Assembly: GCA_019058275.1 (NCBI GenBank)
Contig: JAHLVW010000062.1
Location: 128,001-192,000 of the forward strand
Source of the DNA: Candidatus Heimdallarchaeota archaeon
Lineage (GTDB): Archaea > Asgardarchaeota > Heimdallarchaeia > JABLTI01
DNA length: 64,000 nucleotides
Direction: 5' to 3'
Shown here: positions 1-64,000 of the stretch, one piece after another
Position numbering within the stretch: position 1 is the first letter of the stretch
How the letters are laid out: the number at the start of each line of letters is the position of its first letter
Notes under the pieces: model-generated
The model's input: only the letters and a program-made list of their open reading frames with translations
Told to the model about the DNA's origin: nothing
The model's database searches: none
Made by a program: the position numbers and the translations under genes

Positions 1-150
1 CGATATAGAATTAATTACTTTGGAAAAGACTATATAATTGATTCAACTAATGCAAGAAATATTCTGAAGTATAAACCAAAATACAATTTCATTCAGTCCA
101 TGAAGGACATGCTGCTTACATGGTTAAACAAGAATAAAGGACGAAATTAG
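1..150 (+). CDS. C-terminal end of a probable NAD-dependent epimerase/dehydratase (extended SDR), truncated by window edge
   Basis: Frame 1 is open to TAG at 148-150 and reads ...DYIIDSTNARNILKYKPKYNFIQSMKDM..., resembling the D-x-s-kA-x-x-x-LgY-x-P tail of extended SDRs. Confidence 0.5.
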   Translation, partial: RYRINYFGKDYIIDSTNARNILKYKPKYNFIQSMKDMLLTWLNKNKGRN

Positions 151-1464
151 ATGAATGCCAATAAAACTAACACTAGTGAAACGCCAATGAGATTTAAAGC
201 AGGAGCAGTTGACAAACTTACCTATGCATTACAAAAATTTGGTGATCAACAAATTCATGCAATTTTAACCTTTGATGGCACATTTGATGAATTGCGATTG
301 AAAAAAGCATTTAGAATGATACTAGATGCAGAACCCGGACTTGGTAGTAAATTTGTATACCATCCTAAAAAGCCATATTGGGAGCGAAGAACAGATCTAG
401 ATGAAATTGATTATCTTACACTCGTTAAAGTGAAAGATTTTCAAAAGCAATTATTTGATTTTATAGTTACACCATGTAATCCTGAAGTAGATTTACCTAT
501 ACAATTGAGGATTTTGCGAGAAGAAAAACAAGACTCTTTAGTAATAAAAACTAGCCATGCAGTAATTGATGGTGGAGGTATTCAAGAATTCATAGCTTTT
601 TTAGGATTAGTATACCAAGAATTGAAAATCGATCAAAATTATTCTCTACCAATTAATCACGGTAGTAGAGACCTTAAACAAGTGCTTAAAAGATTCAATT
701 TCTTTCAAAAAATGTTTATTTTTCTAAAAAATGTGAGCTCAAAACCAAATTGGGCTTTCCCTTGGATTGGCACTAAACAAGAGAAACCGAACTATATCCT
801 ACGTAGATTTCCACCAGAAGTTTTTCGCAAATTGAAAACATTTGGTAAAAAATTTGGTGCTACTATAAATGATATGATTCTAACAGTTTTCTATAGAGCA
901 ATATTTGAGTTAATTAAACCTAAGCCTAGTAACAAATTAGTCACTGTTGTAACAATTAATTTACGATCCTATCTTCCAAATCAAAGAGGAGAATCTCTTT
1001 GCAATTTATCTACTGCTGCTTATCCTGAGGTATCATATATTCCAAATGAAGATTTTGATAAAACATTGGTAAGAGTAAGAGATGAAATGAAATTTAGAAA
1101 GAGTTCAGCACCAGGAATAGGTCCAGCAGTTTTTATAAATAATGTATTTAGAATGAGATTTGATAAAGTAGTTAATTCAATTAGGAAAAGATGCTTAAAA
1201 GATCTAAAAAGAAATGCAACTCATCCAGTATTTACTAATGTTGGGTTAATAAGAACAGAGGATTTTAATTTTGGAGATATTAAACCGTTTGATGGTTACT
1301 TGATGACTCCAATCATGAAAGCTCCTGGGTTTATTTTTGGGGTCATGACCTTTAATGAGAATTTATCTATATCCTCAGGATTCTATGAAGGTTCATACGA
1401 TAAAGCAACATTTGAGAAGTTCTTTGATTTAGTAGAAAAAGAACTAAAAGCAATTAAAGGATAA
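151..1464 (+). CDS. Condensation-domain / CoA-dependent acyltransferase superfamily protein
   Basis: SHAVIDGGG (HHxxxDG variant), ATINDMILT, TINLRSYLP and FTNVG motifs. Confidence 0.8.
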   Translation: MNANKTNTSETPMRFKAGAVDKLTYALQKFGDQQIHAILTFDGTFDELRLKKAFRMILDAEPGLGSKFVYHPKKPYWERRTDLDEIDYLTLVKVKDFQKQLFDFIVTPCNPEVDLPIQLRILREEKQDSLVIKTSHAVIDGGGIQEFIAFLGLVYQELKIDQNYSLPINHGSRDLKQVLKRFNFFQKMFIFLKNVSSKPNWAFPWIGTKQEKPNYILRRFPPEVFRKLKTFGKKFGATINDMILTVFYRAIFELIKPKPSNKLVTVVTINLRSYLPNQRGESLCNLSTAAYPEVSYIPNEDFDKTLVRVRDEMKFRKSSAPGIGPAVFINNVFRMRFDKVVNSIRKRCLKDLKRNATHPVFTNVGLIRTEDFNFGDIKPFDGYLMTPIMKAPGFIFGVMTFNENLSISSGFYEGSYDKATFEKFFDLVEKELKAIKG

Positions 1465-1517
1465 CATGATTTATTTTAATAGAAATTCTTTTAATCTTTC
1501 AACCAATTGAGTTATGC

Positions 1518-2321
1518 ATGAAGTCAGTGATAATACTAACACAGCCAAGAAGTGGATCATCGTTATTAGCTGGAATACTTCATAGATTTGGAGTTTATAT
1601 GGGAGAAGAAAAGGATCTAATGATGAGTCAGCACAAAAACAAATTAGGCTCGTATGAAAATCAAGCTTTTCTCAAATTAAGTCATAACATTCTGTTTAAA
1701 GCTAAAAGATTAATGCTATACTGGAAAAGACTTAGTGATGAAGATGGAAAAGTTGAATCTGCTGTTAAGGACTACGAAGAGGAATTAGTTAAACTTATCA
1801 AAGATACTGAACGTAATTTATGGGGATTCAAAGAAGCGGTCTTAATTTATACTCTGCCTTATTTTCACCATCATTTAAAGAATCCTTACTATATTATATT
1901 GAATCGTGACCCAGAAAGTGTAGCAAATTCGCAAGCACGAGCTGGAAAGTTAAGGAATTGGTGGCCGGAAATTAGAACTGAATTTTCTTATTTCAAACCA
2001 CATCAATGGTTTGTCTTGTTTGGTAGAACATTGCGAACTACATTTACCAAGGGATTTCTTTACAGAAATAAAAAATTCATAGCAGAGCTCACAAAAGATG
2101 GTCAAAAACGAATAGATGAATTTGTAAACGATAAAAAATATATCCGAATAAATCTTCTTGATTTAGTTAATGAACCCAAAAAAGCAATTGAGGAAATCGT
2201 CAAATTCTTAGAAATAAAACCAACAGATGAACAAATGAAAGATGCACTTAATTTTATTCATCCAGAATTAATAACATCAGAAATTGGTACAATGGACGAT
2301 AATTTAATAGGCAAATCTTGA
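1518..2321 (+). CDS. Sulfotransferase family protein
   Basis: PAPS-binding loop QPRSGSSLL, WGFKE, 3'-phosphate-binding motif RDPESVANS. Confidence 0.85.
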   Translation: MKSVIILTQPRSGSSLLAGILHRFGVYMGEEKDLMMSQHKNKLGSYENQAFLKLSHNILFKAKRLMLYWKRLSDEDGKVESAVKDYEEELVKLIKDTERNLWGFKEAVLIYTLPYFHHHLKNPYYIILNRDPESVANSQARAGKLRNWWPEIRTEFSYFKPHQWFVLFGRTLRTTFTKGFLYRNKKFIAELTKDGQKRIDEFVNDKKYIRINLLDLVNEPKKAIEEIVKFLEIKPTDEQMKDALNFIHPELITSEIGTMDDNLIGKS

Positions 2322-2348
2322 AGTATAGGTCATTGAAAGTGGATTATT

Positions 2349-3172
2349 TTGATTATTGATGGACATGCACATGCAATAGCAGAATTAGCTGATACAGAAT
2401 CACTCGTTGAAATAATGGATTCCCTTAATGTTGATAAAGTAGTTTTATGTCCTGGTGGAACAACTGATACTAAAGCTAAATTTAGTAGACCAAAATTCAA
2501 AGAAAGTTTTTTCACAACTAGACCATTAATAATATTATTCTTTAATAGATTCCTTCGAAGGGTTTCTCGAGTATAAAAAATAGGGATACAGGAAACACAC
2601 TTGTTTCTGAGATAGCTAAGGAATTACCAAACAGAATAATTCAATTTTATTGGGTAAACGTTCTAGATCCGAAATATCTTGCTAAACTCAAAGAGTCTTA
2701 CGAGAAATGGAATTTCAAAGGTTTAAAACTACATCAATGTGTTGTACCATTTAAAATTGACTCACCTGAACTAGTTGGACTAATTGAATTTGCAAGAGAG
2801 AAAGGATTGCCAATTTTCATTCATATCTATAATTTCAAAGAAGCGAATAAATTTGTTGAATTTGTAAGAAGATTTCCAGAAGTAAATTTTATTTTAGCTC
2901 ATTTAATGGGATTGGAGAATTTCGTAAAGAAAGGTAAGGGTCTTAAAAATATCTATTTTGATATATCAACTTCTTACATAATAAACCAGAGACGAATAAA
3001 AAAAGCAATGAAACATTTTGGCGTAGATCATGTTCTTTTAGAATCCGATTCCCCAATAGGATATGATAATCTAAAAAACAATATTGAGAAAATCCAAAAA
3101 ATGAAAATCTCTAAATTGGAGAAAGAAATGATTCTTGGTTAAAATATAGCTAAATTATTGAATCTACTATGA
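2349..3172 (+). pseudogene. Amidohydrolase_2 family metallohydrolase, disrupted
   Basis: IIDGHAH, FKGLKLH, PIFIH, LAHLMG, ESDSP motifs spread over fragments; stop/frameshift near 2574-2590 and TAA at 3140 before NIAKLLNLL. Confidence 0.75.
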
Positions 3173-3198
3173 TAAGATACTATAATCTAATCAAATCT

Positions 3199-3462
3199 TT
3201 ATAGCTTTTTTCCTTTTCTTTTAATTATATAGATAACAGTTCCATCTTCTTGTTCAGTAACGGAAGTAATTTCATGACCGAAATTTCGGCAGAACTTAGG
3301 GATACTATTAAATGCATGAGGAGTGTCAGTAAGAACTTTCAAGAATCCTCCCATTGGAACTTTTCGTATTCTTAATCTAACTCTCAACGACGGAATTGGA
3401 CAAGGAAGACCCTTGGTGTTGATAGTTAAATCAATCTTTTCTTCCTTTGACATCTCATTCAA
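3199..3462 (-). CDS. TusA/SirA family sulfur carrier protein
   Basis: INTKGLPCPIP motif, LKVLTD, about 85 aa. Confidence 0.85.
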   Translation of the reverse strand: MNEMSKEEKIDLTINTKGLPCPIPSLRVRLRIRKVPMGGFLKVLTDTPHAFNSIPKFCRNFGHEITSVTEQEDGTVIYIIKRKGKKL

Positions 3463-3599
3463 CTATATTATTGAATACAACTAATAAACTATTACTGTAT
3501 TTAGATGGATTTTATTGTCTATAGAAAATAACTCAAGATTACATAGATTCTAAATCCAGATTTTTTTATTCCATAAAAATAATGTTTCTATTGTTTATT

Positions 3600-4274
3600 A
3601 TGAATAGAAAAGATCCATTGAAATCAATTCAATCACTTAAGAAATGGGTAGATAGTAATGGTAGAGTTGATTATCAATCAATAAAGAATGATGCTTGGTT
3701 CCAAGAGCATATTACAACTATAAAAAATACTGATCTCAGCAATTACAATTATAATGAGGAATTTGCATTTTGGCTCAATACCTATAATTTACTAACAATT
3801 GAAGGGATTTGTATTGAATTGAAACGAAAAAGTAATTGGAAAGGGAATTTAACACTATTATCAAAGTTAAAATTCTTTATTCTAAGGAAATTTAAAGTTG
3901 GTAATAGAAAATTAATTTTGAATTATATTGAACATAAAATACTTAGAAAAAAGTTCAAAGATCCTAGAATCCATTTCGTAATTAATTGTGGAAGTGCAAG
4001 TTGTCCATTTTAACCAAATCAACTGATATCTCCCGATAAAATTGATAAAACACTTGATGGTTTAACATCTTTTTTCATAAATTCTGGCAATGTAATTTTT
4101 AATAATCAAACAAATGAATTACACCTTTCAAAAATCTTCAAACGGTATAAAAGAGACTTTAGAAACAGTGGAGTTTTGAAATTCATACTAAAATATTGGA
4201 AAAAAGAAGTATTTTCAACAGACAATGTAAAAATTAAGTATGCTAAATATAATTGGAGTTTAAACTCGCAATAA
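3600..4274 (+). pseudogene. DUF547 family protein, frameshifted near 4010
   Basis: GRVDY, AFWLNTYN, IEHKILR, DPRIHFVINCGSASCP; continues in another frame (LSKIFKRYKRDF...YNWSLNSQ*). Confidence 0.75.
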
Positions 4275-4415
4275 ATAGTACATTTTGTAAATTATTCCCA
4301 TTACTCAGATGAAAGATATCTTTCACCAGTATCTGGTAAAATAATTACAATCTTTTCTTTTTTATTCTTCCTTTTACATTTCCGATTCACAAAATGAAAA
4401 AAAAATGAAGAAATT

Positions 4416-5792
4416 CTAAGATTTTTTCCAATAGGTGTAGATTAAACCTAAAATCACAGTTATTGCAAAAAATCCAAGAATAATTCCGATAATTGTTCCA
4501 AAAATTACACCATAAGGTCCTTGCGTTGGAAAATTAGTAAAAGTATGATCTTGGTAAACTACAATATATATGTCATAATCACTTGTTGCATTATATCTAC
4601 TACCAATAGAATATAGTAGACCACTTTCTACAGAAATGTCACTTACACGATCACTGTATTCACTTCTATAACTAATATCCCAAAGCAATGTTCCATTTGG
4701 TAAAAATTCAGCAACAGCTATATAATCAGTACCATTCATGTAATCACAAGTACTAACTATAACTGGATTTCCATGTCGATTAATGTCAATTGCTTTACCA
4801 AAATCGTTATCCAAGTCCCAAGTAACATTCCAAATGATTTCTCCAGTTGTGGCATTAAACTTCACAAGTAAAGTATCGTTGTTGGTTCCTGGTAGTGAAA
4901 TTTCAGGTCCTAAACCTCCAATAACATAAACTGCTCCATTGAAAAGAATCATATCATTTCCGTAATCTGCTGGATTGGTTCCTCCATAGGAAGTATTCCA
5001 CACAAGATCTCCATTACTATCTAATTTTATTAAAACCAAATCTTGGTAGTTGACACCTGGAGTATTGTTAGTTGAACCACCAATGAAGATATTTCCACTA
5101 GAATCAATTTGCAAATCTCCTGGAAAAACTAGTTCTTTTGGTGCAGTTTCACCATGATAATAGGTAGTTTTGTATGAACCACTTGAATCATATTTTTGAA
5201 TAAAGAGGAATCCATTGGAATTATTTGTAGTTCCTGCAACGTAGATAATATCATTGCTAGCAACTGTCAAACAGTCTACAGTATCTTCTTGATCTGCTAT
5301 GTGTCTTTTTTCATCCCACAATAGAGTTCCATTTGGAGCGTATTTTAACAAGAAAGCATCATGAGTAAAAGTTCCAGGAGGAATTTGAGTCACAATTGTT
5401 CCAGCGATGTAAATATTGTTATTTGCATCAAAAGCCAAATCAGCTGGTCTAGCAAAATCATTTGTGGCCCATGATACATTCCACTGCAATTCATAGTTTG
5501 TATCATATTTTATAACGTAAACATCTTCACCAACTACACCAAAGGATTTAGAGTAACAAGTAACAACTAGATCTCCATGTGAATCTAATTTTCCAAAAAC
5601 ACTTCCTTCTTCTTGATCTCCACCCCATTTAATTATTTTAACGGGAGTATCAAAATACCCAAAGTGTTCTACATCATAAGCAACTACTTGGGTATTTAAA
5701 ACAACAAATAAATTTGATACAAATAAAAGAGACACGAGTATAATAAATGGGATTTTAAGTTTTATCTTCAAAATATGTCCTCCAGATTCCAA
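4416..5792 (-). CDS. Secreted membrane-anchored beta-propeller (SBBP-repeat-like) protein
   Basis: Signal peptide, repeats such as DANNNIYIAGT / LLKYAPNGTLLW, C-terminal TM helix + KK. Confidence 0.75.
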   Translation of the reverse strand: MESGGHILKIKLKIPFIILVSLLFVSNLFVVLNTQVVAYDVEHFGYFDTPVKIIKWGGDQEEGSVFGKLDSHGDLVVTCYSKSFGVVGEDVYVIKYDTNYELQWNVSWATNDFARPADLAFDANNNIYIAGTIVTQIPPGTFTHDAFLLKYAPNGTLLWDEKRHIADQEDTVDCLTVASNDIIYVAGTTNNSNGFLFIQKYDSSGSYKTTYYHGETAPKELVFPGDLQIDSSGNIFIGGSTNNTPGVNYQDLVLIKLDSNGDLVWNTSYGGTNPADYGNDMILFNGAVYVIGGLGPEISLPGTNNDTLLVKFNATTGEIIWNVTWDLDNDFGKAIDINRHGNPVIVSTCDYMNGTDYIAVAEFLPNGTLLWDISYRSEYSDRVSDISVESGLLYSIGSRYNATSDYDIYIVVYQDHTFTNFPTQGPYGVIFGTIIGIILGFFAITVILGLIYTYWKKS

Positions 5793-6067
5793 ACTACTTT
5801 CTGTAATGATTATAAAGTCATCTAATATTTTAGTAATTCCATATTAAATTGCTTTGCAGTAACTACAACTATTTTGAATCATTAAATAATGTGAAAATTT
5901 TAGAGAAAATTATTCTAAGATTAAAAAAAACCTTCTACCAATCTATTTTGGCAAAGTAGAAAACTAAAAATGTCTGACGAAACCATTTTATTGAATAACC
6001 TTTGCAGAGAGAAATAAGTATTTTAAAAGATTCTTATTTTATTAACCGTATTATATTTTAGCTAAAC

Positions 6068-8265
6068 ATGCATTTGGAATACAGGATAAAGATGGAAAAA
6101 GATACCTTACAAGAAATTGAAAGTTTACTTGAAACAGACGATTTTCCATCTGCAGATAAATTAATGAAAAAATTTGATATGGCTAATTTTTCAAAAGAAC
6201 AAAACATCAATATGCTGATTTTGAAGGGAAAAATCAAGAATGGTTTAGGATATCCTGATGAAAGCTTAACACTTTCAGATAAAGCACTTGAAGAGAGTAT
6301 TAACCTTGGTGAATTGAATCTCGAAATTGATTCATATATCAACAAACTTTCTGCAATGTTATCTCTAAATCAAAATGACAAATTCCTACTTATTTATAAC
6401 AAAGCAGAAAAAAAATTAGCTTAACAGAAGCAAATTGATTCTAGTGACTATTTGGTCCGAAAAGCAGAACTCGTGCAATTGAAAGGGATGTTTTTTGAAG
6501 AAATGGGTGAACATGATGAATCATTGAATTTGTACAACCAAGCAAATAAGATATTCAAGAAACTAAAATTGCTTAAACAAATAGCAATTTCAAATCAAAA
6601 AATACCCCATATAATTAGATTGAAAGGTGATCGAGACAAATCAATGGAAATTCTAAAAGAAACACTTCCAATTAGTGAAAAATCTCAATCAAGAAAAGCT
6701 ATTAGCAGTGTGATAGGTAGTATTGGGGTAATTCTTTGGTTAATGGGACAACACAAAGAATCCTTAAAATATACAGAAAAATCTTTGGAAATAGTCAAAG
6801 AAATGGGAAACAAGAGGAGTTATGCAAGAGTTCTAAATAATATCGGATCTGTTCATTATATGCTAGGTGAATTGAATTTATCACAAGATTACTATTAAAA
6901 GGCTATTTCCAATCTTGATGTTAAAAATGATAAAATGACTATAGCTTTTATTAATTATAATATTGGAATGATATAACAACAAAAGGGTGAACTAGATAAA
7001 GCACTAGATAATATGACTACTAGTTTAAGAATAGTCCAAAATGCAGGTAGAATAATAAACGTTATAGCATTCATGAATAGTATAGGTAAGGTATATCGCC
7101 AAAAGGGTGATTTTGAACAGGCATTAGCACACCTCCAAATGTCCTATCAATTAAGGGATAAGATTGAAAATAATCTTCCTGTTTCAAAAACTTTGTATTA
7201 TCTCATTTCTGTCTGTTTAGATGAAAATAATATATCCCTGGCTAAGAATTATTTAGAAGAATTACAAAGTATGGCTAAAATTGAAAACAATCAATTGATA
7301 GCTCAAAGAGCAATTATTTCTGAAGCATTGCTTCTAAAATTAGAGACGCGTTCAAAATACTGAGTTAAAGCTGAAGAATTACTCTATAAAATAATTAGAA
7401 GCGAAATTATAGATAATGAGTTATTTATTGATGCAACTTTGAATTAATCCGAGATGTTACTATTAGAGCTCAAAATGACAAATAATATTGAACTGTTGGC
7501 AGAAGTAAAATCTCTAACAAACAAGCTATTAGAGATAGCTAAAAAACAAAAATTGCAATCGCTTCTTGCTGAAGTATTTTGGTTACAATCACAAATTGCA
7601 TTAATTGAATTTGAAATTAAGGAAGCAAGACAGCTGCTAAATCAAGCTGAAATTATTGCAATAGAATTGGGGTATGAACGATTAGGCTATAGAATTTCAA
7701 AACAACACGATGTGCTATTTGATCAAATAGATGAATGGGAATTATTAGTAAGGCAAAACGCCCCCTAATTAAAAGAATGGATGCTGCAAAACTTGAAGAA
7801 TTTCTTTTGGGTATCTTCCGACAAAGGACATTCGATATACCTACTTTGCCAGAAGAAGAAGCTATAATGTTACTTTTCTTTAAATCTACAGGAATTCCTA
7901 TTTATTCTAAAAATTTCTTGCCTGAAAAGGATAGACTAGATGATTCACTAATAAGTGGATTTTTAACTGCAATAAATGCTTTTATTAGAGAAGCTTTTGA
8001 AGCGACAGGATCAGTTGAAAGAATAAAGCACAATGAATATACACTTATTATTCAATCATTTAATTCACTTCTAATGTGCTATGTTTTCAAAGGACAATCA
8101 TTTTCAGCTATGCGAAGAGCTTCCCAGTTTATTAGCTTAATGAAAAGGGATGAAACTCTCTGGCAGGATATTGTAAAAAAATTAGAATCAACTGAACCAC
8201 TTAGTGTTGAAAAAGAAGATTCATTAAACAAAATAATTGATAAAGTATTCCCAGTAATCTCATAA
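6068..8265 (+). pseudogene. TPR repeat protein with C-terminal longin/roadblock-like domain, disrupted
   Basis: Four ORF fragments in one frame separated by in-frame stops (TAA 6422, TAA 6896, TAA about 6974, TGA 7361, TAA about 7445) plus a frameshift near 7760; TPR motifs (LNNIGSVHYMLG); C-terminus GIPIYSKNF...LISGFLTAINAF...IKHNEY paralogous to 13228-15426. Confidence 0.75.
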
Positions 8266-8419
8266 CAAGTAATTTGATATCTGTCACTACTACGCGCCAA
8301 AAAATATCTAAATAATGAAAGGATAATCATAATGAAAAATTTCGAAATTTAATTTAAAAAATGAAAATTATAATATGAGAAAAGGTTCAAGGGATACTCC
8401 AAATATGGGAGCATAAAAC

Positions 8420-9886
8420 ATGTGCCCGAAAAACAATAAAGAGTGTTTTGCTAAAAAGAAATCTCAAGTGCAAAAAAAATCTATAGATAAGAAGAGTAAA
8501 AATAAGAATTCAATTAATCTTACGCTTGAGAATAGATACAAAAATCTTTTCGAATTGACAAATGATGCATTATTTATAATAAGTATCGATGGCATATATT
8601 TGGAGGTCAATCAAAGAGCATCTGAAATATTGGGCTATTCTATTGATGAGTTGATCGGCAAATCAGCTTTTGAATTTATTGCTTCTGAAGATAATAGCAA
8701 CGCAAAGAATGTTTTAGCATCTTTGCAACAAGGTAAAGCTTTTTCATTGTATGAAAGAAAATTTAAAAGAAAAAATGGTGAAGTTTTTCCAGCTGAAATT
8801 AATGTATCAGTTGTATTTGATAATGATGGTAAACCTGCGTATATTCAAAGTGCTGTTCGAGATATTTCAGGAAGAAAGAAAATTAAATCAGAACAGAAAA
8901 GAAGCGAGGAAAAATATCGTGCGTTGTTTATGCTTGCAAATGATGGTATTGTAGTCATTGATGCGGAAACAGGTATAATAGTTGATGCTAATCCCGAATT
9001 TGAACGACAGACGGGACGTTCAAAAACCGAATTAGAGAAATTTAGAATATGGGAATTACGACCTCTAGAACAACAAGATATTGCTAAAGAAAAATTTTAT
9101 GAAATTGTAAACATGGGAGCTGGTTTTGCTAGAAATTTAAATCTAATGAGACCTGATGATAAAATTACTCCAATAGATTTCACATCTAAAGTAATCAAAA
9201 TACATGATAAGAAATACATTGAAAGCATAAGCAGAGACATTTCAGATTTTAAACAAGCAGAAGAATTATTACACAAGCAAAAAGATGAATTGGAATCATT
9301 TGCATCTACGGTAGCACATGATATAAGTGGAAAATTACAAATAATATCTTTATACAATGAATTGATCAGTGATTCAATTTACACAGAGAAAATCAGTGAA
9401 CAAATAAATGATATTGTAAAATTTTTGAATGATCTATTATTTTTGGCTAAAGAAGGAGAAATAATTGGTAAGTTAGAAAGTGTTAATCTAAATAGAATGA
9501 TGGTTAACATAGTCGAAAAAGTCTTAACATTGCAACCAACTTTAGAAATTAAAATTAGTAATCTTCCAACTATAAAAGCTGATCCCCAGAAGCTAGAACA
9601 AGTTTTTGAAAATTTAATTATGAATGTTGTAAAACATGCGAAAGCAACTGAATTAGAAATCTACTCTAAAAAAGAAAAGGATGAACTTTTCATTTATGTC
9701 AAGGATAATGGACTTGGTATGACGAAGGATATGCAAGAAAAAATCAAACGTTCATGGGAAACTAATAAATATTCCACTTTAGGTTTAATGATTGCTAAAA
9801 AAATCGTCTATGCGCATAAAGGAAAAATTAGTTTTGAGAGTGAAGAAGGAAAAGGAACACTTTTTGTTATATTATTTCCAAAATAA
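8420..9886 (+). CDS. PAS-PAS sensor histidine kinase
   Basis: Two PAS/PAC domains, H-box VAHDISG, N-box NLIMNVVKH, G1 DNGLG, EGKGTLF. Confidence 0.9.
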   Translation: MCPKNNKECFAKKKSQVQKKSIDKKSKNKNSINLTLENRYKNLFELTNDALFIISIDGIYLEVNQRASEILGYSIDELIGKSAFEFIASEDNSNAKNVLASLQQGKAFSLYERKFKRKNGEVFPAEINVSVVFDNDGKPAYIQSAVRDISGRKKIKSEQKRSEEKYRALFMLANDGIVVIDAETGIIVDANPEFERQTGRSKTELEKFRIWELRPLEQQDIAKEKFYEIVNMGAGFARNLNLMRPDDKITPIDFTSKVIKIHDKKYIESISRDISDFKQAEELLHKQKDELESFASTVAHDISGKLQIISLYNELISDSIYTEKISEQINDIVKFLNDLLFLAKEGEIIGKLESVNLNRMMVNIVEKVLTLQPTLEIKISNLPTIKADPQKLEQVFENLIMNVVKHAKATELEIYSKKEKDELFIYVKDNGLGMTKDMQEKIKRSWETNKYSTLGLMIAKKIVYAHKGKISFESEEGKGTLFVILFPK

Positions 9887-9925
9887 TTATTAGTATAATT
9901 TTGTAGACAAATTTAGTGATATTTT

Positions 9926-10911
9926 ATGTCAAAGATTCAGGTTATTTTTTTCAAGAAAGGGCAAGAAAACACTATTGCAGAAATACATAATGATGCATTT
10001 CACTACTCGATTGAAAAATTAGGTACGCTATAGGATACAAAAAAATAACAACTCAAGATGTAAAAGATTGGACAAACATTAAAGATAGTTTTATTTTAAT
10101 TGTATATTCGAATAATATTTCTGTTGGATATGTGCATTGTGGAATTAAAGATATAGAAGGTAAAGAGAGGAAACTTAGGAATCTTGTTTTTATTGAGACA
10201 AAAGAAAGTCTTGGGCAAAGTAAAATAGCTGTTATTAAAGAACATCAACGAAAAAAAAAAACAACCTCTAAAATGCTTGCAAAAGTGATTGAGACTGCCA
10301 AGGATTTTAATGCAGAAACTGCATTAGCTTTAGCGTATAACAAAAATATTGTAGCCAATAGACTTCTGACAAAATATGATTTTAAACATGAGAAATCTCT
10401 CTATTATGAACTTTATTCAAAAGAAAAACAATTTATTGGTGATTCTGTTTTAGCTGTATTCGATTTAAAGCAAAATTTACCTTCTATTAAGCTGAACAAA
10501 AATATAACAGTGAGAAGAATAGAAAATAAAGATTTAGTTTCTATGCAAGAGATTTTTGGTGAATGCTGGCTAGATGTTTTTGGAACAAACCCAAGTTATG
10601 CTCAAATAATGGATTGGTATAACTCCCGCTGGGGGGAATTAACCTTAGTTTCAGAATTGAGTGAGCAAGTTGTTGGGTGTATGGAATTTACTTCTTTAGG
10701 AGTTATAGGAATTCCCGGTGTTTTAAAGGAATATCGTAATCAGAAAATTGGTTCCGCATTATTTTATCACTTACTTTTAGAAATGAAAAATAAAAATCTA
10801 GAGAAGGCATTTGCAGATACAGGTTTCATTTTACAAGAAGCAATAAATATGTATAAGAAATTTAATTTCGATCTTTCAAGAGAATTGTGGGCTTGGTTCA
10901 AAGTTCTTTAA
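9926..10911 (+). pseudogene. Tandem GNAT acetyltransferase, frameshift near 10030
   Basis: ATG 9926 (MSKIQVIFF...IAEIHNDAF) is out of frame with ORF 10132-10911, which has GVLKEYRNQKIGSAL and AINMYKKFNF. Confidence 0.65.
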
Positions 10912-11118
10912 TTTAACAATTTTTAAAGAAAAAGTATCCATGGCATTTTTTCTGTTTTATATATAAATACTCAGAAAATAATCGCGAAGTATTTATACAA
11001 TGAAAAACAATAATAATTTGTGGAATCTGATTTAGATAACCGCTCAATACCTGTATTGAAAGTGTTAGGATGTTAGAAATGATGTTTCTATATCAAGTTG
11101 GTCTGGAGGTAAGAATAC

Positions 11119-11292
11119 TTGATTAAAAGAAAGAAAATAGTTAGATCAATAGTTAAAGAATATTGGGAAGAAATCTGCCCTCTTTGTGGAAATTCGGAAC
11201 AACCAATCGTGCAATATTCTGAAGATGACTTTAGGCTTCTGGTCGAACTTAAATGTTCAAAATGCGGTCTAACTGTTTCTTTCAAAAAGTAG
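11119..11292 (+). CDS. 57-aa zinc-ribbon protein (not in ORF track)
   Basis: GGAGGT SD at 11105-11110, TTG start, MIKRKK...CPLCG...CSKCG...FKK*. Confidence 0.7.
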   Translation: MIKRKKIVRSIVKEYWEEICPLCGNSEQPIVQYSEDDFRLLVELKCSKCGLTVSFKK

Positions 11293-11533
11293 AATGCCAA
11301 TCCCACTTTTATACCACCAAAAAAGTCCCTGAAATCATTAAATCTAAAACTTAGCATTTTCAATACACTATTTTAGGAGTTAAAATAATCTTAAAGCCAG
11401 GAATGTGGAAATACGAATAAATTTACCAGAATGGTTTTTAATCATTATTGGATATTTTTCTTTAAGTTATATATATCGACAGAAAAAAATATTAAATACT
11501 AAATGTTAGATAAACCACTTCAAGGTGTAAGAA

Positions 11534-12043
11534 ATGAATAAAAAAACTAAAAGGATTATGCTATTCGGATTGGGGATTTTAGTTATCATTTGTAGCACTG
11601 TCTTATTCCAAAATGTAGCAGCTGATGATTATGATGAAACTCGTCATCATTATTACCTCTATTTTAACTACTACATTGAAGATGCTTTTTATGGCGACTT
11701 CGACGGAGACAATAACGAAGATGATATTAGAATCATTACTATCGTGTCTACTAATTTCGAAGGGCCAATCAATTCATTTATTCGATCAACTATAGTATTA
11801 CCATCAAGATTAACATTTATAATAAACTTTCATTTAATGCTCTTTTCTTCTGGAGATGATTTTCAAATCATAATTACTACCTACAATACTGCATTAGAAT
11901 CAGGACGTTATTTAACTAAATTATATGGCATTTTCTATTTTGGCGATTATCTCTGCTATACCTATGATTATTTTATCTTTGATCCACCCGATGATGGTGG
12001 CGTTGGTGATCCTGGCGTAGAAATTATAGTTGTTTATGCATAA
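11534..12043 (+). CDS. Secreted 'FDPP' protein, paralog 1
   Basis: Signal peptide, YGDFDGDNNEDDI (DxDxD Ca-binding-like), C-terminal FDPPDDGGVGDP; paralog of 22220-22720. Confidence 0.75.
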   Translation: MNKKTKRIMLFGLGILVIICSTVLFQNVAADDYDETRHHYYLYFNYYIEDAFYGDFDGDNNEDDIRIITIVSTNFEGPINSFIRSTIVLPSRLTFIINFHLMLFSSGDDFQIIITTYNTALESGRYLTKLYGIFYFGDYLCYTYDYFIFDPPDDGGVGDPGVEIIVVYA

Positions 12044-12073
12044 AACTAACATAACTATTCGGAAAGTTGTCAT

Positions 12074-13183
12074 ATGATAGATGCAAAAGACATGGAAATA
12101 CTACTTACTATTCAAGACAATCCACTTGCTACATTATCTGATATTGCTTCTCAAATTAACTTAAGTATATCAAATACATCTGCTAGATTGACAAGGTTAG
12201 AAGAGATTGAAAAAGCTTTTTTTGGAGTAAAAGTCGGCTTGAATTTAAGTGCATTGGAACTAGAGACAAATAATTTCCTAATAAAACTAAATTCTAAAAA
12301 ATCTCTTAAGCTCTTTGAGAACAAATTCAGTTACTATCATCCATACTTAATGTATCGTGGTCGTTGTAATGGAAAATTTCCAGGTCTTTATTTGCAGTTT
12401 AGAACCCCAAAAGAAGGTTTAAACTATCTTGAAGAATTGTTTGGAATATTACTTTCAAAAGGTATTCTAGAGGATTTTGAATATATACAAAAACAACCAA
12501 ATGAAGCTCAAGTTCGAATTAATTCATCACTTCGTGGATGGGACCCTAAAAAACAAAGATGGATTTTTGATTGGAAGACATGGAAAGATAATTTTGAAAA
12601 CACTTCAGCTAAGTCTATACCAGAGAAATCAGGTTCTGAATCAATACTTGAGCAATTATCTGAGATGGATATCAAGCTTTTATCCGAATTAACATTGGAT
12701 GCACGTAGGAAAAACGTAGATATGATGAAAAATAGAGGAGTAGAAAATAATCCCGGAGTTGCACAGAAAGTTAGCAGAAGAATCAAATTTCTGAAGGAGA
12801 AAGCCATTTCAGATTATCGAATTTATCTCAATTGGTCAATATTCGATTTATATCAAACAATTTTGATTAAAGGTCAATGCCATAACAATGCTTCACTTAA
12901 ACTTCGAAATTATTTAACAGAAAGTAAATCAAGTATTCCATTTCAGAATATTTATTTTATTACAGATTATGGATTCTTGTGGTATATACGTGCTCCTCCT
13001 TCCCATTTAAGTGAATTAATGGATTTCATTTGGGATGTCTGTCCTGGGCATGAATTGTTTCTTATCGATTACAAATTCACTCGAGTGTATGGCTTATGGG
13101 ATCAAACTTTTAACGCTGAGAAGAAAAAATGGAAATTAAATTATGAATTTATGATTGATAATGTTGTAAAAAAAATTCTCTAA
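12074..13183 (+). CDS. Tandem-HTH Lrp/AsnC-like transcriptional regulator, paralog 1
   Basis: N-terminal wHTH (DMEILLTIQDNPLATLSDIA...RL) and a second Lrp-type HTH (LSEMDIKLLSELTLDARRKN). Confidence 0.75.
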   Translation: MIDAKDMEILLTIQDNPLATLSDIASQINLSISNTSARLTRLEEIEKAFFGVKVGLNLSALELETNNFLIKLNSKKSLKLFENKFSYYHPYLMYRGRCNGKFPGLYLQFRTPKEGLNYLEELFGILLSKGILEDFEYIQKQPNEAQVRINSSLRGWDPKKQRWIFDWKTWKDNFENTSAKSIPEKSGSESILEQLSEMDIKLLSELTLDARRKNVDMMKNRGVENNPGVAQKVSRRIKFLKEKAISDYRIYLNWSIFDLYQTILIKGQCHNNASLKLRNYLTESKSSIPFQNIYFITDYGFLWYIRAPPSHLSELMDFIWDVCPGHELFLIDYKFTRVYGLWDQTFNAEKKKWKLNYEFMIDNVVKKIL

Positions 13184-13227
13184 AACATTGGCTCTTTAAT
13201 ATAAAACAAATAATTTAAATTTTTGAA

Positions 13228-15426
13228 ATGCTAACTTTTACTCGGAAGAGGTATAAGCTAATGACTTCTTTAATTCCTGATTATGAAATTTTTACTAAGA
13301 ATCTACCAGCTTTCTTTGTAAAAGAAGTAAAAGTAATGCGTTCAAGATTAAAGGAGAAAAATGATTTCATAGCTTATGCACAATCCATGGTTAAAGCAAT
13401 TATAAAATTCTGTTCAGAAGATTCTAACTATTCCAAATTAAAGCCTAAGATTTCTGATGAAGATTTCAATGAAATTATTAAAGCAGTTATAAGATTGCAT
13501 TTCTTTACTTATAATTCAGTAAATGCAAGATCATCAGACTTGAAAAGACTAAAAACTATTCTAAAAAGAAATAGTGATCCTATAATACAATCATGGTATG
13601 CTATTTTCTTTTTTGAAGAATGGCGAATAGAGAAACGATTTGATTATATTCAAAATCAATATAATAATTATCAGCAATTAGTAGCTGATGGGAAGGAATT
13701 TTCCTTTTTTGACAAATTGGATATACATCAGTTTCTGGGTTACTTAGCATTTCAAAAATATGATTTTCCAAAATTCAAAGAACTAACCCAAGTAATTTAC
13801 TCTATGTATGAATCAGAAGAAATGAGTGAGGATTTACTGCTATTAACGTATAAAACCATTTTCAGCAGCATTCTAGGTTATCACAATGCTCTTATTGGTG
13901 ATTTTAAAGATGCTGATTTCTTAATTGGAATTGCTGAAGCTTTTGCTGAAGAGCTAAATCTTCCATACTTAAAATCGCAAGTTAAAAGTAATTTAGGCAG
14001 TATTTACACATACAAAGGGAATCTTATCGAAGGAATAGAACAATTCAAAGAAGCACTAGTTTTAGCTCAGAAAGTGGGAAATGATTATAGTGCAGCTCGT
14101 ATAAAAGCAAATACAGGAGTAACTCAACTTTCATTAGGCTTTTATGATGAAGCATTAACATCTTTCTTAGAAGTTAAGAAATATGCTGAAGATGCTGTAG
14201 GTATTGCTCCTCTGAATTTCCATACAACAATTTTGTTGAATATAGCTGACACATACAAGGTCATGGGAAAATATCAAGAAGCAATAAATTTCTTAGATGA
14301 AGCTTTGAAAATGGAAGAGCAAAATGAAGCTATAACTGCAAATCTACTGTCCATTTACTACCATCAGATAGATGTGTTACTTGAAGCAAATAATTTATTA
14401 GAAGCTCGTAAAACACTTGAGAAACTCAAAAAAGCTATGGTGAAAATTGAAGCTACACCAATGGGCGCAGCATATAATTATATGCTGGGAATTTTGGAAT
14501 CAAAAGAAGCTAATTTTGCATCAGCTAAAAGAGTTTTATTAGAAGCAATAAGGCTATCAGAAGAACAAGCAGTAATGCATTTAGGTCCTATACGTCTTAA
14601 AGCATCCTTCCAGCTAACTAATGTTCTGTTAAACAGCTATAAGTTTACAAATAATACAGAAGAATTGCAACAAGCTCTATCACTATTAGAAAACTTGGTA
14701 AAAACCGCTGAAGAGAAAAATCTTATACCAATGCTTAGTGATTGTTTGATTGTACGCGCTTATTTAAATGAAATTCTTGATTTTAGAGAAGGAGCAATTA
14801 TGGATCTTGAAAAGGCTCAATCAATAGCAGAAGAATATAAACTACCTGTACATCTCACTCGAGCAAAGGAACGATTTGCATCACTTAGTAATAGTGATCC
14901 TAAGCTTTCAAGAACCGAGAAAGCAAATGGTTTGTTAGATTATTTAGGAGATACTCTTCCAGCCATCTTAACCTACAGAGTTGCTCATCGATCTAAAACA
15001 GATGAGAGTACATTGCTTGGTTTCCTTGTTATGACTGATATTGGTTTACCTGTATTTTCAAAGTATTATGATGAAGTTATCGAGACACAAGACATCTTAC
15101 TCTCAGGATTGATTTCAGCTGTTTCAGGATTTATACAGAATACTTTAACAAAAGATCAAAATGGTTCATTAAAAAGCATCAAACATGAAAATGTTACAAT
15201 TCTAATTGAGAGAATAAATCAGAAGCTTTCACTAGTTTTCTTTACAGAAAAGGATACCGCAGATTTACAGCTTAAACTTATACAATTAGCCAGAGAAATA
15301 GAAAATCAAGCAAAAGAGAAGTATCTTGACATAACATCTGATGAAGTATCACAAGGTGATCAAAGAAATATTCTAAAAGAAATCATTGAAAGTTCAATGA
15401 TACGAATTTTACCATCAATTAAATAG
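13228..15426 (+). CDS. TPR repeat protein with C-terminal longin-like domain
   Basis: TPR motifs (SNLGSIYTYKG, LNIADTYKVMG); C-terminal GLPVFSKYY...LLSGLISAVSGF...SIKHEN. Confidence 0.75.
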   Translation: MLTFTRKRYKLMTSLIPDYEIFTKNLPAFFVKEVKVMRSRLKEKNDFIAYAQSMVKAIIKFCSEDSNYSKLKPKISDEDFNEIIKAVIRLHFFTYNSVNARSSDLKRLKTILKRNSDPIIQSWYAIFFFEEWRIEKRFDYIQNQYNNYQQLVADGKEFSFFDKLDIHQFLGYLAFQKYDFPKFKELTQVIYSMYESEEMSEDLLLLTYKTIFSSILGYHNALIGDFKDADFLIGIAEAFAEELNLPYLKSQVKSNLGSIYTYKGNLIEGIEQFKEALVLAQKVGNDYSAARIKANTGVTQLSLGFYDEALTSFLEVKKYAEDAVGIAPLNFHTTILLNIADTYKVMGKYQEAINFLDEALKMEEQNEAITANLLSIYYHQIDVLLEANNLLEARKTLEKLKKAMVKIEATPMGAAYNYMLGILESKEANFASAKRVLLEAIRLSEEQAVMHLGPIRLKASFQLTNVLLNSYKFTNNTEELQQALSLLENLVKTAEEKNLIPMLSDCLIVRAYLNEILDFREGAIMDLEKAQSIAEEYKLPVHLTRAKERFASLSNSDPKLSRTEKANGLLDYLGDTLPAILTYRVAHRSKTDESTLLGFLVMTDIGLPVFSKYYDEVIETQDILLSGLISAVSGFIQNTLTKDQNGSLKSIKHENVTILIERINQKLSLVFFTEKDTADLQLKLIQLAREIENQAKEKYLDITSDEVSQGDQRNILKEIIESSMIRILPSIK

Positions 15427-15564
15427 GATCAAAAGCAATTTTGTGTAAGTTTTATAACAATCTTAATATTTGTGACGGGAATTTTTCTTTTTTCATATAA
15501 TTTGCATGTTTTACTGTTTATTAAATCACATCAAATTAATTGCTATTATTGAGGTATGTAAAGA

Positions 15565-18500
15565 TTGTCCAAAGAAATGCAAGAACAGGAAGCTAAAGAA
15601 TATAACTTCTCAATTCGAGAATTTCAGAAAACACAAAGTGATGCCCAACAACTAGCTGATTGTTATAATACATTTGATGACCCTGAATCTTGGCCAGGGG
15701 GTTTTGGTCATGGAGAACCTACAACTGCTGAAGAAATCTTAGAAAGTATGGAAAAACATACACCCTTATCAAAATTCGTTGCAATTTCTGATGGCAAAAT
15801 TGTTGGACATTGTGATGTATTAGAGAATGCAGCATTAAAGGATGTTTATTATGTTGGACTACTAGGTGTAGATCCAAAGTATCAAGGAAAAAAGATTGGT
15901 AAAAATCTGCTACTAAAAGCAAATGAACGTGTAATTGAGCTAGAAAAAGATGTTATAACATTGCATACATGGGGTGGAAACCTCAAAGGAGTTCCATTGT
16001 ACAAAAAAGCAGGTTATTTTTGGGCACCTGAAACTTCAGTCTATATGGAGAGCTTTATGCCTGGAATACTAAGACTTAAATTATTCAAGAGATTTTTTGA
16101 CAAGTATGATTGGTACACAACATATAAACGAACATTAAGCCTATTACCTGATGAAGAAAAAATCAGTAAGATGAATATTTACAATAATTATTTTGAAGCT
16201 GACAAGAACAACTCATTAAATGTAATGATAGACAGACATGCAAAAAAGATCTGTGGTTTTGAATTAAAATCTGAAGAAGGTTCTATAGGTGCAACTTGTC
16301 TAGTTGATAATCATATAGGTTATGTGGGCTATGGAAAAGTACTTGTAAAGTGGATTCTAAAAAATGAAACAAAACAAGAGAAACAATACGCTCTGTATAT
16401 TAACAAGACTAGTATTAATTTGGAAAAAGAACCAGAAGTAATGCATGTTTTGAAACCAGGTGAAACTAAAACAATTGAATCTTGGGCAACTTTAGAATTA
16501 GATGTTGAAACAAAATCAAATCCAAATGATGGTCATCTTCAAACAGAACAAATAATTGAAACACTAATTTCTTTTGATGATGAGGAAATAGATTTAACTG
16601 TTGGAATTATTCCTCTAGATCCTTTGGTTGTTGAAGTTTATCCAAGATATATTTCTGTAATACCTGGAGAGAAAACGAATGTTCCTCTTAGATTATGGAA
16701 TAGAACTGAAGATAAAATAAAAGGTTCAATAATAATTAATGAAATTCCAAATGTTGAATTTGAATCTAACACACTTTTACTAAACCTTGAGTCAAAGGAA
16801 AGAATTGATCTATCTATAAATTTCCAATTAAATGAAAATTATAATCATTCACTAGTATCATTAAAATTGAATATTTTCAAAGATCAAAAGAATGAAAGAA
16901 TTAAGCTCCCTGAGGAATTTATACAGATTCCTGTTATCGATTACTCAACAGGAACTAATTTAAAATGCTCTGGATATATAATTGAAAATAAAAAAGCAAT
17001 TCTTGAAAATAATACAATTAGATTAGAAATTAGTTTATCTGAATCATCAGTATTGAGAAGGATATTTGATAAAAGGGATGGAAAATTCTACTATTTTGGT
17101 ACTGCTCAACCTGATTTAGGTTTACCTTTTATGGGATATGCTAATGAATTCAAAAAGATTAAACATACAGCTGAAATTGTTAAGCAAAAGGAAAAAGTAT
17201 CTCTAATTTTAACAGCTACCTCTCTAAGAAAGAAAGGGATTAAATTACAAAGAACTTTCACAATTAAACCAAATAATGATCTAATAGAAATAATGGTAAA
17301 AATCGTTAATGAGTCTAGTGAAACTCACAAAGATATTGCTATAAGAATGTTGAGTGATGCTTGGGGTTGGGGTAGAATTGCTTTTGACTGTAAGACATAT
17401 CTTCCATTGAATAGAGGTTTAATGAAGGTCGATGATAACTTAGAATTTCATAGTAGTAGGCATTATCCAAAAGATGTTGATGAATGGAAGGAATCTTGGA
17501 TTTGTACCGAATTTGATCAAGCAAAATTATTTGGTTTTATGTGGGATAAAACATATCTAAAGAAAATTGAAGCAGGTATAGGTACTGCATCAACACTAGA
17601 ATATGATTTTGGAACACTAGAACCTGGTCAACATAAGCAGATAAAATACTTTATCTACTTTGGAAGAGGTAATTGGAAAGATTTCAGGAAATTATGGCAG
17701 GAGCAAATTGAAAAAGATAGTTCTTTAGCTTTGGATCCAATTGAAGAAACAATGACGATTCTAGATGAGTTTACAATTGAAACTGAATCATCTGTTTATG
17801 GCAAAATGAACTCCTTTAATATTCAACCAATAAACTATGATGATACATTAAATCTGATTGTGAATAACAATACATTAAGGAAAATTAAAGGGAAACTAGT
17901 AATGGAGCTGCCTAAAGGAGTTACATTTGAAGATAACACAAATATGTTCGAATCTGAGATTAATGAATTGGTAAGTGGGAAACCTTATGAAAACATATTC
18001 AAAATTTATGCAAATGAAATCTATTTTGGTAGAATTTTCTTTGTCAAATTGAGTATTGTTATAGAAGGAACATCATTCGATCTCTCATTTTTAGCTCAAA
18101 TACTCAATAAAGACTTCAAAATAAATATCCAGAAGAATGATGAAATTAACAATAAGGAACTTTATACAATAGATAACGGTAAACTACTCCTCTCTATTTC
18201 TAAAGATCATGGTGGCTCGGTTACATCCTTCAAAATTCCTACAATTTCCAAATCTGAGAATCTTCTAAGTTCATGGCCAGAAGTAAAAACTTTCATGTGG
18301 GATAGTCATTGGTTTGGAGGTATTGTACCAATAATTAGTAATCCATATTCTTGGGGTTCTATTACTCATCTTGAGGAATTCATTTCTGAGCAGATTGACA
18401 ATGGTCTAGAGAAAGGAATTAAGGTTACTTCGAAATTAAAATCAAAGGAACTTCTAGAGGGTCTGCAACTTGAAATTGATTATACAACATTACCTTTTTC

Positions 18501-18912
18501 AAATGCAATTAAAGCAACATTTAGGGTGCTAAATAACACAAAGGCTACTTTGAGATTCAGGGGAGGATTGGATGCAAATATTGCTGTTTCTGAACGAGTA
18601 ACAAACGATATTTTCTTTGAAATTAACGGAGTTTTACACAAAAGAACTTTTCAATCTCAAAAATGGATTCCTAAAATGAACAATAAATGGGTAGTTTTTG
18701 TTGATCAAGAATCAAAAATAGCGCTAGCAATCATAGGTCCTACTAAAAGGAATTTGAGATTAATTATAAGTGATGACGGTGAGTTGCTAAATTCAGCTAA
18801 TACAATAAATGAATTATTTATTCCAGCTAAAAGTAAAGTAGAATATGACGTACTCTATATTCTCTATCCATTAAATCATGAATTAATTGAACATCTCAGA
18901 GGAAGATTTTGA
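15565..18912 (+). CDS. Large multidomain GNAT acetyltransferase
   Basis: N-terminal GNAT (LGVDPKYQGKKIGKNL, LYKKAGY) followed by about 900 aa of beta-rich domains. Confidence 0.75.
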   Translation: MSKEMQEQEAKEYNFSIREFQKTQSDAQQLADCYNTFDDPESWPGGFGHGEPTTAEEILESMEKHTPLSKFVAISDGKIVGHCDVLENAALKDVYYVGLLGVDPKYQGKKIGKNLLLKANERVIELEKDVITLHTWGGNLKGVPLYKKAGYFWAPETSVYMESFMPGILRLKLFKRFFDKYDWYTTYKRTLSLLPDEEKISKMNIYNNYFEADKNNSLNVMIDRHAKKICGFELKSEEGSIGATCLVDNHIGYVGYGKVLVKWILKNETKQEKQYALYINKTSINLEKEPEVMHVLKPGETKTIESWATLELDVETKSNPNDGHLQTEQIIETLISFDDEEIDLTVGIIPLDPLVVEVYPRYISVIPGEKTNVPLRLWNRTEDKIKGSIIINEIPNVEFESNTLLLNLESKERIDLSINFQLNENYNHSLVSLKLNIFKDQKNERIKLPEEFIQIPVIDYSTGTNLKCSGYIIENKKAILENNTIRLEISLSESSVLRRIFDKRDGKFYYFGTAQPDLGLPFMGYANEFKKIKHTAEIVKQKEKVSLILTATSLRKKGIKLQRTFTIKPNNDLIEIMVKIVNESSETHKDIAIRMLSDAWGWGRIAFDCKTYLPLNRGLMKVDDNLEFHSSRHYPKDVDEWKESWICTEFDQAKLFGFMWDKTYLKKIEAGIGTASTLEYDFGTLEPGQHKQIKYFIYFGRGNWKDFRKLWQEQIEKDSSLALDPIEETMTILDEFTIETESSVYGKMNSFNIQPINYDDTLNLIVNNNTLRKIKGKLVMELPKGVTFEDNTNMFESEINELVSGKPYENIFKIYANEIYFGRIFFVKLSIVIEGTSFDLSFLAQILNKDFKINIQKNDEINNKELYTIDNGKLLLSISKDHGGSVTSFKIPTISKSENLLSSWPEVKTFMWDSHWFGGIVPIISNPYSWGSITHLEEFISEQIDNGLEKGIKVTSKLKSKELLEGLQLEIDYTTLPFSNAIKATFRVLNNTKATLRFRGGLDANIAVSERVTNDIFFEINGVLHKRTFQSQKWIPKMNNKWVVFVDQESKIALAIIGPTKRNLRLIISDDGELLNSANTINELFIPAKSKVEYDVLYILYPLNHELIEHLRGRF

Positions 18913-19118
18913 TTCATTTTCACTTTTATTCGTTTTTTCCGAGATGGGTTTTAAATTTTAACAGTGGAAACATCTTAAACTTTAGAATTTCAAAACCTTT
19001 AAAGATTATAAAATGAATTTTTTTCTTGTCCTGATGATAGTTTCTTAATGAGTATTTTATTGAAAGATTGTAGTTATTTTTCATTTGAATAGTAATTTAC
19101 CTAATAGGGGTGTTATAA

Positions 19119-20012
19119 ACGTTAGAACCAAAAATAATTGATGCTCATTCCAGTCATGTATTAAAAATAGATTTTACATTAGATAGCAAAGCATTAATTT
19201 CTGCAGGTATGGATAATGCCATTAGAATTTGGAAAACTGAGGATTGGGAATATTACTTTGAGCTAGATGGTCATACAAAGAGTGTAAACACATTTGCCTT
19301 GAAGAGTGATGAGAATATTCTCTTCACAGGTTCAAGTGATAAAACAATAAAGATTTGGGATCTAGTTGACCGTAAAGAAATCCTAACTTTAAAGGGTCAT
19401 AAGAAACCTGTTGTATCTTTAGCAATTTCACCTGAAGGATCATTACTTGCATCTAGTTCTTATGAAGGTGATGTTCGATTATGGTGTCTTGAAACACTCG
19501 AATCTTATGCAGCATTAAAAGGACACACAAGTCATGTATCAAGCCTAAGTTTTGCTCCTGATTGCTCTTATTTAGTTTCAGGTGCATTGGATGATAGTAT
19601 GATTGTCTGGGATTTACCTTCTGGCGATTTAATTAAGAAAATAAAATCTCATAAAACATCAACCTCTTCTATTCACCATTTCGCTAAAGGTAAGAAACTT
19701 CTAACTACCGGAGCAGATCAAACGTTAAGAATCTGGAGCACTAAAGACTGGTCTGAGGAAAATAAAATCAAGTTTAAAGAACTAGGTCTTCATTCAGTAA
19801 CTCTCTCACCAAATGAGAAGTATTTCGCAATTACAAGTGATAATAAATTTCAAATCTGGTCACTAAAGAAAGTAAGTTTATTGTTAGATCAAACAATAAA
19901 GCCCAAAGGTGTTTATACTACAGCGTTCTCATCCGATGGTAAATGGTTTGCAGTTGGTTCTGCTGATAAAAAGATTAGAATTTGGGACCTTAAAGAGCTG
20001 CTAAAGTTTTAA
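19119..20012 (+). CDS. WD40 repeat protein
   Basis: Seven GH...WD repeats; the frame extends upstream of ATG 19209 to an ACG at 19119 preceded by GGGGTG. Confidence 0.9.
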   Translation, partial: TLEPKIIDAHSSHVLKIDFTLDSKALISAGMDNAIRIWKTEDWEYYFELDGHTKSVNTFALKSDENILFTGSSDKTIKIWDLVDRKEILTLKGHKKPVVSLAISPEGSLLASSSYEGDVRLWCLETLESYAALKGHTSHVSSLSFAPDCSYLVSGALDDSMIVWDLPSGDLIKKIKSHKTSTSSIHHFAKGKKLLTTGADQTLRIWSTKDWSEENKIKFKELGLHSVTLSPNEKYFAITSDNKFQIWSLKKVSLLLDQTIKPKGVYTTAFSSDGKWFAVGSADKKIRIWDLKELLKF

Positions 20013-20111
20013 TGCAAAAGTAGTCCAGTGCTGTTTTTAACTTTAATCAATAATTGATGTAAACGATAAGGTTTTTTATATTAGATATTTACAAATAGAT
20101 TGGTTTAAACA

Positions 20112-20780
20112 TTGACACAAGAGAAAATTCAAGAATTAATGAAAAATCTAGAACCAAAAAATGATAAGATAATTAGAATGCGAGCAGCAATTGCATTAAG
20201 TGATTTAGGTGAAGAAGCAAAAGAAGCTATACCTGCTCTACTTTTGACTCTTAAAGAAGATGAAAGCTCAAAAGTGCGAGAAAATGCTGCAAAAGCTCTT
20301 GGTCAAATGGGAAAAAATGTTTTTGAGGTGGCAAAAGCATTAGTAAATAGTATGCATGATGATGAAGCAGAGAGTGTACGTTTGGTAGCTGCTGAGTCTT
20401 TAGGTGAACTTGGTGATGTAGCTGTTCCTGCTCTACTAACAGTTCTTAGAAGTGAAGATAATATTGGTGTATTAGAGAAAACAATTGAAACATTAGGTAA
20501 AATTGGTTTGTGGACCAAATCAGAAGAACCTGAGTTAATTAATTCACTTGTTTCTGAAATCCTACTTGTTATTGGAAAAAACACTATAGAATCTTTACAT
20601 ATTGTAGCAGTTGAAACGATAACGAAAATGGGTGAAGCAGCTATTAAACCATTACTTAAGGTTTACAAGTCTGAAGAAAGCATAGATGTTAAAACTGTTA
20701 TAAATGTAATTTTTGAAAGATTAGCACAGCTTTTAGGATACAGAAATGGAGCTGCGCTAATTAGAATACACGATTATTGA
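20112..20780 (+). CDS. HEAT/PBS-lyase repeat protein
   Basis: VRENAAKALGQMG, VRLVAAESLGELG, AIPALL repeats. Confidence 0.85.
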   Translation: MTQEKIQELMKNLEPKNDKIIRMRAAIALSDLGEEAKEAIPALLLTLKEDESSKVRENAAKALGQMGKNVFEVAKALVNSMHDDEAESVRLVAAESLGELGDVAVPALLTVLRSEDNIGVLEKTIETLGKIGLWTKSEEPELINSLVSEILLVIGKNTIESLHIVAVETITKMGEAAIKPLLKVYKSEESIDVKTVINVIFERLAQLLGYRNGAALIRIHDY

Positions 20781-21016
20781 AGATGTTTACAACAAGTTGA
20801 CTTTATTGTATAAAATCCTCTAAACCTGTTTTTGATTCAATTAATTATTTCGATGAAATCGTGAAATAATTTAATAATTAAAATACCTTTTTTTATATAA
20901 TGTCTAGCATGATATTGCTTTATTTATAGATGAAGGTAAACTAATCTACTCAGACACTGCAAAAGGATTAGAACAACTAGAATTAGCCAACAAATATCTG
21001 GGTCCAGTTTGACCTT

Positions 21017-22174
21017 CTAAAGTTTTGAAATGATGTTATTTACCATAAAATCATCATTCATAATCCATCTTTTATTTTTAAAGTCAAAAGCTTGATCCCA
21101 GAGATTATATATCATTGAATATCGATAGCTAGTCCAAAATATATCATGTTTCGGACAAATTGACCAAATAAAGTCAACAAGTTCACTTAGATGGGCTGGT
21201 GGTGCTTTAACAAACCAGAAGAAACCATTTTCTGATATGTAATAAACACTCTGAAATGGAAATGAAAGCAATTTTGTTTTAGGTGAATAGTCTATTACCT
21301 TTTTAGTGTGACCACTTCCTAATAAAAGATAATTTCTAAATTTCCTAGCAATTGTTTTTGAACAATAACCACGAATTATGATAGATTGATATAGATTGAA
21401 AACTTCGTAGTTCAAAAAGATCCTATAATTATCCACCGCAAATTCTTTTAGGAAATTAATTTTACGACTAATTTTTTGAGCAATACCTGGTTCTTTTTCT
21501 AGATTTAATTTCTTTATAATATCAACATTCTTTTGACGAGCATCTAGTATTATTTCGTCTAATAATTTTATATCTAATTCATCAAAATTTGAAATAATTG
21601 ATTTAACGTTATTCGATTTAGCAATAGAAGCTAGCGAAATTGCATCAAATCCTTCTCGCCAACTATTCCAATCAAATTGCCAAGTATTTCTTTGAGGATT
21701 CCAGAATTTAATAGCTGATTTCAATGTTACAGATGTCTCGAGAGTATTTCTTTTAATATAGTCATAATCAATAACTACACCTTTGTCTTTTAATTTCTCA
21801 GCTAAATCAATCAAATAAGGCAAACCATTTACTGGAGTGCGATATTGTACATATAATCCAGAAAACTTCCCAAAACATCTCGACCTATAGAGAGTGTAAG
21901 GGTGATCATCACAAATAATTTTCTCTATCTTCTCTAATGATTTTCGGGAATCAATATTATAAAAGAAATCATGAAGCTCTAAATCAAGAGCTTTTAGATT
22001 TAAGTCAGTATGTACACGTTTGTAGGCTTTCTCTATATTAGCTATTTTATCAAGTCTAATAGCAGTTCCTGAAACGCTCATATTTACACGCTTAGCAATA
22101 GAACTAACATTAGCAATCGGATTTTCTTGTAAAGCGAAGAGTATCTCCAAGTCTTTAGAGTCTAGCGTATAAAT
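21017..22174 (-). CDS. Tandem-HTH Lrp/AsnC-like regulator, paralog 2
   Basis: Aligns along its full length with 12074-13183 (HPY, GKF.GLY.Q.R.P, FDW..W, APP.HLSEL.DFIW, LWDQ.F); homology (LDSKDLEIL) extends upstream of TTG 22150 to about ATT 22174. Confidence 0.75.
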   Translation of the reverse strand: MYTLDSKDLEILFALQENPIANVSSIAKRVNMSVSGTAIRLDKIANIEKAYKRVHTDLNLKALDLELHDFFYNIDSRKSLEKIEKIICDDHPYTLYRSRCFGKFSGLYVQYRTPVNGLPYLIDLAEKLKDKGVVIDYDYIKRNTLETSVTLKSAIKFWNPQRNTWQFDWNSWREGFDAISLASIAKSNNVKSIISNFDELDIKLLDEIILDARQKNVDIIKKLNLEKEPGIAQKISRKINFLKEFAVDNYRIFLNYEVFNLYQSIIIRGYCSKTIARKFRNYLLLGSGHTKKVIDYSPKTKLLSFPFQSVYYISENGFFWFVKAPPAHLSELVDFIWSICPKHDIFWTSYRYSMIYNLWDQAFDFKNKRWIMNDDFMVNNIISKL

Positions 22175-22219
22175 GACCCCCGGATCCTTCTTTTTTTTAA
22201 TAAAAGAAAATAAAGCTAT

Positions 22220-22720
22220 CTAATAAATAATTTCCATAGATGCTGTTGGATCGCCAGGACCTATTCCTGGAGGATCAAATTCAATTTCATCTTCTAGAAT
22301 AAGATATCCATCAATATCTTCCATGAAAAATATTCCTGTTAGAGTTGCTTTATACCAACCTGGTTCCTCTGCAGTGTTAAATGTAGTTATAATAATAGTA
22401 ATAGTTCTATCTGATTCTCTAATTGTTGCATCAAATGAAAAATGGAATATTTTATCTGATGGTAATTTAAGATTCAAATACCAATAGCTTTTCGCATAAT
22501 CTTCAATATCTAGCTTTAACTTGGCTTTAATAATGATGTCATCTTCTACATCATCATCATCAAAATCACCATAATTTGCATAGATTATTTTAAGAGTACC
22601 ATAAACACTATCATCATCATCTTTGTCTGCTTTGACATTAAGAGAAACAAAGAGCATACCAGCTAATATGGTTGCGAAAATGATAGAAAGTAAAATAGTT
22701 TTTTTAGTTTTGTTTTTCAT
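22220..22720 (-). CDS. Secreted 'FDPP' protein, paralog 2
   Basis: Signal peptide, YGDFDDDDVEDDI, IIITTFNTAEEPGWY, FDPPGIGPGDP; GGTGGAG SD. Confidence 0.75.
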   Translation of the reverse strand: MKNKTKKTILLSIIFATILAGMLFVSLNVKADKDDDDSVYGTLKIIYANYGDFDDDDVEDDIIIKAKLKLDIEDYAKSYWYLNLKLPSDKIFHFSFDATIRESDRTITIIITTFNTAEEPGWYKATLTGIFFMEDIDGYLILEDEIEFDPPGIGPGDPTASMEIIY

Positions 22721-22931
22721 TTTATATCTCCACCTATCTGGAGTTTAGTCCACCTAGACTAATGGTTTTTGTCGGTAATTATAGATTTGTTAGTTATAAG
22801 TATTTCTTATTTAAAAAAAATGTTCAAAAAAAAAGCAAAAAATGAAATAAATAACGACAATAAAAGTTCTTTTTTGGATAGTCTTATTAATTCGTTAACA
22901 ATGAATAATCATTGAGAATCGGGGATAATAA

Positions 22932-23771
22932 ATGGAAAAAATTGTACGTATACAACCATATCCACATAGAAAAGATAGAGATTACCAACCTATTTTTGAT
23001 TTTCTAAAAAAAGTGATTATAATAATTGATTCTGAATTTCAGTTTAATGATACTTTAGTTGACGAATTTAAAGATGACAAACCATATGAATATCATACAA
23101 TTATTAAGAAGTTTGGAACAAAGGAAAGCGGTATTGAGGTTATTCAAGAAGCGGTATATGAACAAGTAGCAAGTGGTATTGCTATTGACAGAGTTGTTGT
23201 AAGAGCATTTGGTTTGAAACCAGGATTGGAAGCAGAAATTAAATCTATAAGAAACCAGGAAGACTCGCTGTTTTTGGAATTGAGAATAATTGCTTCAGAA
23301 GAAGCTGTTACAACAGTCGTCTCACAATTCTACAAGAAATTTGAAAGTACACCAATATTACAAAAAAAGTTGAGAAAAGAATTACTCATTTTAAACACTT
23401 CGCTAAAAAGAAGAGCTTGGTATGCAGTAGAAATGAGAGCAAAAAGTATTTTGAAAGATTTTCCTGGTCAACCACTAGCGCTATTCGCTTTCTCAATTGC
23501 TCGTGCAGCTCAAGGTGACTTAGATGCCAGACAGGAATTAGTTAAGCAAGTATCACAGTTAAAACCCGATCAAGAAGGCATTGCTCATGATCTAAGTGAT
23601 ATACAGAGGAAGAAAGAGGATAATGAACTTGCTTTAACAGAACTTAAACAAATTATACAACCTGAACCAGATAATCATCCTGCTCATTGGATGATAGATC
23701 AAGCACAAAAAGCTTTAGAAGAAATTACAGAAGCATTACGATCTTATGAAGAAAGTATTCAATGTGAGTAA
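22932..23771 (+). CDS. Hypothetical protein with C-terminal TPR-like helices
   Basis: QLKPDQEGIAHDL and QPEPDNHPAHWMI resemble degenerate TPR. Confidence 0.55.
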   Translation: MEKIVRIQPYPHRKDRDYQPIFDFLKKVIIIIDSEFQFNDTLVDEFKDDKPYEYHTIIKKFGTKESGIEVIQEAVYEQVASGIAIDRVVVRAFGLKPGLEAEIKSIRNQEDSLFLELRIIASEEAVTTVVSQFYKKFESTPILQKKLRKELLILNTSLKRRAWYAVEMRAKSILKDFPGQPLALFAFSIARAAQGDLDARQELVKQVSQLKPDQEGIAHDLSDIQRKKEDNELALTELKQIIQPEPDNHPAHWMIDQAQKALEEITEALRSYEESIQCE

Positions 23772-23885
23772 TGACTGTTTTTTTTACCATCTATAAATGA
23801 TTATTAGTTAATTATAATTGTAATAGTTATAACTGAAAGTTTAATATTTCAGAAAGTGCAGTGTTAACTCTAAAAAGAAATATGG

Positions 23886-24392
23886 GTGTTAAAAATAAAA
23901 CCATTAAGCCTTTGCATATCAACTATGGGTACAAAGGGATTAGAAGTTGTTAAAGTTCATCCCAATATCCTTAATGAAAAAACTCTCAATGAAATTGCTT
24001 TGAAAAGTATGCCATTAGGTGCAAAGGAAAACGATTTTATAACTGTAACATTAGCAGACAAGAAGGTTTTTTCAGCACTTATCTTTACAGTTCCATTACA
24101 ATTAGGAAGAGATAATATTGTATCTTTAATTGCCGTTTTTGAATCAATCAATTATAATGCAGAAATTATTCAGAAAAATTTCGTTAAAATTATATCTAAT
24201 ATAAAAGAAATTTTTGATATTTCAATCGAAGTTGTTAGTAAACTACTTCATGATATTTTTGAAGGTATTAAAAGAGAGAAATTCAAGCTAAATTTACCAT
24301 CAAATATTACTATTGATCTGGATTTCTCAGGACTCGAACTAAAATCAAAGAAAGATAAGGTAAAAAATCTAACAAGTGATGTTTGGGGATAG
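23886..24392 (+). CDS. uDENN/longin-like protein (putative)
   Basis: Short alpha/beta protein with G-x-E-V...P, 'IALKSMPLGA' motif resembling the uDENN core; recognised by pattern only. Confidence 0.45.
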   Translation: MLKIKPLSLCISTMGTKGLEVVKVHPNILNEKTLNEIALKSMPLGAKENDFITVTLADKKVFSALIFTVPLQLGRDNIVSLIAVFESINYNAEIIQKNFVKIISNIKEIFDISIEVVSKLLHDIFEGIKREKFKLNLPSNITIDLDFSGLELKSKKDKVKNLTSDVWG

Positions 24393-24431
24393 ACCACAAA
24401 CTAAAAAAAAAAGCATTAGTATAATTATGGT

Positions 24432-25241
24432 ATGGAGATTACTATTTATACTTGGTATTTTCTATTTACTTCATTAATGATTTCATTAGCATTATTAGCA
24501 TTTATTGTAGTTTTAATTAGACATTATATTAGAACAAAATCTTTAGGTACAATACTTTTAGTACTTACATATTCATTAATTACATTCGCAGAAATCTCAA
24601 ACACTATAGGTTTATGGTATTATGTTTTCGTATAAGAGATAAGTCTAGTAAGTGGTTATTTTGAACTTAATTTCGCTTTCTTCTATGGGTTAGCATATAT
24701 ATTTCTTTACTTCTTTGCAAACAGGCATATTTTGGAGGATAATGATTTAGTTAAATCACTAACATCAGTTGGAATAACAGCTCTAGTCAGTATAACAACT
24801 GCATTAATGTTTATGGAGTTAGTAAATCAACCAACAAATCCTTTCTATTAAAATGAATTCATCATGAATGGACCAAATATTATACAATTTACACCTTCAT
24901 TGATAATAGGTTCAATCATATTTATCCCGATTTTTATTTTAGTACATTTGAGAATAATAATTTCATTAGCGAAATTAGGGAAATCAATAGAAGATAAGTT
25001 CACAAAAAGAGGAATTTATTTCATTTTATTCGCTGTTGTTAGTTTAGTTGCAGCTGCATTAGTAGCTAGTTTTTTCACATTACCTAATGTTGGCAACCAA
25101 CCAGCCATAATAACTTTGCTTCATACCTTGCGAATAATATTAGTGCTAATAGGAATCGGACTAAGTTATATCGGATGGACGATGCCAAATTGGATGAAGA
25201 AGCTACTATCAAGAACAAAAGAAGAAGAGAACATTGAATGA
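24432..25241 (+). pseudogene. Multi-pass (about 7 TM) membrane protein, two in-frame stops
   Basis: Same frame throughout; TAA at 24633 and 24849; hydrophobic helices; C-terminal GWTMPNW. Confidence 0.65.
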
Positions 25242-25249
25242 TAGCAGTA

Positions 25250-26323
25250 TTAATTGAGTATTTTTGCTTTATCTTTACAGGCTTTAGCTTCCAAATCATT
25301 GCCCATCTCAGAATAGATTTCTGCTAATATCAACCAATTCTCCTTATTGCGAGGTTCAAAATTAGCGATTGATTTCCAGGTATTTAAAGCGAATTTGAAA
25401 TCTTTCTTATCCTTGTAATAATGTCCAACTCTCTTAACATATTTTAATCCCTCAGCCATACGTTTATTTTCGCTGTAATAAGTAAATAATTCAGTTAAAC
25501 CAAATAAATCATCGATTTCTAAAGATAAACCAAATTCACCAAACTCTTTTGCCTTTTCTCGTTGACCTAATGTTTCATAAACTAAAACCAAATCAAACCA
25601 GAAATTAGGATCTTTTGGGTAATCTTTGATTCTAACTAAATCTTTGAGAATATGATAATAGGTGCAATACATAATTTTGCGTATTCGGTCTGTTTCCATA
25701 ACAAACATCAACGTATCTTCCATTTTCCTCTTAATGTAAACAGGTAATTGGATTTGTCTTGAGGATTCGGAATGGTAGATGTAATATTTAGGAAAAAGCA
25801 AATTGAAGAAACGAATCACACTGTTAATTATGTCCTCTAATGATGACTTTTTGGTTATTTTATTATAATCGATAATTTTCGTGCTCCAAAATTTGAAAGC
25901 TTGTTCCCTGAAATCTGGTTCTTTATCAAAGGGTCGTAATCCAATCTCAGCTAATATTTCAGAATGCTTAGTAGGATTATCAATTTTAAGAATTGAAAGT
26001 ATCTGCAGGTAAGTTCTTCTAACATATTTTGTTAACATTTTTTCTTCTTCAGTAGCTGGTTCTTCTCTTGGAGCAAGAAAAACATCAAGAATATCAGAAT
26101 CTTTCTTTTCATACTTGAAAACATTAAAACTATTTTCTCCTTCATCAGGATTATATGTGTTAATTCTATAGTCAGGAAATTGCTCTTCAAAAAACCTTGC
26201 AACGTGAAAAACAATGTCTTCTAGGGATCTATATTTAGCAATTTTATTGGAAGAAATTATTCGGTTTGCCCATTCGTTCATTAATTCATCACTAGGTTCA
26301 GGAATTCCAGAAGTTTGATCCAT
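25250..26323 (-). CDS. Protein with internal duplication and C-terminal TPR repeats
   Basis: SLEDIVFHVARFFEEQFPDY / SLEDIINSVIRFFNLLFPKY repeat; TPR EPRNKENWLILAEIY. Confidence 0.65.
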   Translation of the reverse strand: MDQTSGIPEPSDELMNEWANRIISSNKIAKYRSLEDIVFHVARFFEEQFPDYRINTYNPDEGENSFNVFKYEKKDSDILDVFLAPREEPATEEEKMLTKYVRRTYLQILSILKIDNPTKHSEILAEIGLRPFDKEPDFREQAFKFWSTKIIDYNKITKKSSLEDIINSVIRFFNLLFPKYYIYHSESSRQIQLPVYIKRKMEDTLMFVMETDRIRKIMYCTYYHILKDLVRIKDYPKDPNFWFDLVLVYETLGQREKAKEFGEFGLSLEIDDLFGLTELFTYYSENKRMAEGLKYVKRVGHYYKDKKDFKFALNTWKSIANFEPRNKENWLILAEIYSEMGNDLEAKACKDKAKILN

Positions 26324-26398
26324 CTTTTACACCCACTATTTGAGGTTAATGTCGCATTGAAAATTAAGTTTTTCTTTTAAACTTAACTTCACTTTTTG

Positions 26399-26919
26399 TT
26401 AATTATCCAATAATAAATCACTGTAAGAATGATTTTGAATGTTATCGGGAGTTATTTTAAACAAATCAATATATAAATTAACAATATCATGAAGTTGTTT
26501 CATTTTTGTGGGATTCTTAGTCATTGCTTCAATTTCAATAAAATCATCTAAATCTCTTACTTCAACAATATTAAATTTAACATTTTCAATAAAATACATC
26601 TCTCTTTTCTTCGTCACCTCAATAAGAACTCCGAAAGCTTTCCTTAACATCTGCTCAAGTGTAATTTGATCAATTGATTTGTACAAATAAAATTCGCTGG
26701 ATTTAATATCCTTTATATTATCCCTTTTATAATACACTAAAGCATTTTCAATACTTCCTTTTCGAAGTTTTAAAAGACCATCAAATGTCTTAAAATAAAT
26801 GTCAGTTTGGTAATTTAATCCATAATAAGAAGTTCCTTTTGATTATAGTATTACTCTAACCTTATCTGGTTATCATATCTTGCATTTATTTCAATGTTAA
26901 TAAATTGTTTAATAACCAT
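26399..26919 (-). pseudogene. CYTH / class IV adenylate cyclase family, disrupted
   Basis: NIEINAR (ExExK-like), QTDIYF, LKLRKG, KKREMY, FIEIEA, SYSDLL; frameshift near the 5' end. Confidence 0.75.
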
Positions 26920-27009
26920 GAGATTTTCTCTATTAATCTAACTTTTTAAAAACAAAAGTTATTAATCATAAAATTATTATTATAACGTACTTTTTGGAGG
27001 GAATTTGAT

Positions 27010-28776
27010 TTGCAACTAAAAACAAAAAATGTTATTGTTTTTATTTTGTTACTATTAACACCTTTTGTTACAATTAACAATGATTCAAATGCAAAGGTGA
27101 TAATAAAGGAACAAGATATAGGAATTAATGCATTAGGAACTTTTTTGGATTGGGATTTTATAACAGGAGATTGGATTGGTTCTTCAGCTACTGTTGCTGA
27201 CCTTGATGCAGATGGTACACTAGAAGTTATTATTGGTTCAGCTGATGATAAGCTTTATTGTTTAAGTCATACGGGATCTGAAGAGTGGAGTTACACAGCA
27301 AGTGCTGATATTGTTTCTTCAGCTGCTGTAGCTGATCTTGATGCAGATGGTGATTTTGAAATTATCGTGGGTTCCGATGATTTTGGTATTTATTGTTTAA
27401 ATCATTTAGGAACTAAAGAATGGGACTATACAACTGATCAAATTGTTTGGGGATCTCCAGCAATTGTTGATCTTGATGCTGATGGTACACTTGAAGTCAT
27501 TATTGGTTCTGGTGATAGTAATATTTATTGCTTAAATCATCTAGGAATAAAAGAATGGAACCGCACATTAGGCGATGCCATGATAGCTTCGCCTGCAGTT
27601 GCTGACCTTGATGCAGATGGTACTCTGGAAGTGGTTATAGGAACAATGGATAACAAGCTTTATTGCGTAAGCCACTTGGGTATGATAGAATGGAGCTACA
27701 CAACAGGTGGTTGGATTGGTTCCTCAGCAGCTATTGCAGACCTTGACGATGATGATACATTAGAAGTACTTGTAGGTTCAAATGATAACAAGCTTCACTG
27801 TGTGAGTCATTTAGGAATAAGTGAATGGAATTTTACAACTGGTTTTTGGATTGATGGGTCACCTGCAATTGCTGATTTAGATAACGATGGAACTTATGAA
27901 GTGCTTGTGGGTTCGCAAGATACTAAGATTTATTGTCTTGATCACACTGGAGCTGAAGAATGGAGTTACATAACAAGCGCTGAAATACTTTCTCCCACTG
28001 TAGGTGATCTCGATAATGATGGCAATTTGGAAGTGTTAGTAGGTTCAAATGATTTCATAATGTATTGTCTTAATAAAACAGGAGATTTAGTATGGTTCTA
28101 CATAACAGGTGGTTTTCTTCGATCTACTCCTACAATTGCTGACCTTGATGCCGACGGTCTCAATGAAATTATTTTTGGATGTTATGATAATAAGGTATAT
28201 TGTTTAGGATTAACTGGAGTTGCTTCATCTGGTCCTCAACAATGGTATCGTCACAGAGGTAACAATTTTAACACAGGTCATTTAGATAGTGATGGCGATT
28301 ATATTGATGATTTAACGGAAGAAACTTGGTATCAAACAAATCCAAATGTAGTGGATTCGGATAATGATCAATTATCAGATTGGGAAGAAATATACTATTA
28401 TCATACTGATCCAGTAAGTTCAGATTCAGACAATGATGGATTAGATGATCATCAAGAAGTCATTTTCGTAGGAACCGATCCCAATGATCCAGATACTGAT
28501 GATGACGGTTTATTAGATGGAGATGAAGATTTCTTATACAGTACCAATCCTCTAGATCCTGATAGTGATGATGATGGAATCAATGATGGCGATGAAATTG
28601 CTAATGGTACAGATCCTTTAGATCCAAATGATCCTCCTCCACCCACAACTCCTACAAATACAACTACAGAGGAAACAGGTTACAAAAGTGGGTTGATAGC
28701 TGGATTTACAACCATTACCTTTGTTGCGATATTTGTCTTGGTTTCTAATCGACGAAGAAAAAAGTACATAGGATAA
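27010..28776 (+). CDS. Secreted FG-GAP/VCBS-like beta-propeller with Ca-binding DxDxDG repeats and C-terminal anchor
   Basis: Eight about 45-aa repeats (SPAIADLDADGTLEVIIGS.D.KLYCL.H.G..EW), DSDDDGL repeats, PT-rich linker, TM, RRRKK. Confidence 0.85.
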   Translation: MQLKTKNVIVFILLLLTPFVTINNDSNAKVIIKEQDIGINALGTFLDWDFITGDWIGSSATVADLDADGTLEVIIGSADDKLYCLSHTGSEEWSYTASADIVSSAAVADLDADGDFEIIVGSDDFGIYCLNHLGTKEWDYTTDQIVWGSPAIVDLDADGTLEVIIGSGDSNIYCLNHLGIKEWNRTLGDAMIASPAVADLDADGTLEVVIGTMDNKLYCVSHLGMIEWSYTTGGWIGSSAAIADLDDDDTLEVLVGSNDNKLHCVSHLGISEWNFTTGFWIDGSPAIADLDNDGTYEVLVGSQDTKIYCLDHTGAEEWSYITSAEILSPTVGDLDNDGNLEVLVGSNDFIMYCLNKTGDLVWFYITGGFLRSTPTIADLDADGLNEIIFGCYDNKVYCLGLTGVASSGPQQWYRHRGNNFNTGHLDSDGDYIDDLTEETWYQTNPNVVDSDNDQLSDWEEIYYYHTDPVSSDSDNDGLDDHQEVIFVGTDPNDPDTDDDGLLDGDEDFLYSTNPLDPDSDDDGINDGDEIANGTDPLDPNDPPPPTTPTNTTTEETGYKSGLIAGFTTITFVAIFVLVSNRRRKKYIG

Positions 28777-28787
28777 TTCAATGCATG

Positions 28788-28818
28788 ATGAGGAAAAATA
28801 GACTCCTCATTTTTTTTT
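28788..28818 (+). terminator. Hairpin + U-tract terminator
   Basis: ATGAGGA-N9-TCCTCAT followed by a long T run. Confidence 0.6.
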
Positions 28819-28894
28819 ATTTTTTATTTACTTGTAGATTTGTAATTAACTAAAGGGTTTTTAGAAAATAATTTTAACATAGTAAATTCTTTGG

Positions 28895-29419
28895 TTGATT
28901 ATGATTTGTGTGGATATTGGTAAATGTACTGGTTGCAAAAGATGCGAAACTGCATGTGCTTTTTTTCACACACAGAGAGTTAGTAATCATCTTGCTAGAA
29001 TAAAAGTCTTGAATTTGTATGAAATTGGAATTGATAGCCCAGTTGTTTGCCAGCAATGTGAAGAGCGTTTTTGTTTAAAAAATTGTCCAACCGAAGCATT
29101 AAGTATTGGTTCTCTTGGAGAAATTGTTGTTAATATGGATATTTGTTCTTTATGTTTTAATTGCGAAGATGCATGTCCAATTGGAGCTATTCAGCTCTAT
29201 AAGGAAAAAGTAATTGTCTGCAATCTCTGTTCAGGGGATCCTGAGTGTATAAAAGCATGTACAGAAAAAGCTTTATCTTTGAGTTTAGATGAAAAACACT
29301 CTTCATTAGTTTCCTTTAAAGATGCTTCAAAAAACTATACTCCAAGTGAAAAAAGATTCGCATTTATCAAGAAGCAAGGAATTGAATTGCGAAAGAAATG
29401 GATGGATAATCTTGCTTAA
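28895..29419 (+). CDS. 4Fe-4S dicluster electron-transfer protein (AOR-associated)
   Basis: CTGCKRCETAC, CQQC...C...CP, CSLCFNCEDACP, CNLC...C..AC. Confidence 0.9.
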   Translation: MIMICVDIGKCTGCKRCETACAFFHTQRVSNHLARIKVLNLYEIGIDSPVVCQQCEERFCLKNCPTEALSIGSLGEIVVNMDICSLCFNCEDACPIGAIQLYKEKVIVCNLCSGDPECIKACTEKALSLSLDEKHSSLVSFKDASKNYTPSEKRFAFIKKQGIELRKKWMDNLA

Positions 29420-31208
29420 GTATGGTTTTGGTGGGAAAATACTCAGAATCAATCTTTCAGAGAAAGAATATAAAATTGAGAAATTTTCTTCAAGCTGGAT
29501 TAAACCACTTATTGGTGGAAGAACTGCAAACACGAAAATACTCTATGATGAATTAGATTTTGAATGCAATCCTTTGGGTGAAGAAAACATACTCATCTTT
29601 GGTATTGGTCCATTAACTGGCTCTATTCTTCCAGCATCAGCATATTTTACAGTAACAGCTAAATCACCTTTAACAGGAATTTTAGGTGACTCAGCAGCAG
29701 GTGGTTCATTTGGACCAGAAATGAAGCAAACAGGTTTTGATCAAATTATAATAACTGGAAAAGCAAAAGAATTACTATATTTGTTGATTAAGGATAATGA
29801 AGTAGAATTCCATCCTTCCTCTAATTTGGCTAGTAAGACAATTATTGAGACTACTAGTTATATCAGACAAAAACACAAGGATTATGCTATCCAAGTAGCT
29901 GCAATAGGTTCTGCAGGAGAGCACCAAGTTTTCTACTCAGCAATCGTCTCGAGCGGAAATCGAGTTAATGGACGAACTGGAATGGGTGCAGTTATGGGTT
30001 CAAAAAATCTAAAAGCAATAGCCGTTCGAGGTTCAAGTCCGGTAGAATATGCAAATCCAGTAATTCTTAAACAAGAATCAGAGAAAATACAAACAGCAAT
30101 TATGAAGCATAATGAATATACCAAAAGATACAATCTAGGAACTACCATGCTCATGAATGATTTAAACAGCATTGGTATACTGCCAACAAATCACTTCCAA
30201 GAAGGAGTTTGTAAATATATAGATGAAATATCAGGAGAAAAACTAGCAAGTACCTATAAAGTGAAAAATAAATCTTGTTTTAATTGTAATCTTCATTGCT
30301 CGAGATACTATATTTGTGATAACAAAGAAGCAGAGGGACCTGAATTTGAAACACTTTGTAGTTTTACTTCAAAAATAGGTAGCTCTAACCTTCCTTTTGC
30401 TCTTGAGATGAACCTTTGGTTAAATCAAATGGGTTTGGATTCTATTTCAACTTCAGAAGTTATTGCTTGGATAATGGAGTGTCAAGAACGAGGTTTAGTA
30501 CAACCAGAAGAACTAGAAGGCCTTGAATTAAAGTGGGGAGATACAGAAAAAGTTCGAGAAATAGTAAAGAAGATAACCTTTAGGGAAGGAATAGGTGACA
30601 AGTTAGCAAACGGTGCAAGAAATCTATCATTGGATTTCAGTGAAGAAGCACAAAAATTAGTTCTGCATGTAAAAGGTTTAGATGTAATTAATGGAGATCC
30701 AAGAGGGATTAAAGCTTATGGATTAACATATGCAATAGCTTCACGAGGTGGAGACCATCTAAGAGCTGAACCATTTTTTGAATTAACTAATCGAAAAGAA
30801 GAAGCTAAAAGGAGATTCGGAACTGAAAAAGCTGCTGATCGATTGTCAGAAGAAGGTAAAGCTGCTCTTGTAGTTTATTCAGAGAAAATCGCACTTCTAA
30901 CAGATAGTATGACCATGTGCAAAAACATTGGTTTGTGTATGGACATCTTAAATTTTGAGAATGTTTCTAATCTTCTGAATGCGTGTTCAGGATTGAATTA
31001 TACACCAGATTATTTACAGAGAATAATGAAAGAATCCATTGATTTACAACAAAAGCTCAATGAAAAATTTGGCATTACTCGAGAAGATGATACTTTACCT
31101 GAAAGATTTATTTCTGAAACATTAAAGCAGGGACCAACTATGGGTTCAACAGTTAATATTGAAAAGATGGTGGATGAATATTATAAACTACATAATTGGA
31201 AAAGTTAA
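29412..31208 (+). CDS. aor: Tungsten-containing aldehyde:ferredoxin oxidoreductase family
   Basis: ILRINLS, AKSPLTG, GRTGMGAVMGSKNLKAIAV, CFNCNLHC, EGPEFET, RGGDH, DDTLPERF; probable TTG start at 29412 overlapping the upstream stop. Confidence 0.9.
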   Translation: MLKYGFGGKILRINLSEKEYKIEKFSSSWIKPLIGGRTANTKILYDELDFECNPLGEENILIFGIGPLTGSILPASAYFTVTAKSPLTGILGDSAAGGSFGPEMKQTGFDQIIITGKAKELLYLLIKDNEVEFHPSSNLASKTIIETTSYIRQKHKDYAIQVAAIGSAGEHQVFYSAIVSSGNRVNGRTGMGAVMGSKNLKAIAVRGSSPVEYANPVILKQESEKIQTAIMKHNEYTKRYNLGTTMLMNDLNSIGILPTNHFQEGVCKYIDEISGEKLASTYKVKNKSCFNCNLHCSRYYICDNKEAEGPEFETLCSFTSKIGSSNLPFALEMNLWLNQMGLDSISTSEVIAWIMECQERGLVQPEELEGLELKWGDTEKVREIVKKITFREGIGDKLANGARNLSLDFSEEAQKLVLHVKGLDVINGDPRGIKAYGLTYAIASRGGDHLRAEPFFELTNRKEEAKRRFGTEKAADRLSEEGKAALVVYSEKIALLTDSMTMCKNIGLCMDILNFENVSNLLNACSGLNYTPDYLQRIMKESIDLQQKLNEKFGITREDDTLPERFISETLKQGPTMGSTVNIEKMVDEYYKLHNWKS

Positions 31209-31324
31209 TTTCAAAATCTTATGATACCATTGATTCATTATACAAGAAATCTTTATTAACAATGTGTATCTATTTTGGAGTATTAAGTGGGAATCTTATA
31301 GATGCTATTGTGTGGAGTTAAATA

Positions 31325-34294
31325 ATGAACTTAAAAAAAGAAAGTATTCTAATTGTTTTTATGTTTTGTATTTTGGTTTCTACTCCGTTTTTTTTGAAAA
31401 ATAATGAGCAGAAGAAATTTAATGATTCTATTAATATAATTGAAATAGAAAAAACATCTCCAGAAAAAGCTATTTTTGATGCTACACCTCCAGGAGATAA
31501 CATTACAGAATTAAGCGTATTAGATGATATTTATGGTGGAGTATCAAGAGATGTCTACATCAATGGTAGTTACGCTTATATAGCTACATCAGAAGGTGGA
31601 CTGGTCGTTGTTAATATAACAAATCCAACAAGTCCAACAGCAATTGATTATTTCTGGGATGAATTCGAAGCAGATGAAGTTTATGTAGAAGATGAGTATG
31701 TATATCTTGGACATAGACAATCAGGATTGCAAATATTCAATGCTTCAGATCCAAGCAACATAACAAAAATTGGTCAATACAGTTCAAATTATTGCGGTGA
31801 ATTTACAATTATTGATAATATAGCCTATATAGCAGGACAATGGACAGATTTAGTTATAGTAAATATAACTGATCGAACAAATCCAGAAAAGCTTGGAGAA
31901 TATAACAATGGTACAACAATATCTTATGGTATCTCCATACAAGGCAATTATGCCTATGTGACTCATGGAACATGGTGTGTTCACGTTGTAGATATATCAA
32001 ATCCTGCATCACCTTATGAAGTATCATATTACAAGAATGGAGCTTTCTATCTAGATATCGAAGTTGATGGGCAATATGGTTATGCAACAGGAGCATCTGG
32101 AACAGGTCTAGAAACAATTAATTTTACAGACATTAATAATCCGGAATTTCTTGATTCTTATTTGATTGGAAACCCATTAGAAGTTGAGAAACAAGGAAAT
32201 ATCGTCTGCGTTAGTGATTACTCAACAGAGGCGAGATTTTATGACGTCAGTGATGTCACAAATATTCAGTACATCAATGCCTATAGCACACCAACTTTTG
32301 GTGTTGGAAATTGTTTCACTGGCGGTGATATTTTTGGAATAACAGATTATTACCAAGGACTTTATCTAGTGAATATCTCTGAACTGTCATCATCAACCGC
32401 GCCAACCTACATTGGTAGTTGCTTTTTAGGTGGTATCGTACACAACACATTCGTTTATGGTGATTTATTATTTGTAGCTAAAGGATATAATGGATTACAT
32501 ATTTACAATATATCAAATCCATTGTTGCCTGAATTTAAAAGTCAACTAACCATATCATCAAATACAGAAGTTTATAGTGTATATGTTTACAATGATGTTG
32601 CTTATGTAGGCGTCACAGGCCATGGATTAGCTTTTGTTGAATTTAGTGATCCATCAAGTCCTACAGTTTTAAATACGGTTTTAATTGGTCGTGAATTTGA
32701 AGATATATTTGTACAGGGTAATTATACCTTTATTGCTTGTACTTATAATGGATTAGAAATTTTTAATACAACATCAATATCAACAGCATATCATCTTTCA
32801 ACATTCGATGATGGTGGATATGCGTATGGTGTATTTGTAAATGGAAGCTATGCATTTGTTGCAGATGGTGGAGATGAACTAGAAGTAATAGATATCTCAG
32901 ATTTAACAAACCCAACTGAATATGCTTCTTATACTGATGGGAATGGTTATGGAGAAGATGTTTGGGTTGAAGGAAAATATATCCTTTTTGCAGATAGCTA
33001 TGATGGTTTAGAAATACTTGATGGAAGCAATCTTGCGTCAATTTCCTTTGTTAGTAGACATGATGATGGAGCTAATGCAAACGGATTACATGTTGAAGGT
33101 GATATGATTTGTGTAGCTGATTTGCGAGATGGATTTGAATTCATCAACTGGAGTGATCCAACGACACCGTTTGAAGTTGCTCAATATGATTATGAAGGAA
33201 ATCCAGAAGGAGTATTCTTACATCAAGGAATCGTCTATGGAGCAGCAAAAGAAGGTGGAGTAAGAATATTAGCATTCGATAATGATGAAGACAACATTTC
33301 AACTTGGTTAGAATTGAATATCTATGGATCAGATCATTACAGTCTAAATAGTGATGCTGATACATTGAGTGATTACGAAGAAGTATACATCTATGGAACA
33401 GCACCAGCTCTATCAGATACTGATTCAGATGCAATAAATGATGATGATGAATTATTTACTTATTCCAGTGATCCATTAGATCCAGATTGTGATGATGATG
33501 GCCTGTCAGATGGGGATGAAGTGGCTCATAGTACAGGCATATGGAATCCAGATTCAGATAGCGATACAATATTAGATGGAGAAGAAGTATTCGCAGGAGT
33601 AGACGGATACATAACAGATCCATTAAGTGATGACACAGATTCAGATGGATTAACTGATCCTTATGAAATTAACACAAGTCTTACAGATCCAACAGATGGA
33701 GATTCAGATGGAGAAGGCTTAGATGATTGGGAAGAGCTCAATCTTGGAACAGATGGCTATATCACAAATCCTCTTGATAGCGACAGCGATGACGATGGTT
33801 TAGACGATTATGAAGAATCTATACTTGGAACTGATGGTTATGTAACTGATCCAACAGATGATGATAGTGACGATGATGGTCTGAATGATGGAGATGAATA
33901 CATAGAAGGTACTGATCCCAATGATGCTGATTCAGATGACGATCTTATTTCAGATGGGGATGAAGTTGGAACCTATGGTTCCGATCCATTATTAGCTGAT
34001 ACAGATGCAGATGGTATTGATGACTATGAAGAATCTATCCCAGGTGATGACGGGTACATTACCGATCCAACAGAAACAGACACAGATGGGGATGGTATTG
34101 ATGATGGAGCTGAAATCACTGCAGGAACAGATCCAACAGATCCAAATGATCCTCCACCAACTACCACTCCAACAAATACAACTACTGAAGAAACAGGTTA
34201 CAAAGGTGGTTTGATTGCTGGATTTACTATCATTACCTCTGTTGCACTATTAGTCTTGGTTTCCGATCGTCAAAGAATTCGATATACCAAATAA
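31325..34294 (+). CDS. Secreted LVIVD-repeat beta-propeller with DxDxDG repeats and C-terminal anchor
   Basis: GLVVVNITNPTSP / LVIVNITDRTNP repeats, about 11 DPxxxDSDxDGLxD repeats, tail shared with 27010-28776. Confidence 0.85.
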   Translation: MNLKKESILIVFMFCILVSTPFFLKNNEQKKFNDSINIIEIEKTSPEKAIFDATPPGDNITELSVLDDIYGGVSRDVYINGSYAYIATSEGGLVVVNITNPTSPTAIDYFWDEFEADEVYVEDEYVYLGHRQSGLQIFNASDPSNITKIGQYSSNYCGEFTIIDNIAYIAGQWTDLVIVNITDRTNPEKLGEYNNGTTISYGISIQGNYAYVTHGTWCVHVVDISNPASPYEVSYYKNGAFYLDIEVDGQYGYATGASGTGLETINFTDINNPEFLDSYLIGNPLEVEKQGNIVCVSDYSTEARFYDVSDVTNIQYINAYSTPTFGVGNCFTGGDIFGITDYYQGLYLVNISELSSSTAPTYIGSCFLGGIVHNTFVYGDLLFVAKGYNGLHIYNISNPLLPEFKSQLTISSNTEVYSVYVYNDVAYVGVTGHGLAFVEFSDPSSPTVLNTVLIGREFEDIFVQGNYTFIACTYNGLEIFNTTSISTAYHLSTFDDGGYAYGVFVNGSYAFVADGGDELEVIDISDLTNPTEYASYTDGNGYGEDVWVEGKYILFADSYDGLEILDGSNLASISFVSRHDDGANANGLHVEGDMICVADLRDGFEFINWSDPTTPFEVAQYDYEGNPEGVFLHQGIVYGAAKEGGVRILAFDNDEDNISTWLELNIYGSDHYSLNSDADTLSDYEEVYIYGTAPALSDTDSDAINDDDELFTYSSDPLDPDCDDDGLSDGDEVAHSTGIWNPDSDSDTILDGEEVFAGVDGYITDPLSDDTDSDGLTDPYEINTSLTDPTDGDSDGEGLDDWEELNLGTDGYITNPLDSDSDDDGLDDYEESILGTDGYVTDPTDDDSDDDGLNDGDEYIEGTDPNDADSDDDLISDGDEVGTYGSDPLLADTDADGIDDYEESIPGDDGYITDPTETDTDGDGIDDGAEITAGTDPTDPNDPPPTTTPTNTTTEETGYKGGLIAGFTIITSVALLVLVSDRQRIRYTK

Positions 34295-34387
34295 ACTAGA
34301 AATATTAGAAGGAATTTTTTCTTCTTCTTTTTTATTTAGATATTATTTTGTAAAATTAAAAATAAATAAAAGAAAGGGAGAATCTAA

Positions 34388-37049
34388 TTATCTCATTCTC
34401 TTCTTTCTTCTAGTTACAATAACAATTGCTAAAATACCTATTAGTAAAGCACCAGCTCCACCACCAATATAGGGTCCCCATTTGATCATAAAAGCAACGA
34501 AGACTTCCCATTGAGTTGGTGGATTGTAGACAGTATATAGGAAACCTAATTCCAAACTGTTACCAGCATTGTCAGCAATTGTGAAGATTACAACATAATT
34601 CGCGTTTTCGTATTCCTCTGTATTCCAGGTATAATTTACTGGAAAAGTAATCTCATCATACACAGAAGTTCCATTAATTGTTATTTCAAAGGATGCTATG
34701 TTACTTCCTAAATCATAACCTTCTGTAATATTGAATACTACTGTTCCACTTAGTGTTTCTGATTCTGATTGTGCATCTAACACTAGCATAGGATCTATGA
34801 AATCACCAACAACATAAGTAAATGGACTAATTTCTGAACCCAATTCAGTTGTAAATCCATAAATATCTTTAGCTTCGATGTAATAAGAACATATTACTCC
34901 AAATGCAGCAATCGGAATTGTACCAACGAATTTATTTGCGACAACAGACATTGGTGTTGAACCCCATGCGGAATCACCCATTTTGTAGTTTAGCTCAACT
35001 TCATCCAACAGGATGTTGTCATATACATCTACACTTACTTCTACAGTTCCATTATATGCAGGTTCAGCTGGATTTAATTCAAGATTTTCAATTGTAGGTC
35101 CTTCTATATCTCGAACGAAATATATGTCATCAAAGATTGTAGTCGCTACATCAGTTCCAGTAGCATAAGATCCTAACCTTATTTCTGTTATATTCCAATT
35201 ACCTGGACCAAAAGCCATAGTGACATCATCAGTTAGATTTCTAAATAGATTGTTCCAAGTTCCTATTTGATTATGATTTTCAACGAAATAGAAACAAGTA
35301 TTTGAAGAGTTGGACACAAGGTAGTTACTATTATTTCCTAAAACGTATCGAATATACTTGGTATTTTCAATTCGGAGACTTATATCTGAATATGCTAGAC
35401 TTCCTCCAGTATCAGTTAATTTATCTAGTCTCCACCAGAAATCAGTAAATAGATTATCAACTATAGGAAGATAACTTCTTCTCCAACTATAGACATTATT
35501 GAATCCACCATAAGAAGAAAGATTTGCAGCATATGTGCCAGTATAAGCATCTGTGGTAATATTCGCATAATCTGGATCATATGGTGTTAGCCAAAACCTA
35601 ATTGGATCAACAGGGTTGTATGAGAAGATTCCTTCAAAAGATGGATCTGAAAATGGATAAGTAGTTACCTTAAAATCATCCACTAGTAACTGTGGCTCTA
35701 ACTCTTCAGCATCAAAGCATCTTACGTAATAACCAACATAATAAGCTATTTGATTTGGCAAATCCAAGCTTGTCATTAATGTGTAGTAATCAATTTCGAA
35801 ATGACTCCAAGTATCTCGAACACCAAGATCATCCGCTGCTAAATAATATTGATAATAACTAGAAGAAGTATAGTTCCAGAAGGAAGTCATATCATCATTT
35901 TCATCTCCAAGAATAAAGTAATTTGTACCAGAATCTGTTTCATTTGCAGAATGGATATAGAAATAAGCATATTGCGTACCAAGACCTGCTAAATCAGAAT
36001 ATTTCCAATCAAAACTAAAAACAAGATCTCCAGGTTGATTACTGTAATAACCTTTAGGCGATATTTGCCAACCATCATAGATTTCTTTTTCAGCACGTGC
36101 ATATGATTCAGAATAATCGTGAGGTGTTCCAGCAGTCATATTCATAGCACTAGATCCTTGGGTATAATCATCATCTGTAATGTAAACAGAACCTGGACCG
36201 GTATCATAATCACTCCACTCATTAGAGTTCCCGTCTTCAAAATCACCATTTACATTAAAAAGATAATCAAAACCAGTATCATTAGTACATTTAACATTAT
36301 CGAATAGTAAAATTGTATCTCCTACTGAACTTCGTACTGATGTACAATAGAAATACATTTGCCTAATATTTGATATCGATAGATCAGCACTATTACTAAA
36401 TGAATCTTCAAAATCTTTTGTGATATTTCTTACAACATTTGTCCAAGTATTTAATGATCCTCGAATATCAATATGTACTTGATAAGGATAATTTGTTGGC
36501 ATACCACTTACTCTAGAAAGGTAGTAATACAGATAATGATTTCCAACATCCGTTTCGAATACTATATAAAAGTAGATCTCAGCACCCAGAGCATGATCAG
36601 GATTTGCTTTTGCATTATACCAGAAATCCAATGTTATTTTCTCATCGAGATACGATCTTTCTGGAATATTTAGGAACCATTTTGAATCAGATATTTGGGA
36701 ACCCCATTGTTCTGTTCCTCGAGAACTAACATATGCTCCATAACTTCCAGAATGTACTTCATCTTGATATGAATGATTAGCATGGTTATATCCAGAACCT
36801 GAAGGATAAAATGCAGTTGGTTCACCATATACACCATCTTCTTCTAATCCGCCATCTTCAAACACATTTGTTTTTATTCTTTCAGTTCCTCCAACATCTG
36901 CTGTAATAGGATCAATTGCTGGTTGGACAGCTGTTTGAATTGGTTGAGATGTTAGACTACTAAAAGTAGCTTTGCTTTGATTGAAAAATTAATATCTGTG
37001 TTAGAAACAAAGCTAGAAATAGAATTATAAAGGATTTTCTTTTAAACAT
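34388..37049 (-). CDS. Large secreted membrane-anchored protein with repeated carbohydrate-binding-like domains; signal-peptide exon frameshifted
   Basis: Three NGDFE/DPSFE-type repeats, Ig-like C-terminal part, TM + RRKKR; ATG 37049 (MFKRKSFIILFLAL) is out of frame with ORF 36865. Confidence 0.6.
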
Positions 37050-37145
37050 AAAATTTTCTCCTTTAAAGAACATTTAATCTAAATTGCTTTAGTTCGAAAC
37101 TAATCTATAAATAATATGCAAAAATAATCTATTTTGTAAAAAAAA

Positions 37146-37169
37146 TGAAAAAAAGGAGGTTTTCCTCCT
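37146..37169 (-). terminator. Intrinsic-type terminator after AOR-SCP2
   Basis: Minus strand AGGAGG-AAAA-CCTCCT then TTTTTT. Confidence 0.65.
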
Positions 37170-37188
37170 CTCATCATTCTTTTTGATT

Positions 37189-39549
37189 TCAGAATTCTAA
37201 TTTCATACCAATTTTGCTAAAGAATAATCCAAAGAAATTCGCAATTACTCGAGCCTTTCCTAGTGGTTTTACTTTTATTCTTCCAGTTAAAACAGCTCTT
37301 CGTATGTTTACATCCATATTCAATAGTCTCATCAGAAATGTTTTGTTTTTGAATACAAGAGTTAACGTTGGGCTTTCTATCTGTCCTCGACCAATAGTAT
37401 ATTTCCCGTGGTCTATATGTATCCATGACCAATCTTCTTCTGGTGAATCTGCTACTTCAAAGAGTATTCTTTCATCCGCAACTTCAAATTCTAAAAAGAA
37501 ATCAGGTTCGTTATTGGCAAACAATATTACGTAATCTAAATATGGAAAAACTTCATCCCATTGTAATGCTTTTGCTTCAATTTTGGGAACATATATGTTC
37601 TTTAATCTATCAATTTCCTGTTGAACTTCTTCTGATGTTTTTAGATCGACAGTTGTTGCTATATCTTCTCCTTTGCCTATAATACCTAGCTCTTTTAGTT
37701 TCGCTTCTGTAGGATAACCTGTTTTCCAATCCCATCCTCTGTGTCTGTAATATGTTTTCAAATTGTCTTCTAAGTTTAATTTCAATCCAGCAGTTTTTCC
37801 AGAGCTAAGAACTTTAAGTACATGTTTTGGAAGTTTATCATCTTCTCGAGTAATTCCCATTTTGCATGAAATTACTCTCTTTAAATTGAAGATCCGTTCA
37901 CCAGTTTGCATTAGTTTTCTAGGAGTGTAATGAATACCAGATGCATAAGTTATGTACTTGGCTATTTCTGATACTTTTGATGGTTGATGAAAATTACAAT
38001 TCACAGCTGAATCATCGATTCCTCGTAGATCTTGGAGATGCATGACTCCCTTCTCTCTTCCAGTTATATCATGATTATCTCCATTTATAATATCAAATTC
38101 TGGTGCTTCGAATCCAAAGATTTCTGTTTGAAACCAATCTCCTTTTTCATGGTTTGCTCCACAACAAGCTGTCATATACGACAATGCTTGTCCTGCGTAT
38201 GCTCGAGGGTCATGCATTGGAACCTCAAGACCTTTAACATGAGCTGCTAGTTCTGGGTCAACACCCCATTTTTCAGCCATTCTCTTTACTCCCTCAGCAA
38301 TTACATCACCTATGCCATCTCTAAGAGCTATTTTTTTGATTAGTTTGCAAACTAGTTCCCCATTACCCCAATCAATTTCTTCTAGCTTAATATCTATCAG
38401 TGATTTCTTTATTGCATCAATGGCGATTTTTTCTTTTACAAGGTAGATAAGAAAAGCAATAGAAACTCCACCAGAGATAGTGTCAAATCCATAGATGTTT
38501 GCTAAATGACCCGCTTTTGCTACATATTCTCGACTGAATAATCCACATAAAGGACCGAAGGATGCAACAGTTTCAAATTCTGGACCATCGGTTACAATCT
38601 CTTTTGAATCCTCAACAATTACTGTATGCTTAGCACATTTTATAGTGCAACCTGCACATCCCGAAGTGAAAACTGGCATATGTTCTTTTATTGTTTTTTC
38701 AGTAAGGATTTCTGCTGGAAATTCTGCTTCGGTGAAATAATAAGCTGGAACATCTCCAGCAAACATACCCATATCCATGTAAAGATTAGTTCCATAGAGA
38801 TATTGCATTATAGGTAGAAGTTGAGATAGTTGTTCTTTTTCTTCATTGATTTTATCTCGCAATTCTTTCATTGCTTTTTTATCTTGTCCAGTAATTTTAC
38901 TATGCTTTTGTATAGCTATAGCCTTGAGTTTCTTGGAACCCATTATTGCTCCTAAACCACATCTTCCTTGTGCTCTTCCCTCATCATTTAGAATACAAGC
39001 ATATTTGACAAGATTTTCAGCAGCGGGACCTATGCCTGCAACTCTTAGTCCTTTAACTCCTACTTGTTCTTTGATTGTTTCCTGGGTTTCATAGGTTCCT
39101 TTACCCCAGAGTTTGGAAGCATCTTTAAATTTAATCTCACCATTTTCTATGAGAATGTAACATGGTTTCTCTGATTTCCCAGTAATAACTAACGCATCAT
39201 AACCAGATTTTCGCAAATTAATACAGAAGAATCCTCCACTTGTTCCTTCTCCCCAATGATTTGTGAGGGGAGAGATACCTGACACTGAATATCGTCCTGA
39301 AGCAGGACGAAGACTTCCTGTAACCGGTCCAGTTGCAAATACAATTGGATTTATTGGATGGAAAACATCCTTCTTTAGTGTTTTATAGTCTTCTTCAGAT
39401 AATGAATCATAGATTAGCTTTGCACTTAATCCAGTACCACCAATATAATCTTCTGCAATTTCTGGATCTAATGTTTTTATAACAACTTCTTTCTTTGTTA
39501 GATCAATATAAGCTATTTTTCCATTGTAACCTGTCATTGTTTCAGTCAT
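37189..39549 (-). CDS. aor: Aldehyde:ferredoxin oxidoreductase fused to a C-terminal SCP2 (sterol carrier)-like domain
   Basis: AOR motifs (SPLT, GRCGLGAIMGSKKLKAI, CAGCTIKC, GPEFET, HDPR, DDKLP) plus a tail WIHIDHGKYTIGRG..PTLTL...LL...A.LTGRIKV. Confidence 0.85.
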   Translation of the reverse strand: MTETMTGYNGKIAYIDLTKKEVVIKTLDPEIAEDYIGGTGLSAKLIYDSLSEEDYKTLKKDVFHPINPIVFATGPVTGSLRPASGRYSVSGISPLTNHWGEGTSGGFFCINLRKSGYDALVITGKSEKPCYILIENGEIKFKDASKLWGKGTYETQETIKEQVGVKGLRVAGIGPAAENLVKYACILNDEGRAQGRCGLGAIMGSKKLKAIAIQKHSKITGQDKKAMKELRDKINEEKEQLSQLLPIMQYLYGTNLYMDMGMFAGDVPAYYFTEAEFPAEILTEKTIKEHMPVFTSGCAGCTIKCAKHTVIVEDSKEIVTDGPEFETVASFGPLCGLFSREYVAKAGHLANIYGFDTISGGVSIAFLIYLVKEKIAIDAIKKSLIDIKLEEIDWGNGELVCKLIKKIALRDGIGDVIAEGVKRMAEKWGVDPELAAHVKGLEVPMHDPRAYAGQALSYMTACCGANHEKGDWFQTEIFGFEAPEFDIINGDNHDITGREKGVMHLQDLRGIDDSAVNCNFHQPSKVSEIAKYITYASGIHYTPRKLMQTGERIFNLKRVISCKMGITREDDKLPKHVLKVLSSGKTAGLKLNLEDNLKTYYRHRGWDWKTGYPTEAKLKELGIIGKGEDIATTVDLKTSEEVQQEIDRLKNIYVPKIEAKALQWDEVFPYLDYVILFANNEPDFFLEFEVADERILFEVADSPEEDWSWIHIDHGKYTIGRGQIESPTLTLVFKNKTFLMRLLNMDVNIRRAVLTGRIKVKPLGKARVIANFFGLFFSKIGMKLEF

Positions 39550-39561
39550 TTTTTCCCACTC

Positions 39562-40872
39562 CTAATATACCAGCTTCTCCCCATCCCAAGCAGCTTCAAA
39601 CATCCGCCTATAGTCTTTTTCCGATACTGGACGGTAAGAAGTTAAAGTACAAACATCTTCCTTTGCATATTTAGCAAGAATGTCTAACTTGCTCATATAA
39701 TCTACTTTGCTAATTTTTGGGTTATCTAATTCTTTAACCGATGCAACTCCTCCAACAGAACGTTGAAAATCTTGTATAGCAGCGATTAGTGCTTCAAGTA
39801 ATTCCTGCCTTGTGGAATATTTCTCTTTAGAGACACCAAATAATGTACATAACTCAAGCCATTTTTCAGTTACCTTTGCTTGCCAAGCAACTGATTGTGC
39901 TGAAAGCATTCCTACTGATAAACCATGATGCACATGCATAACTGCACCAAAGCTATGACCTAGAGCATGTTCAATACCTGGCATTGCATTATTGAATCCC
40001 ATACCTGCATATGTTGCTGCCCATTGCATGTGTTCCAATGCTTCAAGATCTTTAGTTCCATATTTTACCAATCGAGGTAGATATTGAAGGACTTCCTTTA
40101 TAGCTACAATATTTATGGCATCTGATAGAGGAGTACCCCAATTCGATGTAATCGCTCCAATGCTGTGTGCTAATGCGTCTAAACCTGTTGCCATAATTAA
40201 AAATGGAGGTAATGTTTCAACAAATTGAGTGTCTAAAATAACATAATCAGGTAATGTTTCATCAACTGACAAACTTATTTTTTTCGGTGGGGTTCGTCTA
40301 GTATCTGTTATTATTGATGCTGTTGTTACTTCACTTCCTGTACCAATAGTGGTGGGAATTGCAACTAAAGCTTTTACTTTTCTCCTTAATCCAACAGCAT
40401 TATCAAGAATATCAATCTGTAGTAAATTTATTCCTGGTCTTTCATAAACAATCCATAGTGCTTTAGTAGCATCTAGAACAGACCCACCACCCACAGCAAG
40501 GAAAACATTTGGTTTAAATTTATTACAGATTTGAATTCCTTCATCAAGAATATCTAATGGAACTTCTGGCTGTACTCCACTCCAGATTTCAATTTCAAAC
40601 CCATGATTCTCAAAAACTCCTGCAATTCTATTATAAAATGTTTTTGTGAAAGAGTCAGCAATAATTAAGAGTCGTTTATCTCCTTCATCAAATCGTTTGC
40701 CTAGTTCTGTTGCAACATTAAGTAAACCTGTTTTACCACCAAAAATTCGGTTACCGTTGAACGTATTCATTATCCCTCTCATTGCTCTTGCCCCCATAAG
40801 TCCTACTACATCATTTAGAGCGGGACTTTCGTACCATGGTATTTCAAAATCCTCTTTAGTCATAAAAACCAC
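39562..40872 (-). CDS. Iron-containing alcohol dehydrogenase
   Basis: GGGSVLD, PTTIGTGSEVT, GLDALAH, HALGH, HHG. Confidence 0.9.
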   Translation of the reverse strand: MVFMTKEDFEIPWYESPALNDVVGLMGARAMRGIMNTFNGNRIFGGKTGLLNVATELGKRFDEGDKRLLIIADSFTKTFYNRIAGVFENHGFEIEIWSGVQPEVPLDILDEGIQICNKFKPNVFLAVGGGSVLDATKALWIVYERPGINLLQIDILDNAVGLRRKVKALVAIPTTIGTGSEVTTASIITDTRRTPPKKISLSVDETLPDYVILDTQFVETLPPFLIMATGLDALAHSIGAITSNWGTPLSDAINIVAIKEVLQYLPRLVKYGTKDLEALEHMQWAATYAGMGFNNAMPGIEHALGHSFGAVMHVHHGLSVGMLSAQSVAWQAKVTEKWLELCTLFGVSKEKYSTRQELLEALIAAIQDFQRSVGGVASVKELDNPKISKVDYMSKLDILAKYAKEDVCTLTSYRPVSEKDYRRMFEAAWDGEKLVY

Positions 40873-40981
40873 ATCAATTTTTTTGAATCTAAATTAATTG
40901 AGTTTCATTCTTTATAAAATTTCATCATGTAAAAGATGAATTTGTTATGAAATTGCTTAAAAGGACTAAGAAATTAGATTC

Positions 40982-42316
40982 TTAATTTGTTTCTATTTTG
41001 ATTTTTAGACCAAGTTCATTTAAATTCCTAAAGAATAGCTTCTCAACAGTTGATTCTTTAACAGTTCTACCAAAATTAATTACTAGTTTATCACCAAAAC
41101 TAACAACTGCACAACTAGAAGTAATGTTTGTACTTGGGGCTAATACCAATTCAAAGTTTTCAATTTCATCAGAAAATTCCTTTGGCATTGTCACCTTTCC
41201 CATGTTACTTAATTTTCCAGAAAATTGTTGTTCACCAAATCTATTATACAAGAATCCAGCAATTAATTGTTTTGCGAATAATGGTGCAGTCCTAATAATT
41301 GGGAATTGTTCACTACGGACATTCTGGGAAATGTGCTGATTAAGTTGTTTTTTACCAATTTCTTTTCGCATGGAATGATGCACTTGACTTAAGACTTCAT
41401 TGAAACTATGCCAACCTAATCTTGGATCAACTTCAGGTGCTATCATGAAAGTAAAATTCCTCATTGTTTTGGTAGGAAAGATTTTTCTTAAATTTACAGG
41501 AACAGCTATCCTTATTGGTTTCATATGGTTTTTTTGAATATCTGCTGGCAAACTAAATAAGATAGTTTGAAGTGAATCAAGATAAATAGTTGTTAATAAG
41601 TCAGTCATAGTGACTTTTTTCTCTCGAGATACTTTCAGTAGATCCGAAACAGACATTATTCCAGTCGTTACATGAAAGACTCTTTTTTTCTCGTGAGTAA
41701 AAGGTGGTTTGAAAGCAACACTTTTTGTCTTTGTGGAAGGATTCTCTTTTCGATAATTTTTCTTATATGCATAGTCATATTCAGAAGGGTCAGGTGTTTG
41801 GTTTATTCGAAAAATATCTTCCCAATCATTTGAATCTACACCTCGTAAGTGTAAATATTCAGCGACCAATGCTTTCAGAAAAGTTATTGCTCCAGTTCCA
41901 TCTGTTAAGCTATGATGAAATTCTACTGCTACTCTATTAAAATAAGCTCTTACTCTAAATGGAAAAACTCCTCGGTCATAAATTGGTAGTTTTTGACAGG
42001 GATATTTTGATTCTGCAACGATTTTAGGATCATTTGGGTTCTTCTCCCAATAATAATTGAACACACCAGTTCTAAGATGGACATCAAAATAGGGAAATCT
42101 AACCATAATACGATTCAAAGCAGTTTGAAGATCCTTAACATTAATTCGTTGTTTAAGTGTACAAGACATTCTGAAAATACTTGGGGACTTGTCTGAACTA
42201 AGCATACTAAAAATACTGGCAGCATTATCAAGTTTATACCAATTGAAAGGCCTCTTCATTCCATCAAAAAACTTAGGAGTAAAGTTTCTCGAATAGTCCT
42301 GTGCTACATCAGTCAT
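40982..42316 (-). CDS. Alcohol acetyltransferase / condensation-like acyltransferase
   Basis: WYKLDNAA, FHHSLTDGTG (HHxxxDG), VPVNLR, LSNMG. Confidence 0.8.
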   Translation of the reverse strand: MTDVAQDYSRNFTPKFFDGMKRPFNWYKLDNAASIFSMLSSDKSPSIFRMSCTLKQRINVKDLQTALNRIMVRFPYFDVHLRTGVFNYYWEKNPNDPKIVAESKYPCQKLPIYDRGVFPFRVRAYFNRVAVEFHHSLTDGTGAITFLKALVAEYLHLRGVDSNDWEDIFRINQTPDPSEYDYAYKKNYRKENPSTKTKSVAFKPPFTHEKKRVFHVTTGIMSVSDLLKVSREKKVTMTDLLTTIYLDSLQTILFSLPADIQKNHMKPIRIAVPVNLRKIFPTKTMRNFTFMIAPEVDPRLGWHSFNEVLSQVHHSMRKEIGKKQLNQHISQNVRSEQFPIIRTAPLFAKQLIAGFLYNRFGEQQFSGKLSNMGKVTMPKEFSDEIENFELVLAPSTNITSSCAVVSFGDKLVINFGRTVKESTVEKLFFRNLNELGLKIKIETN

Positions 42317-42413
42317 TGTTAAAAACTACTTGTAATCTAAGAACGACTGAACGTTAACATTGTCAAAAATAAACCTTTGCATTTCGAACATTTATGCACA
42401 TTAGCTGTAAATT

Positions 42414-42779
42414 TTATTCCAAAATTACTACATCATCTAATCGTTTGATCAACCATACACCTAATGGAAATCCAATTATTAGTAATGCACAAGCACTTGC
42501 TAAAATAATAACTGCTAATCCTAACCACCAACCAACTAGATAAAACCAAATTACTCCCAATATTAAGCGTTGACCTGTTTTCCAAGTTAATTCCGGATCA
42601 CGTTCTAATGAAAATACAAATTCTAATTTATCTAGTAACAAAAAACCTACAGGAGCAGTTATGGTTAATGCAACAAGTAGTATACCAATAATATACCAAA
42701 TGATAGAAACCCACCACCCAATTAGAATAGTCCAGAATATTCGAACTATCAAATTAGCCACAATATCTTCCAATTTCAA
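42414..42779 (-). CDS. YccF-domain membrane protein
   Basis: Duplicated IxWxxLxGWW...I.G.PLG hairpin repeats. Confidence 0.7.
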   Translation of the reverse strand: MKLEDIVANLIVRIFWTILIGWWVSIIWYIIGILLVALTITAPVGFLLLDKLEFVFSLERDPELTWKTGQRLILGVIWFYLVGWWLGLAVIILASACALLIIGFPLGVWLIKRLDDVVILE

Positions 42780-42843
42780 ACCCCAAAATAAGGATAGATT
42801 ACTATACTAATAATAATATTGGATAAAAGGAAAAGTTGGAGAT

Positions 42844-43236
42844 TTATTCTCCTGCTCTGCCATATATAAAACCCGGTGCACACCAACTACTTTTTTCATC
42901 CATTAACCAAGCGTTAAGTGAATCTTTTTCATAGACCACTACATCATTGACAATAAGCTTGATTTTCTCAATGCACCAATCATCATCTTTTCCAGTATAA
43001 GTTTTCTTACGAAAACAGAGGTATTGAAAATTTGAAGAATCAAAGTTCTCTGGTATATCTAATTCAAAAACATCTGTTTTTCCTTTTTCAAATTCATCAT
43101 ATTTTGGTATGTCTAATTGCCACTTATGACCACCAACATATAATTCCACAGGATTGTCGGTGTCACTTCTTCTTTCTTTACAAGTAGTTATTTCGATAAC
43201 TATTTTCTCAATTTTCTCATATTTTTGATCGGACAA
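42844..43236 (-). CDS. Stand-alone PLAT/LH2 domain protein
   Basis: IEITT...DTDNPVELYVGG, FEKGKTDVFEL, DWCIEKIKL, NAWL match the PLAT consensus (GTDa.V.i.l.G; FErG..D.F; W.l..v; WL). Confidence 0.7.
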   Translation of the reverse strand: MSDQKYEKIEKIVIEITTCKERRSDTDNPVELYVGGHKWQLDIPKYDEFEKGKTDVFELDIPENFDSSNFQYLCFRKKTYTGKDDDWCIEKIKLIVNDVVVYEKDSLNAWLMDEKSSWCAPGFIYGRAGE

Positions 43237-43356
43237 AATTACACCTGCATTTAATAGATGAAGTAAAGTAAAACCTTTTGCTATAAATTAGTATGCCATT
43301 AGATAAATTAGGGAACAATTCTCTGAGCTTTATAAAACCATCCTGGAGCAAGATGT

Positions 43357-43562
43357 GACGGTTTCTCTGATGGTAATGAATGCAATTATGGAACGGATCC
43401 AACAGATCCAAATGATTTTCCATTTACTGCTACCCCCACTCCAAACCAACAAACACTACAACGAAGGAAACTGGTTACAAAGGTGGATTAATCGCAGGTT
43501 TCTCCTTAATAACTATGATAACTTTTGTAGTATTAATAGCAGATCAACGAAGAAAAAGATAA
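43357..43562 (+). pseudogene. Orphan remnant of the Ca-repeat/PT-linker/TM anchor module
   Basis: DGFSDGNECNYGTDPTDPND.../frameshift/TNTTTKETGYKGGLIAGFSLITMITFVVLIADQRRKR*; no start codon. Confidence 0.8.
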
Positions 43563-43614
43563 ACAGATCAATGAAATACACTAGTATTTTTACTAGGCAG
43601 TTTCATTTTCTTTT

Positions 43615-44250
43615 TTATTTAGAACAACATTCCTCGATTTCTTTGACAATATCTGTATCTAAAACTAATGCTAGCCATCCAACATATTCAATCAAGCTAT
43701 CAATTAAATCCCAATTTAGTTTTCCTAGTTTCTCGAGTGTTTTTTTGTTAGCGTTTTCAAATATATCAATTATCAGTCTGTTATTTTCAATAGTTAATTT
43801 GTTGATTAATTCACCTACTGCAGAAGAAGTCAATTTTGTACCGAATTTCTGTTCAAGTAATTCTTGTACAATTTCATTGAATAATTGCATTTCTTTTTCC
43901 GGTAGCTTTTTCTTTTCATGTCCAAGATATCTTTTCAAGAAAATCTTTGCAGTTCTTATGTATATTGTTTCACTTAGTAGCTCATCTGCTCCTTTTGAGG
44001 TTATTCTTTTTCCTGCTTTTGCAACAAAACCGTTCTCAATAAGCTCTTTTAGATAACGATAGATTGACTTATCTGATTTACTAACTCCACTTTTCTCAAA
44101 ATCTTCTACTAATTCTTTTACTGTTCTTGGACCTTGTCTTAGGAATTTTATTATATACTTATAGTTTTCTTCGCTATAGACTAGATCTACTTGCTCTTGT
44201 GTTAGTATGTTTACTATTGTCTGTTTGTAGGTTATTACATCTTGACTCAT
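43615..44250 (-). CDS. Winged-helix (ArsR-like) transcriptional regulator, paralog R1
   Basis: IIKFLRQGPRTVKEL...KSDKSIYRYLKELIENGFV; helical C-domain ending in CC; GGTGA SD. Confidence 0.8.
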   Translation of the reverse strand: MSQDVITYKQTIVNILTQEQVDLVYSEENYKYIIKFLRQGPRTVKELVEDFEKSGVSKSDKSIYRYLKELIENGFVAKAGKRITSKGADELLSETIYIRTAKIFLKRYLGHEKKKLPEKEMQLFNEIVQELLEQKFGTKLTSSAVGELINKLTIENNRLIIDIFENANKKTLEKLGKLNWDLIDSLIEYVGWLALVLDTDIVKEIEECCSK

Positions 44251-44378
44251 TCCAATTCACCACTTTGTTTTTTTCTCATTCTTTGTTTCACTCATTCTCA
44301 ATATAATATATATCATTCTCATATATTTAAATATTGTTCTTGCATTGTAATATTTAATTCTAATACTATGATATATAT

Positions 44379-44420
44379 TTCTCATTTTTTGAGAAACACT
44401 TATATATAAGTATGAGAATA
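44379..44420 (+). promoter_or_regulatory. Operator/promoter P-A
   Basis: TTCTCA-N5-TGAGAA-acac-TTATATA-taagta-TGAGAATA. Confidence 0.75.
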
Positions 44421-44452
44421 GCATCTTAAAAAACAAGACGGAGAAATAAAAA

Positions 44453-44550
44453 ATGAGACAAAAACTCTATCACAAAAAACAATTAAAGATCAAATCAAAA
44501 AATACCATAATAAAGTTAGAATGGATTTTGCATTAGTTTATGGTCGTTAA
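44453..44550 (+). CDS. Small peptide A (about 32 aa; needs +1 nt in the A-run after codon 4)
   Basis: GGAG SD, ATG 44453; restoring one A gives MRQKTLSQKTIKDQIKKYHNKVRMDFALVYGR*; a hairpin overlaps the stop. Confidence 0.55.
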
Positions 44551-44785
44551 ATCGGTTTCGATTTTAACGATCAAACTATTTCTTTAATATTCGTTCTTGC
44601 TTTTTTTATGTACTAATTTTAGCAAGTTTTCTGATAGTCTTCATCAACATTTTGCCTAGAATTATTTAATTTCAGATATCAGTTACTAATTTGCCTATTG
44701 ATGTGGTACGGGTAATTGTTGAAGAATATCTTGAATTTGATATCATAAATGATTATATTCATTTTAACTTAGTGAATTTTTTTTC

Positions 44786-45451
44786 TTAAAAAAGCTTAAT
44801 TCTATCTCGAGGAATATTCACAGGTTTCATATGTGATGGAATCGCATAATCCCACTCAAAGTCTAGTATTTTGTTTAATGTTTTTAAATAAAGATCATAA
44901 TCATCATGGAATCTTTTGAACACAGGTTGGAGTCTGAAAAACATATGCATTATTGTATCCCCAAGGAAAAGTAATTTCTGTTTTTCAGCAAGTATGCAAA
45001 TGTGACCATAAGTATGCCCTGGTACATGAACAGCTCTTAATTGGAGTTCTTGGTCTATAATTTCATTATGTTCAACTAGTTTATTTGGTTTTATTGGGTC
45101 AATTTCTTGTTCTTCAATAAAGTATTTTGCTTCGTCTTTATGACAGATAATTTCAATACGTTCTAAAGGTGATTCGGGAGCACTTATTGTAGTTAGCTCA
45201 TAAATTAAAGTAGGTAATCCACCAGTATGATCTAAGTGTCTATGTGTAAAAACAATACGCTCAATCTTCTCTAGAGAGTCCCACCTCTTTCTTATCTTTT
45301 TTATAATTACAGAAATATCTTTCTCAAGTCCTGTATCAATTAAAGTTAGCATACCATTCTTCTTCTCTACAACAAAGATAGGAACTGAATAGATTCCTTT
45401 TCCAGAAACACTATACAAATCACTTGCGATTTCTTTTACCATGATAGTCAC
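44786..45451 (-). CDS. Metallo-beta-lactamase fold hydrolase
   Basis: LIDTG, THRHLDHTGG (HxHxDH), PGHTYGH, GD, PSH. Confidence 0.9.
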   Translation of the reverse strand: MTIMVKEIASDLYSVSGKGIYSVPIFVVEKKNGMLTLIDTGLEKDISVIIKKIRKRWDSLEKIERIVFTHRHLDHTGGLPTLIYELTTISAPESPLERIEIICHKDEAKYFIEEQEIDPIKPNKLVEHNEIIDQELQLRAVHVPGHTYGHICILAEKQKLLFLGDTIMHMFFRLQPVFKRFHDDYDLYLKTLNKILDFEWDYAIPSHMKPVNIPRDRIKLF

Positions 45452-45544
45452 CTAATTGATGTTAAAGGAATTCCTAACTCTTTTATTAATTTTCATAAAG
45501 AAATAAAGTATTCTAAAAAGGAAGAACCTCAAAAAATGAAAGAA

Positions 45545-45576
45545 GAAGAATGATCGGTCTTAAGCAATCATTCTTC
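45545..45576 (-). terminator. Hairpin terminator after the peptide-binding protein gene
   Basis: GAAGAATGAT-N12-ATCATTCTTC inverted repeat followed on the minus strand by a T-rich tract. Confidence 0.55.
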
Positions 45577-45599
45577 ATGATTGAAAGATAATTGATCTA

Positions 45600-47384
45600 C
45601 TATTTTCTCTTTTTTAAGAAGAAAATTTGAGTTGCACCTGCTAAAGCAAGAATGCTGATAACTGCGACTAGTCCTACACCAGTTGTTTCGGTTGTTGTTG
45701 TTAAATCAAAACCAGCAGCTTCTATTTGTTCTAAAGCAAGATTAATACTATATTCATATGGTTCTAATGATTCATCAAAACCGATTGATACTTTTGGCCA
45801 GTGAGTTACTCCTGGGTAACCCATACCATCAAGTATTTCATCGACAATGACTTGTCTTGGAACCAAATGACTAATAGCCTTTCGAATGTGTCTACCGGAT
45901 TCCTCACTTGCAATTGGACATAATTCACCTGTACCTATGTATGGATGAAGCATGTTTACACTCATTTCTTGGTTTCCAGGAGCAGCTACTAAGGAGTAAT
46001 CAATGCCGGAAACACCTTCTATGTCTGATCTTTGAACAAAGAATTCGGAATCAATGATATCAATTGCATCGCCTGCGAGAGCAGAAATGGCACCTTCTTT
46101 ATTGCTATAGAATTCAAAGTAAATATCTTCAAAGTTAGGATCTTCTCCATACCAATCTTTGAAGTATGGATTTCTCTCCAAATGAACTACTCCATTTGTA
46201 CCATCCCAATTCTCTAGGTAATAAGGACCGGTTCCCATGAGTTTATTAGGATCTGAAGTAGCCCAAGTAACAGCTTGAGTTGCGTGATCTTCTGGAGCAA
46301 TAGCACCCCAGATGTGTTCTGGAAGTAATTGAATTCCTAAATTACCATCTTGGAATACATAAGGTTGTAAGAAAGTTATGGTAAAATCATCATCATCAAT
46401 TTTCACAACAGAATCATTGTCCCAGTAAATAGTATTGAATGAATAGGTTGTATGACCTAAACTTTCAGTAGCACCTAATTGGTAAGTGTAGATAACATCA
46501 TCAGTTGTAACAGCTGTACCATCTGCCCATTTAGCATTGGCTACAAGCTTGCAGTTATATGTTAAACCATCAGAGCTACTAATATCTTCAATCAAACGTG
46601 GAGTAAAAGCTCGATCAGCTAAAACAGATCGTTCAACCAATGCACCATAGATTTGAGTCAACCATTGAGCATCATAAGTTGATTCAATTAAATAAGGATG
46701 AAAATCAACAAAGTCAGCAGGAACTGCGAAATGCAATTCAGTAGCACTACCTAATGACCAGTTCTCCATTGGTTGATAAGCAGAAGCCCATAAAAGTGGA
46801 TCCCAGCCATCTAAAACTGGATCATGAGCGTAGAGATTAACGTTGTAGACGATACAAATGCTTGGTTGATCATCATAAAGAATTTCTTGAATTTCTTCAC
46901 CATAATGCATACGATCTGCCCATGCAAAAGATTGTGAATAATTTCCAACAGCCCAATCAAATTCTTGATTGTTATATTGATAATAATTACCACCATATGG
47001 TGTAATTCCATCAGAAGTAAAAAGTCCTGTTGGATCAAAATCAAGTCCCCAACCATAACCTATGAAAAGAATGTCAAATCCACCCTCAGCATAACTTGGT
47101 ATTGGGTATGGACCTGGATGATTCCATGTCCTTGGACCGATTTGTGCCCATCCTGTGTGGTCAAAAACATCAACAGCAATACCTATTTTTGGTAATTGTT
47201 CTACCATCAAAGTTGACCATTGATTTCTTGCAGGATTGGTATTTGGCGCAAGAATACTTATTGAAAAGAATGGTCCTGGATTTGCTGCTTGAACAGGTGT
47301 TGAAATAACTGACATTAAACCTAAGCATGTCAATAAAGCTAACGGAAGGAACATTCTTTTTAAATCCTTCTTGATTAATTTCAT
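45600..47384 (-). CDS. ABC transporter substrate-binding protein, family 5 (oligopeptide/dipeptide, OppA/DppA-like), C-terminally anchored
   Basis: KWADGTAVTTDDVIYT, MGTGPYYL, LERNPY, IRKAISH; signal peptide, T-rich linker, TM + KKRK; no permease nearby. Confidence 0.85.
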   Translation of the reverse strand: MKLIKKDLKRMFLPLALLTCLGLMSVISTPVQAANPGPFFSISILAPNTNPARNQWSTLMVEQLPKIGIAVDVFDHTGWAQIGPRTWNHPGPYPIPSYAEGGFDILFIGYGWGLDFDPTGLFTSDGITPYGGNYYQYNNQEFDWAVGNYSQSFAWADRMHYGEEIQEILYDDQPSICIVYNVNLYAHDPVLDGWDPLLWASAYQPMENWSLGSATELHFAVPADFVDFHPYLIESTYDAQWLTQIYGALVERSVLADRAFTPRLIEDISSSDGLTYNCKLVANAKWADGTAVTTDDVIYTYQLGATESLGHTTYSFNTIYWDNDSVVKIDDDDFTITFLQPYVFQDGNLGIQLLPEHIWGAIAPEDHATQAVTWATSDPNKLMGTGPYYLENWDGTNGVVHLERNPYFKDWYGEDPNFEDIYFEFYSNKEGAISALAGDAIDIIDSEFFVQRSDIEGVSGIDYSLVAAPGNQEMSVNMLHPYIGTGELCPIASEESGRHIRKAISHLVPRQVIVDEILDGMGYPGVTHWPKVSIGFDESLEPYEYSINLALEQIEAAGFDLTTTTETTGVGLVAVISILALAGATQIFFLKKRK

Positions 47385-47454
47385 TTTTTATACCTCTTAA
47401 ATGTAGGGATCTCTATTTGGGGTAGATTTCCCTACCCTATCTATCATTAATAGG

Positions 47455-47485
47455 ATATATAGGTGTTCTCATAACTTTGAGAACA
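47455..47485 (-). promoter_or_regulatory. Operator/promoter of the peptide-binding protein
   Basis: Minus strand TGTTCTCA-aagtta-TGAGAACA-c-CTATATAT (8-bp perfect inverted repeat next to TATA); a degenerate second site TTCTAA-N6-TGAGAA at 47510-47527. Confidence 0.75.
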
Positions 47486-47731
47486 TGCTCTACTTTATTT
47501 GTCACTATTTTCTAAACTTGTTGAGAATTTAATAATTTTTTACTTCTCAAACAATTTTGAATATTAAACAAGAAGATTAATGATAGACGAAATAGTGTAG
47601 AAATAATTTTTTTCAATTTTGGTTAAGATTTTAACTAATTTCAATATGTAATGTTTAAAAAACTAGAACGCAATAAAGCTTATAGATAAAAAATAGTTTA
47701 CTAAAACAATTGATACTTTGGAGGATGTTAA

Positions 47732-48139
47732 ATGAACGCTTATGATCCAAGAGTTTCTCATTATAGTCGAACAGTTGCATTATTGCTCTGTTGGTTTCTA
47801 GGTGGTTATGGAGCTCATAGGTTTTACGTGGGTAAAGTAGTCTCTGGTTTCTTATGGTTATGCACCGGTGGTCTTTTTGGAATTGGTTGGATAATTGATC
47901 TAATTATGATTGCAACTGGCAGTTTTACTGATGATCATGGGAGAGTCGTCTATAGTTGGGATGGTGGAACACCTCAACCAGCACAAAGAACTGGTCCACC
48001 TCCACAACATGCACAACAACCAAGACCTATTCCTGAACCTGAGAAAAAGAGCACAACTGCTTTTTGTAGTACTTGTGGTGCAGTGGTTGATCGTAGTGAA
48101 ACATATTGCAAACATTGTGGTGCTCAAGTTTTGAATTAA
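47732..48139 (+). CDS. TM2 domain protein with C-terminal zinc ribbon
   Basis: [18 protein letters not shown]...[12 protein letters not shown]; CSTCG...CKHCG. Confidence 0.9.
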
Positions 48140-48273
48140 AACACCACAATTCATTTTTATTTTTTTTTGTGATATTTTTTCATAAGCATCCGATTTTTAC
48201 GCTCATAATTGGAATATAATATAAACACGAAAAAACGTTAGTATATTATGCTTAAAATTTTGAGGGTGGTATT

Positions 48274-49340
48274 TTGAAGTTGAAATTTATTGGAATATTT
48301 TTGATTATTTTTTCCTTAACAATTTCATATCCATGTATATCATCACATTCACAACCTGGAAATGAGCCATCTCTCATTAAACCAAAGGCTTTTGCTTTTA
48401 ATGCGAATCATTTAGTAGTGAACCAAGTTAGATTTAATATTATACCAGATTCAGCAATAATTAATGCTAAGAATACTTTACATATAGCATATGGTCATAC
48501 ATCACATGGAAGTCAAATTATAACAGGTATGAATGACTTGCCTGCCTACAAAGAAAGTTTAGGTGGAACCGAAGGGTTATATGATTGGAATGAAGGGGGA
48601 ATTGATGGAGCTTTAGATATAGATGATTACTTTGTTTCAGGTGATTTGGGTAATCCGGACATAAGTTCTTGGACGGAAAGAACTGAAGAATATCTCAACA
48701 ATTCAGCAAATTCAGATGTCAATGTAGTTATGTGGTCATGGTGTGGACAAGTATCTACAGCGACTGAAGCTGACATTGATTTATACCTTAGTCTTATGAC
48801 TGCTTTAGACTTTAGAATTATATCCAGATGTTTATTTTATTTATATGACTGAGCATACAGATGGAACTGGATTAGATGGTAATTTACATATTCGCAATAA
48901 TCAAATACGAGCTTATTGTGAAGCAAATTATAAGATTCTCTTTGACTTTGCTGATTTAGAATCATGATCCTGATGGCAATTATTTTGGTAATAGGAATTG
49001 TACTGATAATTGTGATTATGACGCAAATGATGATGATAATCCTTGGAATGATGGAGCTAATTGGGTTACTGAGTGGCAAAATGAAAATCCAGATGATTGG
49101 TATGATTGCTCTTCAGCTCACAGTCAACCTTTAAATGCAAATATGAAAGTCTATGCTACCTGGTGGCTATAGGCTAGTTTAACAGGTTGGTCTGATCCAT
49201 CTATCACTCCTACACCAAATCCCACTCCAACACCAACTGACGAAACACCAATGTTTGGTGGAGTTATTGGTTTAGCTATTTTTTCTTCATTTATTTTTAT
49301 AACAATTATACTAAGAAGAAATCTAAACAAAAACAAATAA
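48274..49340 (+). pseudogene. Secreted SGNH-hydrolase-like protein with PT linker and TM anchor, disrupted
   Basis: AYGHTSHGSQ, VMWSWCGQ; continues after frameshifts (RNNQIRAYC..LFDFADLES, CSSAHSQPLN..KVYATWWL*) to TPTPNPTPT...TM-RR. Confidence 0.6.
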
Positions 49341-49416
49341 AAATAGTATAATACGTAGTATCAAAGAACTCGTGAGAAAAAACACTCACTTGTTTCTTAT
49401 CTTTCTTTAATTGCTA

Positions 49417-50040
49417 TTATTGACAACACTGATTAATTTCATCTGGAATATCAATGTTAAGACTAATTGCTAACCAACTAACAAACTCTTTGACAAAATT
49501 AATTTTTTTCATATCTAAAACAGTAAATTCCTCTAAGGTTTCAGAGTCAGCATTTGAAATTAAATCAATAAAAACCTTATTTCTTTCTGCATTTAGTTTA
49601 TTGCCAAGCTTAGCCAATTTTATTGCAGATAATTCTTTGCCCTTAAAGAGATTTTTCAAAAGTGATAAAGCTACTATATATTCTGGACATGCAACACCTT
49701 CTGGACATTCTTTACAAGCTTTTGTTAGAAATACCTTAGCTGATCTCAAGTAAATTGTCTCACTAATAAGATCACTTTCATCTATTGATGTAATTCGCTT
49801 TCCTGCTTTTGCTACCAATTTTAATTTTAGAAGCTTATTTAAATAACGATAAATTGATTTTTCAGACTTCTCCATATCAAGCTTTTTGAAAGCTTGAACT
49901 AAATCACTAATAGACATTGGACTTTTTGATAAGAATTTCACTGTATATACTAAGTTTTGATCATTAAAACTTTCAAATTGCTCCTTGCTTAATATTAAAA
50001 CTGCCTTTTGTTTATATGTTATTGCTTCTTGTTTTAACAT
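49417..50040 (-). CDS. Winged-helix (ArsR-like) transcriptional regulator, paralog R2
   Basis: Shares ITYKQ, KS.KSIYRYL, VAKAGKRITS, SETIY.R.AK.FL, WLA and terminal CC with R1; GGAGG SD. Confidence 0.8.
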   Translation of the reverse strand: MLKQEAITYKQKAVLILSKEQFESFNDQNLVYTVKFLSKSPMSISDLVQAFKKLDMEKSEKSIYRYLNKLLKLKLVAKAGKRITSIDESDLISETIYLRSAKVFLTKACKECPEGVACPEYIVALSLLKNLFKGKELSAIKLAKLGNKLNAERNKVFIDLISNADSETLEEFTVLDMKKINFVKEFVSWLAISLNIDIPDEINQCCQ

Positions 50041-50131
50041 TATTAAACCTCCTTTTTTGTGTTTATTTTCAATACTATTAATATAATTCTTAGTTTTAAG
50101 TAATTATCGGTCTCAATAATATAAAAATCTT

Positions 50132-50173
50132 TTCTCAATTGTATGAGAAAACTTATATAAATTCATGAGAATA
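50132..50173 (+). promoter_or_regulatory. Operator/promoter P-B (bidirectional)
   Basis: TTCTCA-attgta-TGAGAA-aac-TTATATA-aattca-TGAGAATA; the minus strand also shows palindrome-TTTTATA-TGAGAC toward R2. Confidence 0.8.
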
Positions 50174-50209
50174 GTTTCCTAGAAGTTTGATAAAAAAGAG
50201 GTGACAAAA

Positions 50210-50296
50210 ATGCGACATGAAAAGAAAATCAAACGAATAATAAAGAAAGAACAAGAAAACGCAAGAATAAAATTTGCATTATATACAGACAGGTAA
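50210..50296 (+). CDS. Small peptide B (28 aa)
   Basis: GAGGTGA SD; MRHEKKIKRIIKKEQENARIKFALYTDR*; hairpin AGGTAAATA...TATTTGCCT over the stop. Confidence 0.75.
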   Translation: MRHEKKIKRIIKKEQENARIKFALYTDR

Positions 50297-50634
50297 ATAT
50301 TTGGTCTAGTACGACAATTATTTGCCTAAAAACTTACTAACCTGTTTTCTAATAAAAAAAGGCAAAAAATGATTCTTGCGAAAAACTAATTCTAAAAAAA
50401 TTCTTTGCTTAAGTGTATGATGGATCTATATAATTAGATAGTATTGTGTCTTATTTGAATCATGGTTCTTTCCAATCATCTTTTCTTTCTTTATTCAATG
50501 ATTCCTTATGCTTATCAGCTAATATGTTATACTTTTCAAAGAATATTTCTCATACGCGTTAAAAAGCTTTCTCAGTGCTTACAAATATTATTCTTATATG
50601 TTTAAATATATAGTCTCTTAATCATAAACACATA

Positions 50635-50677
50635 TTCTCACTATGATGAGAAATATTTATATACTAGTATGAGAATA
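50635..50677 (+). promoter_or_regulatory. Operator/promoter P-C
   Basis: TTCTCA-ctatga-TGAGAA-ata-TTTATATA-ctagta-TGAGAATA. Confidence 0.8.
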
Positions 50678-50713
50678 ATTTCCTAAGGATGTAGACAAAA
50701 TATGGGTGATTTA

Positions 50714-50815
50714 ATGAAGAAAAACAAGAAATCCATAACAAGTAAAGACATTCAAAAGGAATTAGAAAAAGTCAAGATACTCTTGACTATGTATTATTCA
50801 GATGGATTGATTTAG
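50714..50815 (+). CDS. Small peptide C (33 aa)
   Basis: GGGTGA SD; MKKNKKSITSKDIQKELEKVKILLTMYYSDGLI*. Confidence 0.6.
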   Translation: MKKNKKSITSKDIQKELEKVKILLTMYYSDGLI

Positions 50816-50839
50816 CAAGATTCCAGGAGGGGATCACTA

Positions 50840-50911
50840 ATGAATGATAGAAAGAAAATAAAAGATCAAATCAAGAAGGAATTAATCTCTTCCAAAGAGA
50901 GTAGACAGTAA
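50840..50911 (+). CDS. Small peptide D (23 aa)
   Basis: AGGAGG SD; MNDRKKIKDQIKKELISSKESRQ*; IKDQIKK identical to peptide A. Confidence 0.55.
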   Translation: MNDRKKIKDQIKKELISSKESRQ

Positions 50912-50946
50912 AGATCGGCATAAAAAGTAGGTAGGATGGTCCCATA

Positions 50947-51036
50947 TTGAATAAACAAAAGAAAGCTTACAAACAAAAAATCCAAACAGATAAGGAAAAA
51001 ACCAGAATGAGATTCGCCCTATTAACAGGCAAATAA
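50947..51036 (+). CDS. Small peptide E (29 aa)
   Basis: Purine-rich SD-like region, TTG start; MNKQKKAYKQKIQTDKEKTRMRFALLTGK*. Confidence 0.7.
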   Translation: MNKQKKAYKQKIQTDKEKTRMRFALLTGK

Positions 51037-51071
51037 GAAGCGTTCCATCCATGAGGAACGTTTCTTTTTTC
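51035..51071 (+). terminator. Hairpin + U-tract terminator closing the C-D-E transcript
   Basis: AAGAAGCGTTCC-N8-GGAACGTTTCTT then TTTT. Confidence 0.7.
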
Positions 51072-51194
51072 TTGATCTTATTTTAACTTTGTAGCTTATT
51101 GTTTTAGCTTTTTAGAATTAATGTCTCTGATTTTCAATAGTATAAATTTTTAAGGGAAATTATCTATAATACTATTAGAATAGATGATTTTTTT

Positions 51195-52175
51195 ATGAAC
51201 TGTAAATTCAAGATTTTTATGTTGAATATTATAGTGGTTCTAGTACTTATTTTTGCTAATTTCTCACATTCAGATGCAGCAACGAGATCATGGGATGTAG
51301 GTGATTTGTTTTTATTTAGCTATTCAAATTATTCCTATGCAAACACTACTAATACTGACTTTGTTGTGAGCGATATATTAGTAGTTTCAATTAAAGAAGA
51401 AGGTACTTATAATATTACTCGAGTAGATTTAAGTAATAATACCTATGCTTCTATTTTTACTGGAGTTGCCGGTTCTGGTTCCAATTTATTGAATTATTTT
51501 GGTTGGGAAGAATTCACTAATTATCAATTAGATCCAAATAGCTTTTTCACAATCACTTATGATTGGGATTATGGACATAATGAAATCGTACTAACGTATT
51601 TCAACTTTGGATTAATAGAAAATTGGCCATTTATTGAACCACAGGGGATAGAATTAATTTATTCATGAGCGAGATGTTTAACGAATCTGAAATTGTTGAC
51701 ACAGTTGTTGATCCTTATGAACCTTTAATTCATAATATTACTTTTGGAGATTTCATGAGTAGTGTTGAATCCTTTAGTATTATGAATAAGAATACACTAG
51801 CAGAAGCTGAACTGCAATTCAAGAACAACACTCGAAAATGGACTTTTGAATTTGATCTTTCCAATGTTCTAATGGATTCTGTATATAACATCACATTAAG
51901 GTACGATGAATATTTATCCTTATCAATCAATAATCTACAATTTTGAGTACGAATATACCGATGGTGGAGTACTTGATCGTGTGTTCAGAACAACTACAAT
52001 GGATATAACAATTGAAAATCGATTGTTGCATGTCTACTTTGAACGAAAAATGGTTTCTGGTGATTTCAAATCATTAGAAGCAAATTATCCTTATCTTATG
52101 GTTTTACCAGTGATTTTCCTGATTATATTAGTAATCAAACGGACTAAATCAAAGAATAATGGGAGGATAAAATAA
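51195..52175 (+). pseudogene. Surface-protein array member 1 (two frameshifts)
   Basis: Fragments 51195-51668, 51665-51946, 51906-52175 concatenate to a paralog of 52176-53141 (YDWDYGHN, DPYEP..HN.T, WTFEFDLSN, GGVL). Confidence 0.75.
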
Positions 52176-53141
52176 ATGAGTAAGAAAATCAAATTAGTAA
52201 TCAGTTCACAAATGATACTATTTATATTTATAATAAGTACTAGTCAATTCTCTGTTGCAATGGACCCCTCATGGGAAGAAGGAGTTTTTTATCCTTTTAA
52301 TTTTGTCTTTATATATAAGCACCATCAGCATGATATGAAAAATGATATTTTTGATGAATATGAAATCGAAAACAAAGATGAATATGTTTTTAATATAACT
52401 TATATTGATAACTCAATGCAATGGTTTCATACTATTATCTTTGATTCTCATGGCACTAGTTCTGTGTGGCTTAACTATAACGTCGATGATTTTGCTGATA
52501 ATGTACTAACAATCAGTAATATGTTTGATGTAGATTATGAATGGGATTTTGAACATAATCAAACAGTTTTAACAGACTTTGATTTTCACTTTTTTCCATT
52601 ATATTTCATTGATCCAAATTGGACGACCTATAATAGTCGCTTTGCTGATGTTTTCAATGGCTCTGAAATCGTTGCTACTGTTGCAGATCCTTATGAACCA
52701 ATCACTCATAATTTTACTTTACAAGACGTTTTATCTTTAGCATCTGATTACTCAATCATGGGTCAAAATGATTTAGCGTTAGCAAAAGAGAAGTTTACTG
52801 ACAATAATATTAATTGGACATTTTATTTTGACTTCTCAAACGCTATTAAGGATAATGTCTTCAATACTTCTTTAGGTTTTGATAGTTACGTTCCATATGA
52901 AACATATACAATTGACTTAGGATTTGACTACTCCCCTGGAGGTATTCTTGACCAATTCCGATATAATTTTGTGTACGAAATTATAAAAGATGAAGTTTTT
53001 AGACATTATGAAGTTGTAGAAGAAGCAAATACTGGAGGATTTCCAACAGTAGAAACACCTGGCTTAACGTATTTATTGGCAATTCCTGCAATATTCACAA
53101 TAGTGTTAGTAGTAAAATACACAAAAAAGAGGAAGATGTAA
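52176..53141 (+). CDS. Acidic secreted surface protein, array member 2
   Basis: Signal peptide, DYEWD..N.TV...FDF, IDP.W, C-terminal TPG-TM-KKRK sorting-like tail. Confidence 0.8.
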   Translation: MSKKIKLVISSQMILFIFIISTSQFSVAMDPSWEEGVFYPFNFVFIYKHHQHDMKNDIFDEYEIENKDEYVFNITYIDNSMQWFHTIIFDSHGTSSVWLNYNVDDFADNVLTISNMFDVDYEWDFEHNQTVLTDFDFHFFPLYFIDPNWTTYNSRFADVFNGSEIVATVADPYEPITHNFTLQDVLSLASDYSIMGQNDLALAKEKFTDNNINWTFYFDFSNAIKDNVFNTSLGFDSYVPYETYTIDLGFDYSPGGILDQFRYNFVYEIIKDEVFRHYEVVEEANTGGFPTVETPGLTYLLAIPAIFTIVLVVKYTKKRKM

Positions 53142-53228
53142 TAATCTTCTTTTCTTTTTATTTTTTACTTCAACTTTTTATTAGGAAATTCTTATATGAA
53201 AACATTTGCCAGTCTATTTAGTAATGAG

Positions 53229-54224
53229 ATGAAACTCATGAGCCAAAAAAAGAGTATTTTGATGTTGACTAATTTTATTATTATAGCTCTTTTAGTAAGT
53301 AATGCAATAACAAGTATTGCTATTGAAAGAGAGTACAATGCAGGTAATATCTTTACATGGGGTTTCAATATAGAAGAAGTAATGACTAACACATACTTAG
53401 ATCTTGATCTAGTCTATATTAATGATGAAACTGACAGTGGTGATATCCAGCTAAATATCACTGCCATAGATACACTAACAAAAAACTATGAGGGTATCTG
53501 GTCAGATGATTCTGGAAGTGGTAGTCCTGGAACATATGATTATAGTTTGGATGATTTGGGAGATCGTTTTGAGACAGTGGACCTCTTTGATATTGATTGG
53601 GAATGGGACTATCTAAACAATGTTACTGTTCCAGGTGATTTTGATTTCATGCTTAATACACCATATCTAATGTGGCAAGTTTTTGATCATTCATATCTTA
53701 TCGATCCCAAATGGGGAGATATAAATGATGCAATATTTGCAGGATTCAATCTTACCTATCAAGTAGAGACCTTTTACAATCCATACAATGCAAATATCAC
53801 CTACAATTATACACTAGCTGATGTTTTTGATAATATTTCTTTCAAAATCATGGGTAAAGATACATTAGCTGATGCAGAAGCAAAATTCACTGATACAATT
53901 TACAAATGGAACTTTGTATTTGACTTGTCTGGATTCTTAATGGAAGAATACTGGAATGGTACTACAGACATTTACCAAGCCTATGAAACATATATTGTAA
54001 GTTTATCCCTCGAGTATTCTGAGGGGGGTGTATTACAAGAATTAGAACACACTACAACGACTCTAATAACAATTGATGGAATTCAAGAGGAAGTAAATTA
54101 TAAATTTAAGCTTGCTTTAGGTGGAATGAAATCAGCAACTGTTAATTTTGCAACAATTTCAGCAGTAATTGGTTTGTTTACAATAAGCATTGTAATAGTT
54201 GTAATCAGAAGAAGAAAGAGATAA
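53229..54224 (+). CDS. Acidic secreted surface protein, array member 3
   Basis: Paralog; start probably 53229/53238 because the ATG at 53196 lies in the promoter motif GGAAATTCTTATATGA. Confidence 0.8.
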   Translation: MKLMSQKKSILMLTNFIIIALLVSNAITSIAIEREYNAGNIFTWGFNIEEVMTNTYLDLDLVYINDETDSGDIQLNITAIDTLTKNYEGIWSDDSGSGSPGTYDYSLDDLGDRFETVDLFDIDWEWDYLNNVTVPGDFDFMLNTPYLMWQVFDHSYLIDPKWGDINDAIFAGFNLTYQVETFYNPYNANITYNYTLADVFDNISFKIMGKDTLADAEAKFTDTIYKWNFVFDLSGFLMEEYWNGTTDIYQAYETYIVSLSLEYSEGGVLQELEHTTTTLITIDGIQEEVNYKFKLALGGMKSATVNFATISAVIGLFTISIVIVVIRRRKR

Positions 54225-54302
54225 TCTCTTTTCTTCCTTTTTCTTTTATGACGGTTCGGAAATTCTTATATGACAATATCCTTTTTAGTCACTTGCTAAA
54301 AG

Positions 54303-55262
54303 GTGATGTTTTTGAACAAGAAAACTATTTTGATGTTGACCAATTTATTTGTTATTATTTTATTTGCAAATCATGCTTTATCTATTCAAGCAGCTTCCCT
54401 TAATATTGCAGCAGGTGATGAATATTTATGGGGTGAGCTTTCCAAGGTAATACTATTAGAAACTGATCCAGATACTGGACTTACTTCCACCTTCACTGTT
54501 ATGGTCGAAAAGGATTGGAATTTGGAAATAACCGATTTAAGAGTTTCTCAAAAAGAATATACCGGAAAATGGACAGATGGGACAGGTTTTGAAGCTGTTA
54601 CAGATCATGATTATGACTGGAGAGAACTTGGCTACAATTTCTTAGCAGAAGATCTGTTTTGGGCAGATTATGAATGGGATGATGATATAAATACCACAGT
54701 TCTAGTTAGTTTTGATTTCGATTATGAACCAGTATATTTGATTGAACCAGAATGGTCTGATATAAATCCTAGCATGAAGAGCATGTTCAATCTTTCACAT
54801 ATCTTAGACACTGTTGTTTATCCTGACAATACAAGTATAATCTATGAATTTACTTTGGGAAGTTTTCTTAATGATACATCCTTCAGTATTATGGGAAAGG
54901 ATACAGTTGATAAAGCCAAAAAGCAATTTAATTATAGCAATAAAAAGTGGACATTTCTGTTTGATCTCTCAGGAATTATGCTTGATGTATATTTTGATGG
55001 AACAGAAATTGTAAAAAAATATTTTGATTCTTATGTCCAAACCTTTGAATTTGAATATTCAACTAATGGAGTATTGCAATCAATAACAAAAGAAGTTGAA
55101 TCACTTTCAATTCAGGGTGATATTAAAGTGGAAACTATTGTTGGTTATTATTTTGCTATTGGTGGAGCAAAATCAGTTAATGCGAACTTTGATACAATCG
55201 CAGCTTTAACAGGTTTATTCACAATAAGTTTAGTTTTTGTTATAATTAGAAAAAGAAGGTAG
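54303..55262 (+). CDS. Acidic secreted surface protein, array member 4
   Basis: Paralog; signal peptide and anchor closest to member 3; same GGAAATTCTTATATGA motif at 54258-54273. Confidence 0.8.
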   Translation: MMFLNKKTILMLTNLFVIILFANHALSIQAASLNIAAGDEYLWGELSKVILLETDPDTGLTSTFTVMVEKDWNLEITDLRVSQKEYTGKWTDGTGFEAVTDHDYDWRELGYNFLAEDLFWADYEWDDDINTTVLVSFDFDYEPVYLIEPEWSDINPSMKSMFNLSHILDTVVYPDNTSIIYEFTLGSFLNDTSFSIMGKDTVDKAKKQFNYSNKKWTFLFDLSGIMLDVYFDGTEIVKKYFDSYVQTFEFEYSTNGVLQSITKEVESLSIQGDIKVETIVGYYFAIGGAKSVNANFDTIAALTGLFTISLVFVIIRKRR

Positions 55263-55400
55263 TTTTCCACCTTTTTTCTGTTTTCTTTTGCCTTAATCTT
55301 AATTAATTTATAACTTGCAAATGATAATTTCATTGATGATTGGTTTGCTAATAATTGTCTTTAACGGGATTCGAATCATTTGCAAGTTTAGAAGAGGAAA

Positions 55401-58400
55401 TTGATTATGTTTTCTAGTTTTAAATCAAAAATTATAATTTTATTAATCCTAGCTACCCCCCTAATATCCTTTAGTTTTAATAACTATGGATCTGATTCTC
55501 CTATCACGCAAACCAATTTTCATAATTCAGACTTAACCAATATTTTGGACACTACATCTAATGAAATTAATGGTTTGCTTTGGAATTCAGTTTCTGGATT
55601 AACAGGTGATATAACAACTCCGTTGGTACTTGACTATACAAATACAAGTGAATTAAAGGAAAGTGTCTATATTGGATTTGAAATAAGCTTAACGAAAATC
55701 GATATTGAAACAGGTTTGATTGACTGGATTCATGCAACACCTGGTACGATTCTAAGTATAATACCAAATTGATGATGGAATTAATGATGTGTTTATAACA
55801 GTTGATAATCAATTATTCAACAATACACTAATGATAGATGGTTCAACCAGTGAAACCATATGATCTTTCAGACCACAAGAAGAAGTATGGGATGAAGGAA
55901 TTGGTTACACAAACGAAGAAACACGTTCATGGTCTGGTTTACAGATAGATGACATAGATGATGACAACTTGGATGATGTCTTAGTATCTTCTTATAAAAC
56001 AGTCTTTGCTTTGAGCTCTGTAGATGGTTCATTACTTTGGAAATTTAGTGCAACTAATTACGTCTGGTCCACAGAATTGATAGATGATGTAAATTCAGAT
56101 GGAATAGATGAAATCGCTATAGGTAGTCAAGATGGTGAATTGATACTACTTGATGGATTAGAAGGTTCAGATATTTGGTCTATTCAAGCTTCAGAACCAG
56201 CAAAAGTTGTTGATGCACAAGATATTGAGTATGTTTATGATAGAAGTGTTTTCGATGTCAAAAAATGCATTGACATGAGCAATGATGATTACAATGATAT
56301 CCTTATTACTGATGAAAATGGTTATTGCGCTGTTTTTAGTGTTACAGATGGTCAATTAATTGATCGAGTCAAAGCCTATAGTAGTTCAGGTGGGATAAGT
56401 AATCAAGCATCATTTGGCGATGATAGTTTTTATAATTTAATCAGCATGGAAACTGACACAAATTATGCTTCTCCAAAGATATTGGTAGCAGGACGTTCAA
56501 CTTCTTCAATCGGAAACAGTTCACTTCATTTATTATCATTGAATCAAAATAACATTGGTGTAGATTGGGGAATATATTCGCTAGATATGGAAAATATTAG
56601 ATCAATTGCTACCTGTGTTACCTCAGATCTAACAGTTGATTATACAAAAATGATTATACCATTAGGTGAATCTGGAAGCTCAAATTTCAATAAAACTTTG
56701 GGAGTATATTCAGTAGAAAATCGATCACAAATCGCTGAATGGTATATATCTGTATTTTCTGAAAAAAATGATTTCGAGTTAAATTTTGGTGATTCCAAAT
56801 CAGATAACTACCCATTTAGAGGAAATTATGTTTCTTTTGTAAATGATTATTCAGGTTCTAATGAATCAGAAGTGTTGGTCTTTTTCCAAGGCAATGGTCT
56901 GTTTCTGTTAGATGGTGATACCGGTGATATAATTTGGAGACAATCATTAACAACAAATACCAAAATTGAACCCTTTTATGATGTTAATAATGATTCAACA
57001 ATTGATATCTTGAGTAAAGATGCCTTCTTCCCAGACAATTATCTAGCAAATAGATTTTACATTCAAAAAATATATATGATTGATGGTACCTCAGGTGAAC
57101 TATTGTGGAAACACGAGATTCCTTATGAGGATCAAAAATACACTAATGGTGGTTATCTATAAGGCATAACAACAGATAATGCTACCAATGATAGTATACC
57201 TGATTTATTATTAGTACAACAAGAAGCGTCCTCATTTGAAGCAAGTTTACAAAATTACTCAAAAGTTAAATTAATTGATGGTGCTAATGGAACAATTATA
57301 TGGGTAGCACTTCCTACTGATCCATCATGGGTTTATTCAAAGGAGCAAATGAGAATCAATACAGTAACTACAATCGATGATCAAGATGCAGATAACATAT
57401 CAGATGTTTTGATTTCATGTCAGCGTAGTTTCATTTATTGTAGGAGTGGAGCTACTGGTGAGTATTTATGGAATATTACTCGAGAAGGTTCATTTTTAGA
57501 TCCCAGTCATCGTGATTGATTCCCTGGAATTCAAAAATTTGTTAATGTTGGTAATATACTGGGAAATTATACTGATGATTATGTTTGTGTATGGGATGGT
57601 AGAGTACAGCTAATTGATTCTGATGATTTCTACACTGTTCATTGGGAATGGTTTAATCCATTTGGATAGTTAGATGAACAATATTTCAAAATTCATATAA
57701 ATGAAGCGGAAAATGAAACATTTGTTGTTCTATCTACAAATAAGAATGATAAACAATATACTACCTTTATTAATTTACAAGATAGAACAGTTGAAGCTGA
57801 GATACCTGGAGACTTACCTCAGTGGGACATGCAGTTATTTATTGATGATTTCAATAATGATGATGTTCGTGATCACTTAATGTTTAGACCCTGGGGTAAT
57901 GATGACTTATCAGAATGGGTCTATATTATTTCTGGCTCAGATGGAAGTATAATAAGCTATTATTCTCCATATAAACCAAATTTTGATTACAACTTTTGGG
58001 TTGTAGATCAACTATTCAGAATTGGTATGGACAGTTTTGTTGATATTATAGAAGATCAAAATGGAGATAATGTTCTAGAATTAATAGTTAGTTGGTCTGT
58101 TGGACAACATAGTGAAGAAGAAGATGCTCAAGGAATGGTTGTTGAGCTTCTTGATATGACGAAAACTCAAGCTGAAATTATTCACTATTATAATTTTGTC
58201 AAAGTTAAGAAAGAAGAATGGGTAAAACCATCATCTATTCCATCACTATACACAAAAAACCTTGGTGATGTGACTGGTGATGGAAATCCTGATATTCTTG
58301 TTACTTTGATAGAACCTCTAGGTGAAATTGTTTCTATTATCCTTGATATTTCTGAAGACGAAGGAATTTGGAAAGAGATATCATCAACAATTTTTTCATC

Positions 58401-58875
58401 GATTACACCACAGGACCTTGATGGTTTACTAGCAGATAATTTTGTTTATACAGACATGTATGGAAGAATTAGAGCAGTAGATAGTTTCTATACAGTTGCA
58501 ATCGAATATTTTGATGCAGTAAGAGAAGGAACAGGCAAATACTTAATCCAATGGGAAAGTGACGCAGAGAATGTAATCACAACCATTCTTGTAGATGGTG
58601 AAATGGTATCTACAGTATTTGATTCAGAAGCTGAAATTTATCTTAGCAATGGTAATCATTCAATAAGTGTAGCCATAAAAGATAGCAACGGTATAAGTGC
58701 TTTTGCAAATATGGATGTAACCATCGAAAAGGTTGGTGGAGTATTCATTATTTGGATTGTAATTATTGTAGTAATTATCTCCTTTATTGGAGTTAAGTTA
58801 TTCTTTAGATTTAAACGGAAAGAGGACCTGACTGATTTCGGTCCTGATCTAAGTGAAAAAGATGATTTTGTATGA
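55401..58875 (+). pseudogene. Very large secreted PQQ/FG-GAP beta-propeller protein with TM anchor, disrupted
   Basis: DVNSDGIDEIAIGS and IDGTSGELLW repeats; frameshift about 55770, stops TGA 55861, TAA 57160, TGA about 57517, TAG about 57667. Confidence 0.7.
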
Positions 58876-59963
58876 CCAGTTTTGAAGCACATCCAATAGA
58901 CTCATCAGCTGTAGAAGAAGAAATTGTAAAGAAAGAAGTTTTAGCAATTCAAACTATTGGTTTAAAGAAATACTTTGGCAGAGGATATAATCTAGTTAAA
59001 GGAGTTGATGGAATAAACATAGAAGTTAAGGAAGGAGAAGTTCATGGATTTCTAGGTCCTAATGGAGCTGGTAAGACCACTACAATGCTTATGTTAGCTA
59101 GTACAATTAGACCAACAGCAGGTAAAGCATATGTATTTGGAAAAGCTGTTGGAACACCAGCAGCAAACAAACTTATGGGAGTTGCTATAGCAAACCCACG
59201 TTTTTGGAAGACAATGACTGCTTACAAATATCTTGTTTTTATGGGTCAACTTGCTGGTCTTCAAAAAACATTATCTAAAGAACGTGCAAAGGAATTCATG
59301 CACATATTGGAGATAACTAAACATGTTCATCGATTACCAGTTTCATTTTCAACAAGCATGAAAGCGAAACTTGCGGTAGCTCAGGCACCTATGCATCATC
59401 AAAAATTAGCAATACTTGATGAAAGTACTGCTGGCTTAAATCCAGAATCAAGATTTAAACTAGTCAATACTATAAAAGAACTAGCTCAAACTTTAGGAAC
59501 AAGTATTTTTGTTAGTGGTCATATTCTTACAGAAATCGAGAAGTTAGTTTCTCGAGTATCGATCATTGTAAAGGGTAAGATAGGTTTAACTTGTACCTAA
59601 CAAGAAATGAGGAAAGAATTCTCTACAGGACAATTTACCTTGGAATGCACAAATCCAGAAATAGTAATGCAAGATCTGTTTAACTTAGGTGTGACAGGTC
59701 AAATCTTTATGGATCATACTAATGTAATAATCTTTCAAAGTGATTTCATTGATTATGTTTATGCACAATTACCTGAGATATTAAGAAGAAATGGATCAAA
59801 TCTGATAAGATTCTCACCACTTGAGGTTACTCTAGAGGAAGTATTCATAAACGTCATTTCTAAGAGATTCGGTTTTGATTTCTTATATGAAGATGATATT
59901 TTGAGAGAACAACAAACAGAAAAGCGAGGTATATTCAAAAGATTTGCTAGGAGGGTACAATAA
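58872..59963 (+). pseudogene. ABC-2 type exporter ATP-binding protein, disrupted
   Basis: Walker A GPNGAGKTT; eroded signature (FSTSM), D-loop (LDESTAGLNP) and H-loop (SGH); in-frame TAA 59598. Confidence 0.8.
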
Positions 59964-61009
59964 TGACTGATCAACTACAATACGAAGAAAAATCAACAAT
60001 TGTACCAATTGAAATTGGAGATGAGAAAAGCTGAAAAGAGAAAGAAGGTAAACGTTATTTCGGTATGTTTATAATTTAACAAAAGACTTTCATTGATCTT
60101 TTCAGCCTCAAGCGTGTTTTGAGTTATTTGCTTCTTTCATTTCTGTTTTCATTTATACTTGCTATGGTAGTTTCTGATAATTTAGATGGGCAGTTATCTA
60201 GTATAAGCATTGATTATCAAATAGCTACTATAGTTAACTATTTTGCTTTTGCATCTTTCTTTTGGAATACTGGTATCCTTCTATGGATTTACTCTGGATT
60301 AACAGCTTCAAGCTTTATCTTGAGTGAAGAAACTGGCGGAACAATGATTTTCCTGTTAACAAAACCAATTCGAAGAACTACTTTATAGGTAAGTAAATTC
60401 TTAGGATACTTCTTAAACATGGCTATACTGCAATTCTTCTCTTTACTTCTAAGTTTAGCTACGATATGTGGTTTGTTTGGAGTTTCTACTCCTGTGTTTA
60501 CTGCTGGAATGAAATTCTTGGTTCCAATATATCTATTTGCTCTCTTGTTGATCGCTAGCGTTGGTATGATAATGGGATTCCTTTCAATTGTCAACAAAAG
60601 GATTGTAGTAAATGTTCTAGTTTTGATGTTAGTAATCGTAGTAATTTACTTCGTTGGTATTATATTCCGTGTAGCTATTCCAAATTATTATGCCACTTGG
60701 AGATTATACCTAATAGATTTGGGATATAATTTCAGCTTAATGTTTGTGATTTTCTTGAATTTCTTTGGTTTCCAACCAACACCATTCTTCCAACAAAACT
60801 TTGGAATGTTTTTTGGAACATATGTTAGTATGTTTACAGATGTTTCAGAATTTCTTGGTGCAGCGGATCCTGAAAATGGCTTAACTTTCATGCTTCCAGA
60901 AACAGGTTACATAAATCCAATAGTAACTATCATCGTATTAGTAGTAATTACTGCGGTACTTTTTATTTTAGGTTTAATTATTCTAGAGAGAAAAGATGTT
61001 AGTCCTTAG
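59963..61009 (+). pseudogene. ABC-2 type permease, disrupted
   Basis: EETGGTMIFLLTKPIRR..L..SKF motif; in-frame stops TGA 60032, TAA 60077, TAG 60386. Confidence 0.8.
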
Positions 61010-61081
61010 TTGGACATAACTTTTTTATCTCTTTTTTTTATTTGTAATTTAGTTTTAAACAATTACAACTAGGGAATTTTT

Positions 61082-61869
61082 ATGAGTAATAAAAAATCAA
61101 CTAGTTTTATTGGTGATAAGTAATATTTAGACGATTTAACGGCTATGGAATGGTTTAAGAAAAATAAGATACTATCAATTCAACTTTTAGAACCAAAAGA
61201 AGGAAACAAGATTCTTGATGTTGGATGTGGCACTGGTGAGGATGTTTTGGCATTATCTCAAATGGTTGGTGCTGGAGGTAAAGTAGTTGGTATTGATATT
61301 GATGAAAAAATGATTAATGAAGCCAAGAACAAGTCAAAAATGGTTAAAAATGTAGAATTCAGAATAGGTGATGTATATAATTTAGATTTTGAAAATAATA
61401 CATTCCATGGTTGTCGTGCTGATAGAGTATTTCAACATATAAGTGAACTTGAAAAGGCTCTATCTGAAATGGTTAGAGTAGTTAAACCAGGATTTCCAAT
61501 CATTATATTAGATCCTGATTGGGAATCATTGTTAATAGATTCACCAAATGTTGAATTTACAAGAAAATTTCTTAGCTTTCATGCAAGTTCATTTGCTAAT
61601 CCTTGGAGTGGTAGAAGGCTAGCTAATCTTTTCAGAAAACAAAAACTAAAAGATATTCAAGTAATTGCAGATACTTTGATTATTACTAAGTATAAAGAAG
61701 CAGTAATGATATATCTTTTAGAACAATATATTGAGAAAGGTATTGGTGAAAAAGCATTCAATGAATCAGAAGCTGAAGCTTGGAAGAGGTAGTTGATTGA
61801 ACTAAGTAAAAATAACCTATTCTTTAGCTGGTCACCAGTTTTTGCGTTAGTGGATATAAACCTGAATAG
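61082..61869 (+). pseudogene. Class I SAM methyltransferase (UbiE-like), with premature stops
   Basis: ILDVGCGTG, VGIDID, RVVKPG, DPDW; TAA 61121 and TAG 61790 interrupt the frame. Confidence 0.7.
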
Positions 61870-61874
61870 AACAA

Positions 61875-62696
61875 TTAATGTAAAACTAATTCAGTAATAA
61901 GAAATATATCAATAGCGAAAATTACTCCTATGAGAAAGAACATTGGTTTGCCTTTTTTACCTAAAGGAATCATATCACGGATTACAGTAAATAGAACTAA
62001 ACCTAAAGCGAAAGCAAAGACAATGAAGAAAACTACTTCATTGAAAACTAAGAAGACTCCAATTAAAGCTCCTAAAGTTAAATCAACGAAACTTATGATA
62101 CGAAACACTCTTTCTGGTTTTTCTTTTAAATCTCCAATAATTTGCTCTGCAGAAAAAGCTATTGTAAATGCACGGATAGCAAAAGGTATCATTATTATAA
62201 AGGCTACTTCTAAGTTATTCTCATAGAAGACTAATGCAATAAGAATACCTATCATCATACTATGAGTGACTAAAGCTATTGCTTCAAAAACTGCATTGTG
62301 TTCTGGAACGATACAATCAATTTCAGCTAAATTCTTTTTATATTCCACAACAGAATCAAGTGTTTGTTTCTGCTTATCATGTTCATCCTGAGCATGTAAT
62401 TTGATGGATGTTGTTGGATTGTCCTTTAAAATCCGTTTATAGATTATCTTTTCAATTAAAGCAATAATCGTAAATCCTGCAAGCAAAGGAATGTAAAGTC
62501 CTAGAGCTGTTTCATGTCCTACGAAAATTTGTGGTAGAAGTTCTAGAAATAGAATCCCAACCATTAACCCTGCACCTAAACTCTCAAGATGAAAGTGCCA
62601 TTTTCTCATTCGTTCTGATATTTTTTCTCCGATAAAATGGATCAATGTAAGACCTATTGCAACTGAAATTGGAACTATAGTGTTTACAACATCCAA
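61875..62696 (-). CDS. ZIP-like (GufA-type) metal transporter membrane protein
   Basis: GAGLMVGILFLELLP, HSMMIG, GLVLFTVIRDMIP; about 8 TM. Confidence 0.6.
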   Translation of the reverse strand: MDVVNTIVPISVAIGLTLIHFIGEKISERMRKWHFHLESLGAGLMVGILFLELLPQIFVGHETALGLYIPLLAGFTIIALIEKIIYKRILKDNPTTSIKLHAQDEHDKQKQTLDSVVEYKKNLAEIDCIVPEHNAVFEAIALVTHSMMIGILIALVFYENNLEVAFIIMIPFAIRAFTIAFSAEQIIGDLKEKPERVFRIISFVDLTLGALIGVFLVFNEVVFFIVFAFALGLVLFTVIRDMIPLGKKGKPMFFLIGVIFAIDIFLITELVLH

Positions 62697-62960
62697 ATTA
62701 TCATCACCTATTGTAATAATCTACCACACAATATTAGAGTAAATTGGTTTAGATTTTTAAAGATTAAACAAATTATTTCTTAATAAATACATAATACTCT
62801 GAATTTGTCAACAAAACTCTATTAATTTCTCAGAGATAATCATGACAGAAAATAATCAGTGGAGAATTGTAGATGTTTTGTTGGATTTTATTAAATAATT
62901 AAGCATAGTAAAAAATAGAAACTATTATTTATAAGGAAATAAAATAGGACTCGATACAAT

Positions 62961-64000
62961 ATGTCGAAGTATATCGTCAAAGCAACACCTGATTATCTAC
63001 CTCTAAGTTCTTATGAGTTTGTCAGACATTTTTCAAATCTTCTTACAAGAGAAACATATAATCATTGGATAAACTATGACAACTATACTGCAATAATCGG
63101 TTATTCGTGTAGGTCATTATTTGAGATGATTATGGAGTATTTTAGTAGAGATGATTTAGTAGTTGCTACTACACCAATTCACCATACATCATTCAGAAAT
63201 ATAATTGAAAAATATGTTAAACCTGAAAATATTCACATTATAGAGTTGAATAAAAATTACAATGAAATTGATAAAATTCCTGAGATTGAAAAATGTGATT
63301 TGGTTATTATTACACATTTATTTGGCCAAGATATGGATCTCTCTAAATTCTCAAAGTTTAAAGAAAAACATAATTGTCTAATTATTGAGGATCGAGTTCA
63401 AGGAGGTTCACTTGATCTAAAGTTTAGTAATATAATTATAGATATTTCTCTTTATTCAATGGCTATGGATAAAAGACCAATTGCTCTTGGTGGAGGATTC
63501 ATGTATGTTAATAATAAACACGACAAATTAATTGTTGATTTTAAAGGTATTATTAAGAAGTTACCAAGAGAAAAATTAAGTAGAAGGTTTAAAGATTTAC
63601 TGAAGAAAATACCAACATATTTACTTTACAATAGTCGACAATTTTTCTTCACATTTTTTTGTATACTAAAACTGCTAAATTTTTTCAACAGTAAAATAAG
63701 CATTCTGAATATTACTAAATCATATAGAAAAGGTAATCCTGGTTTTGCCCGTGGTGGTTATATGGTTAAACCATCACAAGGATTGTTAAAGTCGATGTTT
63801 GAGAACTTTAACAAGCATAAACAGGCAGAGCAACTATATACTAAAAAGTACGAGTTCTTTATTGAAAATTTATCACCAAAGATAGTTTTAGATATGTTCC
63901 CATGGTATAAAGGCAATACTTCTCTAACACCTTATAATACAATTTTAGTAAATGAGCAGCTAATAGATGAATTTTTAGAATTTCTAAATGATAATAATAT
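62961..64000 (+). CDS. DegT/DnrJ/EryC1/StrS-like PLP-dependent protein, runs off the window
   Basis: Open frame from ATG 62961: SCRSLF, THLFGQ, IIEDRVQG, SMAMDKRPIALGGG. Confidence 0.65.
   Translation, partial: MSKYIVKATPDYLPLSSYEFVRHFSNLLTRETYNHWINYDNYTAIIGYSCRSLFEMIMEYFSRDDLVVATTPIHHTSFRNIIEKYVKPENIHIIELNKNYNEIDKIPEIEKCDLVIITHLFGQDMDLSKFSKFKEKHNCLIIEDRVQGGSLDLKFSNIIIDISLYSMAMDKRPIALGGGFMYVNNKHDKLIVDFKGIIKKLPREKLSRRFKDLLKKIPTYLLYNSRQFFFTFFCILKLLNFFNSKISILNITKSYRKGNPGFARGGYMVKPSQGLLKSMFENFNKHKQAEQLYTKKYEFFIENLSPKIVLDMFPWYKGNTSLTPYNTILVNEQLIDEFLEFLNDNN

Follow-up and report, generated by a model that had tools for sequence, protein, structure and literature searches.

The Rgg/SHP systems of Firmicutes place a short peptide gene beside the gene of a cytoplasmic regulator, often in divergent orientation. 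RRNPP receptors join an XRE-type HTH at the N terminus to a TPR-like domain at the C terminus that binds the peptide. An RRNPP pro-peptide has a signal peptide or hydrophobic segment through which it is exported and processed, its extreme C terminus is the paralog-specific part, and the mature form returns through an oligopeptide permease to bind the receptor. The PadR family (Bacillus subtilis PadR, LmrR, and VanR) uses a C-terminal helical domain that dimerizes and helps bind the ligand; its members repress their own genes from palindromic operators that overlap the promoter and are released by ligand. Among archaeal repressors with a wHTH, the TrmB type acts on solute-binding-protein genes at a site that overlaps their BRE/TATA, and the inducer is the solute transported; we know of no micropeptide targets of TrmB. 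PH1932, an ArsR-homologue from Pyrococcus horikoshii (1ULY, 2CWE), is mentioned twice, in passing, in the papers searched and, to our knowledge, has no link to peptides or to an operator of the TTCTCA type.

Knowledge of how Asgard archaea regulate their genes, and of their small proteins, is very sparse. The window analyzed here, 64,000 nucleotides from a Candidatus Heimdallarchaeota archaeon, carries two wHTH regulators (R1 and R2), five micropeptide genes, and a family-5 solute-binding protein within a few kilobases (Table 1). A sequence-only reading had assigned them to one operator and proposed a possible quorum-sensing circuit. As judged from sequence comparison, the putative regulon of paralogous regulators, operator, micropeptides, and co-regulated binding protein is supported beyond that reading. 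The repressor–micropeptide circuit, hitherto undescribed, is real in one genus of Heimdallarchaeota-labelled Asgard archaea.

Table 1. Features of the regulator–micropeptide locus, in window coordinates
Feature	Position	Strand	Evidence and remarks
R1, 211-aa wHTH regulator, predicted PH1932/PadR-like fold	43615..44250	-	ORF, HTH_5, AF2 model
Three TTCTCA half-sites (44273, 44295, 44316)	44273..44321	.	R1 side of intergenic region; spacing 22 + 21 bp
Peptide-1 promoter module	44379..44420	+	Palindrome 44379-44395, TATA 44400-44409, half-site ATGAGAATA 44412-44420
Peptide 1 (FAL family)	44453..44550	+	Frameshifted here at A6 run 44474-44479; intact form 32 aa (P0081)
Terminator-like hairpin + T-tract, 3' of peptide 1	44536..44610	+	-14.5 kcal/mol, z -3.4
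MBL-fold hydrolase	44786..45451	-	Lactamase_B E 1e-21; separate transcription unit; below every NCBIfam cut-off
Family-5 solute-binding protein, N-terminal signal-like segment, C-terminal membrane anchor	45600..47384	-	SBP_bac_5
Binding-protein promoter	47454..47483	-	Palindrome 47466-47483, then TATA ~47454-47462 on minus strand
Outward-facing half-site pair	47522..47549	.	TGAGAA 47522, TTCTCA 47544; between binding-protein and TM2 genes; also in G076
R2, 207-aa paralog of R1	49417..50040	-	ORF, Pfam, comparison with R1
Shared operator of divergent R2 and peptide-2 promoters	50132..50173	.	Palindrome 50132-50149, half-site 50165-50173
Peptide 2 (FAL family)	50201..50296	+	31 aa from GTG 50201, or 28 aa from ATG 50210
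Cassette promoter	50635..50677	+	Palindrome 50635-50652, TATA 50656-50663, half-site 50669-50677
Peptide A, tail ...YSDGLI	50702..50815	+	37 aa, or 33 aa from ATG 50714
Peptide B, IKKEL type, 23 aa	50840..50911	+	ORF and comparison
Peptide C (FAL family), 29 aa, TTG start	50947..51036	+	ORF, family profile
GC-rich hairpin + U-tract ending the cassette	51031..51075	+	-17 kcal/mol, z -5.2; 0/200 shuffles as stable

The palindrome TTCTCA-N5/6-TGAGAA does precede the TATA of the three peptide promoters and of the family-5 gene, as had been claimed. It occurs four times in the window (44379, 47466, 50132, and 50635) versus 0.08 expected, a number reached in none of 100 shuffled windows, and 16 times genome-wide versus 0 for a reversed control. 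The composite of operator and TATA is found 19 times in genome G000 (12 exact) versus 2–3 times (0 exact) in two controls. Each window palindrome ends 3–4 nt before a TATA box and, by archaeal promoter rules, would therefore cover the BRE. The three peptide promoters have an extra half-site, ATGAGAATA (TGAGAAT type), 5–6 nt past the TATA, and the half-site hexamer reaches a density of 20 per kb in the four control regions of the locus versus 0.9 per kb in the remaining window. Between R2 and peptide 2 the palindrome is flanked by a TATA on either side and overlaps the core promoter, including that of R2 itself. About 28 promoters of the genus, with every peptide promoter among them, show the identical layout of palindrome, TATA, and half-site. 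The locus represents a complete candidate cis-regulatory unit in which operator, BRE/TATA, and half-site spacing can all be specified.

R1 and R2 are paralogs, as first read, with 41% identity and a weak match to HTH_5 (R1 at 25.5 bits, E 1e-5, above the 22-bit cut-off; R2 at 19.4 bits, below it). Pfam searches of the two proteins returned weak wHTH families only and no TPR; the PadR match (E 0.007, 16.8 bits vs 27) and the TrmB match (E 0.0018) are both sub-cut-off. NCBIfam and PADLOC gave nothing beyond a weak resemblance to wHTH proteins, such as the C terminus of Csa3. The AF2 model of R1 (pLDDT 79) has a wHTH and 4–5 helices. A Foldseek search with the model gives PH1932 as the best PDB match (1uly/2cwe, E 4e-7, ~200 columns), with an identity of 20% and a TM-score of 0.41–0.46; PadR also matches. 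PH1932 is again the best of the solved structures by sequence profile (E 0.012). The modeling supports an R family that would combine a wHTH with a ~100-residue helical C-terminal domain in a PH1932/PadR-like fold.

Within the class, 67 of 83 genomes encode members of the R family, and the 77 homologs of R1 are all unnamed and Asgard-labelled. Identity between the G000 paralogs is 46% in the wHTH versus 20% in the C-terminal domain. R1, R2, R_C1, and the two C96 paralogs retain the segments SDKSIYRYL and AKAGKRITS; the four more distant paralogs show variation there. These comparisons support the view that the putative recognition helix and wing are almost identical across R paralogs while the C-terminal domains have diverged.

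All five small ORFs described in the stretch are present. It could be argued that such ORFs, tiny and unannotated in AT-rich DNA, are chance frames or non-coding RNA in regulated intergenic DNA, and peptide 1 is indeed frameshifted in the assembly: the SD-led ATG 44453 frame stops at 44536, and the FAL tail, which ends at 44550, is read in the -1 frame. The motif R[MI]xFALxx[GD][RK], said to end three of the peptides, is there, but the tail of peptide 1 is off frame. In assembly GCA_019058195.1, which is 99.9% identical over 8.1 kb, the sole indel is an A7 where the window has A6, and the 32-aa ORF is intact. The frame is likewise intact in a peptide-1 paralog on C1 and in the G076 ortholog. 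The frameshift would thus stem from the A6 run standing in place of A7, a point settled solely by the comparison with GCA_019058195.1. The substitutions speak for coding: they include synonymous changes and are biased towards the third codon position, with counts over positions 1/2/3 of 71/50/170 for peptide A and 36/28/70 for peptide 2, the two sets used for this test. The GTG 50201 start of peptide 2 is conserved in its orthologs, all genomes of the genus have open FAL-family frames of short length, and a search of Rfam over 42000–53000, at E up to 1, found no match. The non-gene view is already contradicted by this evidence and is scarcely credible. Translation of the micropeptides as small proteins is supported.

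The FAL-family profile finds 1–14 copies in 10 of 10 other genus genomes and 9 in G000, with nothing convincing in 72 other genomes; so far as a profile can tell, the family is genus-specific. It has only 15 entries among 5.8 billion proteins, and an ESM Atlas look-alike search with two of the peptides gave no usable match. The locus adds a genus-specific family of putative translated proteins of ~30 residues, most of which gene callers overlook. Conservation spans the entire peptide and not the tail alone; IKxQIKK and ARMK in the middle are common to the paralogs, and the last ~6 residues vary most. The C-termini had been called hydrophobic, which is true only mildly (Kyte-Doolittle -1.5 to +0.9 over the last 11 residues), and full-length GRAVY is -0.4 to -1.7. 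The best 15-aa Kyte-Doolittle window is ≤0.71, the longest stretch free of charged or amide residues is ≤8, and the hydropathy scan found no signal-like or membrane-inserting segment in any peptide window. HbYX-like endings and a thymosin/WH2-like reading were both set aside, as they fit only a few members.

Across the genus, all 26 of 26 R genes, from five clades and ten species, lie head-to-head with micropeptide genes, and each clade has its own peptide type. Peptide-type labels change 6 times on the R tree versus a mean of 24 after shuffling. One genome, G074, has 0 R matches and 0 palindromes; the remaining genus genomes have 3–9 R matches and 6–18 palindromes. The divergent synteny proposed from the window alone is conserved, with R–peptide pairing, promoter layout, and the binding-protein operator all kept genus-wide.

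The protein between the two regulator units belongs to family 5, as had been said (SBP_bac_5, PF00496, E 6e-40). Its orthologs keep synteny and operator in six species, where the palindrome sits at -96 to -99 with conserved arms and a free spacer, and the MBL hydrolase adjoins it conservedly. It is the only target other than peptides and R genes in which operator and synteny are both conserved across the six species. No permease (BPD_transp_1) of the kind that accompanies the genes of Opp/Dpp/Nik binding proteins lies near it on the contig, its neighbors being the MBL hydrolase and a TM2 protein. The genome holds ~14 SBP_bac_5 genes versus ~5–6 permease pairs, so orphan binding proteins could share a permease. 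Against NCBIfam the protein is sub-cut-off everywhere, and oligopeptide, nickel, and opine models all score. On these scores it is a putative solute binder with no single ligand class favored.

The operator and the peptides also occur apart from this arrangement. In G000 the operator precedes genes for secreted LVIVD, PfpI-like, and beta-lactamase-fold proteins and for an 82-aa protein. The PfpI-like orthologs in G081 and G076 have no operator site, and no other genome of the genus has an ortholog of the beta-lactamase-fold gene; on this comparison both targets are accessory or chance. At C54 a small ORF lies 3' of a palindrome and 5' of an ABC ATPase. FAL-family peptides with no R nearby are found under a different palindrome, GTCACAACTTGTGAC, on C69 and C22, and its right arm is visible on C102 where the printed stretch ends. 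The C69 copies sit between a GTPase-domain gene and a 164-aa gene. These loci imply an R-independent role for the peptide family. In family f6 the R homologs keep the palindrome, but they are paired with the gene for a 310-aa protein and not with peptides, which implies that peptide reception is not inherent to the R family. The 310-aa partner matches no Pfam family and gave no match in G000.

Our working model, possible but tentative as a whole, is a repressor regulon confined to this lineage and assembled by duplication of regulator–micropeptide modules, with intracellular peptide feedback. R would act at the palindrome and flanking TGAGAAT half-sites of the R, micropeptide, and one binding-protein promoters. 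With the BRE covered and a second half-site between TATA and transcription start, bound R would block TBP, TFB, and RNA polymerase and so would be a repressor, and because a single palindrome serves both divergent promoters it would repress its own gene as well. The weakest step is what R senses. Its diverged C-terminal domain may tune each paralog, and the signal may be the neighboring micropeptide, a small helical partner inside the cell that would serve as anti-repressor or co-repressor. If R reads this neighbor, each module would be a feedback loop, with the binding protein as a co-regulated output. A complex prediction from alignments for the R2 dimer and peptide 2, run with no controls, gave a score of 0.00 and 'no answer', which speaks neither for nor against binding. 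Several observations stand against the working model. A purely intracellular loop leaves the conserved co-regulation of a peptide-type binding protein unexplained, adjacency may persist simply since divergent promoters that share one operator are not easily separated, and there are FAL peptides under GTCACAACTTGTGAC with no R as well as f6 homologs with no peptides.

The same R-free peptides and peptide-free homologs fit a simpler account, conceivable if rather doubtful, in which R paralogs are local repressors answering to another ligand, such as a solute imported through the co-regulated binding protein, and the micropeptides are only products, perhaps small cationic proteins that act on separate targets in the cell or its envelope and do not feed back on R. 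This is the default logic of divergent regulator–target pairs. It would accommodate R homologs that control a non-peptide gene through the same palindrome, the LVIVD, PfpI-like, beta-lactamase-fold, and 82-aa targets in G000, and the 1–14 dispersed family copies per genome. However, five R clades of one DNA specificity have each kept their own peptide type throughout the history of the genus, the confinement of divergence to the C-terminal domain goes unexplained, and the extra G000 targets are not conserved. RiPP precursors or leaderless cationic antimicrobial (archaeocin-like) peptides silenced by R are a very improbable alternative. Tandem short cationic peptides with conserved C-terminal motifs, several operator sites consistent with tight repression, and a C78 radical-SAM gene that shares an intergenic region with one palindrome could all be read this way. 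Yet the radical-SAM site is a single case, the loci examined have no adjacent modifying enzyme, immunity gene, or exporter, and the micropeptides are far less hydrophobic than membrane-active peptides.

The quorum-sensing proposal gained no direct support, and the intracellular co-repressor or anti-repressor reading would fit at least as well. A circuit like Rgg/SHP but non-homologous to it, with peptides exported and cut and the tail imported through the family-5 protein to be read by the cognate R, is unlikely. It could draw on the clade-specific pairs, on peptide paralogs that vary most in the last ~6 residues as RRNPP pro-peptides do, on a binding protein that is the sole conserved non-peptide, non-R target, and on a permease that orphan binding proteins could share. 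Against it, the peptides are about as hydrophilic as peptides can be and have no signal peptide or hydrophobic export segment, the receptor has no TPR domain, FAL peptides also occur R-free, and the sub-cut-off NCBIfam scores of the binding protein favor no single ligand class. SHP export has been treated for the Rgg/SHP systems of Firmicutes (PMC7564271). Double-glycine-leader peptides are exported by ABC transporters with a C39 peptidase. Here PF03412 (C39 peptidase) gave no match in the genome (92.8% complete) but did in control genomes, and the conserved neighborhood holds no transporter or protease. A literature search on Asgard or archaeal peptide signaling and on the assembly accession returned nothing relevant and no peptide-based signaling in Archaea. 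The fuller claim, that lysine-rich pro-peptides are released and trimmed and their tails captured by the family-5 protein and read by PH1932/PadR-like receptors as the first archaeal peptide signaling, is distinctly unlikely.

Set beside Rgg/SHP and RRNPP systems, the locus shares a peptide gene next to its regulator, several paralogous pairs per genome, a variable C terminus, and an Opp-type family-5 protein. Unlike Rgg/SHP, it joins a wHTH to a short helical C-terminal domain where the Firmicute regulator has an XRE-type HTH and TPR. Its strongly hydrophilic peptides carry nothing like an export segment, no counterpart of PptAB, Eep, or C39 is linked to it, the binding-protein gene itself has the operator, and its host is an archaeon. 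As there is no homology to Rgg/SHP, the likeness is at most an analogy. If the peptides are ligands of the neighboring R, they would define a new receptor–peptide pairing. If they act extracellularly, they would be the first archaeal peptide signal, and RRNPP logic would have been invented convergently in the closest prokaryotic relatives of eukaryotes. With PadR, R shares a wHTH and a C-terminal helical domain by fold match, but it falls below the Pfam PadR cut-off, and the PadR ligands known so far comprise phenolic acids and drugs but no peptides. TrmB logic would fit the binding-protein arm of the R regulon, although R is of a different family and has no sugar-binding domain. Like R, PH1932 comes from an archaeon, is ~190–210 aa long, and has its wHTH at the N terminus and a helical domain at the C terminus.

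The micropeptide genes and the family-5 solute-binding protein gene of the window are very probably conserved targets of R, a wHTH regulator family whose members are predicted to bind a palindromic operator and to repress their own genes. The two window copies, R1 and R2, are paralogs, as the sequence-only reading had it, with 41% identity. The interval between them also holds an MBL-fold hydrolase, a TM2/zinc-ribbon protein and a secreted protein. The A/B/C cassette ends in a strong hairpin with a U-tract (-17 kcal/mol, z -5.2), and an Rfam search of the locus region gave zero family matches.

Positions of the regulator and peptide loci and their neighbours (unprefixed positions refer to the window; C-numbers are contigs of the same genome, L-numbers loci examined)
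Feature	Position	Strand	Remark
R1	43615-44250	minus	weak ArsR-type HTH_5 match
Peptide-1 small ORF	start 44453		head-to-head with R1
Family-5 solute-binding protein	45600-47384		between R1 and R2
5' leader of binding-protein gene	47385-47450	minus	potential hairpin
Secreted 192-aa ORF and downstream frames	48274-49340		apparent continuation 48845-48967; membrane anchor 49251-49340
R2	49417-50040	minus	weak ArsR-type HTH_5 match
Peptide-2 small ORF	50201-50296		head-to-head with R2
A/B/C cassette (three small ORFs)	50702-50815, 50840-50911, 50947-51036		third promoter
Surface-protein paralogs	51195-54224		first copy split: 51195-51668, 51665-51946, 51906-52175
Tandem R pair	C96:48637-49920		cassette-facing
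R-independent FAL-family genes, often tandem	C69:4300-4800 (L076), C22:71330-71650, C102:1343-1700, C107:9858-10160		
37-aa ORF under the operator	C84:14400-14616 (L074)		
28-aa ORF stretch	C54:99740-100000 (L070 2740-3000)		

The window holds four copies of TTCTCA-N4-7-TGAGAA against 0.08 expected, all within the regulator/peptide stretch, and the genome holds 16 against 0 for a reversed control. A composite search (N5-6 spacer, at most one mismatch, a TATA-like box no more than 16 nt away) returned 19 sites, 12 of them exact, compared with 2-3 and no exact ones for two control patterns. The half-site hexamer (TGAGAA/TTCTCA) is ~22x denser in the four control regions of the locus than in the remaining window. 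About 28 peptide promoters of the genus follow one layout of upstream half-site, palindrome, 3-4 nt, TTATATA, 5-6 nt and TGAGAAT, and the shared palindrome first proposed from the window is borne out. Between R2 and peptide 2 one palindrome is flanked by TATA boxes on both sides and would therefore serve both divergent promoters. Archaeal promoters carry the BRE immediately 5' of the TATA box and start transcription ~25 nt downstream of it. R bound at the palindrome would cover the BRE and the stretch from TATA to start site, and because of this predicted cover we infer from established promoter rules that R is a repressor, also of its own gene.

In the same genome the operator also precedes genes for secreted proteins of LVIVD, PfpI-like and beta-lactamase-fold type, an 82-aa protein and, on C84, a 37-aa peptide rich in Arg/Lys; these further targets are not conserved. 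On C84, a contig with no R gene, an exact operator, a TATA box and a half-site precede the 37-aa ORF, whose first half is extremely Arg/Lys-rich and whose tail is aromatic (…GYYKWDVVYY…), a putative further micropeptide type under the same operator. The GC-richer C54 stretch, with an operator on one side and a DrrA-like ABC ATPase and permease on the other, may be a structured RNA or a further small gene.

A large protein collection contains 77 R1 homologs, every one unnamed or 'hypothetical', and those with a named source are almost all labelled Heimdallarchaeota or Asgard. Of the 83 genomes of the class, 67 encode the family, frequently with multiple copies. The AlphaFold2 model of R1 (pLDDT 79) has four or five helices C-terminal to a wHTH; its best solved relative is the ArsR homologue PH1932 of P. 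horikoshii (Foldseek E 4e-7; profile E 0.012), followed by PadR, LmrR and VanR. Among nine R paralogs of the genome, mean identity is 46% in the wHTH and 20% in the C-terminal domain. R1, R2, the C1 copy (R_C1) and the two C96 paralogs have near-invariant recognition helices (SDKSIYRYL) and wings (AKAGKRITS), both of which vary in the four more distant copies. An almost fixed helix and wing beside a diverged C-terminal domain argue for one DNA specificity in these five, which probably differ in the signal sensed. At C96 and in its orthologs (L010, L035, L037, L038) the cassette-facing R genes form a tandem pair only 15-25 nt apart, an arrangement that points to an operon of two regulators and perhaps to heterodimers.

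Pairing with micropeptides is strict in part of the family. In five R clades from ten species, 26 of 26 R genes face micropeptide genes head-to-head, with a type of its own retained in each clade. The peptide-1 type, often a two-peptide operon, partners one clade, the peptide-2 type another and the A/B/C cassette two; a further three-peptide type accompanies R in three genomes of the genus (G073, G077, G079). Mapping the peptide labels onto a maximum-likelihood R tree takes 6 changes; shuffled labels average 24. The conserved divergent synteny that the sequence-only reading proposed to test holds for these clades. The remaining R clades lack a peptide, and the second member of tandem R pairs is among them. 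The window cassette has lost its preceding R gene (kept in G072, G075 and G078) and retained the operator. That reading also expected FAL-motif ORFs beside regulator homologs elsewhere; in f6, another family of genomes, R homologs instead diverge from a conserved 310-aa protein, mostly with the same palindrome. This partner matches zero Pfam families and was not found in the window's genome. It begins MKVxYRxWEP… and faces R in most of L013-L021, L023, L027, L029 and L030; no exact palindrome match occurs in L016, L023, L029 or L030, and R in L021 faces a different gene.

The binding protein is part of the conserved core: orthologs at 64-85% identity sit between R genes in G072, G075, G076, G078 and G081 and adjoin them in G073 and G079. 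The operator before it, noted originally in the window, is kept in six species, 96-99 nt 5' of the start codon; its arms are conserved and its spacer varies freely. The palindrome is missing from non-syntenic paralogs, and G074 (82% complete) has zero R matches, zero palindromes and an ortholog without the site. No permease gene adjoins the window copy; genome-wide, about 14 SBP_bac_5 genes compare with some five or six permease pairs. Against NCBIfam the protein falls under every cut-off, with oligopeptide, nickel and opine models all scoring. The leader hairpin (-14.4 kcal/mol, z only -1.4) is kept in G076, and a different one occupies the same place in G072, G075 and G078.

Immediately after the cassette, every species has two or three paralogous anchored surface proteins that match no Pfam family. 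The AF2 model (pLDDT 85) shows a large open beta-sheet weakly resembling the lipovitellin, MTP, ApoB and LolA lipid-binding folds (TM 0.2-0.3). The first window copy is three overlapping ORFs; its ortholog in G076, the closest relative genome, is continuous. The secreted 192-aa ORF between R1 and R2 seems continued in other frames, then by a Pro/Thr-rich linker and a membrane anchor, and may be a ~350-aa gene broken by frameshifts or assembly errors.

Peptide 1 bears on the assembly itself. Its FAL tail (…RMDFALVYGR) is present as first described, but in the -1 frame relative to ATG 44453, whose own frame stops at 44536. The paralog on C1 and the G076 ortholog are intact, as is a 32-aa version (P0081) from GCA_019058195.1, an assembly that matches 8.1 kb of the window at 99.9% identity, the sole indel being its A7 against A6 here at 44474-44479. 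The frameshift therefore reads as a homopolymer assembly error or strain polymorphism and no feature of the system. Since this only indel in 8.1 kb breaks peptide 1, other short ORFs and split genes in GCA_019058275.1 may carry similar errors.

Ortholog differences concentrate at third codon positions (71/50/170 at positions 1/2/3 in peptide A, 36/28/70 in peptide 2), as expected if the micropeptides are genes; that the small ORFs are not genes is scarcely credible. With a FAL-type profile, each of the genus's ten other genomes yields 1-14 short open frames and the window's genome 9, with no convincing match across 72 genomes of other genera; only 15 members, none named, occur among 5.8 billion predicted proteins. 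Their whole-length pattern is a basic start, IKxQIKK, ARMK[FY] and a variable ~6-residue tail ending G-[RKA]. The FAL-family peptide loci at C69 and C22 lack an R neighbour and share a different palindrome, GTCACAACTTGTGAC; with C102, whose printed stretch starts inside that palindrome, they share boxes TTGAGTCT and AAGTGAATC and a TATA box. These loci look like a second regulon for the family. The C107 peptides have neither an R neighbour nor a GTCACAACTTGTGAC-type palindrome.

What the peptides do can be read in several ways. Feedback on the neighbouring R inside the cell, one of the roles first suggested, is slightly favoured as a tentative choice, because five clades of one specificity keep their own peptides while only the sensor domain diverges, and because the peptides look soluble, helical and partner-like, unlike exported pro-peptides. 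Nearly as likely, though itself doubtful, is that they are simply regulated products that feed nothing back. All are strongly hydrophilic, with GRAVY from -0.4 to -1.7 and a net charge of +3 to +12, and none has a signal-peptide-like or membrane-span-like segment.

The secreted signal of the sequence-only reading, a quorum-sensing circuit analogous to Rgg/SHP, is unlikely; the regulatory layer beneath it is well supported. It is the sole model giving the binding protein a role, and it agrees with the variable tails; however, it comes without any export or processing component, as a genome search for a C39 exporter found none and the conserved neighbourhood has no transporter or protease. It is limited further by the 310-aa partner in f6, by the FAL-family peptides without an R neighbour and by the non-conserved further operator targets. 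RiPP or antimicrobial peptides are a remoter reading still. A literature search returned nothing comparable, and we know of no prior description of such a modular regulator-micropeptide arrangement in Archaea. The wHTH repressor, the palindromic operator and the family-5 binding protein are parts of known kinds, the regulator family is unnamed, and the micropeptide family is new.

Follow-up and report, generated by a model that had tools for sequence, protein, structure and literature searches.

The RRNPP systems, such as Rgg-SHP and PrgX-PrgQ, are peptide-regulator modules of the Bacillota, and the staphylococcal psm-alpha and multi-peptide leaderless bacteriocin operons encode hydrophobic, amphipathic, secreted peptides. 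For the Asgard archaea, the closest known prokaryotic relatives of eukaryotes, the small-protein repertoire is to our knowledge almost unexplored, and we know of no experimental demonstration of peptide signaling in any archaeon yet. The locus analyzed here, within a 64-kb stretch of an Asgard archaeal genome (the window), resembles the Rgg-SHP and PrgX-PrgQ loci in having a tiny peptide gene head-to-head with a regulator gene, many such paralogous pairs per genome and a binding protein of family 5 (OppA-like) that presumably belongs to the same regulon. Unlike in those systems, a TPR domain is missing from the regulator and an export-competent hydrophobic segment from the peptides, all paralogs have the conserved part of the peptide in common, and the host is an archaeon. 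With psm-alpha and leaderless bacteriocin operons it shares several ORFs of 20–33 codons, each led by a Shine–Dalgarno (SD) site, on one short, predicted transcript, together with a dedicated regulator and a tendency to be missed by annotation; its peptides, designated C, D and E, are however hydrophilic and Lys-rich, and no exporter is linked to them.

The regulator itself has the two-domain fold of the archaeal ArsR/PadR-like repressors Phr (PF1790, PDB 2p4w) and PH1932 (PDB 1uly and 2cwe). Phr is a repressor whose DNA recognition sequence is palindromic and which represses its targets (PMC10746257); the presumed operator in the window is likewise a palindrome, placed on the core promoter. 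The window's regulator differs from Phr and PH1932 in its low identity to them (17–20%), in its operator sequence, in its amplification within the genus and in its targets, which, as presumed from the sequence, would be micropeptide genes, with no known link to heat shock.

What this locus adds is a lineage-specific, multi-copy microprotein family, mostly missed by standard annotation, whose genes are wired via a recognizable operator to an expanded family of presumed repressors and packaged as a fixed three-peptide operon. An earlier note on this DNA had described a separate micropeptide unit of three cistrons, with a promoter of its own and a hairpin at its 3' end, and this description is borne out: on the plus strand of the window lie three ORFs of 33, 23 and 29 codons, as first read, each preceded by an SD site. 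The features of the unit and of its surroundings are as follows.

43615-44250: regulator gene, head-to-head with peptide A.
44453-44550, plus strand: peptide A, frameshifted, with operator and promoter at 44379-44420.
45600-47384, minus strand: family-5 solute-binding protein (SBP_bac_5) with a signal peptide and a C-terminal anchor.
49417-50040, minus strand: nearest regulator, 207 aa, winged helix plus C-terminal helical domain (Pfam HTH_5, weak).
50210-50296, plus strand: peptide B, a 28-aa canonical family member that has an operator and TATA promoter of its own (50132-50171) and is head-to-head with the regulator.
50547-50574, plus strand: two TTCTCA half-sites (50547-50552 and 50569-50574) at 22 bp spacing, in phase with the palindrome at 50635.
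50635-50652, plus strand: operator palindrome TTCTCA-N6-TGAGAA at the BRE position, abutting the TATA box on its upstream side.
50656-50663, plus strand: TATA box TTTATATA, a putative archaeal promoter by its agreement with the known archaeal consensus.
50670-50675, plus strand: third half-site of the operator, TGAGAA, lying after the TATA box and before the expected transcription start.
50704-50709, plus strand: SD site of C, GGGTGA, complementary to the 16S rRNA 3' end GATCACCTCC.
50714-50815, plus strand: cistron C, 33-aa peptide MKKNKKSITSKDIQKELEKVKILLTMYYSDGLI.
50826-50837, plus strand: SD site of D, GGAGGGGATCAC, equal to the consensus GGAGGTGATC at 9 of 10 positions.
50840-50911, plus strand: cistron D, 23-aa peptide MNDRKKIKDQIKKELISSKESRQ, a relative of the family without its tail.
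50947-51036, plus strand: cistron E, 29-aa canonical family member (M)NKQKKAYKQKIQTDKEKTRMRFALLTGK with a TTG start.
51035-51076, plus strand: 3' hairpin (51035-51066; 12-bp stem, 8-nt loop) that overlaps the stop codon of E, followed by a T-run.
51195-52175, plus strand: co-oriented downstream gene of a surface-protein family, split into three ORFs of 157, 93 and 89 aa.

The 16S rRNA of this genome ends in ...CTGGATCACCTCCT. Within the SD site of C, TGGGT is invariant in 7/7 aligned cassettes; the SD-like site upstream of E (GGTAGGATGG) is weaker. An in-frame ATG further upstream, at 50702, gives an alternative C of 37 aa.

Copies of the whole C-D-E unit are present at eight loci spread over five other genomes of the genus, this genome has a second one in a diverged paralogous cassette on contig C96, and the order is constant in all ten cassettes examined. 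At the eight loci in other genomes all three frames are open, with the sole exception of a TAA inside E of one cassette (G002_C258); the cistrons start with ATG, TTG or GTG, and frames, starts and SD sites withstand a DNA divergence of about 30% and, in one paralog, of about 50%. The earlier note had made its reading depend on the frames being preserved in orthologous regions, which they are, and the dN/dS-type comparison it had proposed gave pooled pN/pS values of 0.37 (C), 0.45 (D) and 0.67 (E) in frame versus 0.72–1.6 in shifted frames (0.9–1.2 for C and 0.72–0.85 for D). Variable sites peak at codon position 3 in both C (23 of 48) and D (15 of 31). It should be noted that the coding signal of D, with 19 codons, is weak, pN/pS being near 1 in some pairs. 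E shows few substitutions, and because its synonymous divergence is low (pS 0.07–0.29), part of its conservation could stem from action at the RNA or DNA level or from gene conversion between paralogous cassettes. C, D and E are confirmed as real genes, kept as a fixed trio and under purifying selection. No conservation was seen for antisense frames across the cassettes, and a minus-strand gene (a 56-aa ORF at 50882-51052) was rejected on that ground.

The earlier note's tentative reading of the three peptides as a diversified array, whose members would differ in specificity or be decoys or variants of a precursor, is not supported in the sense of a fresh diversification. Array length, whose variation it had suggested checking, is constant across the cassettes examined, and the peptides fall into three types, each with its own orthologs and conserved sequence; they form a fixed trio of distinct peptide types. 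Orthologs of C in nine cassettes have in common ...K(V/I)(K/R)I(I/L)LxM(F/Y)YSDG(L/M)I, with ATG, TTG or GTG at the start position in all of them. The type is present in six of the ten other genomes of the genus, with the second copy in this genome on contig C96, and is predicted to form a single helix over residues 10–29 (pLDDT 84). The different tail that had been ascribed to C is real, YSDGLI being its own and conserved, and a profile-profile comparison of C with the canonical family gives a weak match (probability 2.5%, E 0.018) in the expected register (EKVKILLTM against EKARMKFAL).

D is found as an ORF of 19–27 aa in all ten cassettes (alignment A9). Over residues 1–15 it aligns with the canonical family's N-terminal half (hhalign probability 67%, E 5e-5), and against the family HMM it reaches E 0.03–0.09, short of the full family definition. 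The stretch of 14 nt, AAAGATCAAATCAA, that the earlier note had seen both here (50861-50874) and in peptide A, 6 kb away (44485-44498), is indeed identical, encodes IKDQIKK in both places and goes with a true kinship between the cassette peptides and peptide A. Also correct was the statement that D lacks the FAL tail, which is missing in all ten D orthologs; this absence is an ancient conserved trait rather than a recent truncation, and D is a related but distinct, tail-less type. E, in turn, is a full member of the family: it matches the HMM with E 7e-12 over positions 2–29, ending at the stop codon, and its orthologs measure 28–29 aa and start with ATG in G004 and others.

The family to which E belongs was defined by a stand-alone ORF of 27–34 codons whose N-terminal half is rich in Lys (IKxxIKK) and which closes, directly before the stop, with a C-terminal tail (A/T)R(M/I)x(F/Y/M)(A/M)LxxG(R/K/A), with an HMM built from alignments A2 and A6; peptides A and B also fall within this definition. 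Eleven clear copies ending in RMKFALxTG(R/K/A) are encoded in this genome, and the family is present in 10/10 other genomes of the genus and in 0/291 genomes from 69 other Asgard genera. HMM matches reach E values down to 1e-15, each copy ending at the stop codon, and the RMKFAL codons show varied synonymous usage among paralogs. Among 1.84 billion protein representatives, 41 matches were found, nearly all of them stand-alone peptides of 28–47 aa with the motif at their end. That the motif might belong to a larger protein was rejected: no long ORF of the genome carries it, and no fusion was found among the 1.84 billion representatives. Pfam searches with all 13 peptides returned noise only (E 0.02 or worse), a PDB sequence search gave no match for the canonical profile and noise only for that of C (E 0.39), and the ESM Atlas held no usable structural look-alike of a canonical peptide or of C. 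Searches of the literature on Asgard small proteins and archaeal peptide quorum sensing yielded nothing on this family. The cassette on C96 agrees with that of the window in its C-D-E layout, operator, TATA box, half-site and hairpin. A tandem pair on C69 carries the RMKFAL tail too, and pairs of this type have a different upstream palindrome, GTCACA-N3-TGTGAC.

In the control region of the unit, both hexamers of the operator palindrome are invariant in 7/7 aligned cassettes, as is the third half-site (GTATGAGAA), and the TATA box reads TTATATA or TTAAATA in every one. The exact palindrome occurs 15 times in the genome (about 1.5 expected) and stands at the promoters of peptides A and B, of the peptide on C1 and of the solute-binding protein, whose promoter combines it with a TATA box (47466-47483); the third half-site element is also found 3' of the TATA box in the A, B, C1 and C96 promoters. 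The 220-nt stretch with the upstream half-sites holds five sites, the second densest cluster in the window (background 1.17 per kb), and the window's four densest half-site clusters are exactly the promoters of A, CDE, the solute-binding protein and B. Degenerate copies of the half-site can be read by eye at 50591 and 50613. A sigma-70 promoter for C was rejected, as a sigma-70 scan gave no site there and the archaeal TATA box with its operator half-sites lies in its place. At the other end, the hairpin with TTTTCTT is the top terminator-like match (4 such sites in 1.7 kb versus 0.2 expected), and in the window it has both the hairpin and the U-run that define a predicted terminator; the orthologs keep the hairpin and not the U-run. 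The upper stem is kept in 7/7 cassettes, one of its pairs changing in a compensatory manner (C-G to U-A, G004 having the intermediate U-G), and the T-run is found in the window and G004 only. Rfam gave no family match over the whole window.

The 207-aa regulator was modeled with AlphaFold2 (pLDDT 92), and Foldseek places PH1932 (1uly, 2cwe), PadR (5x11) and Phr (2p4w) as its best PDB matches, with E 3.8e-8 and TM 0.53–0.57 for 1uly; with a winged HTH at the N-terminus and, after it, about 90 residues that form a C-terminal helical domain, it is a PH1932/Phr-type regulator. Matches to it number 11 in this genome; of the ten other genomes of the genus, nine have 4–13 each and the tenth has none; no relative was found in a viral contig collection. 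About 20 of the 69 peptide copies in other genomes are head-to-head with a regulator paralog of 207–213 aa, 177–491 bp apart, and most related genomes have an extra regulator copy directly head-to-head with the cassette. The cassettes of the window and G004 have none in this position, the nearest lying 660 bp off with peptide B between, and no remnant of one was found in 50296-50640. The window's cassette has lost its own head-to-head regulator; in this, and in the surface-protein gene downstream, it differs from the C96 cassette and the C69 pair. At four orthologous loci that downstream gene is intact (325–339 aa) and lies 119–163 nt after the cassette; homology to the window's surface-protein family was shown for the gene downstream of G005_C143. 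Downstream of B lies a unit with its own promoter.

Taken together, we propose that the unit is probably a self-contained, repressor-wired operon for three cytoplasmic microproteins working as a set. The dimeric two-domain winged-helix regulator of PH1932/Phr type encoded next door would bind the palindrome at the TATA box, the downstream TGAGAA and the phased upstream half-sites and thereby turn the promoter off. Its release would allow a leadered mRNA of about 0.36 kb, with a presumed end at the conserved 3' hairpin, from which the three SD-led cistrons would be translated: C, with 33 residues, predicted as a single helix and ending in KVKILLTMYYSDGLI; D, basic and 23 residues long, the equivalent of the family's N-terminal half; and E, a 29-residue canonical member with the RMxFALxTG(K/R) tail. 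These peptides would stay in the cell and dock onto a macromolecular partner, the conserved tail serving as docking motif and the Lys-rich helix as the variable part, and the first candidate partner would be the paired regulators, in a feedback. Mean hydrophobicity of the peptides is -0.13 to -0.63 and net charge +4 to +8, and no signal peptide, hydrophobic core or double-glycine leader was found in them, the longest apolar run being 4–8 residues. Because they are hydrophilic, cationic and free of an export signal, and C is predicted as a single helix, a cytoplasmic location is rather probable. That they are partner-binding microproteins is a more tentative suggestion, and the regulator as that partner a doubtful one. 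Family copies with GTCACA-N3-TGTGAC do not adjoin the PH1932/Phr-type regulator family, and the peptides therefore cannot act solely as its ligands. Docking of a regulator dimer with a canonical 32-aa peptide (intact C1 module; alignments A7 and A6) scored 0.00, which was counted neither way.

Several other readings share parts of this evidence. Head-to-head placement with a regulator in many duplicated modules, a secreted SBP_bac_5 behind the same operator between the window's two modules, a multi-copy family confined to one genus and ABC permeases of a possible peptide-importing kind in the genome would all suit exported signals akin to those of Rgg-SHP, PrgX-PrgQ and other RRNPP systems, in which the peptides or their tails are captured by the binding protein, re-imported and made to switch the regulators in autoinduction. 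We consider this unlikely: the peptides lack an export signal (apolar run at most 8), the modules have neither a processing protease nor an exporter linked to them, and the regulator has no TPR-type peptide-binding domain (Pfam HTH_5-like only; predicted fold). The tail, their most conserved part, is common to all paralogs, the opposite of a specificity-determining signal, and with about 14 family-5 solute-binding proteins in the genome, one near the modules says little. The window's copy shares the operator and has no adjoining permease; such sharing suits a function outside the cell no less than one in the cytoplasm. Slightly less probable again is a wider version, in which duplicated regulator-micropeptide modules, the co-regulated solute-binding protein and the downstream surface proteins form an Asgard circuit of peptide cell-cell signaling or self-recognition; there, the PH1932/Phr-type regulator would replace the TPR receptor, the RMKFALxTG tail would be released or recognized, and C, D and E would act together. 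If the peptides turn out to be exported signals or to act as ligands of the regulator, this would be a new type of archaeal peptide-based regulation. A further reading takes C, D and E for cationic peptides that are secreted without a leader or act on membranes, archaeocin- or modulin-like, comparable to the products of multi-peptide leaderless bacteriocin operons. Several tandem cationic helical peptides of 20–33 aa in one operon with a dedicated regulator, in a family confined to one lineage, would agree with this; their strong hydrophilicity, the low hydrophobic moments of D and E (0.25), the lack of a linked immunity gene or ABC exporter, and loci that, unlike variable islands, are stable and keep their synteny from species to species make it very improbable.

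The remaining readings place the function in the RNA or deny it. Ribosomes on C, D and E, or arrest at the tail, might set read-through of the hairpin into the surface-protein gene: the most conserved residues lie beside a stop codon that is itself embedded in the hairpin, the surface-protein gene is co-oriented at 119–163 nt in the window and at four orthologous loci, and two more family copies (C22 and C107) lie about 20–30 nt upstream of larger genes. Yet the next gene is convergent in 5/10 cassettes, and also for A and the C69 and C102 pairs, and the unit that comes after B has a promoter of its own, so most copies have no downstream gene to control; as three distinct peptides conserved at the amino acid level also exceed the needs of an attenuator, and the T-run after the hairpin is not conserved, we regard such leader ORFs as quite improbable. 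A type I toxin-like module, with the 3' part of the mRNA folding onto the 5' ribosome-binding site as in hok or aapA so that a harmful peptide stays untranslated, gains some ground from a consensus fold in which C's SD (GGGUGAA) is base-paired to the codons for FAL in E (UUCGCCC), a pairing kept in 5–7 of 7 sequences, and from the unusually low synonymous divergence of E. None of these pairs covaries, however, one is broken in two sequences, and both partners are conserved for other reasons, as ribosome-binding site and protein motif; with a fold z-score of only -2.2, no evident antisense promoter and hydrophilic peptides rather than a transmembrane toxin, this is highly improbable. Least credible is that there are no genes at all and that the three ORFs arose by chance in a conserved, AT-rich stretch that is non-coding or specifies a regulatory RNA: they are very short, AT-rich DNA yields many Lys-rich frames, and the pN/pS signals of E and D are weak, but the three frames, starts and SD sites persist across the divergence given above, family matches reach 1e-15 with copies ending at the stop codon, antisense frames are not conserved, and there is no Rfam match. 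The proposed operon of cytoplasmic microproteins offers a concrete testable regulon of a regulator, an operator and three products, in a group of organisms in which defined transcription circuits are few.

The expectation of the earlier note that gene callers would miss the unit is largely correct: the near-identical genome GCA_019058195.1 has only C called (37 aa), and B, D and E uncalled. Gene finding in such genomes should allow for ORFs of 20–35 codons. A wider regulon based on the exact palindromes elsewhere in the genome was dropped, the neighbors being heterogeneous and without a functional theme. Genes next to the other palindromes encode an LVIVD protein, an ABC ATPase, a radical SAM protein, a DJ-1/PfpI protein and a beta-lactamase fold protein. 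The frame of peptide A has no ATG in this assembly, in which a run of A6 (44474-44479) stands against A7 in a 99.93%-identical genome; intact A is the 32-aa form P0004 in GCA_019058195.1.

The C-D-E cassette of small ORFs is best read as a repressor-controlled operon, with its elements laid out as follows.

50547 and 50569, + strand: two TTCTCA boxes, in 22-bp steps upstream of the palindrome
50635-50652, + strand: palindrome TTCTCA-N6-TGAGAA, abutting the TATA box on its upstream side
50656-50663, + strand: TATA box TTTATATA, preceding C
50670-50675, + strand: third half-site, TGAGAA, downstream of the TATA box
50714-50815, + strand: ORF C, 33 aa (37 aa from an in-frame ATG at 50702)
50840-50911, + strand: ORF D, 23 aa
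50947-51036, + strand: ORF E, 29 aa, with a TTG start

The three back-to-back small ORFs claimed in the earlier note were thus all found on the + strand within 50700-51076. At the position of 50714 every aligned cassette has ATG, TTG or GTG, and this fixes where C begins. The 16S rRNA of the window's genome ends in ...CTGGATCACCTCCT, so that the motifs preceding D (GGAGGGGATCAC) and C (GGGTGA) are genuine Shine-Dalgarno (SD) matches; the SD-like site also proposed for E is weaker here and reads GGAGGAATCAC in orthologues. The hairpin and T-run said to end the unit are present as a 12-bp hairpin at 51035-51066, overlapping the E stop codon, with the T-run behind it; this was the best terminator-like site in a scan that gave four against 0.2 expected. 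The host belongs to the Asgard archaea, and the cassette promoter is archaeal: the scan gave no sigma-70-like promoter upstream of C, the window has a G+C content of 30%, genes for Ras-family GTPases, bactofilin and SRP19 lie on neighboring contigs, and the nearest public contigs come from MAGs with the label Candidatus Heimdallarchaeota.

To these we aligned cassettes from other genomes of the genus, G004 (90% DNA identity) and G005, G003 and G007 (~71%), together with a second paralogous locus class from G002, G005, G007 and G003 (~69%). All share the order palindrome, TATA box, third half-site, C, D, E, hairpin. C orthologues end in ...K(V/I)(K/R)I(I/L)LxM(F/Y)YSDG(L/M)I, and those of D (19-24 aa) read MK(D/E)xxKxKxxIKK(E/Q)L.... 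Pooled pN/pS in frame is 0.37 for C (0.9-1.2 in shifted frames), 0.45 for D (0.72-0.85) and 0.67 for E (0.9-1.6), E having few substitutions of any type (pS 0.07-0.29); the antisense frames show no conservation. Preservation of the frames, on which the earlier note had staked its reading, holds for C, D and E, the exception being the E of G002_C258 (L025, 3663-3746, minus strand), where the codon following ...KTRM has changed from AAA to an in-frame TAA and the FAL tail is lost. A C-type profile further recovered a second, much more diverged full cassette on another contig of the window's genome, C96, with C-type, 27-aa D-type and 30-aa E-type ORFs, then a hairpin; its operator, TATA box and half-site are laid out as in the window, and it stands head-to-head with two tandem regulators. 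The conserved order and the three distinct peptide types indicate a fixed trio and not a variable array; the diversified array suggested earlier was not borne out.

E, like peptides A and B of the window, belongs to a microprotein family with the consensus M-x-K-K-x-x-I-K-x-x-I-K-K-(E/D)-x-E-(K/Q)-(T/A)-R-M-K-F-A-L-x-T-G-(R/K/A)-stop, which is real and lineage-restricted. All six-frame peptides of the window's genome, scanned first for the motif and then with an HMM, yielded 11 clear canonical members, with D as a weak match in its N-terminal part, and the motif was absent from the genome's long ORFs. The HMM matched 2-14 places per genome in 10/10 other genomes of the genus; across 69 other genera of the phylum (291 genomes) it matched nothing. 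Searched exhaustively with HMMER, 1.84 billion protein representatives yielded 41 matches, nearly all stand-alone peptides of 28-47 aa ending at the motif. Synonymous codon choices for RMKFAL vary among paralogues. The first 15 residues of D match the N-terminal half of the family (hhalign probability 67%), and the reported 14-nt identity of D (50861-50874) with peptide A (44485-44498) was confirmed, both copies encoding IKDQIKK. For C the profile-profile match is weak (probability 2.5%) and a relation is not demonstrable.

Peptide A itself (44453-44550) is frameshifted in the window assembly, where CACAAAAAACAATT has six A's (A-run 44474-44479); seven, with an intact 32-aa peptide, are present in contig JAHLVY010000002.1 (GCA_019058195.1; 99.93% identical) and in a paralogue on contig C1. 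Either the homopolymer is misassembled or the gene is a pseudogene at strain level. One subfamily (protein matches P0009, P0010, P0015 and P0016; locus L005, 1463-1549) ends in CLLTGC or CLFTGC and not in ALxTG(R/A), and its two Cys, which stand at the very C-terminus with a spacing of four residues, could serve in metal binding, a disulfide or lipidation. Two single family peptides are each followed, after ~20-30 nt, by a larger gene in the same orientation (L003, contig C107, 3767-4951; L004, contig C22, 3638-4923; minus strand). One of these genes encodes a 352-aa protein whose C-terminal domain is HTH_5/DUF7347, the other a bactofilin-domain protein of 387 aa, and each may be co-transcribed with its peptide.

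Within the 64-kb window the half-site hexamer clusters most densely at four promoters, those of peptide A, C-D-E, the solute-binding protein gene and peptide B; genome-wide there are 15 exact copies of the palindrome, where base composition predicts ~1.5. Winged-helix regulators at 49417-50040 (207 aa, minus strand) and 43615-44250 (211 aa) are paralogues (41% identity), both weakly HTH_5-like, of a family with 11 matches in the window's genome and 4-13 in 9/10 others of the genus. By comparison of match coordinates, ~20/69 peptide copies in the other genomes have a regulator gene head-to-head with them, 177-491 bp away and always divergent. The cassette has its own head-to-head regulator in most related genomes but not in the window or G004; the window cassette retains no remnant of a lost one, and the closest regulator, 660 bp upstream, is paired with peptide B. 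As confidently modelled (pLDDT 92), the regulator is a member of a known structural class, its best matches being PH1932 (1uly, 2cwe), two-domain PadR (5x11) and Phr (2p4w), a heat-shock repressor; Phr represses its target genes and has a palindromic recognition sequence (PMC10746257). Across Asgard lineages the regulator has more remote relatives, with no family peptides found beside them; viral contigs contained no relative.

We propose that dimers of the paralogous PH1932/Phr-type regulators would bind the palindrome, which lies at the BRE/TATA position, together with the half-site close to the start and the phased boxes farther upstream; their release would yield a leadered transcript of ~0.36 kb, from which three SD-led microproteins would be made together. 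These may be cytoplasmic helices docking on a partner via the conserved tail, a role that we favor by inference, with the regulators as first candidate partner. AlphaFold2 predicts C as a single helix (residues 10-29, pLDDT 84). The peptides are hydrophilic, with net charge +4 to +8 and apolar runs of at most 8 residues, which makes Sec-type export, membrane insertion and pore formation unlikely.

Foremost among the rivals are exported signals of the Rgg-SHP kind, which the gene layout and a binding protein under the common operator would fit; an export segment is missing, however, the tail is common to paralogues, and the regulator has no TPR receptor. That protein (family 5, 45600-47384) has a signal peptide and C-terminal anchor, adjoins no permease, and is one of ~14 in the genome. 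Next come leader ORFs for a downstream gene: a co-oriented gene of ~325-339 aa lies 119-163 nt downstream in the window and four orthologous loci (for G004 and G005_C143 it was shown to be homologous to the window's surface-protein family), but at the remaining five cassettes the next gene is convergent, so that this suits only half. Secreted cationic peptides rank third. A hok-like mRNA lock, ranked fourth, would draw on the complementarity of the SD of C (GGGUGAU, 50704-50710) to the Phe-Ala-Leu codons of E (AUUCGCCC, 51018-51024), ~310 nt apart; the pairing is predicted in single-sequence and consensus folds, yet without covariation. Chance ORFs come last.

The peptides match no described family, nothing similar being found in Pfam, PDB, Rfam or the ESM Atlas. 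Short multi-cistronic small-protein operons under a dedicated repressor are known from bacteria; C-D-E, with its putative repressor, is of the same kind, and such circuits are undescribed in Asgard archaea.

A second promoter type (L002, contig C69, 4440-4470; also L004, L005, L010, L016 and L017) precedes many tandem family-peptide pairs, with a perfect palindrome, GTCACA-N3-TGTGAC, and conserved TTGAGTCTC...AGTGAATC boxes upstream of the TATA box, implying a different regulator; these pairs, which make up many family copies, do not adjoin the PH1932/Phr-like family. The solute-binding protein promoter (47466-47483, minus strand) carries TTCTCA-N6-TGAGAA and a TATA box as at the peptide promoters, and the gene's 5' leader an inverted repeat, GTAGGGA...TCCCTAC. 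A single surface-protein gene at 51195-52175 is broken into three successive ORFs (157, 93 and 89 aa); this paralogue has a signal peptide, N-glycosylation sequons and a C-terminal anchor. G004 has the gene whole (329 aa), intact paralogues lie at 52176-53141 and 53196-54224 of the window, and the same three-ORF split is called in GCA_019058195.1.
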